This document shows positions 1-64,000 of a DNA stretch of 64,000 nucleotides, piece after piece; within the stretch, counting starts at the first letter, position 1, and each line of letters begins with the position of its first letter. The stretch is from Podarcis erhardii. Lineage: Eukaryota. The notes beneath the pieces were generated by a model. The model had not been told where the DNA came from. It ran no database searches and was given only the letters and a program-made list of their open reading frames with translations. The stretch is taken from the NCBI GenBank assembly GCA_964252035.1, contig OZ176201.1; one strand, given 5' to 3'. The translations under genes and the position numbers were made by a program.

Positions 1-98
1 CACCAGCCCCCAGGGCCGGTCCAAGATGTTTGGGTGCCTGAGGTGGACTCCAAAATGGTGCTGCTCATCCCGCCAGGGAAGGTTTATGTTAAGGATAA

Positions 99-430
99 GG
101 GGGCGGGTGGCGCTGTGGGTTACACCACAGTGCCTAGGATTTGCCGATCAGGTTGGTGGTTTGAATCCCCGCGATGGTGTCAGCTCCCATTGCTCGGTCC
201 CTGCTCCTGCCAACCTAGCAGTTCGAAAGAACGTCAAAGTGCAAGTAGATAAATAGGTACCGCTCTGGCGGGAAGGTAAACGGCGTTTCCATGCGCTGCT
301 CTGGTTCGCGAGAAGCGGCTTATGCTGGCCACATGTACGCCAGCTCCCTTGGCCAATAAAGCGAGGTGAGCGGCACAACCCCAGAGTTGGTCACGACTAG
401 ACCTAATGGTCAGGGGTCCCTTTACCTTTA
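99..430 (+). mobile_element. Sauria SINE, nested in a degraded hAT MITE (about 11-524)
   Basis: tRNA-like head GGCGGGTGGCGCTGTGGG...TTGAATCCCCGCGA; body AGTAGATAAATAGGTAC; tail CCCTTTACCTTTA. Confidence 0.9.
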
Positions 431-539
431 CTTAAGGGGGCAGGGGAGAAAGAGCGACATTGGCATCTGCCACCCTGTGGATCCTGCTGCCTGAAGCAGT
501 CACCTCATGGGTTGGCCAGCTCTGGCAGCGACCAATCTA

Positions 540-796
540 CCGTAGTACCTACGGTTGCAAACAGGATCTGTTCTGGAGCTCCGGTCGCATCCCGAGGAAT
601 TCGCAACCGGAGGTGCCGCTTTTGCGCATGGTACGGTTTAGTGCTTCTGCACATGCACGCATGTAGAGTGCTGCGCATGGTGTGTAGAGTGCTTCTGCGC
701 ATACACGCAGGACAAAACCCAGAAAAATACTTCCGGGTTTGCCACGTATCCCGAAGGATACATAACCAGAGGTGAACGCAAGTAGAGGTAACACTG
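540..796. mobile_element. Tc1/pogo (Tigger-like) MITE
   Basis: Termini CCGTAGTACCT and AGGTAACACTG, flanked by TA at 538-539 and 797-798. Confidence 0.65.
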
Positions 797-1418
797 TAGT
801 TCAGTATCGGCTACAACAGCTTTCTCCACCCAACCTCTGGCACCCCCCATATGCTCTGAACTACTATGGCACTGCTGGTTGGGGCTGGTGGGAGTGGGAT
901 TCAAAAGAAAGGACACTAGGCTGGGAAAATGCTAGCAACTTCCCCAGACAGGAATCTAGTCCAGCCCCTCCTGGAGATGCCAGGGATTGAATATGGTATA
1001 ACAAATGTGCTCTACTGCTAAGCTATGGACTTCCACAAGTGATATTCTATGGCACTGGAAATTACTTGAAGATTAACTATATATCATATGAAAGAATAAA
1101 AATTTAAATCAATTCTTAAATTCCACCATAAGCTCTATAAATTTCAGTTAAAGACAGTAGCGATGGAGCAAATCACAACTAGTTTAGGGGCTGCACAATC
1201 CAGCGAGGATGAGTTATTGCCATTCATAAGTAGTGGTTTCACAGGAAATGCTGTTTTTAGATATGCGTGGGGTGTGAATCTGATTCTACCCTTTTCCTCA
1301 ATTCATGTATTCTGAAGTCAACCTTTAAAAAAAGTTTTGTCATAGGCATGATTTGTGAACCTTTAGAACAGTTTTTTAAAAAGAAAATTATTCCAAGCCA
1401 GTCTTTTGCAAAGCTATA

Positions 1419-1511
1419 TTTATTTCTTATAACTTTACAGCTACAACAAAATTTTCACAAACTATACAAAAAGGCTTAAAACAGACATTAAACAGGTGCA
1501 TTTAATTTAAT
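1419..1511 (-). terminator. Candidate SELENOK polyadenylation signals
   Basis: Tandem ATTAAA at 1511-1506 and 1506-1501; AATAAA at 1424-1419. Confidence 0.55.
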
Positions 1512-1580
1512 AGAACTGCATTTCAGTTACACTGGATCCTGGAAGTCGGAATTCCCAGCACAACTTCATTGTTCTGCTAA
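1509..1580 (-). promoter_or_regulatory. SECIS element (type II) in SELENOK 3' UTR
   Basis: Minus strand: helix I AGAAC/GUUCU; core AUGAA (1569-1565) and UGAA (1525-1522); helix II GUUGUGCUGG/CCAGUGUAAC fully paired (10 bp plus a G.U); unpaired AA (1553-1552); apical mini-stem UCC/GGA. Confidence 0.9.
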
Positions 1581-1685
1581 TCCACAGAGCAGTGAATCAT
1601 TTAGACACACACACACAACACTCAGACCCATTTGGTCCATCTGCCAGCAGGTCATTTCAGTGTTGCAAATGTATGTCCAGTTGTC

Positions 1686-1703
1686 TGCCTCTCAAAAGAG
1701 GCA
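1686..1703 (-). promoter_or_regulatory. Stem-loop just 3' of the SELENOK stop; candidate Sec redefinition element (SRE)
   Basis: UGCCUCU-UUUG-AGAGGCA, a perfect 7-bp stem starting 11 nt after the UGA in spliced mRNA. Confidence 0.5.
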
Positions 1704-1704
1704 T

Positions 1705-1708
1705 TTAC
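1705..1708 (-). CDS. SELENOK: SELENOK terminal exon start (last base of Arg95 plus TAA stop), followed by the 3' UTR
   Basis: Acceptor TTTTCTTCTTCTTAG|GTAAATGCC; the SECIS lies about 130 nt further on in the same exon. Confidence 0.85.
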
Positions 1709-4702
1709 CTAAGAAGAAGAAAATACTGATTAGTTTTCTGGCTATGTTGCGATTGCATACATTCCATACATTACAAACAATGAAATTTGCACCAGGAGCT
1801 TATGAGGTCATCACATTTGTTTTTCTTCAGGCGGCAACCTCCACCAAACCTGACAAAACTGCTTTTGAACCCAAAAAAATGTTGAACATGGTTTGTCATG
1901 TAGTATGGGGCAGTCAAAGAAAAGAAAAGAAATCTAAAATTGCATTAGATTTACTTGAGTCTTAAGTAGCTTTTAAAATCCTGGCTATTAAACATTTACA
2001 GTAAGATATCAATACAAGTATATTTCTTTTAAGTAAACATTATTTAACACAAAGCATAAAACATAATCATCCTCAATATACAAAGAATTTCTGTACAGTA
2101 TAAGGATGGATTCTAATGACCGATTCTAATTGCAGAGATTTTTTACTGAAGTAGCTGGCTCTCTACAAATAAGTTTCTGCTGGAGCTGGACCAAAAATTG
2201 ACATGTGCTGAAGTTCAGTGTGGAAGCTGTGACCATGGAAATCCAAAGTAAGTGATGTTTAACGTGCTAAAAAAGAACAATAACAGCCAGGAGAGTTTGT
2301 CATTGTCCTGGTAATGTGCTTCAGCATATTCTTAGGATGCAGAAAGGTCACTCATTATCAGAGTGCTGTTCCTTATGTAACAAAAAAACAAAACAAAACA
2401 AAAACAACAAAACCAAAAAACCAAAAAAAGGTACCACCCACACTTCTAGGTTTGCAGAAGTGCAAAAAACTTAGATTTTTTTTATAAATTAGAAAATAGC
2501 CCAATGAGGGCTGAACATAGTTGCCACAGATCAAATGATGTCTATGGGGGAAATAAATGAAAAGCCAAGGGGGAACAGAAGGCGGAGAAGAGAGCATAGC
2601 TACCAAGAAGCCTGATCAGGAGCACTTCGCAATGCAACATTTTGTTGCAGGTCCCACTTGTATAGTACTGCTGCTCAGTTTATATCCCCTTGATACATTA
2701 TGCAGCTCCTTATCTCTCAACCTCTCTTACTGAAATCCACTAAGTATTCAAAATATTAGAAAACTATAGGTCTGGACACAGTGCAAATCTAACAACACTA
2801 CTCTGAAGTAAGTTCTATTTAATTCAATGGGGCTTGCTTCCAGGTAATTGGTATTAAAATTACATCCCAAACCAAGTACAGTACTAAAAAAAGGGGAACA
2901 CTGGTTTTTCCCTTTGCAGATCTTTGCCTAATGTCAAAGCATGTAGAGCAGACACCTTTCCTTTCTGAATAGTGGGCAGGAGGAGGAACAGGGCAAAATC
3001 TAAAGCTCACCCATCTGCCCTATATGCACTTAAAACTATAAAATTATTTAGTTTTGCAGCCACCAATTACTAGATTTTTCCTCTGATTTTGCAAAAGAAA
3101 AAATCGTGTTCCTAAGCCAAACTAAAGTTCATTTTTTAATTCAGAATCCAAAAAACGACAGCTCATAGCTTACCTTCCTCATCCACCTCCAGCCATGGGT
3201 GGAGGACTTGGACCTCCTCCAAAGTGGTTTATTCGACCCATTCTACGACGAGGAATCCCTGGAGGCCTAAAACAAACAAAAGCAAAATGTGAAGAGAAAA
3301 CACCTGGCAAGAAATCCCATCAGAGAAGCACCTTCAGATGTAGCAGATTATGGGTTTCTAAGATTGGTAAAATAAGTTTTCCTTTCTTAGGCTCCCCAAA
3401 ATGCAAGATTCCTTATCAACAGATGAGATACCTTTATACCAGAGCTTTCAAAACTTTTCATGTTGGTGACACACTTTTTAGACATGCATCATTTCATGAG
3501 ACAGTAATTCAGTTTTACTAGCAAACCAGAGGTTAAACCAGTCCTTTTTTTTTCTTTAAAAATGTTTAGGGGTACTCTCATTTTGACTCAATAAAATCAC
3601 CATTTTATAGTTCAAATCGGGAAAAATAAATACATAAATGGACAAAAGTACGAAGATTCACAAAATGTTTAGGGGTATGTGTACCCCTTCGTCTCCCTAG
3701 AAAAAAATGCACTGGGTTAAACTAACCCCTTTCCAGCCCTTGGACGACAGCAGGGAGCATTCACATGACACACCTACACATGGCAACCGACACACTAACG
3801 TGTTGTGACACACAGTTTTCAAAGCTTTGCTTTATACCTTTATAATGTGAGGCATCTTTACAAGGATGGCCAGCTAAGCTTGAAGTAAATGCAGCATCTC
3901 TCATTCTGAACTAAATTTGGAAGATTTTAATAACTGAAGTTAGGGTGGGGCTCACATATGGTCTCTACATGTAGTTTTGCATCCAGTTGGGCTATGCACA
4001 GACCTTCAGCATAGAGCAAGGCCTGACACAAGTGGGCCTCACATCATATGATCCTCTGTGATGATGGCTATCTGGTGACAGCTTACTTGTAAATGGATTT
4101 TCAGGCTCAAACTCACAATAGGGATTCTACTTGAGCTCCCTCACCTTGCTCCTGTTCTTCACCATGTGCAAGATCTAAATACTGGGGATGTGTGTGAATC
4201 AGGCCTAAATATCTTATGTTTCCATATAATCTGTCACATATTGTTTGCTCATAAATGTTTCTTTCAGTAAAACACACACATAACAACCTGACTTTTTAAT
4301 AAGATAGTAGTATTTTGTGTACCATCTAAATCGACTGCCTGTTTGGTTTGGCTGATGGCATATGGGAATCCAAAAACATTGGAAGTGCAGCAAGTTTCCC
4401 ACCCTAAATTAAAATGAAAAAGCAGTACCCCCTTCCATCATCGTATCTTGAAGAGGAGGTAGATGTGTAGCCTCTCCTTGTCAAGTCTGGGTGAATAATG
4501 CTCTGGAAACTGAAATGACAAAAGATTCCCATTAATCCAGTGCCACAAATAACAGGGTTAAGCAGCAGGGTTAAGCAGTTCAGTAGTAATATTAAGTTTA
4601 AATGAACAGCAAAATTGCCTTTCTACAATTTTTTTTTTCTATCTTTACTTCTGAAGAGAATATATCTCTCTCTGAAGAGATATATATATCTTCTGAAGAG
4701 AA

Positions 4703-4743
<41 letters not shown>

Positions 4744-7700
4744 CCCGGTCCAACATTTGTCAATTGAATGGAAGACTGAAAAAATCTAAACTTGAGTCAG
4801 GACTTATTTTAAATAGCCTTTATGAGACATCAAAATATTATCAGGGTGTCCCCAAAAGCCTAGAATGCTGGTTTCCTTTTTTCAGATGTCACAAGCATCT
4901 CATGTTATTAAGTTTCCTGTGCATTGAACAATTTAATTTTAATCAATCATTTCTTTTTCTTTCTTGCTTTGTGGAGTATTGTCATCTCACGACTCTCTTT
5001 TACTGAAGAAAAGCTTTGCTTGGTGTTCAATTGANNNNNNNNNNNNNNNNNNNNNNNNNNNNNNNNNNNNNNNNNNNNNNNNNNNNNNNNNNNNNNNNNN
5101 NNNNNNNNNNNNNNNNNNNNNNNNNNNNNNNNNNNNNNNNNNNNNNNNNNNNNNNNNNNNNNNNNNNNNNNNNNNNNNNNNNNNNNNNNNNNNNNNNNNN
5201 NNACTAGTCCCAGATGGTTCTGAAGTTGCACAATTTAAGATTTAGATTAAGAGAACAATTCTACTTACAACATAACTACGAAGTCTGCTATTCCCCAAAA
5301 GAAGTCAGTTATAAATGACAAGCTCCATGGAGCCCGACTCCGGCTATCCAACACTTGACCTGTAATTAATAATAATAATAATAAATATTATCTCAAAATA
5401 ACAATGTACACATCATTATGAAGAAGAAAGCAGTATTATTCACAAAAAATGGTATTTTAGAAGTTAAAACACAAATCAGTATTATTTCCCTTTAATCATG
5501 TAGCATGGGGACTTACTGTTTGAAAAATATAAAGCCTGGGAAGCTGGCCAAGGAATGTACTTTACCAGTTGTTATATGCTTCCCTAACATAATTTACTAC
5601 AGGAGTGGAGAATCTGTGGTCCTCCAGATGTTGCTATACTGTGACTCCCATAATCTCTAATGACTATTCAGGGGTTGCTGACAGTTAAGAGACCAACAAA
5701 ACTTGGAGAATTTCCCACCCCTGGTTTACTGGAAGTAACATTTCACTTGACATAAAAATAGTCACTTAAAATAGTTGTAACTGGAGATATGGGCCCAACT
5801 GCAAATTTCTGTTTGTTCAAATCTAAGTTTACTCGTCCATTCTGCAACACACATTAATGTGTAACAAATCAAGTGGAAACATCTCCCCCCCCCACCTAAC
5901 AATGCTAGTTTCTTGCATCATAGTTGCTATGTTTCCAATGTTCAACCCATCTGGAGCAACAACCATCAGTACAGTACTATACTAGCAAATCCTTCCACCT
6001 AAAAGCTCTCTTATAGCTTAGTCCTATATATTTAAGAAGTTATGTACGGGTCAGAAAATCTTACTCCTAAAAATGAACACAGCATAGCAGCCCTAGCTTC
6101 TGTACTCCTGCACATTTTTGTTACTACAAACTACGGACAAGATACACTAGTTCTCCAGCCGAAACTGCAATCAATGCTTAATTTTTTAAATTCTTCTAGT
6201 GCTAAACCCAGTCTTGTACTTAGCAACAGGTGACCAGGAATTTCAAGCAACCCAGTAAGAAAGCTGGTGAAGGAGGGACAGATTGCTCCATCATTCCACC
6301 GTCAGCATACTTGGATAGCACAGAAAAAGAAAAATACCTTCCTTCACAACCAGAGTGAAAACTCAGTAAACCACGGTGGGAAAATATGATCCCACCTCTC
6401 CACCAGCAGTTCCCTTGATAGAAATGTTTTGTTTGTTTTTAATCAGACTGCTAAAAGACTATAAGCTTACATTTCAGTGCTGTCTGTGAAAGAGGGAAAA
6501 TGCAAACTAGCAAGAACTACTGCAGGCTTATTAACACCCTAATAATAAAAAAGGTATTTTAATCATTAGGCTTTTTATCATTGTTATTAGATTTCTCCCA
6601 TTCCCCAAAAGCACTAATCAAACCACAATTACCTGCTAGTGTCAGCACTGAGAACGCAAATCAATGACCATTTAAGTCAAGTATATTATTCTTTAAGAAC
6701 GTATAGAGTTGAGTTCTAATTTGCTGAGCAATAGTCAAGGTTCAGAGAACCAACACACATTAGGTAGATCAATTGAATAGTTACTCTGAAATGCTATTTG
6801 TACAGCTTAATCCTATGCTTACTTCAACAGAGTTCAACAGAGTTTAAGATTATCACCTACTGCTAACATGAAGCAGAGGAGCCAAAAGTAATTCCACCCC
6901 AAATTTGTAAATTAAGGCATATAAACAATTTCTTTCTTCTGGGGCGACAGTCCAAATTAGGAGGCAGAAGAATGGTTTGAGATGGCAAACCAAGCAATTA
7001 AAAATATGAATCGAAATCTAGTTAAAACTGCATTGGCCGTGAGCCAGAATTTATCAGAAGAGGTATGTACTGGGTTGACACCTGCAATGATAATCATATT
7101 CCTGTTTCTAACCTTATAGGTGATTTACAGACCAAGGCAGTTCTTTGTGCATCTGAATAATGACTTCGAGGTGCCCACAAGGCGATTTAATTATCCCGCT
7201 TTTGAAAAAGAAAACAGGCTTTTAATCCGCACGAAGCCATTCGCCCGGGTTCTTTCGGAGTTACCCTTTGAAAAACAACCTCAAGCCCTGTCATACGAAC
7301 ATGACAACCCTTTCAGTGCATCTTTTCACAGACAGGAACAGCAGGAATTATGTAAGTTTATTCAGCAACTATGAAAACACTACTGGCAGCCTTCCGGATC
7401 TACCAGGTTGCAGAAAGCGTGATCTTGCGTAGGGGCCTCGATCTACACCACCTCCACTACTTCCAATACAATAGGAGCAGAAAAAGAGAGGATCAGGCAT
7501 AAATTTTCCTCTGCCCCATGGGCGTAGCCGGGGGGGGGGCAGCTGCCTCCCTAAATCAAGAAAATAAAAATACTTAACTAACCAATTGCGCTGCAGATAA
7601 CTCTGTTCTACCCTCCCCAACATAAAGGCTGCCGCCCTAAAATAAATCATGGCTATCCCCATGCTCTGCCCCACTCCCACCCCATAATAAAGGTTCCCTC

Positions 7701-7745
7701 CCCACCGCGGAATCTCTGCCCCTCACCGTTCGAAATATAAACCAT
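1705..7745 (-). CDS. SELENOK: Selenoprotein K, complete spliced CDS join(7727-7745, 5269-5359, 4429-4509, 3174-3266, 1705-1708); 95 aa, Sec93
   Basis: Hand-spliced with GT-AG introns; 19+91+81+93+4 = 288 nt. Protein MVYISNGQVLDSRSRAPWSLSFITDFFWGIADFVVMFFQSIIHPDLTRRGYTSTSSSRYDDGRGPPGIPRRRMGRINHFGGGPSPPPMAGGGUGR. It has the N-terminal TM segment, Gly/Pro-rich tail and C-terminal GUGR typical of vertebrate SELENOK, and a SECIS is present downstream. Confidence 0.97.
3174..3266 (-). CDS. SELENOK: SELENOK exon 4 containing UGA-Sec (3181-3179)
   Basis: Acceptor TTTGTTTTAG|G; encodes PPGIPRRRMGRINHFGGGPSPPPMAGGG-UGA-G; donor AAG|GTAAGC. Confidence 0.96.
3440..3829. mobile_element. hAT MITE in SELENOK intron 3 (outer element)
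   Basis: TIRs CAGAGCTTTCAAAACT and AGTTTTCAAAGCTTTG; perfect 8-bp TSD CTTTATAC (3432-3439, 3830-3837). Confidence 0.85.
3539..3714. mobile_element. hAT MITE nested inside the previous MITE
   Basis: TIRs CAGTCCTTTTTTT and AAAAAAATGCACTG; perfect 8-bp TSD GGTTAAAC (3531-3538, 3715-3722). Confidence 0.85.
4429..4509 (-). CDS. SELENOK: SELENOK exon 3 (FQSIIHPDLTRRGYTSTSSSRYDDGR)
   Basis: Acceptor CATTTCAG|T; donor GG|GTACTG; 81 nt. Confidence 0.95.
4650..4742. repeat. Three 21-bp units (TCTGAAGAG...) running into a (TCTA)n microsatellite
   Basis: TCTGAAGAG at 4650, 4671 and 4692; (TATC)n 4703-4742. Confidence 0.85.
5035..5202. other. Assembly gap (168 N) in SELENOK intron 2
   Basis: Run of N. 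Confidence 1.
5269..5359 (-). CDS. SELENOK: SELENOK exon 2 (QVLDSRSRAPWSLSFITDFFWGIADFVVM)
   Basis: Acceptor TTACAG|GTC; donor TT|GTAAGT; 91 nt, open frame. Confidence 0.96.
5600..5724. mobile_element. Degraded Charlie/MER5-like hAT MITE
   Basis: CAGGAGTGGAGAA...CCTCCAGATGTTG...ACTCCCA...CCCACCCCTG; same family as 20714 and 54153. Confidence 0.6.
7517..7663. mobile_element. hAT MITE in SELENOK intron 1
   Basis: TIRs CATGGGCGTAGCC and GGCTATCCCCATG; perfect 8-bp TSD CTCTGCCC (7509-7516, 7664-7671). Confidence 0.85.
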
Positions 7746-8110
7746 GGCTTCGCCCCACCGTCCCGGATCCGAACGCTCAGAGGTCTCTCTCTCTCTCTCT
7801 CTCTCCTGCTCCAGCCCCGCCCCTCCTCTGCCACCCAGGAAGTCGGAGCTGGGAAGACGCCATAGGCCGAGCGATCACGGGATGGGCCGTTGCGTCACCA
7901 CTTTGCCTCCCTTAAGCAGCCGCAGCTGCCGCAGCCGCTCCTTCCGCCCTTGGCCTGCCAGTTCGGCGGCTCTGGCAGCATACTCGCCTCATTTAGACCA
8001 CAGAGATAGGAAAATGGTAGAGCAGCGCGCCCTGCGCTCCTCGGTGGGCGGGAAACAGAAATAAAGAGAAACTCGGCGGCTTTGATATGCCATAGTACAC
8101 GACTGGAGAT
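7700..8110 (-). promoter_or_regulatory. CpG-island promoter and 5' UTR of SELENOK
   Basis: CpG-dense against a CpG-poor background; GC boxes 7814-7823 and about 8046-8051; ETS CAGGAAGT 7836-7843; TGACGCAA (minus) 7890-7897; (GA)n tract 7784-7804. Confidence 0.8.
7727..7745 (-). CDS. SELENOK: SELENOK coding exon 1 (MVYISNG)
   Basis: Strong Kozak GAAGCCATGG with ATG at 7745-7743; donor G|GTGAGG, phase 1. Confidence 0.95.
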
Positions 8111-8475
8111 TGATGGGGTGTGTTTGTGTGCCAGATTCAATATGAGAAGCTGAGCAGTGTGTGGGGAGTTCATAGAAGTCTGGTCAAAATGGCACCTAAG
8201 GACTGCAAACTGGGTAGCCTGCACATGAGAAGCTGGAACCAGAAAAAAACAAGCTTCCAGGTGTTAAGGGGTTACACTGGAGCATTCTTGGTGCATTGTC
8301 TTTATGGTTCTGTAAGCTAGAAAGAACTAATAAGCATAACCATGGAGGAAAAGGCAAGAGCGAAAGGATGAAAAGTGTAGAAGTCTAAGCAAAAGCAATT
8401 ATATGATTTCATGCCAATAGAGGAGATCATTTGTGTTGGATAGGTTGGCCCCCCAAGAAGAATACAGGCCCAGGG

Positions 8476-9481
8476 AAACTAAAATCCAAGGTTCAAGACT
8501 GGTTACATTATTATCAGATAAATGAGACTTTTAAGCAGGACAGGAAACTAGGATTTCAGAAGGAGAGGTCAAAATTGGAAACAGAATTGTTAGAGACCAA
8601 TACTAAGAATCTGTCTAAAATGTATAACTTGTTGCTGAAATGGAATACACAGGATGAAACGGTTAAATCAGCTATGATCAAATGGGCACAAGACTTAGGT
8701 CATGATATTATGTTTGCTGACTGGGAACAGTTATGGACCACAGGCCTTAAATTTACGGCATGTAGTGCCTTGAAAGAAAACATAATGAAAATGATCTATA
8801 GGTGGTACATGACCCCAGTCAAGCTTGCAAAGATATACCATTTGCCCAATAATAAATGCTGGAAATGTAACGAATGTGAAGGAACTTTCTACCATCTTTG
8901 GTGGACCTGCCCAAAGATTAAGGCCTACTGGGAAATGATCTATAATGAAATTAAGAAAATCCTTAAGTGGACATTTGCAAAGAAACCGGAGGCTTTTCTC
9001 TTGGGCATGGTCGGCCAATTGGTACCAATGAAAGATAGGACATTCTTTATGTACGCAACTACAGCAGCAAGAATCCTTTTGGCAAAGTATTGGAAGATGC
9101 AAGAATTACCTACTCTGGAAGAATGGCAGACGAAGGTGACTGAATTTATGGGACTGGCAGAGATGACCGGCAGAATCCGTGATCAGAGGAGAGAGACAGT
9201 GGAAGAGGACTGGGAAAAATTCAAAATATATTTTAAGAACTGCTGTAAAATTTCAGACTGACAAAATGTCAAGGGGTAAGAAACAGAGAATTACAGCTGT
9301 AAATGTTTAAGTTAAGAAAACCTGAGGGAAGTTAAATATAAAAATGGAATGAAGGATTACTAAAAAATTGGAAACAAGGGTGCAGTGAAGGGGAGGTATG
9401 GGGAAGTCATGTGTTGTTTGTGTATGTTTTTTTTGGTGTTTTAGTTTATGAAAATTAATAAAAATTATTTAAAAAAAAAAA
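8476..9481 (+). mobile_element. 5'-truncated L1/Tx1-clade LINE: ORF2 C-terminus, 3' UTR and poly(A)
   Basis: Open frame 8476-9261 with a CCHC knuckle CWKCNECEGTFYHLWWTC; AATAAA 9457-9462; A-tail; perfect 18-bp TSD AAGAATACAGGCCCAGGG (8458-8475, 9482-9499). Confidence 0.93.
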
Positions 9482-10380
9482 AAGAATACAGGCCCAGGGT
9501 GTGTGTTGAGCCCGGGGAACTCCCCGCTACAGTGTGCAACAATTGTGCCTCCCCACTCTGGCTTGGAGCGGCTAGGAGCCTGCCTACACACTCCCTGGAC
9601 CACTCCTCTGCTGCTCTGGGTGGCTGGGTGTGGCATGCAGGCTCCTCTGCAAGGGCGCAAGGGACACAGGAATGCCAATATTTGTCCTTGCCAAAGAGCG
9701 CAAGGGACAGGGGGCACTTATACAGCTCCCTGCCAAGGGCGCAATGGAGTTTAAATACACCTCTGGTGGCAATATCCCTTCCACATAATTTCTGAAATAC
9801 CTCCTACTCTTCTTTTTCTCTCAGATCAGCGCCAATATCTGTAGCTCACCGTTTGAAACATAGGGCATTGTTGTGTTTGCCTCCCAGGTGTTCTTTTCTC
9901 TTGCCTTTCTCCTTCTCCCCAACCTCATAGGACCTCTTCCTTAGCACAGAAGAAAGCTCCAGATGAAGAGGGATTACTGGCTGAGCGCAGATAATAGACT
10001 GCCTCACAACTGTTGCCATGCCAACGGCATGTAATAATACGTTGAAGCTTAAGCTGTGTACTTCCAGCCGGATCCTCTGGGACCTCCAAATAAGTGTGTC
10101 TAAAACTGCTGTCTTGTAGGTACATATAATAGTGAGTCAGACACCATTGGTCCATCTCTCTCAGTATTGTCCACACTGACCGGCAGTGGAGATCCAGGAA
10201 GGCAGGGTTCTTTCTCTGCCCTACCTGGAGATGGAATCCAGGATGTTCCGTGGGCAATTAAAAAGCGCCATTTGCCACAGTACTTGTTCATCACTCGGGG
10301 GTCTTTGTACTCAGTGGCCTGAACACCAGGAGCAGATCTGCAAGCCTAATACTATGCTGATTCAGACATGTCCTAATATA

Positions 10381-10935
10381 GAATCATAGAATGGTAGAGT
10401 AGGAAGGGACCCTGAGAGACATCTAGTCTAACCCCTTCTAATGCAGGAATCTCATGTAGATCATACATGACAGATGGCCATCCAACCTCTACTTAAAATT
10501 CTCCAGGGAAGGAGAATCTCTCATGGGAGTCTGTTCCACTGTCAAACAGCTCTTACTGTCAGAAAGTTATTCCTGATGTTTAATTGAAACCTCCTTTCTT
10601 GTAACTTTAATCCCTTGGTTTAAGTCCTAGCCTCCAGAGCAGGAGAAAACAAGCTTACTCCATCTTCCATGTGACAGCCCTTTTGATATTTGAAAATGGC
10701 TCTCATACATTCTCTCAGTCTTCTCTTTTCCAGGCTAAACATACTCAACTCCCTCATCTGTTCCTCATAAGGCTTGGTTTCCAGACCCTTGATCATCTTG
10801 GTCCCCCTTCTCTGTATACGTCCCAGCATGTCAGTATCCTTAAATTGCCTAGAACTGGACATAGTACTCTAGGTGTGGTTTGACCAAGGCAGGCTAGAGT
10901 GGGAATATTACTTCCCTTGATTGGGACACTATACT
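10381..10935 (-). mobile_element. CR1 LINE 3' fragment
   Basis: Minus strand encodes IQRRGTKMIKGLETKPYEE...SLEKRRLR; terminal (ATTCTRTG)-type repeats appear as GAATCATAGAAT on plus. Confidence 0.88.
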
Positions 10936-12104
10936 TCGGTTGTTTTCAAAGAGTTGCCTCTCTGTAGTGCAGATGGGGACCTTCAGGCCTGCAGGTCATA
11001 TGTGGCCTCTAGTGGATGCTTTGGATCCAGCTTGTTCCTTGTTCCTGCTCCCCATGCAGCATTTAAGCTTAGGAAAAAGGATATTCGTGTCGATAGAAGT
11101 TTATTTCTAAGCGTAATTGCTGCTTAAGCTGAGTGGTGGTGGTTTGCAGCCCACAAAGATGAGGGTTAGAGTATAGGCTCTGTCTACAAATGCATTGTGA
11201 ATCTATCTAAAAGGTGCACCTAATTCTACATCTCATTAAGAAGAAAACCACCCACAATTTCATCTGTTATCTGTTGCTGATCATTTTAACAGCAGATTGA
11301 TCTGCTGCAAAAGCATAACTTTCCATTCCTACTTTCGTGGCCCTAAGCCCCAAAAACTAAAAAGAAGGTAGAGTGCTGTTGTGCTCAAGTCTAGCTTGAA
11401 GGCTTCCCATAGGCATCTGGTTGACCTCTGTGAGAACACGATGCAGGCCTAGATGGGTCAATGGCTTGATCGAGCAAGCTCATCTTCTTATTTCTCCAGT
11501 ATACAGGGACTGGAGAACAGAAGATACGACTGCTGATAAATTGATATTTATAGGGCCTTTTGAAATCATTGCAGTAGATACTGCTTTCTATTCCCAGCTA
11601 GTGAGATAGTGGGATGTGGCCATCTGTATAGTCTTGCTCCCTCTCATTGTTTTCCACCAGCGACTTAGAACAACTTTATTCTTTTGAACTTCAGTTAATT
11701 GTTTCTCTCACGCCCTATGGGCTTTTACTGTTTGCATTTGATTTGATTCCTAATTTGCATTTGATTTGTGTTTGTTCTTGATTGTTGCTTTTTAACATTT
11801 AACTGCTGTTGAGTCTTTGTATTTGTATTTGTATTTTATTGTTATTTTTTCCAATTTTATTTTTAACTGCTGGATGCTACCTCAGGTGCCTTAAAGTGTA
11901 AATGAGATATTAAATATATTAATAAATACTAGTAGACTAGTAGACACTACCAAACATAGTGATTATTTGCAGGATGTTTTATACACCATAAAACCACCTT
12001 TCACAAAAAGACTCAAAGGCCAAGAAAGAGTTGTCAGGCTTTCAGATTTTGCATTAGACAATAACTGGAAAAGAAAGAAAAAGAGGATAACAAGAGCTCC
12101 AGTG

Positions 12105-12185
12105 CTAAAACACACATATAGAGGAGTAAGCCTCACTAAACCCAGTGGGACTTACTTCTGAGGAAACATGCAGAGCGCTCTACTC
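12105..12185. repeat. Short palindromic interspersed repeat (probable PIF/Harbinger-derived MITE) in the parapinopsin 3' UTR
   Basis: AGTAAGCCTCACT-AAACCC-AGTGGGACTTACT hairpin; related copies at about 2782-2866, 6803-6856, 43483-43567, 46543-46602 and 60840-60880. Confidence 0.6.
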
Positions 12186-12219
12186 TAAGTCAATAAAAAT
12201 ACATATATTGAATTGTGTT

Positions 12220-12357
12220 CTACTGTGGAGAAACTTTGCCGCATCTTGAAGAGGAAGCAGGGGCAACAGTAGAAACTTCTAGATCAGTTTCATCCACTTG
12301 ACTGGAAGCACATGGATTTTTTCCACACAGGAGACACCTAACGAGACAATCGCGGAA
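12220..12357 (-). CDS. parapinopsin: Parapinopsin exon 4 (helix 8 and C-tail)
   Basis: Acceptor TTTCATTTCCAG|TTC; FRDCLVRCLLCGKNPCASSQVDETDLEVSTVAPASSSRCGKVSPQ then TAG. Not in the ORF track. Confidence 0.93.
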   Translation of the reverse strand, partial: FRDCLVRCLLCGKNPCASSQVDETDLEVSTVAPASSSRCGKVSPQ

Positions 12358-15300
12358 CTGGAAATGAAAAGTACAAATTTACTTTTGGCTCATGCCACAT
12401 TTGATTATACGTCATTCATGTACACAAACACATCTATATGTGTTTGTGTGTGTGTATTGCTGTGAGACACGTAAAGACTGTATCCAACATTGCAGCTCTA
12501 CCGGTAGAAAGGGCTGCCATGTGCATAATTAAATTTCCTCTTCTTTCCCTGTTCCTTTCTGCCACTCCTCCCCTTGCATCCTTGAATATCAGCTCTGGAG
12601 GGATGGGGTAAACCCTCTGAAGCAGATTTGGGGGGGGGGGAGAAGAGAGAATGGAACCCCACTGGCACAGTATGTTTGGTATGTTACAACCCATCTCATA
12701 CAACTAGGGTTGCCACTGTGAAATCCCTGGCTCTGCTCCTATGCCTTAAACAGCAACCTGAGGCATGGAGGGTCAGTGCCCAGCGCAGCAGAAACAGTTG
12801 TGCTCCCCAAAATCTGCCTCTGAGATAAGGACAGGAGGCACTGAGACAAAAAGGATGAAGGAAACGTTCAGAAGAGGTAATTGATTTATGGGGCGGAGGC
12901 GGGAAGAGAAAACCACAAGTTTTAAAAACAAACCAGAACAAAAAGCAAAATTGATTTGGGATTTAGCACATACCGTAGTTTTTGCATGCCAGCAGTTTAG
13001 AAAACAGATTCTTCCTGCATATTAACAGCTAGAATAGGGTATTTTCCCTCTTTCTCTAAAGTAGGGTTTTTTCCACTTGTGGCTTCATAGGGGTCCATTT
13101 AAATGGCTGCAAAAAATAAAGCCACCTCCTCCATGTCATAAAACAAATTGTATGCAAAATCTTGTGCCTATATTTATATGCATTTTTCTAGGGAGGGGGT
13201 TCCATAGCTTTAATCAGATTCTCAAAGGGGTCAGTGATCCCCAAAATGACCACTGCTCTAAAGACAACATATTATTATGCATGCTATGACATAAATTTCT
13301 AAGCAATAAGTATTTATCTTCTTTAAGTATGTATGTATGTATGTCAAACGACTCATTTACTATTAAAATGATATTTAAGTTTAAATCCAGCACAGATTTA
13401 GGCATGCTTAAGACCATTGTATTCTATGGGCTTAGTGCTTCCTAGCTCTGTTGCGTTTTTTTATTTGTTATTAATATATGGGGACGTGGGTGGTGCTGTG
13501 GGTAAAACCTCAGCGCCTAGGGCTTGCCGATTGCATGGTCGGCGGTTTGAATCCCCGCAGTGGGGTGAGCTCCTGTCTTTCAGTCCCAGCTCCTGCCCAC
13601 CTAGCAGTTCGAAAGCACCCCTAAGTGCAAGTAGATAAATAGGTACCGCTTTATAGCGGGAAGGTAAACGGCGTTTCCGTGTGCTGCACTGGCTCGCCAG
13701 AGCAGCTTCGTCACGCTGGCCACGTGACCCGGAGGTGTCTCCGGACAGTGCTGGCCCCCGGCCTCTTAAAGGCAGGGGTACCTTTACCTTAAGCACATTA
13801 AGCATTCATACTATTTTTATGCACTGATGAAAGTTTCAAAGGCATTTTTAATGCTATAATAGATTAGGATTTTATTTTGTGTAACTGGGCAAAAAATCCT
13901 GCATGTTGATATAATTGTTACTGAAACAAGTGCATGAAGAAAACAGAAAAAGCGTCCTTGATAAATCATAATAAGAATTCATTTAGCCACAAGGTGGCAG
14001 CATAGAAAATAATTCTGCACATACAGCAGGCAGCTTTAAGGCAATCCTGGGACAAACCCACCAGAGCATTATGCTATATTCTTTGTGCAAATAATGTTTT
14101 GTATTGCTCGATTTACTTCCTGACTAGTGAACAGACAGCAACGTGTGTTTGATCTGTTGTGCAACCTAAAAAGCAGGTCAAGCACATACAAAATTCTTGG
14201 TTAGAGAACATTTCCCTTTTTGCAGTGTGTACCATCCCTGTGAGCCTGCTAGGAAAGCTGGCATGCCTGAATAGATATAAAAGCAATGTAAGCAATTTTA
14301 TTTACTTGGGAAAGTCCAGACCTGCAGATAGATGATTTGTGGTATAGTATACTCTACATATCATGCGGGGCGGGGTTAAGATCAGGGCAGCGGATTTTAT
14401 TTTGCAGTGTAGTTCAGAAGAGAGAGCAGAGGGATTTGGAAGTAAAATTCACAGGGTGGTGGATTTTTTTTTTTTTTTTAAAAAGACTCCCAATGGATGT
14501 TGAGACTATACAATATTTATATTTTGATTTTCATGGAGTTTAAACTCACCTGCTTGTTCATAAAAATGTAGATGACTGGATTATAGAACGTGCTGCTTTT
14601 CGCCAGGTACATAGGAATGGTGGCTATAATAGGATTAATGTAGATTTGAGGATTACCCACAACTACCAGGGCAAAAGTTGCGTAAGGAAGCCAGCAAATC
14701 AAGAATGCCATCACCATGACTATCACCATCCGTGACACTTGAGTTTCCGCTTTCGTTGTTGAGCCTCGTTGAGCTACTCCAACTTTAGCAACCTAGTTAA
14801 AAATAGCACATTCAATACCTATCAAAAATAGGACACACATCAGTGTAATTACATTTCATTGCACATAAAAGAATAGGATGACAGTTCATGTGGAAGTGCT
14901 TAAGAATGTTTTATTCTGCATGCCAGCAGGAAGTTCAGGTCAGCCTTTACAGAGCAAGTTTATTTTGGGAAAGAGAGAACAGGAGGCTTTTGTAATAATC
15001 TGCTAATTTGCAAATATCCAGTCTGAACAGGTCTTGAAGGATGCAGAAGCAAGTGTATGGATACTGGCAATCTGACATGTAAAGGTGACAGTGGCATCCA
15101 TGGTCTGAGCTGATATGATGTCTTAGAACAGGAATAGTTAATGTGGTCCCCTCCAGCTATTATAGACTACAACTCCCATCATTCTTGACCGTTGGCCATG
15201 CTGGCAGGGACTGATAGGAGCTGAAGTCCATCAGCATCTAGAGGGTAGCACATTGGGTACCCTTGATTCAGTCTGTCTGCCTCCAAATGTTCGCAACTGC

Positions 15301-18300
15301 GTAGTCTTATGAGTTCACCTAAAAGACATTTGGCTGCAAAAGCTGGGAAAAGGAGGAGCTGTGAGTACAAGGTTGGGAGGCCAAAGATTGGAAAGCGCAG
15401 TGAAAATAAGTTCCAGGAGGTAGGGAAGAAATGAGAAATCCAGAGTGACCAAAGTTCTCCCTTAAACATAGCATATGATGGAAAAAGGCACGCCAGAGGA
15501 AATGCAATTTGCCAAGATACAGGAATGCTACAGGGTCTGGGCCTGAACGCTCTAATGTGGCAGCGAGGAAAGCAGTAAAGGCACGGACCAAACTCCATTA
15601 CTACACGGAAACTGGCCGTGTGATGGACAGATAAATTCCTTGTAGGCCTGTTTTTGTTTTTTCATCTGAGCAGACTTTAAAGAAGTGCTTCATATGTTAT
15701 ACACAGAAGGTTTGCTTGATAAATGTGAGGGGAAATATCTGTTTTGGCGTTTAGTTAAGAGGGTGAATTTAAAACAAATTGTAAACACTTTTCAAAGCCA
15801 GGAATGTGAGAAGCTGCCTTATACCAAGTCAGACCATTGTTCCATCTAGCTGAGGAGTGCCAACACGGACTGGCAGTGACTCTCCAGGGTTTCAGGCAAG
15901 AACCTTTCCCCATCCGACTTGAAGCCACAGAAGACTGAACCTACAACCTTTTGAAAATTTGAACTAGCACTGAAAACACCTTCCAAATACAATGCAGTAA
16001 TTTGTCTCATAGCCAGTTCCCCTGCTAACCTGTGGTGTAGGTTTCTGTTCAGCAAATCTGTGCTTGCTTCAGTAGCAGACTGGCAGCCAGAGCAAATCCC
16101 ACAAACAAGGTGTTGTAATATGTTGCCACTGGTTTGCCACCACAAGCAACCCAGCTACCACATTATGCACCAGCTGCAAGGATAGCTCCACATAGAGCAC
16201 AGTGCACTAATACACATTTGAGGTTGCCAATGCATGGACACTAGAGGACACCTGTGATTCCAGTGACAGTGATGGATCTAGGAGCACCTAACATTATCTT
16301 ATATTGCACACATTAATGTGTGTGCGCACGCAGCCCTTGTGAGTGGCAAAAGAATCCCCAATGCTATGTGTGAATCTGAATCACAGATAAATCGTTAATG
16401 GAATTATGCTTTGGTATGGAAAATACGTAAGATATGAGCACCCATGCTTAGTGAAGTCTAAGCACACCAGTTTAACATTTGCCTAAATTCAGATTCCATG
16501 TGCTCCGATTCCTTGAATGATGACGGTATGCAACATAAAGTAGCCGTTATTGACCCAGTTTTGTTTTTTTAAAAATGTAGTTCAAGCCCTTGGGCCAGAT
16601 TGTCTTTTGAATGAGTCAGTACATTTTAATTCTGGAATTTTTTTAAATGGTGCTAAAACACTTTTAAGGTCAGCAAATTAAGCAAAACATAATACGAAAT
16701 GCAGCACTACCTGGCGCAGAGTCCATAGTAGATATCCATAGGAAACCAAGATGGCAGCGAACGGAATTGTAAAGCAGAATAGAAAGTAGCAGACAATATA
16801 GGAAACATTAATAGGGTCACTGTTGTACCAGTCCGGAGCACAGGAGGTCATGACGCCTTCCATCTGGTATCCTCCCCAACCAAAAAGAGGGGGAGTGTTC
16901 CAAACGAGAGACCAGACCCAGGACGCAGCAACTCCAATCATGGCTTTCCTGGTGGTAAAAGTAAGTGTTCCCATAGGCTTGCCGATCACAATCGCACGGT
17001 CTATAGCTATCACTGCTATGGTACATAAAGCCACAATGCCTGCAATTGAAGTGAAAATATGTTATTCATTCCTTTTAATATTAAGAATATTACACAAACT
17101 GTATCACAACTGGTACTTTTGAATTTCTGAAGAGCCTCAGTGCATTCAAATCCTTACCTTTCTAGGGAGCCAGCATGAGGAATTTGCAACATTCTGCTGT
17201 AGCTTTGAATTACATCCTTCACAATAAATCTTCCTTCCATTGACAACATTACTTTCAACTAGTGTCTACTGGATCAGGGATGGGGAACCTGTGTGGCCCT
17301 CCAAGTGCTGTTGTACCACAGCTCCAATCATCCCCTGACCATTGGCCATTGACTTGTGCTAGTGGGAGTTTGGGGTCAAGCAACATTTGGAAGGTCACAG
17401 GTTCCACACTCCAATATCATCACCTGATTCTTCTACTTCTTATTTATTAAAATTGTCCATTGCTTTATCTTGCCCAAGGCAACCCAAATCAATTTGCAAG
17501 CAAGCAAACAAAAGCCACATAGGTATATTAAAACCAGGGAGAAAATACATTGAAAACATCCCCCCACCTCTCTCACTTCTAAAAGGCCATGGAAAAGGGA
17601 CAAAGGCCTGGTTATAGAGGGATGTTTTTGGCTGCCATCTAAAGATGTATAATAATGGCACCAGGCAAGCCACCCTGGGGAGAGCATTCCACACAAAGCA
17701 TTCCACACCCATTCCACATTCCTCTTGTGGAGGGGGCACATGAAGAAGGGCCTCAGATGATGATTGTAGGGTCCGGGTTGGTCCTTGACGTATTGCACTC
17801 CTGAGCTATTTAAGGCTTTATCATTCTAAACTAGCACTTTGAATTGGGCTGGGAAACTAGTTGGCAGACAGTGCAATTGGGCCAGGATCGGTGCTACAAC
17901 CTGGCCACTGAATTCTGCTGTCTTTAAAGGCAGTCCCATGCATAGCATGTTGAAGTAATCTAACTTAGGGGTTACCAGAACTCAGAAACAGACTAAGTGC
18001 TAATATATGCAACATTCAGGAAATTTAGTTTGGTCACATTTAATTTTAAATGGAGTTGCCCCACTTCCAAAGTTAAGTAGATTAGTTAAAAGAGAGAGCC
18101 AGGGAAGTTAGATTTCTTCAGCAAGCTTGGTAGTTATTTAAAAATCATTAATATAGACACAGAGATAAAATGTATCTAGTAAATTTAGAAAGGTACCAAT
18201 AATTCCAATAAGATACAAGTATGCTTAACAAGCAGAGTCCAGAAAGCTATAAAAGGCAAAAAGGGCATCTGTAAAAGAGAAAGTTTTGCCAAAATGAGAA

Positions 18301-21300
18301 GAACTAAAAGTAGTACAAACTCTGGCAAAACAAATATAAATTAGCAATACAGCCAAAACAGTTTTTCCAAAGAGCATACTGGTGGTAAACAATTATAGCA
18401 GTTTTAAAAATTTATAGTAATTTAAAATATGACATTCTAGAACTATCTGTTAAAAGCCATTGGGTCTGGTCATTTGTCAGATTACAAATTAACACTGAAC
18501 AAATCAAATTCTGAGTGAAGGATTATTAGGAAAGGAGTTGAAAATAAAATCACCAATATAATATTGCCATATAAAAATGTATGGTACCACCCCACTGGAA
18601 TACTGCATACAGTTTTAACACTCTACCTGAAGAAGGAAGTTCTAGAGCAAGAAAAGGAGCAGAAAACTCTCAACGCTGCAAGGTTAAAGCATTTGGAGCT
18701 CTTTTAGTGTAGAGAAGAGGTAGGCTAAGTTTGAACATGAAGGAAGTTTATAAAATTCTATATAGTGTGGAAGAAGTGGTAGAGTAAAACTTTTATCCCT
18801 CACCCATAAGAGTAGAACTTGGGTCACCTGCTTTAATAGCTTGCCACTTCATTCAAAACAACAACATAACCACCACCATCATCATTCATACAACACACAA
18901 CAGAATATTTGAAGAGAGCCACTGGTTAGATCACTGTACATGGGACTTTGCCTTTGCTTTTGTACAGTTTGATTTCATACCATGGGGTGGGGGTGAGATA
19001 CAGGTTACCGAACATCATTTTGATTTTAGAAGACCAGCTCCACATCTGTCAAACTTGGCCTGCGTGGAGTGGGAGAGATAAGGATCTGGTCTGCTGGATG
19101 GACCCAGTTCCCCACCCCTGCTTTTAAAGCAGACTCATATATAATATCAGCTTCATTCACTAAATGAGTGCGTGCATGCCCCCTTCACCCTGACTTTTCC
19201 AGAAAGGTCTAAGGGGGCTTTTAAGCTCATTCAGGAAGCAGGCCCTAGCTATGAAGAACCTGCACATTGGGGTATGGTGGTCACTTCTAGACAACCTGTT
19301 TATTGAGCATCAATTTGTAAGTGGAACCTGGTGTAAGAAAGAAGACAGGGAGGTGGGGCCCGATTGAGGGCAGACTGAGGTTTTTGGGATAGTGATCCAT
19401 TCACCCTAAATAATGAGCCTCCACTGCTGAAATAACACAGCAAGTTGTGGTTGAACAAAATATGGTACTCCTCCTCCTAGAGGAAGAGATGGGAGACTGC
19501 ACATTTTCCTCACACTGTTAAAGATGGCTCATCTGTGGGCCAGTAAATGCTGGTTCCTGGGGTAGGGAGTGGAGAAACATCAGAGCAGAGCTGTTGCCTT
19601 CATGTTCGGCTATTGACCTTCCTGGGAAAATCTGGCTAGCTAGAGTGAAACAGGCTACATGCACTTTAGGATTGTTCCTATCAAGATGCCGGCTTTGAGA
19701 AAACTATCCTCAGAGATTTGTAATTGTGCTGCATTCAGTGTTTTTATTTGCCCACTTTTATTTTATTGATAAATACTGGCTTCACTCCTTAGTCAGATAT
19801 AAAGCTTTGTATTCCAAGCAACTAACTGCAGCTAGTAAAGTGTAATTTCTTATTGATACTTCATCTCAGTTCAACTGTCATCTCTTAATGCACCAGGAAG
19901 AAAAGTGTTGAAAACAGTGCAATTTTCATTCACCAGTAAGTGCTATAAAAATTAGAGTTCTCTAAGGACAGCCCATATGAAGTTGAGCTCCTAGGCTGAA
20001 CAATGGGATGCAAGTAAAAGAACTGATGAGATTATAAAATATCTTGTTAAGCCATCCCATGAATACTGAGCCACGTTTTAATTACTGCATCATAAAAATA
20101 GACAGTGTGGCAAGCTTAGAAATGGCAATGAAGATTGATTTTTTAAAGAAAGGATGCCGGGTGCATATAAAAAGGAAATGTGCATTGTGGGGGATAGATG
20201 AGAAAAAAAGTAGTTTTATTGTAATGTACATAAAATGCTGTATGGATTTAAAAGTGAGCTGGGTCCCTCTAAATAGGCAGTTTGCAGGCATCCTATATGC
20301 CTGTTTTATATTGAAACCCCATTCACTCATTCTCTCCCCACTCCCACCCCTTAAATATCATTGCAGCAGAGGGGGAGAAGGAATGGCACTATTAGTCTCT
20401 CCCCCCCCCTCAAGTTTTCTGCAACCTCCCCCATCCCAGTGTTTGGGACTAAATGTCTGCAGCAGGGTTTAAGCTGGTTGTCTGCCTGAGCAACAATGGA
20501 TTTCCTAGCTATGAGGCATGTGGAAGAGTTCTTTGGCTTGGGCTCCTGGCTTGGGCTCCCCGCTCCAATTCCTTTGCACAATCCTGGCTCCCTATTCCTG
20601 TGCTCTGACAGCTGCATACAGCTCAGCCCTGACAGTGTCGGAATCTGGGAGAACGCCAGCCATCTGGGAGAACGCCAGCTCTGTAGGGCTATGTAAAGTT
20701 GCATAGCCTAAACCAGGCTTCCTCAACCGCGGCCCTCCAGATGTTTTTGGCCTAAAACTCCCATGATCCCTAGCTAGCAGGACCAGTGGTTAGGGATGAT
20801 GAGAATTGTAGTCTCAAAACGTCTGGAGGACCGAGGTTGAGGAAGCCTGGCCTAAACACAAATTTAATTCAGTGTAAAGTAGGCCACTGTGACTGGCCCC
20901 AAGTCACCCAATGAACTTGTCCACTCCAAGCTCAATGCTACACAACACTACACTGGTATAAACCGGGCACAAAGACAGATGGTATAGTCAAGAATAATAC
21001 ACTTGGCCTAAGCCATGTAGGGCTTTCTGTCAAACCAGCACCTAGAAATAAACTCAAAATAAATATATGATGAAAAGCACTCTGACTTTTAATAGTTGTC
21101 AAGAACAGCCCTACAGAGAATGTGTTGTATAGAAATCCAATGTGGTGCATGTGGTGCAGTGGTTAGAGTGTTGGACTAGAACCTGGGAGACCAAGGTTCA
21201 TACCCCTACTCAGCCATGAAGCTCACTGGGTGACTTTGGACCAGTCACTGCCTCTCAGTCTAATCTACCCGTTGTGAGGATTAATTGGGGATGGGGGAAA

Positions 21301-22248
21301 CGCCACTTTGAGCTCCTTGGGAGAAACGGTGGGATATACATAAATGCAATAAATGGAATGGGGGGGGGGAGTTGTCTAGGATTGACATTGCAGAAGTGCA
21401 AATGATGCCCACTAGGGTCAGTTGCACATTTCTATTTGCAGAGACAACCTTGTATTATTAATCTTTTTTTATGTGGTGGAGGGGGGTGATTTTAGAAAGC
21501 TTCACAGGGATCAATATACCCCTAATGTAAATGACAGCTTAGTACAAGAGAGGAAAGGACAACATATTTGATTTTAATATAATATGAGGACAGTATATAA
21601 GGGCCTTTTGTGGAACATTATATAAATAAGTAGTTTGGCTTCTAAGGTTCTCGCCTCCTCTCCCATTCTGTACGCGTGTGTAATAGTGGTTTGGAAGTGA
21701 GGGTTGTTCAGTTTGCATTCTCGGGCAAAAGAGAAACTTGGTATGTACCAACCAGGGCATTTTGGGTACACCAAGAGCTATTAACAAATGTAGCAGCATT
21801 ACTGAACTATATGGGACGAAACTATTTTTGATGTTATAATATTATGCCATTTATGGTGGACAGCTGAAGCTTCAATTGCTGCTTAGCTTTTTAACATAGC
21901 AATACAAAAGGGCCTGGGAACAGCATGGGGCCTCATGGGTGGCTTGGGAAGGCAGTTGAAGTGGCTTGGACTTTACGTGGGCAATCCTGTGAAGCCCCTA
22001 ACTTCATTCTTGGATGGTGCCCCATTCTTCCCTTCCACTAGAGTTCCTTCTTGTTATATTTCTCCTGGCTTGCCCTCTTTTTCCCCCTCTAGTTTTGTCC
22101 TTGTTTTTAAAAGTGGCCCTCCCCCTTTGTTTCAAAGTAGTTTCTGAACAAACTGGAAGGGGAAATGTTTTATTTAATTGATTTTTAATAAATAAGTAAA
22201 TCTGGTTGTATGGCTTGGCGGGAAAGAGCAAATTGATAGATTTCTGTG

Positions 22249-22286
<38 letters not shown>

Positions 22287-25200
22287 AGAGGAAATGACTT
22301 TCCTTCTCTGGCTTTCTTGAATAGTAGCTATATTAGTTTTACATGTGTTACATGTGCTTTAACTGGAAAAAACAACCAAACCATGCCACCAGAAAACTTG
22401 GAGGAGCTTACACCTGAAAAGACCTGCATAGGATTGGGAATTCTAATATGAGAGAGCCATGGTCAAAACCAGAGAATGGTGATGTCTATAGGTTAATCCA
22501 GGACACGTTTGTCTCTCGCTGTGCTCATCAAAGATCCTGGCTCCACCTACTGCGGGAATGTGACCCTTAACAGAAAAAGGGTGCCAGCCTTTGCACTTTG
22601 TAACCCAGGCAGATGGGTGGCATATAAATAAATTATTATTCTTATTATTAGCCATCATTTGAGTGCCTGTCCCTCTGGGGGTTTGCTGGTACACAGTGCA
22701 TCCATGAAAGGAGGTTAAGAAAGAACAGGGAGTTAGATTCCTTGGTGGGCCCTCATTCTGAAGCCCTAGCGCTTGGGAATCATGCCTCTGTTTTCAGAAG
22801 GAGTTTACAAGGCTAACTTCATTTCATAATCTTCACTGAAGAAATAGGCTCTTTAGAAATGCTTTGTTACAACAACTCCCTCCCCATGTTTGGGTCACTG
22901 CACTTCCATCCAAGAGAGTGACACCTCATGCTTTCACATGTCAGGAGCTTAAAAAAAACAACATTTTGAGCATCACTATAAAAACCCATTTCTTTTCTGA
23001 AACACACTGAAGCTGCTATTTTTGATTTGCTTGCCTGGAGCCAAATTTCTGCCACAACTGTTCTCAAGAAATGCTTCTCTCTTGTGAAAAAACTCTTTTA
23101 TATGTTGACAAACCCTTGATTTTTTATTTATTTTTTAGCAATAGCCCTTGGTATTGCAACAACTAACAGTATATGTGCTTTCTAGGTTGGCAATTATTTC
23201 AGCTGAGTTCTTTGGCAAAGGGCATAGAATTTTTGATAGTGTAGTAGATGACATTTCATCTCAGGAAAATGTTTTTAGAAGGAATGCAGCATTTTAAAAA
23301 CATGCCAGTATCTTGATGAGTAAAGATTTAACATAAAAATGTGAACATGTATGTTTCCTGAGCATATTCTGTTGTCTTGTCAATTAAATCTAAGTTAGAT
23401 TATGAATGTTTCATTGCTTTGTTTTGCCATTGTTAAGTCCATGTAGTATGAGCCAGGAAGTCCCTGAATCAAATCTTAGCAATGGACTCACTCAGGGGTC
23501 TCTATTATTATCCTTAGCAAAAAAACCCATCCCATGAAACATGAGGATAATAACAGAGGCGTAGCGGGTGGCGCTGTGGGTTAAACCACAGAGCCTAGGA
23601 CTTGCCAATCAGAAGGTCGGTGGTTCGAATCCCCGCGACGGGGTGAGCTCCCGTTGCTCAGTCAGTCCCTGCTCCTGCCAACCTAGCAGTTCGAAAGCAT
23701 GTCCAAGTACAAGTAGATAAATAAGTACCGCTCTGGAGGGAAGGTAAACGGTGTTTCCGTGCGCTGCTCTGGTTCGCCAGAAGCAGCTTAGTCATGCTGG
23801 CCACATGACCCGGAAGCCGTACGTCGGCTCCCTCAGCCAATAAAGCGAGATGAGCGCCACAACCCCAGAGTTGGTCACGACTGGACCTAATGGTCAGGGG
23901 TCCCTTTACCTTTACCTAGCAAGGTCAGGTGGTACCTGGTGCGGATTTTTTTTTGTCAATCTCTCCCCCATCAACGGCTTGGGGTAGTCTTGGGAGTTGC
24001 AGGCGGGTGGCTCACCCGGGGGTGACATTCAGCGTGTTCCCCGCATGCAACTCCCAAGCCTCCCCCGAGCTGTCAAAATGAAGGCCAAGCGGCTCGGGGT
24101 AGGCTTGGGAGTCGCGGGTGGGCAGCGCACCGAATGTCACCCCCCCCTCAGGTATGACACCCAGGGCGGTCCTCCTCCTGCCCTCCCTTCCTACGCCTCT
24201 GGATAATAATATGTGACATGTTATAATTTTAAAAAATTAAACTTTATGAGTGTTTATTCCTTAACTAATTCATCATATATCATCTTTATCTTCAGCACAT
24301 TTAAAATGTACTGAAAGACAGTATGCGAAGGGCTTTGAGCTTTTAGGGGAAACACTGCCTAATTTCTAAGTGTTGTTAATTTTAAAAGATGGAGGGAAGA
24401 CAGGGCTTGATTAAAGGAGAAGTGAGGACAGAGGAGGAAACAAACCTACAGGCAAAGCAATCCTGAAGTAGAGGTGGCTTGAAGAGGTGCACTTGCCATC
24501 ATATCCACAGCCCTACAGCTGCTGCTGGACATAGTGAAAGCTAAGGAGCAACAATCCTCCCCTTTTCTGCAGCACTAGCGCTAGGTTGTTAATACTCCAA
24601 GACTATTCCATAATAAATGGTTTGTAAAATAATTGCCATACATATGGTACATACTGTAAAGACAAAAGCTATTTCTATTTGATAGGTGGTGCACCCAGAG
24701 AAGCAATGGAGGCTTATTTAACTTCCTACAGTTAAATACCAACCGGTTGAATGGCAAACAGAGGCAATATTTTGGGGCAGAGGTTCAGGGCAACCCCACA
24801 GGAGAATCAGCAGGAGGGCTCCCAAATGCAGCACATTTTGAAGTGACATTACCACCAAAGACTATTTAAAATTGCATTACTGATAGCAAAGTCAGAAACA
24901 AAGGTCCAATTTGCTCCATTTCCGCCCCCTGATTTTGCACCTATGCAAAGCTAAGAGAGATGTACACTAATTTTATTTTTAAGATATAGCTCTACCTGCT
25001 AAAAAGATTGTGATAAAAAAATGCATGATATTAAAACACACACATATTAAAACTGTAAGCATATTTGCTGCAATAGAGAGAAAAATAAATAAGAGACCAG
25101 CATTGTTGAAATGCTAGCACAGCTAGGAGTCTTACAGAAATCTGTTGCTCTTCCTACCATGCAAAGACAATTTAGTTGCTTGTGCTAACTTTAAACATTT

Positions 25201-25587
25201 TAGCATCTAGCTCCTTTCTAACTTATGATACAACAAATCAGTTTTAGACAAGTACTCACCAAAAAATGCCATAGAAAAGCCTTCGGTGACACAGCCAATT
25301 CTACCCAGGTTGTAATACCCAACAGCATTTGTTTCTACATTCAGAGTTCCTCCCAACAAGGCTGCTCCAAGGTCTGCTATGGCTAAATTGACCAGGGAAT
25401 AGTTAATTGGCTGACGAAGCTGTCTGTACTTAATAGTTACTGCAATAACGGTTGTATTTAGAATTACTGATAAAGTGCAAGATATTGCCATGATAATTGC
25501 AATTATGGTGTAACCAATACGAGGCATCAAGACCACTCTTCCTGTGCTGACATTCACTGACAAGGGATTGGTGTCCAGAGAATCCAT
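12220..25587 (-). CDS. parapinopsin: Parapinopsin (pineal/parietal-eye opsin), complete spliced CDS join(25260-25587, 16711-17039, 14550-14792, 12220-12357); 345 aa
   Basis: 328+329+243+138 = 1038 nt, open, all introns GT-AG. 7TM opsin with Lys284 in LAKSSTFYNP (bovine K296), C99/C176 disulfide, E102 (113), E170 (181) and NKQFR. The N-terminus MDSLDTN...MPRIGYTIIAIIM matches remembered iguanid parapinopsin. The 3-intron structure lacks visual-opsin intron 2, as expected for parapinopsin. Confidence 0.93.
13480..13790 (+). mobile_element. Sauria SINE (divergent subfamily with an internal 3' deletion)
   Basis: GGGACGTGGGTGGTGCTGTGGG head; GGGGTACCTTTACCTT tail; lacks the AGAGTYGG.CACGACT segment. 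Confidence 0.88.
13985..14003 (+). promoter_or_regulatory. CTCF-like motif in parapinopsin intron 3
   Basis: AGCCACAAGGTGGCAGCAT closely matches the CTCF core CCASYAGRKGGCRS (one deviation). Confidence 0.45.
14550..14792 (-). CDS. parapinopsin: Parapinopsin exon 3 (ICL3, TM6, TM7 with the retinal lysine at 14600-14598)
   Basis: Acceptor TTTTAACTAG|GTT; VAKVG...CWLPYA...LAKSSTFYNPVIYIFMNKQ; donor CAG|GTGAGT. Confidence 0.95.
15129..15270. mobile_element. Degraded Charlie/MER5-like hAT MITE
   Basis: GACTACAACTCCCATCATTCTTGACCGTTGGCCATGCTGGC core shared with the other copies. Confidence 0.6.
16711..17039 (-). CDS. parapinopsin: Parapinopsin exon 2 (TM3 to TM5)
   Basis: Acceptor TTGCAG|GC; IVALCTIAVIAIDRA...EGVMTSCAPDW...LWTLRQ; donor CAG|GTAGTG. 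Confidence 0.95.
17276..17412. mobile_element. Degraded Charlie/MER5-like hAT MITE
   Basis: CAGGGATGGGGAACCTGTG...CCCTCCA...CAGGTTCCACAC. Confidence 0.6.
17440..17990 (-). mobile_element. L2 LINE 3' fragment (degraded)
   Basis: Resembles the L2 ORF2 end and 3' UTR; similar to 44725-45020. Confidence 0.55.
18560..18830 (+). mobile_element. Old CR1 fragment
   Basis: CTGGAATACTGCATACAGTTT...GAAGAAGGA...TTTAGTGTAGAGAAGAGG, matching the CR1 ORF2 C-terminus (LEYCVQF...LEKRRL). Confidence 0.55.
20714..20849. mobile_element. Charlie/Buster-type hAT MITE, 136 bp
   Basis: TIRs CAGGCTTCCTCAACC and GGTTGAGGAAGCCTG; perfect TSD GCCTAAAC (20706-20713, 20850-20857). Confidence 0.9.
21141..21354 (+). mobile_element. 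tRNA-derived MIR/CORE-like SINE (Squam3-type)
   Basis: A box GTGGTGCAGTGGTTAGAG; B box GGTTCATACCC; core GGGTGACTTTGGACCAGTCAC; AT-rich tail. Confidence 0.75.
23554..24201. mobile_element. hAT MITE whose left TIR is interrupted by a Sauria SINE
   Basis: CAGAGGCGTAGC|AAGG and CCTTCCTACGCCTCTG; perfect TSD GATAATAA (23546-23553, 24202-24209); internal inverted repeat with arms of about 55 bp. Confidence 0.85.
23563..23916 (+). mobile_element. Sauria SINE, near full length
   Basis: GCGGGTGGCGCTGTGGGTTAAACC...GGTTCGAATCCCC...CCCTTTACCTTTACC; short TAGC duplication at both junctions. Confidence 0.93.
25260..25587 (-). CDS. parapinopsin: Parapinopsin exon 1 (TM1 to mid-TM3)
   Basis: ATG 25587-25585; ends ...EGFSMAFF G|GTGAGT, phase 1. 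Confidence 0.95.
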
Positions 25588-26100
25588 TCGTTGTTAAGAC
25601 ACCAAGCTGAGATAAAATACTATTTGAGCTTTTTTGCGTTGTTCTACCTGTCAGTCTCCAGTCATTCTTTTCTCTAGATGACTATGAAACCCCTTCTCGT
25701 TTGATGTTTCAAGAAATACAAGACATGATATTCCATGGATTACACAACATTTAAAGCAAATCCTTAGATCCGGATTTCTTTGATCATAATTCTCCCCTCA
25801 TCATTCATTTTCTAATTAATCTAGCACTACACTCATCATAATTACTGCAGCAGAGAAATATGTCTTGCACAGAACTTTTTATTTTTCCTAAGGCAGTGGA
25901 GTGCATAATTCATTTTAAGAATGAACCTGTGCAATCTAAATGCATTTGGGAAAGCAGTTTCCTTAATAGGAATAATCAATTATGGTTTTTCCCTCCCTGA
26001 CATGCTGAGTGAATCTTTCCACCTGGGTTCCCCATGTCAACTGGAAAGTCAGAATGAAAGGGGACAGAACAGAGATTATAGACCTTTCCGTTTCATTCCC
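25588..26100 (-). promoter_or_regulatory. Putative parapinopsin proximal promoter with CRX/OTX-type homeodomain sites
   Basis: TAATCC (minus) 25742-25737; CTAATT/TAATCT 25812-25822; TAATCA 25973-25978; TAATCT (minus) about 26072-26077. TSS unknown. Confidence 0.45.
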
Positions 26101-26412
26101 TAAACTCTCTCTTCACTCTCTCTGCAGATGGTACCCCTGACAACATAAATTGGCTCGGAATTTATTTACTCTCAGAAAAGAACCTCAGTATACTAGTGAA
26201 GGCCTTGACAAGCAAACAGCTTCTGCTGTGGATTTGCCATAGCACAAAACCATCACTTTTCAACATGTGTGTGCTTTTCTCTACTAAGCATACAAACGCA
26301 GGCAAAAATGTGTTCTTTCTTTGGTCACCTTTTAACACTTTTAACATACTTTGGACATGTCCCTAGTCCATGCATAAAATCCCCCACAGGCTTATGATTG
26401 GTAAGTATATCT

Positions 26413-27252
26413 TGTTATGAGTTGGGTACGGTAAAGGTAAAGGGACCCCTGACCATTAGGTCCAGTCGTGACTGACTCTGGGATTGCGGCGCTCATCTCG
26501 CTTTATTGGCCGAGGGAGCCGGCGTACAGCTTCTGGATCATGTGGCCAGCATGACTAAGCCACTTCTGGCGAACCAGAGCAGCGCACGGAAACGCCGTTT
26601 ACCTTCCCACCAGAGTGGTACCTATTTATCTACTTGCACTTTGATGTGCTTTCAAACTGCTAGGTTGGCAGGAACTGGGACCGAGCAACGGGAGCTCACC
26701 CCGTCGTGCGGATTCGAACCGCCGACCTTCTGATCGGCAAGCCCAAGAGGCTCAGTGGTTTAACCCACAGCGCCACCCGCGTCCCCAATGAGTTGGGTAG
26801 GGGGACGACAAAAATGGGCTCTGTGTGAGACCCTTCTAACCCCTGGTTCCAGCAAGTGTTAAAAAAAATAAGCCAGGCTAGGTTCCTGTGTTGAGGTGAT
26901 AGCCTGGGTGATGGGCCAGCTCTCAGTTAGTTGGAAGGAAAAGCCAGTGTTTAGAACTGAGTTGCAGTGACATGAACTAGAAGAAAAGCAACAAGCTGGA
27001 GGGAGAATCAGAGCAACGAGAGCAATGTTTGATTTCTGTTTGAATGCAAGGCTGTGGCTATGAAAGAAACAATACCCTTTTGGAGTGTTAATGCTGTGAA
27101 CCCCTCCACTGCAGGCTCAGGCTGTATATATGCGTAAATAAACAATATAAGGACACTGCAGTCTCCACTGTGCCTCATTTCCAAAAGGAAACACAAAACC
27201 TGGGAAAGACCTGGAATTTTGCACCATTCAGAGATTGTGGTGGTGTGCAACA
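26413..27252 (+). mobile_element. Probable solo LTR, interrupted near its 5' end by a Sauria SINE
   Basis: TGTTAT...GCAACA termini; TGTATATATG followed by AATAAA (27137-27142); no clean TSD seen. Confidence 0.55.
26429..26786 (-). mobile_element. Full-length Sauria SINE
   Basis: Reverse complement of the consensus; 12-bp TSD ATGAGTTGGGTA (26417-26428, 26788-26799). Confidence 0.95.
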
Positions 27253-28923
27253 CTATATTTGAAGCTACCCTTTACTGCATGCAAAATGTTTTCCAAAGTT
27301 TCCCTTCCACATTTATCAATTCCTTCTGCTACAATTCATTGCCATCAATGAAATAATAATGCATGTTATGGTTAGGGCATCCTCTTGCCCTCGGGTTACA
27401 GGCTCAAAGAAGTTTGGAGCTTTTTAATTTTCCCACCCTTAGACAAGATTATTCACACAAGCAGTGGAGTTTTCCTCCCAATCTTGATATCTGAGCCTGA
27501 GGGCATTTGTGAGATTTTCAGGTTAACCCTATAATTCCTAATGGACAAACAAGAAAGATTTGTACATGTATCTAACAGGGGAAGGGGAATATAGTGTGTT
27601 TGGTGTTGGCCCTTGAACCAGCTCATGGGAACTGCAGTTTGTTAAGTGTGCTAGGAATTATAGTTCTGTGTTGTGTAAACTACAGTTGCCATGAGTCTCG
27701 GGGGTGCTTTAAATTTATGGTGTGTACACAGCCTCATTCTGCCTAATGGTAGAGCTTGGCCTACTCAAACCACTAACCTCTCCTATGTATTTGAATTACA
27801 GAAATCAGAACAAACAGAAATTAAACAGGATATTTCCAAAGTCACCAGCAAGATTCAATCTTTTGTCTTTCCATACTTAGGTACAGTTTGGAGTATATAA
27901 ACTGCAGGTTGAAAACGTAGGAGCCAAGGAAGACTTGACTTGACAATTTTTGTGTAGGTCAACCAGGCAAATTTTATACCAACTCCTCTTTTCAGATTAT
28001 ATATAACATGAAAACAGTCGAGGATAGGATACAAAAACCTTTTATAGCGACGCAAACAGTAGCCCACCCTTGAACCTCTCCAATAACTGGAAAGTTTTTA
28101 GTTACTTGAAGAGCATAGCTGTCACTGCACCCTTAATGTTATGAATAAAGTTGCTACTTCAGGATTTTCAGGGGCACTGAACTGATTGTTCTTCAGCAGG
28201 CCTAATATTGCAATTAATATCATTATGTTAATATCACATGCTAATGCACTGGGTCGTTAATTGTAACACTGTCAGCATGTTCTTGCTAATGCATTTACCT
28301 TAGTTAAAGACGTTAATACTTAGCAGTGTATTTGCATATGTTATGTGTGTTAAATAGAAGAGCTCTTTCATGCTGGGGTGGGTGGGGGGAAGTATTGTGG
28401 AAGTTAAGAACAGAGGCAAAATTATCATTAACATAATCCCCTGATTGTGCTCTTGGAAAGGAAAGGGAGTGCACTGTTGATGTTACTCTAGGTAGGCATG
28501 GTATTTTGTAAATTTGTAACAAGCTGGTCTCAAATGCTTATTTTATCCCCAGATATGTAGATTGAAGAAGAGTTCTGCACAACATGGAAACTCACAAGGT
28601 AAATCAGCCTTCTTCAGCCACTTTTGGGCTCCAACTCCTTTCAGCCTCAGCCAGCACGGTCAATATTTCGGGATGATGGGAGGGCAGAGGACTGAAAAAA
28701 GCTGTGTTAGGTGCTGAACAACAAAACTCTACAGAGTTTTTGACTGAAACCAAGTATTATGCTTTATCAGAGTAACCACAGAGCTATAACCTTCATCAAG
28801 TGTGTTTAAATAAAATTCCAGATTTGTTTACAAAGCACCTCATCATTGCTTCGATTCTCTGGCTAAGAGAGAAGTGGTCACAAGTTTTCCCTTCACATTA
28901 TTAAAATTCATTGATGCTAGTTA

Positions 28924-29070
28924 CAGTGGCGTAGCGTGGGTTATCAGCACCCGGGGCAAGGCAAGTAATTTGCGCCCCCTAACCCGTGGATTTGCGCCCC
29001 TTAACCCTAACCCCCAGATGTTGCGCCCGGTGCGGCCGGGCCCCCCTGCACCCCCCACGCTACGCCACTG
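28924..29070. mobile_element. hAT MITE, 147 bp, with internal CCCTAA telomere-type motifs
   Basis: Perfect 16-bp TIR CAGTGGCGTAGCGTGG; TSD GCTAGTTA (28916-28923, 29071-29078). Confidence 0.93.
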
Positions 29071-30631
29071 GCTAGTTACAAGAAAACACTACCACATACA
29101 GATAATATCAGGTCTCTCAAGTGTTAGGGAATGTCTAAATTTCAAAAAAACTCACATTACCTCAGTCCCATCTTTATTGAGAGAGGTTACCACACAAGGA
29201 GTTCCACACAGCCTCAAATTCACTCCTGTTTCCCTTTTGTTCAGTGACTACTTTGATATCTAAGCACATATGCGCAGTGCATTAAAATGGCAGTAGTAAG
29301 CAGAGGTTAGGGAAGCAGTGCACAGGGGGCGGCAGCTGTGGTTGTGGGACTTGGGAGTTTTGTGAACATGTTCATGGATTTGGATCTGAAACTTGGAGCA
29401 GGTTGATTCAGGTCTAACTTGAAGCTGCATGCAAACAGCCTTAATGAACATTTGTAATGTTATTGAGGGAATGCCCTTCTGCTTCTGTTGCTCTGACAGA
29501 GACAATTGGGAACTGTCATCAAGCTTGCCTAATAACAGCCATTCTTCATTGTTAATGAACATCCTGCTTTGCAAGGAAAAAGGAACTTGGGGAGTATCCT
29601 GGCTGATGCTCTTTCATTGTCAGTCATTGTACAAATCCCTAAAGTCTTACCAACATTACTTGAGGCTACAGAAGCTGTTCTTTCTGTGTCAAAACTCCTC
29701 TTTTTAATATTGTTGTGACAGCTAACTAGCTGGTACCTGTTTAATAAGGTAAAACAGGACATTGAATATATAAGTTGCCTTTAACACTTCGATCTGTCTA
29801 TCTACTCTATCTATTGTTTAAAAGGACAAATTGTTGTCAGGTATATGCAATATATTTATATGGTATTTGACTGGTCACAGTGCTATCAGAATTAATTTTA
29901 AAATGTATACTAAGTTATACTTTGAACAATTGGTTTCTTTTACATTTTAAAATAACTATATTTATTGATTCTTATAAAATTATATCTGCCTCTAAAAATA
30001 AAGAACCAATAAAGTGTAGTGATTAGGGTTTGGGACTTAGGTCCCAGAGGCCACCTGGGTGCATTCAGGATAGATGCCACACATGTTCAATCTAACCTTA
30101 CAGAACTGGTGTCAGGAAAAAATGGGGAACACCCTATTATTTCATCCTGAGCTCCTCAGAGGAAAGCGGGTTATATTAATGTGAGAAATGCTATCAAGAA
30201 GTTTTCTTCTGGTTTCTGCATTCTGTTATACCAGGAGTGGTAAACAGGATCCTGTTGGTGTTAACAGACAAAGAACCAGCTCATCCTCCATGAGCCATTT
30301 TGATAGGTGGGCAGGACTGTCTTGCTCATATTGCAGTTATTTCGAATTGTTTCCTAGGCCTTTGGAGCCATTGTACTTACTGCTCATTTGATATATTATC
30401 AGCAACTGTGGACAGAATTCTGTGGGAAAGTGACAGACAAATAAACAGATGAGGATTATGAAGATAGGGCAACAGGTGATTCAAATATAAAGCTGCAGCT
30501 GCAAAGGAAGAATTAGGAGCATGCTCTAAATGCGCTCCCTGTTATTGCTTTGCAGGCCTGCTGTGGTTTCAATGGGGGAACTGGGGGCACAACAACAGAG
30601 AAAAAAATGCACAAAGAAAGCACTGGCTGGA

Positions 30632-31010
30632 AAGGTAAAGGACCCCTGGACGGTTAAGTCCAGTCAAAGGTGACTATGGGGTTGCGGTGCTCATTTCACT
30701 TTCTGGCCGACGGAGCCGACATTTGTCCATGTACAGCTTTCCAGGTCATGTGGCCCGCATGACTAAACCGTTTCTGGTGCAATGGAACACTATGACAGAA
30801 ACCAGAGCGCACAGAAATGCCGTTTACCTTCCCGCTGCAGCACTACCTATTTATCTACTTTCACTGGTGTGCTTTCAAATTGCTAGGTAGGCAGGAGCTA
30901 GGACAGAGCAAGGGGAGCTCACTCTGTTACGGGGATTTGAAACCCCGACCTTCCAATGGGCAAGCCCAAGAGGCTCAGTGGTTTAGACCACAGCACCACC
31001 CGCATACCTC
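30632..31010 (-). mobile_element. Sauria SINE (older subfamily)
   Basis: AAAGGTAAAGGACCCC tail on plus; imperfect TSD CACTGGCTG(G/A)AAA. Confidence 0.88.
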
Positions 31011-32456
31011 CACTGGCTGAAAAGGAAGAATTGGGAGTGCACTTAGAGCACACTCTCAGTTTCTACTGTGGAATTTTTAGGCCATGGCTTCACCAGTCCA
31101 GTGACTCATACATTATGTGACGGAGAGGTAGATGTTACCTTCCCACTCAAAACCACTATGCCAACCAAAGGGGGAGGACTGGTGGGCCAAATTAGGCCTG
31201 CAGACTGGAGGTTCCCCACTGCTCTTATATGTGCTGGAAGAGGCCCAAACTAGACAAGGCTTGGGTGTTCGGTGACCGGAGGAGCTCTCTGCATTTTTGT
31301 CTCTTAAAAAGCAGCCCCTGGAGGAGGTAGGGCTGATTTGGGTTGAGGCCATAGCAAACAGAGGAATCTAATGCTCTGCCCCCGCACTGAAGGCCCAGTC
31401 CAAGCTGCCCCTTTCAAGACTGATGTTAGCTATGGAGGGGAAAGCACCAAAAAGGAGACTGTAAGTTGTCTCCTCTATAGCTAACAGTAGCTTTAGGATG
31501 GCAATTTAAGTCAAGGGTCTGGCATGGAAACAAAGGATAATTACCACCCCCACCCCCCGCTTCCTTGTTGTATTGCAGCCCTTAAGTCTCCCAGTGACTG
31601 CTTCTTAAGAAAGACTTGGCAGGCAACAGCTTGAGGAAAAATCTAACATGGATATGATGGCCAAATAAGCACAGAACTTGCTTTTAAATGTGTTCAAAGC
31701 ATCAGTTGATTCCAAAGGATCTGATGGAGGAACATAGGAATCTGCCTTATGCTGAGGCTGACCATTTCGCTCCCTGTACTGTCTGCACTGAACAGCAGTG
31801 ACTCTCCAGGGTTTCAGACAGGAGCTTATTTGAAGACACCCAGTTCTGAACCCAGGATAAAGCATTGCCCAGTTGTTTCCAATAAGGGGTGTCAGGCAAC
31901 TAAACAAAAGCTAAGTGGGGTCCTGTATGGCTTCAGATGGTGCGAGTGAAACAGCTTCTACTTGGGTAATGGGACTTCCCCCATCTCCTCCCTCCTATGT
32001 GCGCCATCCACAAATCTGCTCAGGAGGGTTGGGGAAAACTCCCCCCAGACAGATTTAGGGTGTGTGCAGGGGGAGAGGGGGAGAATGTTCCACGGTGCAA
32101 AGAAAAGTTCTTGTGCTGACACAATGTTCACCTCAGCGCTATCTTGAAGGCAACCCAAGATTAAAAAAATACTGAAGCCTGGATCAGCCAGATTTTTAGC
32201 TGTACTGGGTGGTGGGAACAAACTGTTTTAGTTGAAATACTGAGAGATCTTTAATTATGGAAACACAAATATAGGGTACAATCCTACTTTAATTAAAGAC
32301 TATTTTAATAGGATTTTTGCATGTGGCATTTCAGACATAATACACAATTCTCCAGAGAGGCACTGTTCCTAAACAATTGCTATGAATTTCAGTGTGGTTT
32401 GCATTCAGGAATGCATCTCATGGGTCAACTGGGCAGTTGGATTCAGTAATGTAGGG

Positions 32457-32458
<2 letters not shown>

Positions 32459-32502
<44 letters not shown>
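32459..32502. repeat. (AC)n microsatellite, about 22 units
   Basis: Uninterrupted AC run. Confidence 0.97.
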
Positions 32503-32505
<3 letters not shown>

Positions 32506-34786
32506 TGCCGTTTCCATACCCTTTCTATTTGAATTTCTAGCTATGAAAACAGAAAACTTGTCTCCTCTTGGTCTGTGCATGCTAACAAAAATGAATTCTG
32601 TGATGTGACAGTGTCAGCTAGTTTTGCGCTTTCATGTATTCGCTCAAAAGAAATGCATACTTTTTGATGTTGTTCTACTTACGTCTCATCAAAGGTTTCA
32701 TGGCAGCTGCATTTCATGGTTCTCTACAAAACCACCTGCAAAACATCCGTCATCTGAAAGTGATATTCTAAAGAGTGCCTCATAGACTCCAATCTGCAGG
32801 TTGCTGAATGGCACTAAATTGAAAACGGCCTTATTCTAAAGGAAATAGATGCCGTCAATCCTTTAAGAATATCAAAAGCTGCAGTACAACACAACACAGA
32901 GAATATAATGGATTTCTAGAGAAGCAGCTGGAAAGTTGCAGTGCTGGTGTAATTTGTTGAATTCTAGCAGTGCACAGTGGGGACCTTACAAATCTCCCTA
33001 TAGGAAGGCTTTGACTTGGAGCATTTGCTTCAGTGTTATTTTAGACATGTGATAGCAAGGACCAAAGAGATGTGGGTCATTCATAATGGAACTCTTATAC
33101 TGACAACTAACTTGACCATAGTTGAACAGCATTGGTAACCTCCTGTTGGTTTGGGGATGTAGTCCTTGAAGGCTGTAGCTAGTGCAGAAAGCAGTGGTTA
33201 GGGGTGTGTGTGTGTGTGTGCGTGTGCGCAAATTACCACCACCATGTGGCATCTTTTTGTGGCATTTGACTGACTGCCAATCAAGGTCAAAATTTTGGTA
33301 CTAGCATCTACAGTATGCAGTTAAGGACTAGGTTCCTCGAGAGAGCACCTTATCTCTTATACACCCAATAGGTTACTGCGTTCTGCAAAATAGTTTCTCC
33401 TTTGAGTTCCCAAGACATCAGAAGCCTGCTCCACAGTAACTCCAAACAGGGATTTCAGTGTGGCTTCCCCTGTTGTATCTCCACTTAGATATGACGGGTG
33501 CCCACAACACCAGATTTAGGGCGGTGTAGGTGGTTCCCCTGCCCAGGGCGCCAAGCCAGGGGGGTGCGTGCAAAAATAAGAAGACCCATAATTGAGAAGA
33601 TCCATTTGGGGGTGCCAAATTTTGGCCTTGTTCAGGATGCCATCTTATGAAAGATTCCAAAAGTCTTCCCCTGAGTGCTACTATCTGCACTTTCCAAAAA
33701 CAATTGAAGATGTTATAGTGTCAAAAAGCTGTTCCAGTTGGGTGAAAAGGTGCTAATTTGGAATTGTATTTATTTTATTTTGACAATGTAATAATCATAA
33801 ATAAATAAGAATAAACATGTGCACCCCACCACCAAGACCATTCCATTGTACCTATCCAACCTCCCAAAATTTCAACACCTCTTGTGATGGTTTGACCCCT
33901 TTTCCCCTTTAACAGCACAAATTCTACAAACATTCTCTATATCTCCTGAAAATCATTTCTCCTGCATATTCCCTATCTTACCTTACATTTTTAAACGTAT
34001 CTTTAGTTGTTTCTAAAACTATTTTCATGGTATGTTTGTAAATCACCTTGAAACAACTGTAAAAGGCAAATAAATAAATAGATAACAGCTATGAGGGCTG
34101 TATTCTTATCCAGTTTGGCATATGGCCCCAGCCACAAACCTGAGAATTTAGATAATGCTTGGTACCTTGCAAGGTATCCCCCTCAATCTGTAGTATGTTG
34201 TGGGTCCTGATCAGGAGATCTAATATTCCAAAGAAGAGAGGTTGTGCTAAAAGGTTAATATATTAATATTTTGTTAAAAATAACTGTCCTTTTTAAAGTG
34301 CCTGCCGAAAGGCAAGTACTAGATTTGACAGAGCTGCACATATTTCATGGAACTGTGGCAAAAGAAGATTGATTTGAAAAATCGTTCCTCTCTCCATCAT
34401 GTTACCAAATAAGGAATAAGTCCTGCCACCTGCTCAGATTTAAGTAAAATGAAAGAGGATCTATCTTAAAATGAAAAGTGACTAACCTTTTTTTTTTTAA
34501 AAAAAATAAAAACTCCTGATCTGAAAACATGACAATTGCTGGCATGGAATGTAAAGTACCCTGATAAAAAGTCATTTTGTTTCACTGCAAAGTTGGCACC
34601 ACAAACTGGTATAATAGCACTGATGGGAATTACAAGTGGAAACCTTTGAAGATGTTCATCGTGAGCATTTAAAGATGGCACAGCTGATCAAAGAAGCTGC
34701 TGTTGCTCCTGCTGTAGCCGCCAGAGCTTTCCAGTCACTTACCCTGTTGCAGGGAAAACTTCTCTAAGAAGCCATAAAGCAACTTG

Positions 34787-34979
34787 NNNNNNNNNNNNNN
34801 NNNNNNNNNNNNNNNNNNNNNNNNNNNNNNNNNNNNNNNNNNNNNNNNNNNNNNNNNNNNNNNNNNNNNNNNNNNNNNNNNNNNNNNNNNNNNNNNNNNN
34901 NNNNNNNNNNNNNNNNNNNNNNNNNNNNNNNNNNNNNNNNNNNNNNNNNNNNNNNNNNNNNNNNNNNNNNNNNNNNNNN
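34787..34979. other. Assembly gap (193 N)
   Basis: Run of N. Confidence 1.
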
Positions 34980-36658
34980 CCAGAGTGTATACATTGTAGA
35001 TTTAGATGCCAAAAAGCAAGTATTGAACTATTAGCTCCTGGCTACCCTAAGACTAAAACACACATTTTGCCAATTCTAGCATTTTCAACACTATGTCCAG
35101 TACACATGTGCAAGCAAAAAGGATCAAACTGAATTTATGTATTTCTGCCCTGATGCTGTTTTCCTTTTGTTTAGTGCACAAAGGAAGACAGCATTGAACA
35201 GAAATGTAAATATTCAATTTGAGCTTTTTAATTAGTATGTGCATACTTAATAAGGGCAGTGTGCTTAGGCTCTTCTGCAGCTAAAACAGGATAATGTTTA
35301 ATTCTTTATTGAATTTAACGCTATAGCTTTGTCCTTCAACAACTGTAAAATAGGAATAAAATAACAGAATAAGAAAATATATTTGAGTCTGAGAAGAATA
35401 CAAATGTGTCTCCTTATCAAGAAAGAGTATCACTGAGAGTGTGGGATGAGGGGGTAGAGTGAAATTCATCAATATTTCTCTCAGAATGGATAGTATACAC
35501 TTAGGTATAGATTAGAAATCCTTTTTCAGTCCAATTCACTGTTGTATTTCTTCTGCTTTTCCACTAGGTGACACCATACTACATGATAAATTGAACTAAA
35601 CTCCATTTGACTACATAGAACATCTGTAATCTTTAGAAGTAAGGAAATGGTGTGAATATTAATGTACATTTTGCTTAATACTCTTCTGCTGTAAATTATG
35701 CATAATGGAGTCAATAAACTTTGGCTTAAAGAGAGCTTACATATTCTAGCCAGTCTCTCTTTCTCTCTCTGCTCCTCAGAAGTTCTTTGACACTATTTAA
35801 GAACCACATTTAGGCTACCTGGACTTTTCCTTACTTCATTGCTGGGTCAATAAGTCTTCTGTCATATTGTGGAACTGATGCATTCAAAGTCTTTTTCTCC
35901 TGATGCTATAAACCTGGCCCAATACAGATTCAGTTGGGTAAATATTTACACCTCTTCTCACTAGCTATCTTACCTCCACTCTGACTGAGCATTGTTTGGT
36001 GGTGACAGTTATTCCTTCTCCACAACATACAATTTCTCTTAACTGCCAATTTGTAATCTCCATTGTTAGTTCTAATCATTGTTACTTTGAAAAAGAGATA
36101 AGCAGGACTGGCCCAAGACATTTTTTCTGCCTGAAGCAAAAGACAAAAAGCCACCTCCTTCCTATTCCACAGACAAAAGCTGACCAGACTAGCAACTGAA
36201 TCGTACTTCAACCCTGTCAATGCAACAATATTCTGCACCTGAGGGTGGTAGGATATCTTTGGGGTCCCAGGGCAGACCATGTGGCACACTCAGCTCTATC
36301 CAGTTCCCACCCTTCAGCACCTGCCACCTGAGGCAGCTGCCTCACCTAATGATAGAACCAGCTCTGGTGACAAGACAGCACTTACCGGTAATTACTTCAC
36401 ATTCACACAACAATGCAGTCTCCTTGTATACTTTATCTACATTTGCAACCAGTTTAACTGGTGATACAGTCTGTTCCAATCTGAGTCATTTTAGTACCAA
36501 AGACAAGCAAATCATGGCACTTCGCTTTCACAAGGATAAACAAGATAAAGGATTCTGAGTGTTTTGCATCTTCTCAGCACTATGAGGAAAGCATTTCTTC
36601 TGCTCTGTTGGTATGTTTTCAGTATGCTTGCCTTTGCTTTGGCAAAGTAAGTGAGTGT

Positions 36659-36661
<3 letters not shown>

Positions 36662-36690
<29 letters not shown>
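36662..36690. repeat. (GT)n microsatellite
   Basis: GT run; other simple repeats at 22248-22285 (CT/GT) and 54969-54996 (CAT). Confidence 0.95.
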
Positions 36691-36691
<1 letters not shown>

Positions 36692-36873
36692 GAAGAGAGA
36701 CAAAAGAAAGTTTGGAATCCATGCACAGGAAGGGACAAACAACTTTCCATAATATAGATTCTAAATATATTTCTATATTCTGTATCTTTTATCAATACAC
36801 CATCAAGGCTTTTTCCATACATGGTTTTTACACAATCTGTTCTATTTAACATTGGCAAAAACTCTCATTTGTA

Positions 36874-37099
36874 CAGTGGTACCTCAGGTTAAGTACTTAA
36901 TTTGTTCCGGAGGTCCATTCTTAACCTGAAACTGTTCTTAACTTGAAGCACCACTTTAGCTAATGGGGCCTCCCGCTGCTGCCACACCGCCAGAGCACAA
37001 TTTCTGTTCTCATCCTGAAGCAAAGTTCTTAACTTGAAGCACTATTTCTGGGTTAGCGGAGTCTGTAACCTGAAGCGTATGTAACCTGAGGTACCACTG
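36874..37099. mobile_element. Tigger/pogo-type MITE
   Basis: TIR CAGTGGTACCTCAGGTTA; TA TSDs (36872-36873, 37100-37101); inverted sister copy at 57490-57731. Confidence 0.92.
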
Positions 37100-37241
37100 T
37101 ATTACAAATACCTCTCTTCCACATTAATAGGAATCAGACATTCATGGATTAATGTGAGAGATTATCATAGGTGATCTAAATAAACTTCACACATGATATC
37201 TTTCTCAGTGAGAAGAAGGAAATAAAGTTTTACCTCTATAG

Positions 37242-37516
37242 CAGAGGTCAGCAACCTAAGTCCCAAGGGCCACCACTAGCCCACGGGGGTCGTTTAACCG
37301 GTCCACGAGATGCCCCCGAGCCGAGCTGCGTGCTCGGCAAGTCCCTGCGCGCTGCGCTAAACCAGTGCAGCACGGCATGGGGACTTGCTTCTTTGGCGCA
37401 GGAAATCGTCTCTACGCAGATGCCAGAAATTGCGTGCGTGCATGCGAGATCCAGCCCACAGAGTGATCTCCACTGGAGTGCACTGGCCCAGGCAAGGTAA
37501 ACCTTGCCAACTCCTG
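37242..37516. mobile_element. Charlie/Buster-type hAT MITE
   Basis: CAGAGGTCAGCAACCT and CCTTGCCAACTCCTG termini; perfect TSD CTCTATAG (37234-37241, 37517-37524). Confidence 0.85.
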
Positions 37517-39655
37517 CTCTATAGCTTCTGTGGTGAGTTCAAGGCCTGCTGAATTATCTCATATATAAACCACACAGGGGGGAAAACAAACATCTGGGTG
37601 CATGGAAAAGAACCCTCTCTTAGTTCCTGTTACTTTCAGTGTCTTCTTTCTGTTTTGCTTTCATTGTCACTAGTGGTATCGATTATCACTTTCATCACCA
37701 GTTTTGAGTTCAGAGGCCAGGGCCTCTTAGAAAAATCAGTACATGGACTTAGACTATGGCTGTTAAAAGAAGAGGCTTATTTTAGAGTACTTTCCTCGCC
37801 CCCAGTAACATACAGAGTGGTGCTCTTCCTTCCAGAACTCTCTGCAATTCCTGGAGTGGACAATCCTACGCTTCAGCCAGAGCACTGCAGAATCTTGGTC
37901 TGGATTGAGGAAAAGATCTGCCCTGCAGTTGTTATAGCGATGGAAGCCCGACCTGAAGAACTTTGCCCCAGTGACCACACACTGCACCTGAAGCCTTGGG
38001 CAAAGGTAATACAAGGAAATAATAGAAATGCTACCCTGAAAATAAGCATCTGGATCTGATGTAGCAAATGAGTGAAAGCCACATATTTACTGTGTTAAAA
38101 AAGAGAGCACCTAGAAACATCTGCATGGGGAAGGATGGTAGGTAGAGTTGTCATGTGTCCTCTTTTTCCTCTTCCTGAGATCTTGAAGAACCACAGCAAG
38201 CCATAGTAAACAATAATTGTGGGCTAAATGAATGCATAGTCTGACCTAGTATAAGGCAACTTCCTGTGACCCTAGGTTTAAGTGGGCCTGTTGGGGAAAA
38301 TAGATGGATGGGGGTAGAGTATGGATTTAAGCTTAGGAAAAGCAGTTGTTGTTTCATATTGATTTAAACATTATGCAGTACCATTGAGAAGGGTGTGGTT
38401 AATTGATTCTTTTTAGTGCTTGCCCACCAGAAAACTGCTGTGAATGGGCCACTCTGTCAGGTCCCATAACGATCTGGTTCGGTCTAGTAATAGAGCCATT
38501 ATCAGTTCCTGTGAACATGAAACATTTGCTGCTGTGCTGTCCCCTAGATGTTTTCTGCGTAACCAATTCTTACAATGCCCCTGCAATCATTTTGCAGTTT
38601 TGTGGATTGTAGAGTTGGGTGGTGTTGTGGGTTTGTTTGTTTTTAACCTGTTGTTTTCCTTCAGCACAGTGAACTTGTCTCCTAGTTTCTATTTGTGACC
38701 TCCATTTACACCTTCCTTAATATTTCAGCCACATCAGCTTGTAGTGTGCAACTAACTGAGAGAGGTTGAATTGCTACAACAGCAAGTTCCTGTACAGCTG
38801 TGGCTGGTTAGTCAGCAGTTTGCACGTGGTTGTCACTGAATGGCAGCAAAAGTGATGCACTATATCATGCATATTTAATAATTGCAAAGAGAGAGAGAGA
38901 GAGAGAACAAACATGCGCTATGGAATAATGTCAATGAAGTTACATTAGACAGTGAAGTCTGTAATGATGCTACACTTAATTTGTGTGTTTGTTTCTTATG
39001 TAGGAATCACTTTACCATCTATAATTTGCAAGGAATATAGACTGGAAAGCAGAATTCCAATACAAAAAAGCACAGATGTGCTTGGCCATGTAACATTCTC
39101 TAATGGCAAAGAAGATTTATCTGATTTGTTTTTCTTGCACTAAGCAACCCTGAGTTGTTGTTATCCTCCAGACTTTTAGCACATTCTGATTCCATCCATT
39201 AGACTGTTCTGTGGCATTATGATTGACATTGAAAGCTACTTGACCCTGATCCTCAGTTGTGTTGAATGCTCCCTTTCACAGTGCCAGCATCCAAAGATTG
39301 AAGTCGGATTTAAAGGTCACAAGCAGCTGCCACACACAGCCCTCTGAAAAGCACTTATCCATGTAGGTGTTCCACGGGTCTAGCATTGAGTATAAAAGGC
39401 TCTTTACTCCATGCACCAGGACGTTAATGAGCAGCGTCTGGGCAACATCTGCCAGGACCACATGTGATGTGGGATGCTGCGTGGCTAAGAGGTAGGCATC
39501 TGGCTTACCTATGTGGGTAAGGCTGCTGTTTTTCTTCCTTTCAATGCCATTTGCATGTCCACCTGATTTATTGTTGTAAGCCACTTTGATTTTTTTTTTA
39601 ATGAAAAGCTGTACAGAAATATTTTTAAATAAATAAATAAATAAATCACCAAACA

Positions 39656-40084
39656 CAGAATAATAGAATTATAGAGTTGGAAAGGGGCATCTAGTCCAAC
39701 CCCCTGTAATGCAGGAGTTTCAACTAAAGCATCCATGACAGATGGCCATCCAACCTCTGCTTTCAAACTTCCAGTGAAGGAGAGTCCACCACCTCCCAGA
39801 TGAGTCTGTTTCACTGTCAAACAGCTCTTACTGTCAGAAAGTTATTCCTGATGTTTAGTTGGAATCTCCTTTCTTGTAACTTGAAGTCATTGGTTCGGGT
39901 CCTACCCTCCTGAGCAGGAGAAAACAAGCTTGCTTCATCTTCCACTTGATAGCCCTTTAGATGTTTGAAAATGCCTATCATATCTCCCCTCAGTTTCTTC
40001 TTTTCCAAATTAAATATACCCAACTCCTTCATAAGGCTTGGTTTCCAGACCCTTGATCATCTTGGTTGCCGTCCTCTGTGCACA
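39656..40084 (-). mobile_element. CR1 LINE 3' fragment (same family as 10381-10935)
   Basis: Minus strand MKELGIFNLEKKKLRGDMIGIFKHLKG; nearly collinear with the 10.4-kb copy. Confidence 0.88.
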
Positions 40085-40738
40085 AACTGCTGCTGAGACT
40101 TTGCTTATGCTACCTCACATTGCTCTGAATGTTTAAGTGTCCACTGTTCTATGCAAAGGAGGAGGATAGGGAGAGAACCAGAACAGATGGAGGCTGCACA
40201 AGTTTTCTCCCAACAGATAAGCAACTGTGACAGCAACGACCTCTTCTAATCCAAAGTAAGACATTTGTTAGCTTAGCTAGGTGCTATTTGTAAAACAGCA
40301 ATACTTAAGTGCCCGCAATATATTTGCAAGGGGAGGGAGAATGTGGAGAGAACCAGAATTTGGTCATGTACCCATGACCTCTTGGTGGCCACACCCCCAT
40401 GACTTCTCAATAGCCCCACTTGGTCTAGTGGGCACCAGCTGTCATTACTTTTAACATGATAATTCACCCTCAAAATTCTTCCAAGGGTCAAGGCTGATTT
40501 TCCTTTTCTGCAGGTATGAGCTTTCCCTATATATCAGTCTGAAACGAGATACACCCAAAAATTACTTGCTGAGTGACCTTGGGTCCCAGCTTTGCCAGCC
40601 ATGTTAGGATGGCAAAGAATGAATACAACTGTGAGTCAATCACATAGTGATCCGTGCTTGCTCAGACTCTTTGCTCATCCTGTTTCCTGCTATCCCACAG
40701 GGTCATCACTCCTGATGAGCACCTGTTGAGCTCAACCT

Positions 40739-40904
40739 GGCTGCATACACACTATAAATTTAAAGCATACCTCTTGCCCGCCCAAGAATCTTTTGAAGTA
40801 TAGTTTGTTAAGGGTGCTGGGAATCATAGCTGTGAGAGGCATAAGCTGAAGTTCCCAGGATTCCTAGGAAGGGTATACTTTAAATGTATGGTGCAGACAC
40901 AGCC
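40739..40904. mobile_element. Probable PIF/Harbinger-type MITE (related copy at about 42100-42275)
   Basis: GGCTGCATACACACTATAAATTTAAAG and CTTTAAATGTATGGTGCAGACACAGCC inverted ends. Confidence 0.55.
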
Positions 40905-42813
40905 TAACCCTGTACTCAGTTACAACTGTCCCACACCCTAAACCTGAGCTGTCCTTGGTGCAAATCTGGCAAGAGTATGAAGGTTTCATATCACCTTTTG
41001 ATCTCAATGATCCTTTGCCTGAGATGACGTAAGGAAACAACAACTGAAGCAACCAAGCACTCTAATTCATGAGATTGAACTCTGGGATGGAGAGATGACA
41101 GAATGCAGAAGTCTGTCCATATTTATGGTAATCCAAATACCTAGAGTTGGTCCATGAAAGAGACTTATTAGGAATAAAATGTGCTCTCCCAAGTCCACTG
41201 ACATGATTTAAGAGGAGACAGAAATCAGAAATGTATTTATTTTAAGCCATATGCAGGAACCATTCACGGGAGTGAAGGAAGTATTAGAGATTAGCTTTGT
41301 TGTTCGTTTATACATTTAAACTCAACCAAGATTTGACAGACTTGGAAACATATGGTTTTTTTTAACACATGTCAAGGAATAGCTGCATTTTCAGAGTTTA
41401 ATGATTTATCCATGGCTGTACAAGATGTTGAAGGAATCAAACAACTCTTTAATGAAAGCAAAACGCTGGTGCTAATTGGTGCTTGCAGGTTCTGAAGCAG
41501 CCTTACATCTTCTGCAAGTGGGAGGAAGGTCTCAGCAGAGCATCCCTGGGTGTTTGAGAGCTGTAACAGTGTGGGGCATTACGCATGCTAGGCTATGAGC
41601 CTGTGTGTTAATTGCAGATGGGGGACAAGGCTGTAATGTTAAATAGAGGGTGGCAGTATCAGCAGTCTGGGAAGACATAACAGTAGGAGCATCCCCTCTG
41701 CTTCTGAAGTGCCAAAGTTCTTGAGTGTGGATCCAAGGGTAGCCAAAACAGCACCATCCAAGCATAATGAGGGAAGGAGAAACATGTTTATGCAAACCAA
41801 CCCAATTAACACCTCTTGGACTAATACCCAATCAGAACATTATTATCTTTCGGATTTCACCCTTCTGCAAATTTTGTAATATGGTTCTTAGATGGGGGGA
41901 AAAGTACAAAATACATAGAAATGCATAGAAACCCAGCCAGGTGGGTCATGTAAAATGATAAAACAATCATCATCATCATTATATTTTAGGATAAAATATG
42001 TTTAGAAATGTGTGTGCATTGAGAAAAGTATTTTAAAAAGCTTCAAGTGGGGGGGGGACTCTAAAAAAAGAGGACCCTAAAACAACACAATGAAGACTGG
42101 GGTTACATCAACACCATACCTTTAAAGCACATTGCTTCCTCCAAGGAATCTTGGGTATTGTAGTTTACTAAGGGTACTCGGAATTATACAACTTAGTGAA
42201 GGGTAAACTACATTTCCCAGGATTCTGTTGGGGAACACCATGCGCGGTAAATGTATGCTAAATGTATAGTGACCCAAGTTTGGATGTGACCCAAGTGGCC
42301 ATGGAATCCTGCCTGACTGTTGAGGGAAAATGGTGTCCCAGGTAAGAGGGAGGTGGAATGGAGTATCCTGGGAGAGGGCGCTGGTGACTGTTTGGGACGT
42401 TGAACAGGAGCATGCCATGTTGTAAAACTGTACCATTTCAGGCTGTTGGTGGGGGCCTGTATGAAAAACTTCTACCACATGAAGAAATTCCTGCACAAAA
42501 GAAACCAGAATGCTTGGGAGGGAGCTAGGCAAGAACCTCCCCATGCACCCTGGCACTTGCGGGGGCCTCCGGATGGGACTTTTAATATGCATCCAGGGCA
42601 ACTGGTGCTTTCGACTATTTTGGGATGGCCACACACACTCTGTCATTCCAGTCGATTTGCGTAACAGAAGTGGATCCAAAAGTACTGGCAGGGGAGGAGA
42701 GCTCTGGTTGTACATATGCAATACTATCCGCCTACACATTCTCTGAGTGTGCAAAGGGATTCAGGTGAACCTCCCTAGATCACCTACTGCATGGCAGTGG
42801 AAGCGGTGGAGAG

Positions 42814-42982
42814 CAGTGGCGTAGCGTGGGTTGTCAGCACCCGGGGCAAGGCAAGTAATTTGCGCCCCCTAACCCATGGATTTGCGCCCCCTAACCTGTG
42901 GATTTGCGCCGCCTAACCCTAACCCCCAGATGTTGCGCCCGGTGCGGCCGGCCCCCCCTGCACCCCCCACGCTACGCCACTG
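42814..42982. mobile_element. hAT MITE, 169 bp, same family as 28924 with one extra 22-bp unit
   Basis: Perfect TIR CAGTGGCGTAGCGTGG; TSD GTGGAGAG (42806-42813, 42983-42990). Confidence 0.93.
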
Positions 42983-44324
42983 GTGGAGAGAGCATTCTTT
43001 CATGTCTCCACTGCATCCTTGAGGCACTGTCTGGCTTCTCCAAGTGGCGCAGGGCTTAAGAACATCTACTCTGGTGAATGGTACCGTGGTGGAACCCTCG
43101 GAAGCCTGCTTTTACAGGTTTGCAAGGCACATCTAGAAGAAAGTCTGAATAAGTTGCCTGGTGCACTATCTGGCTTGGTTTTATGGGATCAGCTTCAGCT
43201 TTTTGAGATCTGAAGATGTGCACACGGTGCTTTCTGTGGCAACATGTGCTCTTGACCCTTGCTTATCATTGCCGATTTGAGTGAGCTGGAAAGGTCCAGG
43301 GCATGTACGTAGGGCAGTAGGGAAATGTTTAAATCATAAACCAACTCAAATATAGGACTTCATATAAAGAACGTGAAAGAATCTTTGTTCACAAGATTTG
43401 GAAACAAGCCCTGAGAAGCTCTGAGAACGATGCATGTACTTATGAGTGGTCCTAGTATCATCATGTCATATTTAGCTAAGGCTGCTATCCTAACCCCACT
43501 TACTGAGAGTAAACCCTACTGAATTCTGTAGCACTTACTTCTGAGTAGAAATGGTACTAATTGCATTGCTAGTAACTTTTGTCAGTTATAATTAGTGTGT
43601 AGTTGGGTGTATGTGTGTGTGTGACTTTTTTTTATTAGCTTCTTAATTTTATTTTATTTTTTATTTTATTTTCACTGTCTGCATTTTCCAGGCTGCTGGC
43701 ATTCCTTTTGTAGATAATCTCATCTCGTTTACTCTGCTCTATGGTAAGATAATGTTGGCTTTTCCAATACATTTTATTCCTTCAGAGCCTGCCAACAATG
43801 AATAACACGTTCCAAAAAAATATGAAAACACAAACCACTTGGAATTAAGTCCCTTTGGTTTCCATGGAACTTAGTTTTGTGTAACAAGTTTATCACTGGC
43901 GTCTAATTATCTCCTGGCATCCTGTAACATACCCTTCAGCATAAGGGAATTATTCTTAATAATAAATTAATATTAGTTATACTTTTCAATTCAGTTCTGC
44001 AGTTGTAATACATGCAGGCACGTGTAGCGATTGTCTTACAACTGGGAAACACATATGCTGCATTTCACAATAACATTATGAGTTTTTCCATGATCTTCAT
44101 CCTAAAGTTATGCTATCTTTGTGTTTCTAGTGAACATGAGATCCGTCTGGTAAATGCAACCCAGTTCTATGACATACTAGGATGGAATATGAGGAAATGA
44201 CAATTTTTTAAAAAAGCAATGTACTTTGTAGTCTTGCGTGGTAATGCTTCTCTGGGCTTGTTTTGCACCTGGCACCCTTAGGCAGCTGTGGGACCTTGAC
44301 AGGGCCCAGTGCTGAATTGCTTTC

Positions 44325-44495
44325 TTGTTTATTTATTCCATTTATATCCCACCTTTTCTTCCAAGGCGCTCAAGGCAGCATACCTGGCTCTCCCCTTCTT
44401 ATTTTATCATCACAACAACTCTGTGAAGTAGGCTGAGAGACAGCAACTGGTTCAAGGTTGCCCAGTGAGCTTCATGATGAGGGCTGGATTAACCA
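44325..44495 (-). mobile_element. Squam3/MIR-like SINE fragment
   Basis: TTTATATCCCACCTT...CACAACAACTCTGTGAAGTAGGCTGAGAG...CCCAGTGAGCTTCATG. Confidence 0.7.
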
Positions 44496-44724
44496 TTAAG
44501 CAAAATAAGCACATGTTTTGGGCATCAAGGGAAGGAGGGCACCACATAAATTTTTCATTGCCAGATTTACCATGGGCCATATGGTGCAGCTGAACCAGCT
44601 TCCACCAAAAGGCTCCCATAATAAATACCTGAAGGTATATAATGAAGGTGCCAGTTGAATCTTCCTGAGGAGAGCATTCTACAAATGAGGAGCCATTGCA
44701 GAAAAGGCCTGTTCTCATTTTGTC

Positions 44725-45020
44725 ACCCTCTGGACCTCTCGTGGTGGAGGCACACGTAGAAGGGGCTCAGAAGACAATATCAGGGTGTGGGTAGGTTCTT
44801 ATGGAGAGAGATGGTCCTTGAGGTATTGCGGTCCTGAGCCAAAAGACTTTTATAGGTCAAAACCAGCACTGGGCCCAGAAACTAATTGGTAGCCAGTACA
44901 GTCAGATCAGTGTCTGTGTAATATGCTCAAACTGTCTTGCTCCGGTTAGCAACTTGGCCACCGAATTCTGCGCCAGCTGAAGTTTCCGAATTGTCTTCAG
45001 AGGCAGCCCTATGTAGGTGT
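44725..45020 (-). mobile_element. L2 LINE ORF2 C-terminal fragment
   Basis: Minus strand YIGLPLKTIRKLQLAQNSVAKLLTGARQFEHIT, a typical L2 motif. Confidence 0.8.
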
Positions 45021-45789
45021 TAAAAGACACGACCTGCTTCTGCTGGTGGCAGCAGGCAAGCTTGTAGAAGACACTTTGCAAGGGGACTCTGTAGATCCGA
45101 AGCTGGCCATGTCCCCCTTTCCTCTTTTGTAGCAGGCAAATCCCCATGTGCTCACAGGATTCTGCCTTCCGCGTAAGACACTGGGGAGTCTATGTGTTTT
45201 CAGGGGGCTGTAATCCAGAGTCCACCGTCTCTGAAAGAACTGGGAGGGATTGCAAGTCAGTTTCTATATTTGGGGTGAGTTTGCTTTATTGTCGCCCTAT
45301 TACGATTTTCAGATGTTTTGTACAGGAAAAGAAGGCTGAAGAAAAAGGATAACTACCTTATGTAATAAAATTTCAAAGAGCGTGAAAATATCCATTGGTT
45401 CATTGTCAAAACTTTATAAAGCCCTAAGGAGATCAAGTTTACAAAAGAAAGAAGGCTAAGTGAGAAAATGATTCCAGGCATGTCTGAGGATTTGAAGAAA
45501 AATATGAAAAGTTAAAAGAGAATGGAGTGTTGCTCTCCAACTATGCATGTGTCAAAACAAGAAAAAAGCTAGACAGTACCTGACCTGCAGGTTTGTCACT
45601 TCTGTGATTCATAGACAAGAGTGTTTTCTTCACATATGCCTTCACTCTGTCCAAATCCCCAAATCCTCTTTAGTCGAAGTAGAGTTATAGGTGATCTACA
45701 GAAGCTCAGACAGAATGACTGAGTTGTACTTATTGACAAGGTATCCAAGAAAATTTTCTAACAAGGCAGAACAGAAAATTACCCCCCCC

Positions 45790-45990
45790 CCAACTTTCTC
45801 TGTATTCAGACCTTTGGACCATATCAGCAAGGCCAAGGGGAGAGTCATGTCGTCTGGGCAGCTGAGGACCTACATACGCACTGCCCAAGCTTGTGCCTCA
45901 GGGCGGTCACTTTGGTACTGCTAATGCAGCGGTTTGACTTCACCCCCAAAGGCGCACTCCATTGTCTCTGGAGACTGAGGGATGCCAACC
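45790..45990 (+). mobile_element. 3' end of an RTE-type (non-Bov-B) retroposon
   Basis: GACTTCACCCCCAAAGGCGCACTCCATTGTCTCTGGAGACTGAGGGATGCC; same 3' UTR as 54405-54470 (minus). Confidence 0.55.
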
Positions 45991-46012
45991 AACCAGGCTT
46001 GCAGTCTAAAAG

Positions 46013-46058
<46 letters not shown>
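46013..46058. repeat. (AAT)n microsatellite, about 15 units, probably a retroposon tail
   Basis: AAT run next to TTTATTTATACCCCGCCC, a LINE/SINE-like 3' end. Confidence 0.93.
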
Positions 46059-46059
<1 letters not shown>

Positions 46060-49000
46060 TTTTTATTTATACCCCGCCCTCCCCAGCCAAGGCCGGGCTC
46101 AGAGCGGCTTTATAGATGTGACACAAAAAGAAAAGAGTTGGGGAGGGGGCATTAAAAAAGAAACAAACCGCAAGCTTGGTTATTCATTCTTTTCACAGAT
46201 TTCAAATCTCAAGCTCATCACCAGTTGCCATTGACATAACTGATTATGGGGCTGGGACATGACAACAATCAAACCTCTATTAACCTCCCTAGGCAATTTT
46301 GTTCTGATATGCAACAGTGTTTTCCCTAAGCTTCAACCCCAAATCTATTATTTTAGATTGTTAAGCAATAATTTTGTCATGTTGTCAAAATTACATATTT
46401 TTTTTACCATTTTTAAAACAACTGGTGCCAAGTTGTTCTATTTCAAATATATCCATTAATAATCTGATTAGTATAGAGCTTTGGTTTTAATTGGAGAGAA
46501 GTAGTCATACAAGACTCTAATAACAAAGGGGCTTAAATTAGAATCCTATGAATGTATACTCAGAAGTAAGTTCAATTTAGTTCAATAGGGCTTGATCCCA
46601 GGTCAGTGTGTGTAGGAATGCATGGTAGGCCTCAACAAATCATAAAATTGGAAGGGACCCTGATGATCAAGTCTAACACCCTGCTGTGCAGGAATATGCA
46701 GCTGGATCATACCTGCAAGCTTGCTGTTGTCAGCACCACGCTTTAACAAACTGAATTTATCCACCTCCTGTAATCTGGTACCTACTGATCTGGGCAAAAA
46801 CCACACTGAACTTACTCCTGAGTAGACATACAGAGAGTGGAAGGCATGCACTCTCATAAGAAAGAGTCACTTTCATCAGCTGCAACACACATTTTTATCT
46901 TCATCTGTGGGTTTGCCCCACATTTCATTCTCATTTTCCAGTCCAGAGAAACTGAGCATTAAACCAATTTATATACAGGGATGCTAAAAGAAGCAAAGCC
47001 CATTGTAGCAAGTGCAAGTAGCATTTTTGTTTCTGTTTTCTCAAAGACACATCATGAGAATAGCTCCCCCCGCCTTTAATCTCAAATGCTAATTGTGACT
47101 TTTTAAAGTGTGTGGGGAGGGGAAAGGAATCAAAGAAAGCTGGAAAATGCACTGCACCATTTCATTGGAGGGGATTCTGCTATAAAGAAAACATACCACA
47201 GCCTGGCGGCACCTAGGTGGCAGCAGATGAAATGTCCTTAATTTGATTCTGAGACATGCCTGATGCCAAGACTCACTACAGCCGCAGTTCATTGTATAAT
47301 CTGTTTCCACATAATGTTGCCTTGCATTGAAAAGAGTTAGGCAAAATTATAATTCCCCTTATTATATTAATGGCTTTGGGGGCATACAATGAAGAGGAGG
47401 GAATCCCCCACCTCTACGAAGCATTTCAATGTATCCAGTGCTATCAGTGCCCTGCATTTTCCCAGTGAGCTTCCAAAATCCCTACAACGTCCCAGCTGCC
47501 AGGTTTTGTATTTGGTTCTTTGATTTAGATGAATAATGTTTAAAAGTTCATGGGGTGTGAAATGGCACAAAAGGAGGTTCAGTAGCATTAATGATATTTC
47601 GTCCCCAAGGGCAGTTCAATTTATGCTCATGAAACGTGGCCTCAAATGTTGCCGTCTTTGGCTGGTAATGTACGGCTGGGCTTTTCGTTAAAAACCTAAT
47701 TTGCTGCTTTGCTACACCTCCTTTTGAGAGGCCCTCATCAAAATGCAACGGGCTTACTGATACAAAAGGGCAAAGTCCAGTACCTTTGTTTTGTTGTTTA
47801 AGAGAACAGCCCAGTGCCTCTAATGCACTGCTTAGTGTTCGCTACGATTTGGAGACAGGAAAGATTAAACGGCATATTTTGGCTGTAAGACAGATGGAAA
47901 AGATAATTTAATTGGGCTGTGTGTCATTGAGCATGGGCACTGTCCTTGTCTCTTCTCTTTAGATCTATCAAAGGTTCCTGACAAGGGTGAGGGGAATGGA
48001 AGAAAGATGCTCAAGCCTTGGGCAGGGGGCAGCGGCTTCTTGCTTGGGGTCCTGAAGCTCACTTGGGATCAGCAAAATGGCTGCACAAGGCTAAAGAGGC
48101 AGCTAATCTTTCTACAGTCCTCTGTTAATATGGCTGCTGTTTTCATTGGGGGTGTTCAGATCACTTTGCCCATTTAACTATTTTTATTGTGTACTTTAAT
48201 GTTAGTAAGGTTTCTGAGGCTTCCTTTAAACAGAAAAGTTGGGTAGAAATAACAAAAAGAAGCTTACAGATACCAGCAGGCTTTTACAAGCAGTTAGGCC
48301 CTTTTACCTCAGGCTCAAACTACACATCATAGTGGATCGCTTTTGCTTCTAAAGCCATGTGCCCTCCAACATTTCTCCAATGAAAATAGTGACATCCCAT
48401 TCCATAATGATAATTTTACTATTTACACCCCACACATATTACTGGGTTGCCCCAGCTACTCTAGGTGGCTTCCAACATATATAAAAACATAACAAAACAT
48501 TAAACATTAAAAAATCTTCCCTATATAGGATTGCCTTCAGATGGCTTGGGGGTGCGGATGACTCAATGCCCTTCAACATTTCCCCAATGAAGGTGGGACA
48601 TTCCAGGTTCAAATCAGAAACCGGGACGGCTTCTCTAAATCAGGAACGTCCCTGAAAAATAGGGACACTTGGAGGACTGCATGTGTGCCCCAATTTGCAC
48701 ATGCAGCAGGGTGGGGGAGATCTGTTTTTTTAAATATTTGTTTAGCAAGTGTGCAGGTGATGGTAGAGTGCAAAAGCCTCTTGTAGCACCATGGCTTACC
48801 TTCCCTTAGTCTGTCACCTCCAGTGCTGCTTACTGAAAGGGAGAAGCAACACAGTGGGCAGGTCAGTGTGGCATAGATGCACAACTATTTTGTTGACACA
48901 TATAAATATATTGCTCAGATTGTGGAATTTTAAAACTGGCTTCCTAGCCTGTGGAGCCATGATTTCCTAAGGCTGAACTGTAACATCACATGTTGTTTGT

Positions 49001-49849
49001 TTGTTTTGAGCACAGCATTTCAGAGCACCATGTATACCCAAAGGCAGATGTGTTCCAAAGAGCACTGGGGACCTGTACAATCATAGGTGAATCCACCACA
49101 AGCTGCCTTTGTTGATACAGATGCACACAAAGATGCAGGTGTAGAGATGGAGCAGCACGCGGAGATGCTGCCAAGGAAATCTGAAAACTCCTGATTATCA
49201 CTAGCCAAAATGCAGATGCTAGCAATGACTGACAAGGCCAGCACACCGTGTCTCAGTGTTCAGACACAAAGTGATCTGAATAACCATGAAAGAATGATGA
49301 ACACTGCACTGGCATTGCTCAATATTGATGGCTCTGGCAAGGAGCTACACATTGCCTGTGTGCCAAACATCAGACAAGACAATGCTACGTGTTTTCCTGC
49401 AGCCAAGAAGAGAAACAGAGTGGTGATGGTGGGGAGTGGGGTGGGGGTGGGACTCTCAAGCTAAAATAAAAGGTGCTTGCTGCATGACATGGTGGATAAT
49501 AGTCATCAGGGCACATTAAGTGTGTCTGTACCAAATGTGTCTCTGTCTTTTGTACCTTAACAATGTGTACCCTCATCCAGGGACGATCCTATGATGAGGC
49601 AGTTGCTGAGGTTTGAGGAGGACACTAGTCTTCTGCCCTCAGGTGCAGTGGAAGATACAGTCCTTTCTCCAATATTGGGGCAAGATTCAACTATCAGTCA
49701 AACACACTTCTGTTTGTGCCTTGGGGAAAGGCTCCATCTTGCTCTTCACCCCAGGCAGCAAAATGTCTTGAGGTGGTCTCACCCTCATCAGTGAGGGCCT
49801 GCTTATTTTATACACAAATATTGAAGCTGCATTGTCTTATCTGCCTGTG

Positions 49850-50042
49850 TGCTGTAGTAGTTAGAGTGGTGGACCAGAATGAGGGAGTTCAAGGCTCAAA
49901 TCCCTACCAAGCCACAAATTCACAAGGTGACCTTGGGCCAGTCACCATTTCTTGGCCAAACATACTTCACAGGATTGTTGTGAGGTGAAAATAGAGACCT
50001 ATGAATGCTACCTTGAGGTCCTTGGTGAAAGGTGAGATATAC
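49850..50042 (+). mobile_element. Squam3/MIR-like SINE
   Basis: GTAGTAGTTAGAGTGGTGGAC...GTTCAAGGCTCAAATCCC...GTGACCTTGGGCCAGTCAC. Confidence 0.7.
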
Positions 50043-52513
50043 ACATAGATGTTGCATTGAATCTATAATATTTCTGATATAACCCATGCAGATGGGTCAC
50101 AGGTTCAATCCTTGGCAGCTCCAGGTAGCATGGGGAGAGACACTAGTCTGAAATTTTAGAGAGTTCAGTCAGTTCAGACAATTCTGAGGTAAATAAAAAA
50201 ATCCATTCCACCAGCACAAAGCAGTGTACATAACCATACACAGGTGTTGTTATAAATGGGAAATCCAACGTGCGAGGTGGGTGTGAGGACATGCTCTACC
50301 TCCTCAACCCCATTGCCCTCTATGTATTCAAGCCTACTGTACTCATGGAGGTTTCTGCAAACTGTAGAACCCTCAAAAATCAGGGTTGTACACCACCCAA
50401 GGAGCCTATATCAGCAGAAGCAGACTTCAGAAAGTTGCCTTTAAACTTGCCAAGGGTCATGGGGAGTGAGTAGGGCTATAATAGAATATTAGCTAGTCTA
50501 TTCATTAGAACCAAGGGAGGGAACATGTAGCTATCCAGCTTTTGCTGAAGAACAACTCCCATCATCCCTTTGGTAATTCTTTCTGAGGCTGATGGGAGTT
50601 CCACTCTCTTTCTTCCATCACCTTTTACTCTCTCCTTTTCTGCCACCCCCTTCTCTCCCTTTCCCCACATTTCTTCCTCTTTTCTACTCACATAAAATTA
50701 ATCCGAGGGTCAAAGGTTTCTTGCCCCATCTCTTTTTTGTTTTTGTTTTTGTTTTGTTTTTTTGGTAGCTCTAAGATATAATTTCTGTTCGTGAAGGTTT
50801 TCTTCAACTAAAGCAAGTTAAAAGAAGATATCAGCAGATCATCTCAGATAACTGTGTCAATTATCTGGCCATATTCATCTGCACCTAGGCTGCAACACTC
50901 AGCATCTAAACTTTCCTTTTGCCTTTTCAACCTAGTCAAATTATACTAGCGTGAGCTTTACATGTCTAATGAAGTACAGCTCAAGAGATTAGGAACAAAG
51001 CATTTCTGTAGAACTAACATGCACTTCAGCAATGTGAGTGCAGGGACTGTTGCTTATCCACAAATAGGTTCTGTCAGTTTTGGCTTTTATCTTGGATGTT
51101 CCTGAAGGAATCTGGATTAGCATAATGAGGATGTTCATGAACCATCTCATTATAATTTTAGAATTTTTCGGCACTGAAATAATATACTCTGTTTTCAAGT
51201 TCCGCTGCTTATGAATTTTATCTTTGGAAATATTTTTGTTACAAACGGGACTTGCAGTAATTCTCCTGTGTGTCTGTTTATATACCCCTACAATCTGGGG
51301 TGGTTAAAAAAAAGACACATTGATGAATCCCTGAGCATCATTAGAATGTCATTCAAAGCACCAGACATCTGAATCTGCCTTTATCAGCTCTAATAGGGTC
51401 CCCCCCACCTCTAATGGGATACATCTAAAGGGATGAATATTGCACAGCACTGCATTCCAGGTAATTGCAAATAATTCCAGATTAACCCAGGCTCACCCAA
51501 ATAAATAGTCTACTGGGTTTGATAATGCAGTTAACTAGTTGCCAAGCTCTACAATGAGTAAAACCAGAAGGATCAAATTGCAATTATTGGTGGGTGTAGC
51601 CAGCCCTTTCAATGGATGATAACCTCAAGCTCAATGTAAGAGTGGGGAATATTCCCCTGCCAAAGTATGCTTAGATTCCACGGAGCCCTTCCAAAGAGAA
51701 TGGGAAGGGCCTTTGCATGTGCACAAGGGAGGACTTGCACTTTTCCTGTCTAGAGCTACACACAGTTGCCACACATTGGTGGCTTCCTTTGAGAGTCCCT
51801 AGGACAGGTCTATTCTTTTAGCTTTCAGAAATGCTAGTGAAATGCCACTCCTGTGTTGAGAGGCAGTATGTCACTGACTAGATATAGGATGCTAAGAGCT
51901 ACAGCAAGATGGCCCTCACCATCATGTCTTGCTTTCGAGTTCCTGGCTGCTACTGGAAATAGGAAGCTGTGTGAAACAGCCCTTATGTTCTTATGATGCA
52001 AGGTGCTGTCAATAAGCTACTTTCTTATGTGTTGCTGTTTTTCTTCCTGTGGGTTTTTTTTTTTGTAACCCATTTTGTGATCCCCCCCCCCTATTTTTAA
52101 GGCTCATTGGTTTCAACATTAGAGTTGAACATGTCCTCCACCTGCTCCCCCACCTCAAAATGTAAATCAGGCGAACGTAAAAGCATTTAGAAGTTTGGCT
52201 AAATTGTGGCCCATTGTTTTCAGTAACATCCAGCTGAGTATATACCTCAGACTCTCAGTGCCCTGCCAACAACAACAAAACCATTTGAACAGTGTTCAGC
52301 TGGCAATCCTATGGCTTGGTTGAGCCATATTATATATAGGGGGGAAAGCCATTAATCACAGAAACTTTCCCTCACCCACAGAACAGGCAAATATTAGGTG
52401 CAGATTATTTGTGTCTGCCTCACCCCTAAGGGCAAGAGTGTTGAACTTCAGGCCAGAGCGCTGTGAGGTTCTCCAAGCCTCTCTACATCTATTACTTATT
52501 ATTTAAACGTGTA

Positions 52514-53100
52514 TGTCACAGAGTGAGCTAGCAGTAAATCTCCCACAGTTCAAAGATGGAGTTAACTCTTTATTAGCAAAAACAGGATCTTCACAGACTT
52601 GGCTGAGTGTCAGGCCAAATGAGTACAGCAGCTCATCCCTGTTAGGTCTCAACCCATGAATCAGCTGCGGAGACTGCATGTCCCCACTTCCCCACAGCTG
52701 TCTAAGCCACCCCCCTCCCCAGGCTTTTCCCAAGCCATCAGAGACTGCACCTGCATGCAGTCTGTTGTTGTCTTCCTGTTTCAGCCCTCTTCTGGTTCTG
52801 GGAGACAGAGGGGGAGGGGAATTTGTCACATTAGTAGTGGTAGACACCTGTGACTCCTCACCAGCCTGCCTCATCTCTGCCTCTTGACTTTGCTCCTGCC
52901 ACTCGATCTGCTTTGGCTTCGGCTTCGGCTTCTGCTTCTGCTTCTGCTTCTGGACTTCCCCCGGCACTCTCCCAGCTCACTAAGCCCTGTTATCTCTTCA
53001 GCTTCCACCTGCTGTTCCCAGTCTCCTCCCTCTTCCCACTCATCGTTGTCCCACCACCAGTCCCCAGGCTCTGAGTCGTCTTTCCATGGGGGTTCTCACA
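52514..53100 (-). mobile_element. Probable solo LTR with an internal (GCTTCG/GCTTCT)n array
   Basis: Minus strand TGTGAG...GTGACA termini; AATAAA 52574-52569 near the 3' end; no clean TSD. Confidence 0.55.
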
Positions 53101-54152
53101 GCTGCTTCCTCTCACCATTCCTCTGCATCCAACCAGTCCACGATAGTGTAGAAACGGTACTTTCATAGAAAATATGGCCCTTGGGACTCTCACCCCACCT
53201 TCTCCCCCCAACACTCCCCTTCTCCCCACGTCTCACTGGTCCTGATTCACACCCTCCTTTCTGCTGGCGGAAATGTGTCCTTCAACTCCAATAATGCCCC
53301 ATTAGTCCCTGGATGCAGGATAGAGACAAGAATGTGAGTATGTGTAGAAACTAGCTTACATTACAGTGGTGAAATATACATCTATTGCTCCACCCACTTT
53401 TGCATGTGGTCCCGCCACTGGCATGTGCTCCTAGAAGGTTGCTCAGGAGGGAATGTGTCTATCAGGATGATGAAGGTTCCGCAACCCTGCTATAGGAGAA
53501 GGGCCACAGCTCAGCCCTAGAACACACACTTTCCATGCAGAGGGTGTCTAGTGTCTCCAGGCTGGGCTGGGAAAGACTTGCTTGAAAGCTCGGAGATCCG
53601 TGTTGACAATACTAAAACATAAGAGTGTGCTGGATCAGGCCAATGGCCCATCTAGTTTACATGGCCAACCAGATGCCCATGGGAACACCACAAACAGGAT
53701 CTGAGTGCAACAACTCTCTCTTTTACTACAGGTTCCAGCAACTGGTGATACTCTCAGCTAAATGGACTAATGGTCTGATTTCGTATAAGGCAGCCTCGTG
53801 TGTTCCTACCGTGTACTTTTCTCCCTGCTTCCTTTTCACAATTGTGAAATATCTCTTGCCAGCATAAATTTACTATGTCATCTCTTTTGAAGGTCTTATT
53901 AAATTCCCCTTCAAACTCAACTGGACCAGAACACTTGTTCAAAATAGTTTTAATGATGGCTACAACTTCTACAGCTGCAGCAGTTAGTCTCGTTGAATAC
54001 TAATAGGCAACACCCTCCCCCATGTTGTTCAGTTCTTCCCAGGAAGGGTTGCAATAAACTTGGTCATTAGACCATATGGCCTCAAAACAGGACCCCTAAT
54101 CAAATTTCTGATTCAAGGACTTAAATATTTGTATGGCTTTTTGGCTCTAGAG

Positions 54153-54287
54153 CAGGTTTCCTCAAACTCGGCCTCCAGATGTTTTGAGACTACAATTCCC
54201 ATCATCCCTGACCACTGGTCCTGCTAGCTAGGGATCATGGGAGTTGTAGGCCAAAAACATCTGGAGGTCTGAGTTTGAGGATGTCTG
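54153..54287. mobile_element. Charlie/Buster-type hAT MITE (inverted sister of 20714)
   Basis: TSD CTCTAGAG (54145-54152, 54288-54295); CAGGTTTCCTCAAAC and GTTTGAGGATGTCTG termini. Confidence 0.88.
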
Positions 54288-54404
54288 CTCTAGAGAAAGA
54301 GTCGTCTGATCTGTATACTGGGCATGCACACACAACTAATAGAAAGAGCTTAAACTGGAGTGGGTTTTCCAGAAGGAAAGTTCAGTTCTGTTTTCACAGG
54401 GATG

Positions 54405-54700
54405 CTTGTCATCCATCCATCTCAGGAGACAATGGAGGAGCACGCCTTTGGGGTTGAAGTCCAATTGTTGGAAGGTTATAGCGCCTGCTGTGGCTGTAGA
54501 GACCAATACAGGGGACCCATGTTTTGTTGCAGATGCACCAAGGTGTTTCTTTTCTCTGTGCTCCTCCCAGTGGTCACTCCTCCTCTGGTCACTGCTATGG
54601 ATATATGACCTGCCTGTCTCCAGGCACTGCGGTTGTCTGCAAGGGATTCCCACATGGTGCGGTTGATGTTGCCAGCCTTGATGTCACATTTGAAGACATA
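54405..54700 (-). mobile_element. RTE-clade LINE (non-Bov-B) 3' fragment, degraded
   Basis: Minus strand resembles ...DIKAGNINRTMWESLADNRSAWRQ... and ...IGLYSHSRR., followed by the CTCCATTGTCTC 3' UTR. Confidence 0.7.
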
Positions 54701-55170
54701 ACACAGAGTCGGTCATAACACAGAGTAAAGCACATCCTCGAGGATTACAGGGATAATTAGTGACAATAACACTAATAACAAACATTGTAGCTTTAAGACT
54801 CCTTTTTTTGTATAAAGCAATATACAAGCCTAATAAATCAAATCAAAATGAAACAAAACAGATGCTTTACCACTTAGCTATGGCTTTACCCATTTTTTAC
54901 AACTAAGATGCTACAGGTATGATCCAGGCAGGTCCGGTGCAATCATTAGGCCAGTATATAAATTGAATTCATCATCATCATCATCATCATCATCATTGTC
55001 ATGTTTTTGAAAATTGAAGTTAGAAATTTTGGGGTAGCGTGCAAGCAGCTAGCTTTGCCCAGGGCATAAAACAGCCTTGGCTTGACTGTAAAATAACCTG
55101 GCACCGACACTGGATCCAGATAAATGTGAAGGTCTGTAGCTCAGTAGCAGAGCATTTTCTCTGGATGCGG

Positions 55171-55419
55171 AAGAAGAAGAAGAGTTTGGATTTGATATCC
55201 TGCTTTATCACTACCCTAAGGGGGTCTCAAAGCGGCTAACATTCTCCTTTTCCCTTCCTCCCCCACAACAAACACTCTGTGAGGTGAGTGGGGCTGAGAG
55301 ACTTCAGAGAAGTGTGACTAGCCCAAGGTCACCCAGCAGCTGCATGTGGAGGAGCGGAGATGCGAACCCAGTTCACCAGATTACGAGACTACCGCTCTTA
55401 ACCACTACACCACACTGGC
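55171..55419 (-). mobile_element. Squam3-type tRNA SINE, near full length
   Basis: Minus-strand head GCCAGTGTGGTGTAGTGGTTAAGAGCGG; (TTC)n tail. Confidence 0.8.
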
Positions 55420-55479
55420 AGGTTCTAGGCTGAATCATCAGCTTCTTCAAGCAGGGCTGGATAAGATTCCCTCTATAAA

Positions 55480-56219
55480 ATGTGCGTGTGTGTGATTTTT
55501 ATTTGATTTTAAAGATATAAATTTATAACAAACTCAAATACATATCCATATAAAGAGATTTCTCTGAATCGCAAAACTTCCCCACAACCCCTCCATGGGT
55601 CCTAATGTCAACATTTTCAACTGCATATTACAGTATATCATAATCTATATTTTATATCCATATTGTCCATAGTATTTGTTACATTACAAGTTAGAATCCT
55701 GCTAATGTTTTCATCTGCTTGGAATGGTCTCCTAAGTAAATTATAATTTTTTCCCATTCTTTCTTGAAGCTTTTGTCTTCTTGGTCCCTGAGCTTTCTGG
55801 TCAGTTTTGCCATTTCGGCGTAGTCTAACAGCTTGGATTACCATTCCTCTCTGGTAGGGATTCTTTCTTCTTTCCATCTCTGGGCTAGTAGCACCTGTGC
55901 TGCTGTTGTCACATACATAAAGAGTCCTTTCTGTTCCTTTGGGATGTCTGTACCTATAATTCCCAATAAGAAGGCTTCTGGTTTTTTAACAAAAGCTATT
56001 TTAAACATTTTTTTTTCAGTTCATTATATGTCATTTCCCAGAAAGCTTTTATTACTTTACATGACCACCACATATGATAAAAGGTACCTTCTTTTTCTTT
56101 ACATTTCCAGCAGGTATTTGTACTTGTTCCATACATTTTGTTTGCTAGCTAGGAGTCAAATACCACCAGTACATCATTTTCATATAATTCTCTTTTAGCG
56201 TACAACATGCTGTAAATTT
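55480..56219 (-). mobile_element. 5'-truncated L1/Tx1-clade LINE, decayed
   Basis: Minus strand KFTACCTLKENYMKM...CWKCKEKEGTFYHMWWSC with stops and frameshifts; 16-bp direct repeat AGATTCCCTCTATAAA (55464-55479, 56220-56235). Confidence 0.85.
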
Positions 56220-57489
56220 AGATTCCCTCTATAAATTGTTGTGGTGATTCAGAGGTTTAATCTGAATTCAAGCTGGATTTGAGTTTGTTGGTGTTGCTGT
56301 TAACTTCTCTCTGTCTTACATCATGGATGTTGGCTTAAGGACAAGATTTCTACCTGCAGAGCCACTGCCAGTCAGCTTAGACAATACTGAGCTAGATCGA
56401 CCAGTGGTCTGACTCAGTATGAGGCACCGTCTTATATTCTTTTGAAGTACCTTCATTCATCTGATTTCAATGGGAGGGATGAGTATAGGCTTTACAGTGT
56501 GTTTCTTGTTGAAATGAAGGTGCTTAATTTTGGATAGATCATATCCTTTCTCCCCTTTTAATATATATCCCATTAATTATCGTGTACTTTATTATATAGC
56601 TATATATCTGTTTATTGTAATTCAAAATAAAGGCTAAGCAGTGAAATCCCTAGCAAGCAGCATCAAAATCAGTTAGAAAATTAGGATCTATTACGCAAGT
56701 AATATATTTTGATGAATGTATAATTAATTTCAATTGCATAAAAGGCATTTTCCTCATTTGGATTATTAACTTTCTCCTGTTACCCTATAATACAAGAAGA
56801 CACTTTTTTTTACTCTCCCCCCCCCCCACATAGCTTTTATATTACATATTTGCAATAATCATTTACCTTTGTGTGTTTTTGTGTGTAAGAGATAATTGAT
56901 TTCAAAATTGCCAAATTAAAATATTCAGGTTATGTTAAATTAGACATCTGTGATACAGCCTAATGTGACTTGATGCAAATTTGAAAGAAGCAGGATTTTT
57001 TTTTTCTGCTTTAGAGGAAGAATAATTAGCCAAATCATGAGGAAAAGTATTCAGTTGTGTGAAAGGCACAAGTTGCAAATCTCAAACCCGTAGCCTTCTG
57101 ATTGCTTAAGTTGTGATCCTGAGACAAGGAAATAAAGCAGATATCAGTGTGTAAGTAGGAAACGTGGAAAGACCCTGCTGGAAAAGGACAGTGGGCAACC
57201 TAGTCCAGCATCCTTTTCTCACAGTTGCCAGTTGCCCGTGGGAAACCACAAAAGCACTCTCCCCTTCTGTGGTTTCCAGCAACTGCACAACAAGCGGAAC
57301 TCAATCATTCCTTCCGTCTCCAGCAGTCAGGTGTTGAGTGCTGTTATGTACTAAGCTTGGATCCTAGAACAATAGGTAAGTCGGATCCTAGAATGCAACA
57401 ACTGATTGGCTTGCAGGTAAAGACCAATCAGGCTCCAGGAGGGAAGCAGAATCAGCCAGTCAGACAGGACTCATTGTGTAAATAATGTA

Positions 57490-57731
57490 CAGTGGTACCT
57501 CGGGTGACATATGCTTCAGGTTACATACGCTTCAGGTTACACACTCCGCTAACCCAGAAATAGTGCTTCAAGTTAAGAACTTTGCTTCAGGATAAGAACA
57601 GAAATTGGGCTCTGGCGGTGCGGCGGCAACAGGAGGCCCCATTAGCTAAAGTGGTGCTTCAGGTTAAGAACAGTTTCAGGTTAAGTACGGACCTCCGGAA
57701 TGAATTAAGTACTTAACCCGAGGTACCACTG
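57490..57731. mobile_element. Tigger/pogo-type MITE (inverted sister of 36874)
   Basis: TIR CAGTGGTACCTC; TA TSDs (57488-57489, 57732-57733). Confidence 0.92.
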
Positions 57732-58292
57732 TATATAAAAGCCTGGGGTTTGGGGGGCAATTCAATCACTGTTTTACAAGCTGCAATAAAGAGCATGAAA
57801 TCACTACAGGACTCTGAGTATATTTCAAGTGCCATTGCTTATGAAGCCAAAGCAGCATCAATCATACAGAAGACGGAAGTATCACCAGGTTTGGGGAAAG
57901 TTTTACTCACCCAGTGACAAAAAACCCCCCAAAACACTTTAGGAGTGGAGACCCTAAGGGGAGAAAAACAAACAAGTCACCCAGTAAAGACTGGGTATGC
58001 TCAGTGGCCATGGAAATGGTGACTGTTATGGGAGATGGGAAACTGGTGGAAAAGGGGAAGCTGAATATAGCGGCTGAAATCCTGAAAAGCAGCACTCCAC
58101 ATGGCAATGTTTTGTTGGAAGTCCCACTTGCATGTTTGATCCACATGAGCAAGGCAAGATGTTCATAACTGAACAGAAGCTATGGAGATGTCCTGATGGT
58201 TGACATGCTTCTCCTGCCAAGCTTTTAAAGATAAGGCAGGGTGAGCTCACTCGCAATTCTTTCTCACCCTACAGGTCTTCACACATGTGCTC

Positions 58293-58628
58293 TGTCATGG
58301 CAGGGGTGTCTGGTCCCACCTCCTAAGGAGGTTCCTAGTTCTTGGCGACGGGATTGTGTCCTGCCTCTCTGTCTCCAGCTCCACTGCCACCTTCTTGTGG
58401 TCAAAGTCCCCTCCCTGATGAGGCTTTGAGCTCCACAGGAAGTGTGCTGAGAGATCTGACAGATTGGCTTCCCCCTCTCTGACATCTAGAGTCATAAAGG
58501 GAGGACCTCCAACCCTGGGTGCCAGCCTTCCATTCTCCATTGCTCTTCCTCCTCCCTCCTCCTCCTCCTCCTCCCTCTGGAGCTGCCAAACAATGTCATA
58601 TCCTGATGGAAGTGAGAGGCCCATGACG
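58293..58628 (-). mobile_element. Possible short solo LTR
   Basis: Inverted termini TGTCATGG...CCATGACG; composition like the 52.5-kb element; no TSD or poly(A) signal seen. Confidence 0.35.
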
Positions 58629-58735
58629 ATGCTGCCTGTGGCTGATGGGAGCTGGAGTTCAACAGGCTAGATTATTTATTTATTTCAATAAATTATTTAG
58701 GGCAAGTCCTTATGAGATTATATGTGTATGTATAA

Positions 58736-59238
58736 AGACAGCATCTTAAAAAGCAGAGACATCACCTTGCCGACAAAGGTCCGTATAGTTAAAGCTATGG
58801 TTTTCCCAGTAGTGATGTATGGAAGTGAGAGCTGGACCATCAAGAAGGCTGATTGCCGAAGAATTGATGCTTTTGAGTTATGGTGCTGAAGGAGACTCTT
58901 GAGAGTCCCATGGACTGCAAGAAGATCAAACCTTTCCATTCTGAAGGAAATCAGTCCTGAGTGCTCACTGGAAGGACAGATCGTGAAGCTGAGGCTCCAA
59001 TACTTTGGCCACCTCATGAGAAGAGAAGACTCCCTGGAAAAGACCCTGACGTTGAGAAAGATGGAGGGCACAAGGAGAAGGGGACGACAGAGGACGAGAT
59101 GGTTGGACAGTGTTCTTGAAGCTACCAGCATGAGTTTGACCAAACTGCGGGAGGCAGTGGAAGACAGGAGTGCCTGGCGTGCTCTGGTCCATGGGGTCAC
59201 GAAGAGTCGGACATGACGAAATGACTAAACAACAACAA
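58736..59238 (+). mobile_element. Bov-B (RTE) LINE, 5'-truncated 3' end
   Basis: DSILKSRDITLPTKVRIVKAMVFPVVMYGSESWTIKK...LRLQYFGHLMRR...LVHGVTKSRT; one nonsense TGA at 58887-58889; (CAA)n tail. Confidence 0.95.
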
Positions 59239-62200
59239 TAAAATCAAGAAGAAGCTTGGCAGAATAAAGGCCACAAGAGGTGGGAGAAGGTGGGGAGGAA
59301 TTTTCATAAGTGTGGGGCCACCACTGAAAAGGCTTCGTACAGACCAACCTGATTTACCTTAGTGGCAGGCTAAAGACCAGAGTCTCTGAAGCCCAGGTGG
59401 GTTCACTGTTCAGGCTTTAATGGTTAGTACTCCTAGTGTTTTAATTGTGCATGGATATCAATGGGTAACACAATGGGTGTCCCACTCCCCAGTGTACCCT
59501 TTGCTGTCTTCCATCTAACTGGATTTCTGTCATTAGCTTGTGAACAAAAAAACTGGTCCTTTCACAGGGCACAATGTGTTTTCTTGTGCTGAGATACAAT
59601 GCGGTCCCCTAGGGATCCTTGCCAGTATACAAGTCTTCCCAATAAACACACACACATCATAATGAAGTGCATTTTGCTAATTACTATACTAAAATTAATG
59701 GTCCTCAGATTATCAAACATTCCCTAGTCAAAACATCAGTGTAATAAAGTTATATTTCACCACATCTTCATTTTCCCTAGTGAGTAATTAAAATATTAAA
59801 GTAGGCTTCAGATGTGCTAAGTGATCATTTCAGTATATCAGCAAGGCTTGTTTTGATGAGTCTTTGAATTTTTAATATTGGGAAATCTTATAATCAGTGT
59901 ATGCATTAACTTTATACTCTGCATAGTTTTTAACGGGTTGTGCAGAACATAAATAACCAGGGAAACATATAATCTCTGCATCATGTTCTCTCTGTCAATA
60001 AGGCACAGCTCATGAGTGGGAACCTTCAGGTGTTGTGGATTCTAACACCCATCATTCCCAGTTAGCATGGCCAATGGTCAAGGATTATGAGGACCTGTAA
60101 AAGACTTGCAAAAAACAGTGGGTTAAAAAATAAAAAAGTATGTGCAGTGCCTAGCCCTTCCAGCAGCCCACTGAGGAGTGCCTTGCCAACTGAAGTAGGG
60201 GTTGTAATGGATGGCACTCAGCCAAACCTCGCCATGCACACAAGGAAACTTCACCACACAGTGTGCTTCAGTACACCCACAGCTGGATAACATCCAATTC
60301 TATGTTGGATACCCCCCCCCACCTTTCTGCATTATCTGAGGATTGCGAAAACAGGAGGAAATTGTGAGCTGCCACTTGAACGAACACAACACTGTGTGGA
60401 TGACATGAAAAACATGCGCATACATTGAATCCATTTTAAACTTCCATGTATGTGAAGCTATTCTGTTCCTCAAGCTGATAAACTGTTGTGTGAAGAATAT
60501 TTGCTACAACGAATACCTTTTGTGTGCCGGTCTCCTTGTGGGGAAACAATGACTCCTTGGGGACAATACAGTGTCAAGTTACAATGTGGAAGTATGTTTC
60601 GTTGATTTCTGTATTTATTTTAGAAGTAAACTGGCTGATGTCCACATAGTGGTGCTCTTTGACTGAGGCCCATTTTCCAGCACTGTAGAACTGAGAGTGA
60701 CTTGAGAAAAAACAACAACCCCAATTCTTTTAACTGTATATGTTGTATTTCATGCCTGACAAGCTCACATTTCCCAGTTAGAAAATGAAGGGAAAAAAGC
60801 TCAGCATATTTCTCATTATGATTTAAGCCTGCAACTCTGTAACACTTGTCTGAGAGTAAGTCCCACAAACCTCAATGCCAAACAACAACAACAACAATTT
60901 ATACGCCACATTGCCAGACAAATATGCTCAAAGTGGCTCGCAATAGAAAAATGCAAATCAATAAATCATTAGAATAACAAATACTAAATTATTTCAAAAC
61001 ACAAGACAATCCAACAAATAACTCAAGTTGATTATATAAACATTCTAACATTTTAAAGTCATCAAATGATCAATCATTAAAACATATCCATTTATGAAAA
61101 ATACGTTGAACATTTCAATGCTATATACATTGTGAGTATACATGCCTAGGATTGCATTGTAAGTCTTGATGAATCTAACCCTGAAAGTTAGCACACTTTA
61201 GTTACTGGTTTTCCAGCAAAATCACCCATATCTGTGGGATGTGAGGCAACCCACTCCAGATCTTTGATCTATACTTCCTTATACAATAATGCCTCTCAGA
61301 GTGTAAGAACTGCCGTGAGACCAATTTCTCTCAAAGAAAGATGCTTTTACACATCCCTGGAAAGGAACAGAATAAGAGCAAAAGTTAAAAACAATTAGAT
61401 GCTCTGACAGAATCCCTATTTCTCCATCCATTAAGAAGAAACATTATAGGAAATAGCAGTACAAAATAACAACATTTGAATGATAGAAAGATAGCTCATA
61501 TTAGCAGTAATGCACTTTCTGCTTTCACCTTGCAAGTAGTATCTGAGCACAGCAAGGAAGTTCAAGCAAAGGGGGTGAGCTGCAGAGAATAAAAATAACA
61601 GGGCAGATTCAACAACCCAGTTCTGCTAAGAGAAACCTGTGCAAGGACTTTCGTTAGCGCAACAAGGGTTCCCCCATGCACCCCCAATTGTCTTGTGGAG
61701 GGCTAGGAGAACCCCCAGAACCACACAGGGGTAGGAGAGCAGGGATCATTCTGCCTGGCAGGCAGAAATGATTGTGTTGACCAAACAATTGCCATAGAGC
61801 TACATTGAATCCCTCCGCCCCCCCCAAAAAAAAATCCCCAAAGGGAAACAAAGATCATGGTTAAAAGTATGCATTGATGAACAATTTCACAGACACGCAA
61901 ACTTAATTTTTGCAACCTTGTATTTGCTGAAGAAATTGCAACCAAATGCAAGAGCAAAATGAACAAGCCCCCAAAGTGAATGCCACCGTTGATTGTAGCT
62001 GTATCTCAGCAACAGACTGTTCAATTTTTTAAACACGAGTGAGGACACATGAATGACTAGGAAAACATAAAAAATACTTAAGCCACTCAAAGCAAGGAAA
62101 TGCAGACATCTATTTCATGCCCTACATTTTTCACTGTTTTGCTGAACTTGCTTGCATATACGTTCATATGAAATGAGTGGAGAATCTCCACAAATACTGC

Positions 62201-62357
62201 AAACATTCACAGGGAGGAAGGGTGCAAAAATACAGCATTTGCCTAATCAATATGTAAGACTCCAAGTGATGTCAGGGAACTTGCATAGATTGACAGCATA
62301 ATCAGGAATCTTTGGACCCTGCATAGTCACTCTGCATAGGGTGACTAACTGGGACTA

Positions 62358-63807
62358 CAGTGGTGCCCCGCAAGACGAATGCCTCGCAAGACGGAAAACC
62401 CGCTAGACGAAAGGGTTTTCCGTTTTGGAGGCGCTTCGCAAAACGAATTTCCCTATGGGCTTGCTTCGCAAGAAGAAAGCCAATAGGGAAATCTCCGGGG
62501 ACCTCTTTTAAATGCTAGCGGTGGGGAGCAAAGCCTTTTCCCCCCCTCCAGCCTTCAGAAGAGGTCCAGGAAGGCCGGCGGGGGCCGAAAGGCTTTGCTC
62601 CCCACCGCCAGCATTTTAAAAGCAGTCCGGGATAGCAGGGAAGCGCTTCCCGCTATCCCGGATGGCTTTTGAAGGCAGGCAGGGGGGAGCAAAGACTTTT
62701 GCCCCCCGCCCGCCTTCAGAAGAGGTCCTGGACCTCTTCTGAAGGCGGGCGGGGGGCAAAAGTCTTTGCTCCCCCCTGCCTGCTTTCCGGGAGAGCGGAG
62801 AAACGCTTTCTCCGCTTTCCCGGACGGCTTTTGAAGGCAGGCAGCGGGGGGGGGGGGGAGCAAAGACTTTCGCCCCCCACCGGCCTTCAGAAGAGTCCTG
62901 GACCTCTTCTGAAGGCGGGCGGGGGGCAAAAGTCTTTGCTCCCCCCCGCCGCCGCCTGCCTTCCCGGGAGAGCGGAGAAACGCAGCGCTGCGTTTCTCCG
63001 CTCTCCCGGGAAGGCAGGCAGGGGGGACAAAGACTTTCGCCCCCCACCGGCCTTCAGAAGAGGTCCAGGACCTCTTCTGAAGGCCGGTGGGGGGCGAAAG
63101 TCTTTGTCTCCCCTGCCTGCCTTCCGGGGGCTTTTAAATCGCCCCGGGACAGCGGAAAATTCCTCCGCTGCCCCGGGGCGATTTTAAAATGCTGGCGGGC
63201 AGCAGCGCTGCCGCCCGCCAGCATTTTAAGATCACCCCAGACAGCGGAGGAATTTTCCGCTGTCCCAGGGTTTTTAAAATGCTGGTGGGCGGCAGCGAAG
63301 GCTTCGCTGCCGCCCGCCAGCATTTTAAAATCGCCCCGGGAGCGGAGAAGTCTCCGCTGTCTGGGGTGATCTTAAAATGCTGGCAGGCGGCAGCGCTGCT
63401 GCCCGCGAAGCCTTCGCTGCCGCCCACCAGCATTTTAAAAACCCCGGGACAGCGGAAAATTCCTCCGCTGTCTGGGGTGATCTTAAAATGCTGGCGGGCG
63501 GCAGCGCTGCTGCCCGCCAGCATTTTAAAATCGCCCCGGGGCAGCGGAGGAATTTTCCGCTGTCCCGGGGCGATTTAAAAGCCCCCGGGAAGGCAGGCAG
63601 GGGGGACAAAGACTTTCGCCCCCCACCGGCCTTCAGAAGAGGTCGGGGGACAGACTGTCCCCGGACCTGGTCTGAAGGCGGTTTCCATAGGAACGCATTA
63701 ATTGATTTTTAATGCATTCCTATGGGAAACCGTGCTTCGCAAGACGAAAAACTCGCAAGACAAAAGACTTGCGGAACGAATTAATTTCGTCTTGCGAGGC
63801 ACCACTG
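62358..63807. mobile_element. Tigger/pogo-type MITE, 1450 bp, with an internal nested-palindrome array
   Basis: TIRs CAGTGGTGCCCCGCAAGACGAA and TTCGTCTTGCGAGGCACCACTG; TA TSDs (62356-62357, 63808-63809); subterminal CGCAAGACGA repeats. Confidence 0.92.
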
Positions 63808-64000
63808 TAATGCCTAATCTGAATGCACACAATTGCCACTGTTTACTGTGCTCAATTATCTGCTCAGTAGAAATTAGCCATACATTCTACATTTATTGCC
63901 TCAAAGTAATTAGTGATGTCCACATTTGTCTTTGTTTTCATATTATATTTCCTGGGAATTATTGAATTAGCTATTACTGACTCCCCCCACCCCAATCAGA

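What the first reader, a model, noticed from the sequence alone, without database searches (positions are those of the whole stretch)
62358..63807. Self-similar palindrome MITE: hairpins nested inside a larger inverted repeat
Between intact Tigger-type TIRs and TA TSDs, about 1.15 kb (62507-63680) consists almost entirely of stacked GC- and CpG-rich hairpins built from a few modules. One module has 54-bp perfect arms around a single T at 62729 and recurs near 62832-62963 and 63011-63125. Another forms a perfect spacerless 66-bp palindrome at 62954-63019. A third is the TTTTAAAATGCTGGCGGG...CCCGCCAGCATTTTAA module. At larger scale, about 63070-63308 and about 63405-63645 are near-identical inverted arms of roughly 240 bp, each made of smaller hairpins. 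Even the last module carries a mini-hairpin (GGGGACAG-A-CTGTCCCC). Ordinary tandem slippage does not give this pattern. Inference: repeated fold-back or template-switch synthesis, possibly during gap repair after transposition. It should extrude cruciforms and yield long dsRNA if transcribed. CpG retention implies youth or hypomethylation.
Basis: partly seen in the sequence, partly recalled or inferred. Interest (0 to 1): 0.75.

Follow-up and report, generated by a model that had tools for sequence, protein, structure and literature searches.

The report
Lizard MITE with expanding hairpin array
A young 1.45-kb cut-and-paste transposon remnant in a wall-lizard genome carries about 17 stacked GC-rich hairpins, including a 576-base near-perfect palindrome. 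Shorter relatives of the same family show that this hairpin array grows and rearranges from copy to copy, so it is an unusual variant of a known kind of repeat-carrying mini-transposon.

Summary
This covers the TA duplications, the 22-nt terminal inverted repeats, the 54-nt perfect arms around T62729, the perfect 66-bp palindrome, the mini-hairpin and the ~240-nt inverted arms. Those arms differ by 2 substitutions and 1 indel.

The interior parses as A1 h A2 h A3 h A4 | B2 B1 B2 B1 B2 B1 B2 B1 B2 | A5. All of it is variants of one two-hairpin unit.

Two Podarcis muralis "uncharacterized proteins" are read-through translations of other copies of the family. They have the same backbone, modules and right-hand mini-hairpin junction, but interiors of only about 190 and 460 nt. 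So the array is a family trait of variable length, and this copy is an expanded one.

Growth was mixed:
- **Direct duplication:** 168- and 111-nt periods, and the A3 recombinant hairpin.
- **Inverted copying:** flipped loops, arms 99% alike against 67-83% between direct neighbours, and a re-symmetrised h3.

An assembly artefact and the "Tigger" label remain untested.

Verdict: new variant of tandem-repeat-containing MITEs, moderate interest. The scan had flagged similar TE-borne hairpin arrays elsewhere in this genome.

The parts
62356..62357 (.). Left TA target-site duplication
   Evidence: Read directly in the sequence
62358..62379 (+). Left terminal inverted repeat (22 nt)
   Evidence: exact pattern match, no match in any shuffle
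62380..62499 (+). Left backbone: five direct CGCAAGACGAA-like subterminal motifs (candidate transposase-binding sites, an inference) and one small hairpin
   Evidence: (families D10, D11)
62500..62621 (.). Hairpin A1: diverged, with a B1-like base and an A-like core, so it links the two module types
   Evidence: (I14)
62622..62666 (.). Short hairpin h1
62667..62791 (.). Hairpin A2: 54-nt perfect arms around T62729, arms 98% alike
   Evidence: (I6)
62783..62830 (.). Short hairpin h2
62832..62963 (.). Hairpin A3: recombinant, with an A4-type left arm and an A2-type right arm, plus a run of 13 G
   Evidence: (I11, D9)
62954..63019 (.). Hairpin h3: perfect spacerless 66-bp palindrome, derived relative to h1 and h2
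63005..63129 (.). Hairpin A4: 62-nt arms, 97% complementary
   Evidence: (I5)
63069..63305 (+). Left arm of the large palindrome (A4 right arm, B2.1, B1.1, B2.2, left half of B1.2)
   Evidence: (I1, I4)
63306..63406 (.). Asymmetric mosaic centre. 63352-63406 is a 98% direct copy of 63463-63517 and a 98% inverted copy of 63195-63249. A 12-nt insertion lies at about 63396-63407.
   Evidence: (I7, D6)
63407..63644 (-). Right arm of the large palindrome: 2 substitutions and 1 indel against the left arm
63295..63517 (+). Direct 111-nt duplication (2.0 copies, 90% matches) that overlaps the palindrome centre
63584..63681 (.). Hairpin A5: full left arm, loop replaced by the mini-hairpin 63646-63662, right arm cut to 19 nt. 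The same junction is present in two other family copies.
63682..63785 (+). Right backbone with one hairpin and CGCAAGAC-type motifs
63786..63807 (-). Right terminal inverted repeat
63808..63809 (.). Right TA target-site duplication

Best explanation
This is a recently inserted copy of a non-autonomous Tc1/mariner-superfamily transposon family of Podarcis lizards. The family has a backbone of roughly 280 bp (TA duplication, 22-nt TIRs, reiterated subterminal motifs) enclosing an array of a two-hairpin unit: a long hairpin (A or B1) followed by a short one (h or B2). The number of units differs between copies. This copy has grown to about 17 hairpins (1174 nt).

Growth ran along two routes, both favoured by the hairpins themselves. 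The first is direct duplication by unequal exchange or slippage, at periods of 168 and 111 nt. The second is template switching or fold-back copying at hairpin loops. That route writes the reverse complement of one side onto the other. It re-symmetrises single hairpins, flips loops, and most recently produced the 576-nt palindrome.

Shown: the anatomy, its variation between copies, and the footprints of both direct and inverted copying. Inferred: the enzymology (replication-fork switching versus repair after excision) and any consequence, such as cruciforms, hairpin RNA or CpG-island-like behaviour.
For: - Ends and target duplication.
- Unit homology: A1 has a B1-type base with an A-type core, and h and B2 align as one hairpin family.
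- Other copies: P0001 and P0002 are Podarcis muralis UniProt entries with no Pfam domain. They map collinearly onto the six-frame translation of this element, from backbone through modules and the mini-hairpin junction to backbone. They span about 460 and 190 nt of interior, against 1174 nt here.
- Direct duplication: TRF periods of 168 and 111 nt. A3 combines an A4-type left arm with an A2-type right arm.
- Inverted copying: arms 99% alike against 67-83% direct identity between B units. The B2 loops alternate in orientation. The arms of A2 and of A4 each share 3-4 diagnostic differences. 11 of 26 stem pairs in the h/B2 family carry changes on both sides, and 0 of 500 shuffles reach the observed cell count or covariation score; 3 of 500 reach the count of 11 pairs. 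h3 is perfectly symmetric where h1 and h2 are not.
- Mechanism precedent: replication template switching creates and repairs perfect stems (PMC8794818).
Against: - No reads and no genomic DNA of other copies could be examined. The copy comparison therefore rests on two predicted proteins, which could be spliced models.
- The large palindrome could in principle be an assembly product.
- Mirrored differences between arms could also come from arm-to-arm gene conversion or from selection for pairing, rather than from template switching.
- The order of events is reconstructed from a single copy.
Confidence: 0.68

Rival explanations
1. This is a pure tandem minisatellite. A palindromic unit was amplified only by slippage or unequal crossing-over, and every larger inverted repeat is the automatic mirror symmetry of such an array.
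For: TRF finds 168-, 111- and 92-nt periods. The lower-identity inverted pairs (I2, I3 and I13, at 75-85%) are what this model predicts. A3 is a simple crossover product.
Against: The mirrored arms are 99% alike over about 237 nt, while direct neighbours are 67-83% alike. The asymmetric 13-nt B2 loops alternate in orientation instead of repeating in one orientation. The symmetric state of h3 is derived relative to h1 and h2.
Confidence: 0.08
2. This is an assembly artefact. The large palindrome, or the array length, was created by chimeric fold-back long reads or by mis-assembly of a shorter hairpin array.
For: Palindromic, GC-rich arrays are hard to sequence and assemble.
Against: The arms are not identical: they differ by two transitions, one at a CpG, and by one indel. 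The centre is an asymmetric mosaic rather than a clean fold-back. Both TIRs and both TA duplications are intact, and the flanks are unique. Shorter relatives carry the same modules.
Confidence: 0.1
3. The pairing is kept by selection for a function. Candidates are a long hairpin RNA or small-RNA precursor, or a DNA structure used in transposition or chromatin.
For: Stems stay paired through changes on both sides. An earlier follow-up on another hairpin array in this genome reported stems kept paired between two lizard species (s1-220638, not re-tested here). The gene models P0001 and P0002 hint that some copies are transcribed.
Against: Stem mismatches show no strand bias: 10 G:T against 11 A:C, plus 12 other substitution mismatches. 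No Rfam family reaches its threshold. Unit number and order differ freely between copies. Template switching yields the same covariation without any selection (PMC8794818).
Confidence: 0.12

Closest known systems
Tandem-repeat-containing MITEs (DTC84 of Donax trunculus; pearl-type elements of oysters), PMC3879986
   Same: A short TIR-bearing cassette flanks a central array of core repeats. The repeat number varies so that nearly every copy is unique. Palindromes in the repeats are proposed as hotspots for changes in array length.
   Different: Here every unit consists entirely of hairpins, and the arrays also grow by inverted copying, up to a 576-nt palindrome. The target duplication is TA rather than AA. 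No microsatellite tail is present. The host is a vertebrate, and the array is GC- and CpG-rich.
Foldback-type transposons with repeat-built arms (Drosophila FB, Tetris PMC4079207, Galileo PMC4168063)
   Same: Non-autonomous DNA transposons with modular, rearranged forms that carry internal tandem repeats and have strong fold-back potential.
   Different: In those elements the repeats lie inside very long TIRs, so the whole element folds back on itself. Here the TIRs are 22 nt and the left and right halves of the interior are not mirror images. The palindromes are internal and local.
Anolis carolinensis TcMar-N non-autonomous families (PMC3014272)
   Same: Lizard host, TA duplication, and short TIRs that begin CAGTG. 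TcMar-N9, N11 and N16 share about 11 of 15 TIR bases with this element. The authors liken the ends of N11 to those of Tigger3.
   Different: The paper's text has no occurrence of 'palindrom', 'hairpin' or 'minisatellite'. The resemblance is limited to a few TIR bases.
Template-switch mutations that create or repair hairpins (PMC8794818, PMC5453318)
   Same: A single event writes a reverse-complement copy. This can produce perfect stems, multi-base 'compensatory' changes and inverted loops.
   Different: The described events are mostly tens of bases long, in unique sequence or in RNA genes. Here the same footprint recurs at three scales (33, about 60 and about 240 nt) inside one mobile element.

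Membership tests
Tc1/mariner superfamily, non-autonomous element | TA target-site duplication | tested here: met
   TA on both sides
Tc1/mariner superfamily, non-autonomous element | Terminal inverted repeats | tested here: met
   22 nt, matching at 21 of 22 positions, unique in the window
Tc1/mariner superfamily, non-autonomous element | No transposase coding capacity | tested here: met
   The only ORFs are read-throughs of the palindromic array, and none has a Pfam hit
Tc1/mariner superfamily, non-autonomous element | Several dispersed copies with the same ends | tested here: inconclusive
   Two further copies are seen only as translated gene models of Podarcis muralis. No genomic DNA of other copies was obtainable.
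MITE in the strict sense | Small size (under about 800 bp) | tested here: not met
   This copy is 1450 bp. Relatives are inferred to be about 0.5-0.75 kb.
pogo/Tigger clade | TIR matching a Tigger consensus, and an autonomous partner with a pogo-type DDE transposase | not testable with these tools
   No TE library and no transposase in the window. The only evidence is a resemblance of 11 of 15 bases to Anolis TcMar-N11, whose ends the authors compare with Tigger3.
Tandem-repeat-containing MITEs (pearl/DTC84 type) | Central array of core repeats between TIR cassettes, with copy number varying among elements | tested here: met
Tandem-repeat-containing MITEs (pearl/DTC84 type) | Microsatellite segment at one end of the array, and AA target duplication | tested here: not met
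   No microsatellite is present, and the duplication is TA
Foldback elements | Long TIRs that make up most of the element | tested here: not met
   Left against right backbone is 55% identical beyond the first 20-22 nt. The dot plot shows no element-wide antidiagonal.
Rfam RNA families (miRNA precursors and others) | Score at or above the family gathering threshold | tested here: not met
   The best match is MIR1437 at 115.8 bits against a threshold of 168. All 171 matches are below threshold and are generic long-hairpin look-alikes.

The most novel reading that the evidence does not exclude
Wall-lizard genomes may host an ongoing hairpin-templated copying process. It would repeatedly build, lengthen and re-symmetrise GC-rich hairpin arrays inside DNA transposons of unrelated families: this element, a second 'Tigger-like' MITE and a hAT-borne 118-bp array were all flagged in the same genome. 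The result would be mobile, CpG-island-like long-hairpin loci that could feed small-RNA pathways or act as fragile or recombinogenic sites.
Probability: 0.15. Interest if true: 0.65.

Novelty: new variant of a known kind. Interest (0 to 1): 0.4.

Why it matters
The same element carries footprints of both direct and inverted copying at three length scales, and related copies preserve earlier stages. That makes the family a natural series for studying three things in a vertebrate germ line: how palindromes are born and enlarged, how 'compensatory' stem changes can arise without selection, and how transposons seed minisatellites.

There is also a practical point. At 63% GC and CpG observed/expected of 0.73 over 1.2 kb, this element would be called a CpG island, and its array can be read through as a spurious protein (two UniProt entries of another Podarcis genome). 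Annotators should mask it.

Tried and rejected
- **Word search with the B-array ORF:** no hit.
- **Word search with P0001:** only P0001 itself.
- **TIR pattern scans of metagenome and prokaryote genome collections:** one chance match each. These were a prokaryotic-looking contig, L001, with no second TIR, and a Marinobacter contig, L002. Both were rejected.
- **The search of earlier findings by sequence:** blank.
- **Rfam:** only sub-threshold hairpin look-alikes.
- **Pfam:** nothing on the array ORFs or on P0001.
- **P0003:** a marine metatranscriptome repeat protein with E about 7e-4 that does not map to the element. Rejected as chance.
- **Strand-specific RNA selection:** no G:T against A:C bias.
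- **Foldback-element classification:** rejected.
- **Array start and end in the same repeat phase:** the junctions are only 50% alike, so I keep this as a suggestion, not a result.

Full report
**Setting.** The window has vertebrate-type CpG depletion (observed/expected 0.28). Earlier notes of this scan identify the genome as a wall lizard, Podarcis. The only match in the protein searches was to Podarcis muralis entries.

**Observation.** The element runs from 62358 to 63807. It has TA on each side and 22-nt terminal inverted repeats that match at 21 of 22 positions. These repeats are found nowhere else in the 64 kb.

Each specific claim was recomputed and holds:
- 54-nt perfect arms around T62729
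- a perfect spacerless 66-bp palindrome at 62954-63019
- an 8+1+8 mini-hairpin at 63646-63662
- nine copies of the TTTTAAAATGCTGG-type module
- inverted arms 63069-63305 and 63407-63644, which differ by two transitions and one single-base indel

As single strands, the A array folds 30 standard deviations below shuffled controls and the B palindrome 57 standard deviations below. The whole element folds to -775 kcal/mol, with almost every interior base paired.

**Anatomy.** The interior reads A1 h1 A2 h2 A3 h3 A4 | B2 B1 B2 B1 B2 B1 B2 B1 B2 | A5. The A hairpins are 115-125 nt long, and h, B1 and B2 are 40-70 nt. The two halves are variants of one unit. A1 has the base of a B1 hairpin and the core of an A hairpin. 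The h and B2 hairpins align as one family. So the whole 1174 nt is a minisatellite of a two-hairpin unit, and TRF sees it with periods of 168, 111 and 92 nt.

The backbone outside the array is about 280 nt. It carries five direct CGCAAGACGAA-like motifs on the left, related motifs on the right, and a small hairpin on each side. Beyond the first 20-22 nt the two ends are only 55% alike, so this is not a foldback element.

**Other copies.** I therefore used the spurious open reading frames of the array as handles. The 172-codon frame through the A array hit a 232-residue "uncharacterized protein" of Podarcis muralis, P0001. The exhaustive search with P0001 found a second such protein of 101 residues, P0002. 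Neither has a Pfam domain (for P0001).

Sliding 9-residue windows of both proteins map, at 7-9 of 9 identities, onto the six-frame translation of this element in collinear order:
- **P0001:** left backbone, an A hairpin, B2, a B1/B2 fusion, a diverged A hairpin, the A5 junction with the mini-hairpin, right backbone.
- **P0002 (opposite strand):** right backbone, the same junction, one A hairpin, a B1-type base, then a short tail that does not map to this element (at most 5 of 9) and that I read by eye as left backbone.

The interiors they span are about 460 and 190 nt, on the assumption that the models are unspliced there. The copy in this window has stop codons in those frames and a different length, so these proteins come from other copies.

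Three things follow:
- The family has several members.
- The modules and the mini-hairpin junction belong to the family, not to this locus.
- Unit number and order are highly variable, and this copy is an expanded one.

**How the array grew: direct duplication.** The arms of A2 and A4 differ at three to four diagnostic sites. A3 has the A4-type left arm and the A2-type right arm, including 49 nt identical to A2. That is the product expected if a sequence a a' h b b' underwent one unequal exchange between the two hairpin loops, giving a a' h b a' h b b'. A second direct duplication of 111 nt spans 63295-63517.

**How the array grew: inverted copying, seen at three scales.**
- **Small scale.** Hairpins h1 and h2 share an asymmetric right flank. 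In h3, that flank, a stem mismatch and the loop are all replaced, so that 33+33 nt pair perfectly.
- **Middle scale.** The two arms of A2 agree with each other at 98%, and those of A4 at 97%. A2 and A4 agree with each other at only 90-93%, so the differences between these hairpins are mirrored. Across the six h/B2 hairpins, 11 of 26 stem pairs carry changes on both sides. None of 500 shuffles reaches the observed covariation or paired-cell count, 3 of 500 reach the count of 11 pairs, and slid registers fall to half.
- **Large scale.** The 13-nt asymmetric loops of successive B2 hairpins alternate in orientation. The arms of the 576-nt palindrome are 99% alike, while B units compared in direct orientation are 67-83% alike.

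The centre of the large palindrome (63306-63406) is not a clean turn. It holds a 12-nt insertion. It also holds a 55-nt piece that is at once a 98% direct copy of 63463-63517 and a 98% inverted copy of 63195-63249. That points to more than one switch.

These footprints match replication-linked template switching, which is known to create perfect stems, fix mismatched ones and make multi-base "compensatory" changes in one step (PMC8794818, PMC5453318). Fold-back priming at breaks gives similar inverted insertions (PMC11724301).

Stem mismatches show no strand bias: 10 G:T, 11 A:C and 12 other substitution mismatches. This argues against selection on an RNA from one strand.

**Age.** The intact duplications, the near-identical TIRs and the CpG values indicate a recent insertion and a very recent palindrome. 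CpG observed/expected is 0.61 in the A array, 0.97 in the B palindrome and above 1 in the backbone, against 0.17 in the flank. Lack of methylation cannot be separated from youth here. One of the two arm differences is a CpG transition, which is typical of biological rather than assembly change.

**Comparison with known systems.** MITEs with internal tandem arrays of variable length are established, with palindromes suspected as the unstable points (DTC84 and pearl elements, PMC3879986). Foldback transposons with repeat-built arms are established too (Tetris, PMC4079207). This element shares the cassette-plus-array logic but fails the pearl-type details, which are an AA duplication and a microsatellite tail. 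It also fails the foldback definition.

The "Tigger" label rests only on TA plus a CAGTG-type TIR that resembles Anolis TcMar-N11 at 11 of 15 bases (PMC3014272). It was not testable. No Rfam family reaches threshold.

I file it as a new variant of tandem-repeat-containing MITEs. It is distinguished by all-hairpin units and by growth through inverted as well as direct copying, in a reptile.

**Limits.**
- No reads, so an assembly artefact is not excluded. I put it near 10%.
- No DNA of other copies.
- No TE library.
- The big protein search was used once, because the question of family-wide against locus-specific structure hung on a single relative.
- Nothing taken for human sequence was met, and no N stretch lies near the element.

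Noticed in passing
window 16690-17034 and 25258-25587, minus strand: Two exons of a rhodopsin-family receptor gene. Both hit Pfam 7tm_1, at E 1e-16 and 2e-9. The first exon looks opsin-like by eye. The gene lies about 37 kb from the element, so the element is probably intergenic or sits in another gene.
   Followed up: partly
UniProt A0A670HY40_PODMU (P0001) and A0A670ICL5_PODMU (P0002): Two 'uncharacterized proteins' of Podarcis muralis are translations straight through copies of this transposon family. They are annotation artefacts, though they hint that those copies are transcribed.
   Followed up: yes
window 8431-9261 (+) and 58718-59216 (both strands): Long ORFs that look by eye like retrotransposon remnants: a LINE ORF2 tail with a Cys-rich motif, and an RTE/BovB-like C-terminus. 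Neither has a Pfam hit at E 0.001.
   Followed up: partly
window about 5000-5200: A run of 361 N, an assembly gap or masked stretch.
   Followed up: no
window 62846-62858: A run of 13 G in the left arm of hairpin A3 faces only 7 C in the right arm. This is a homopolymer expansion inside a stem, and it could be a polishing error or real slippage.
   Followed up: no
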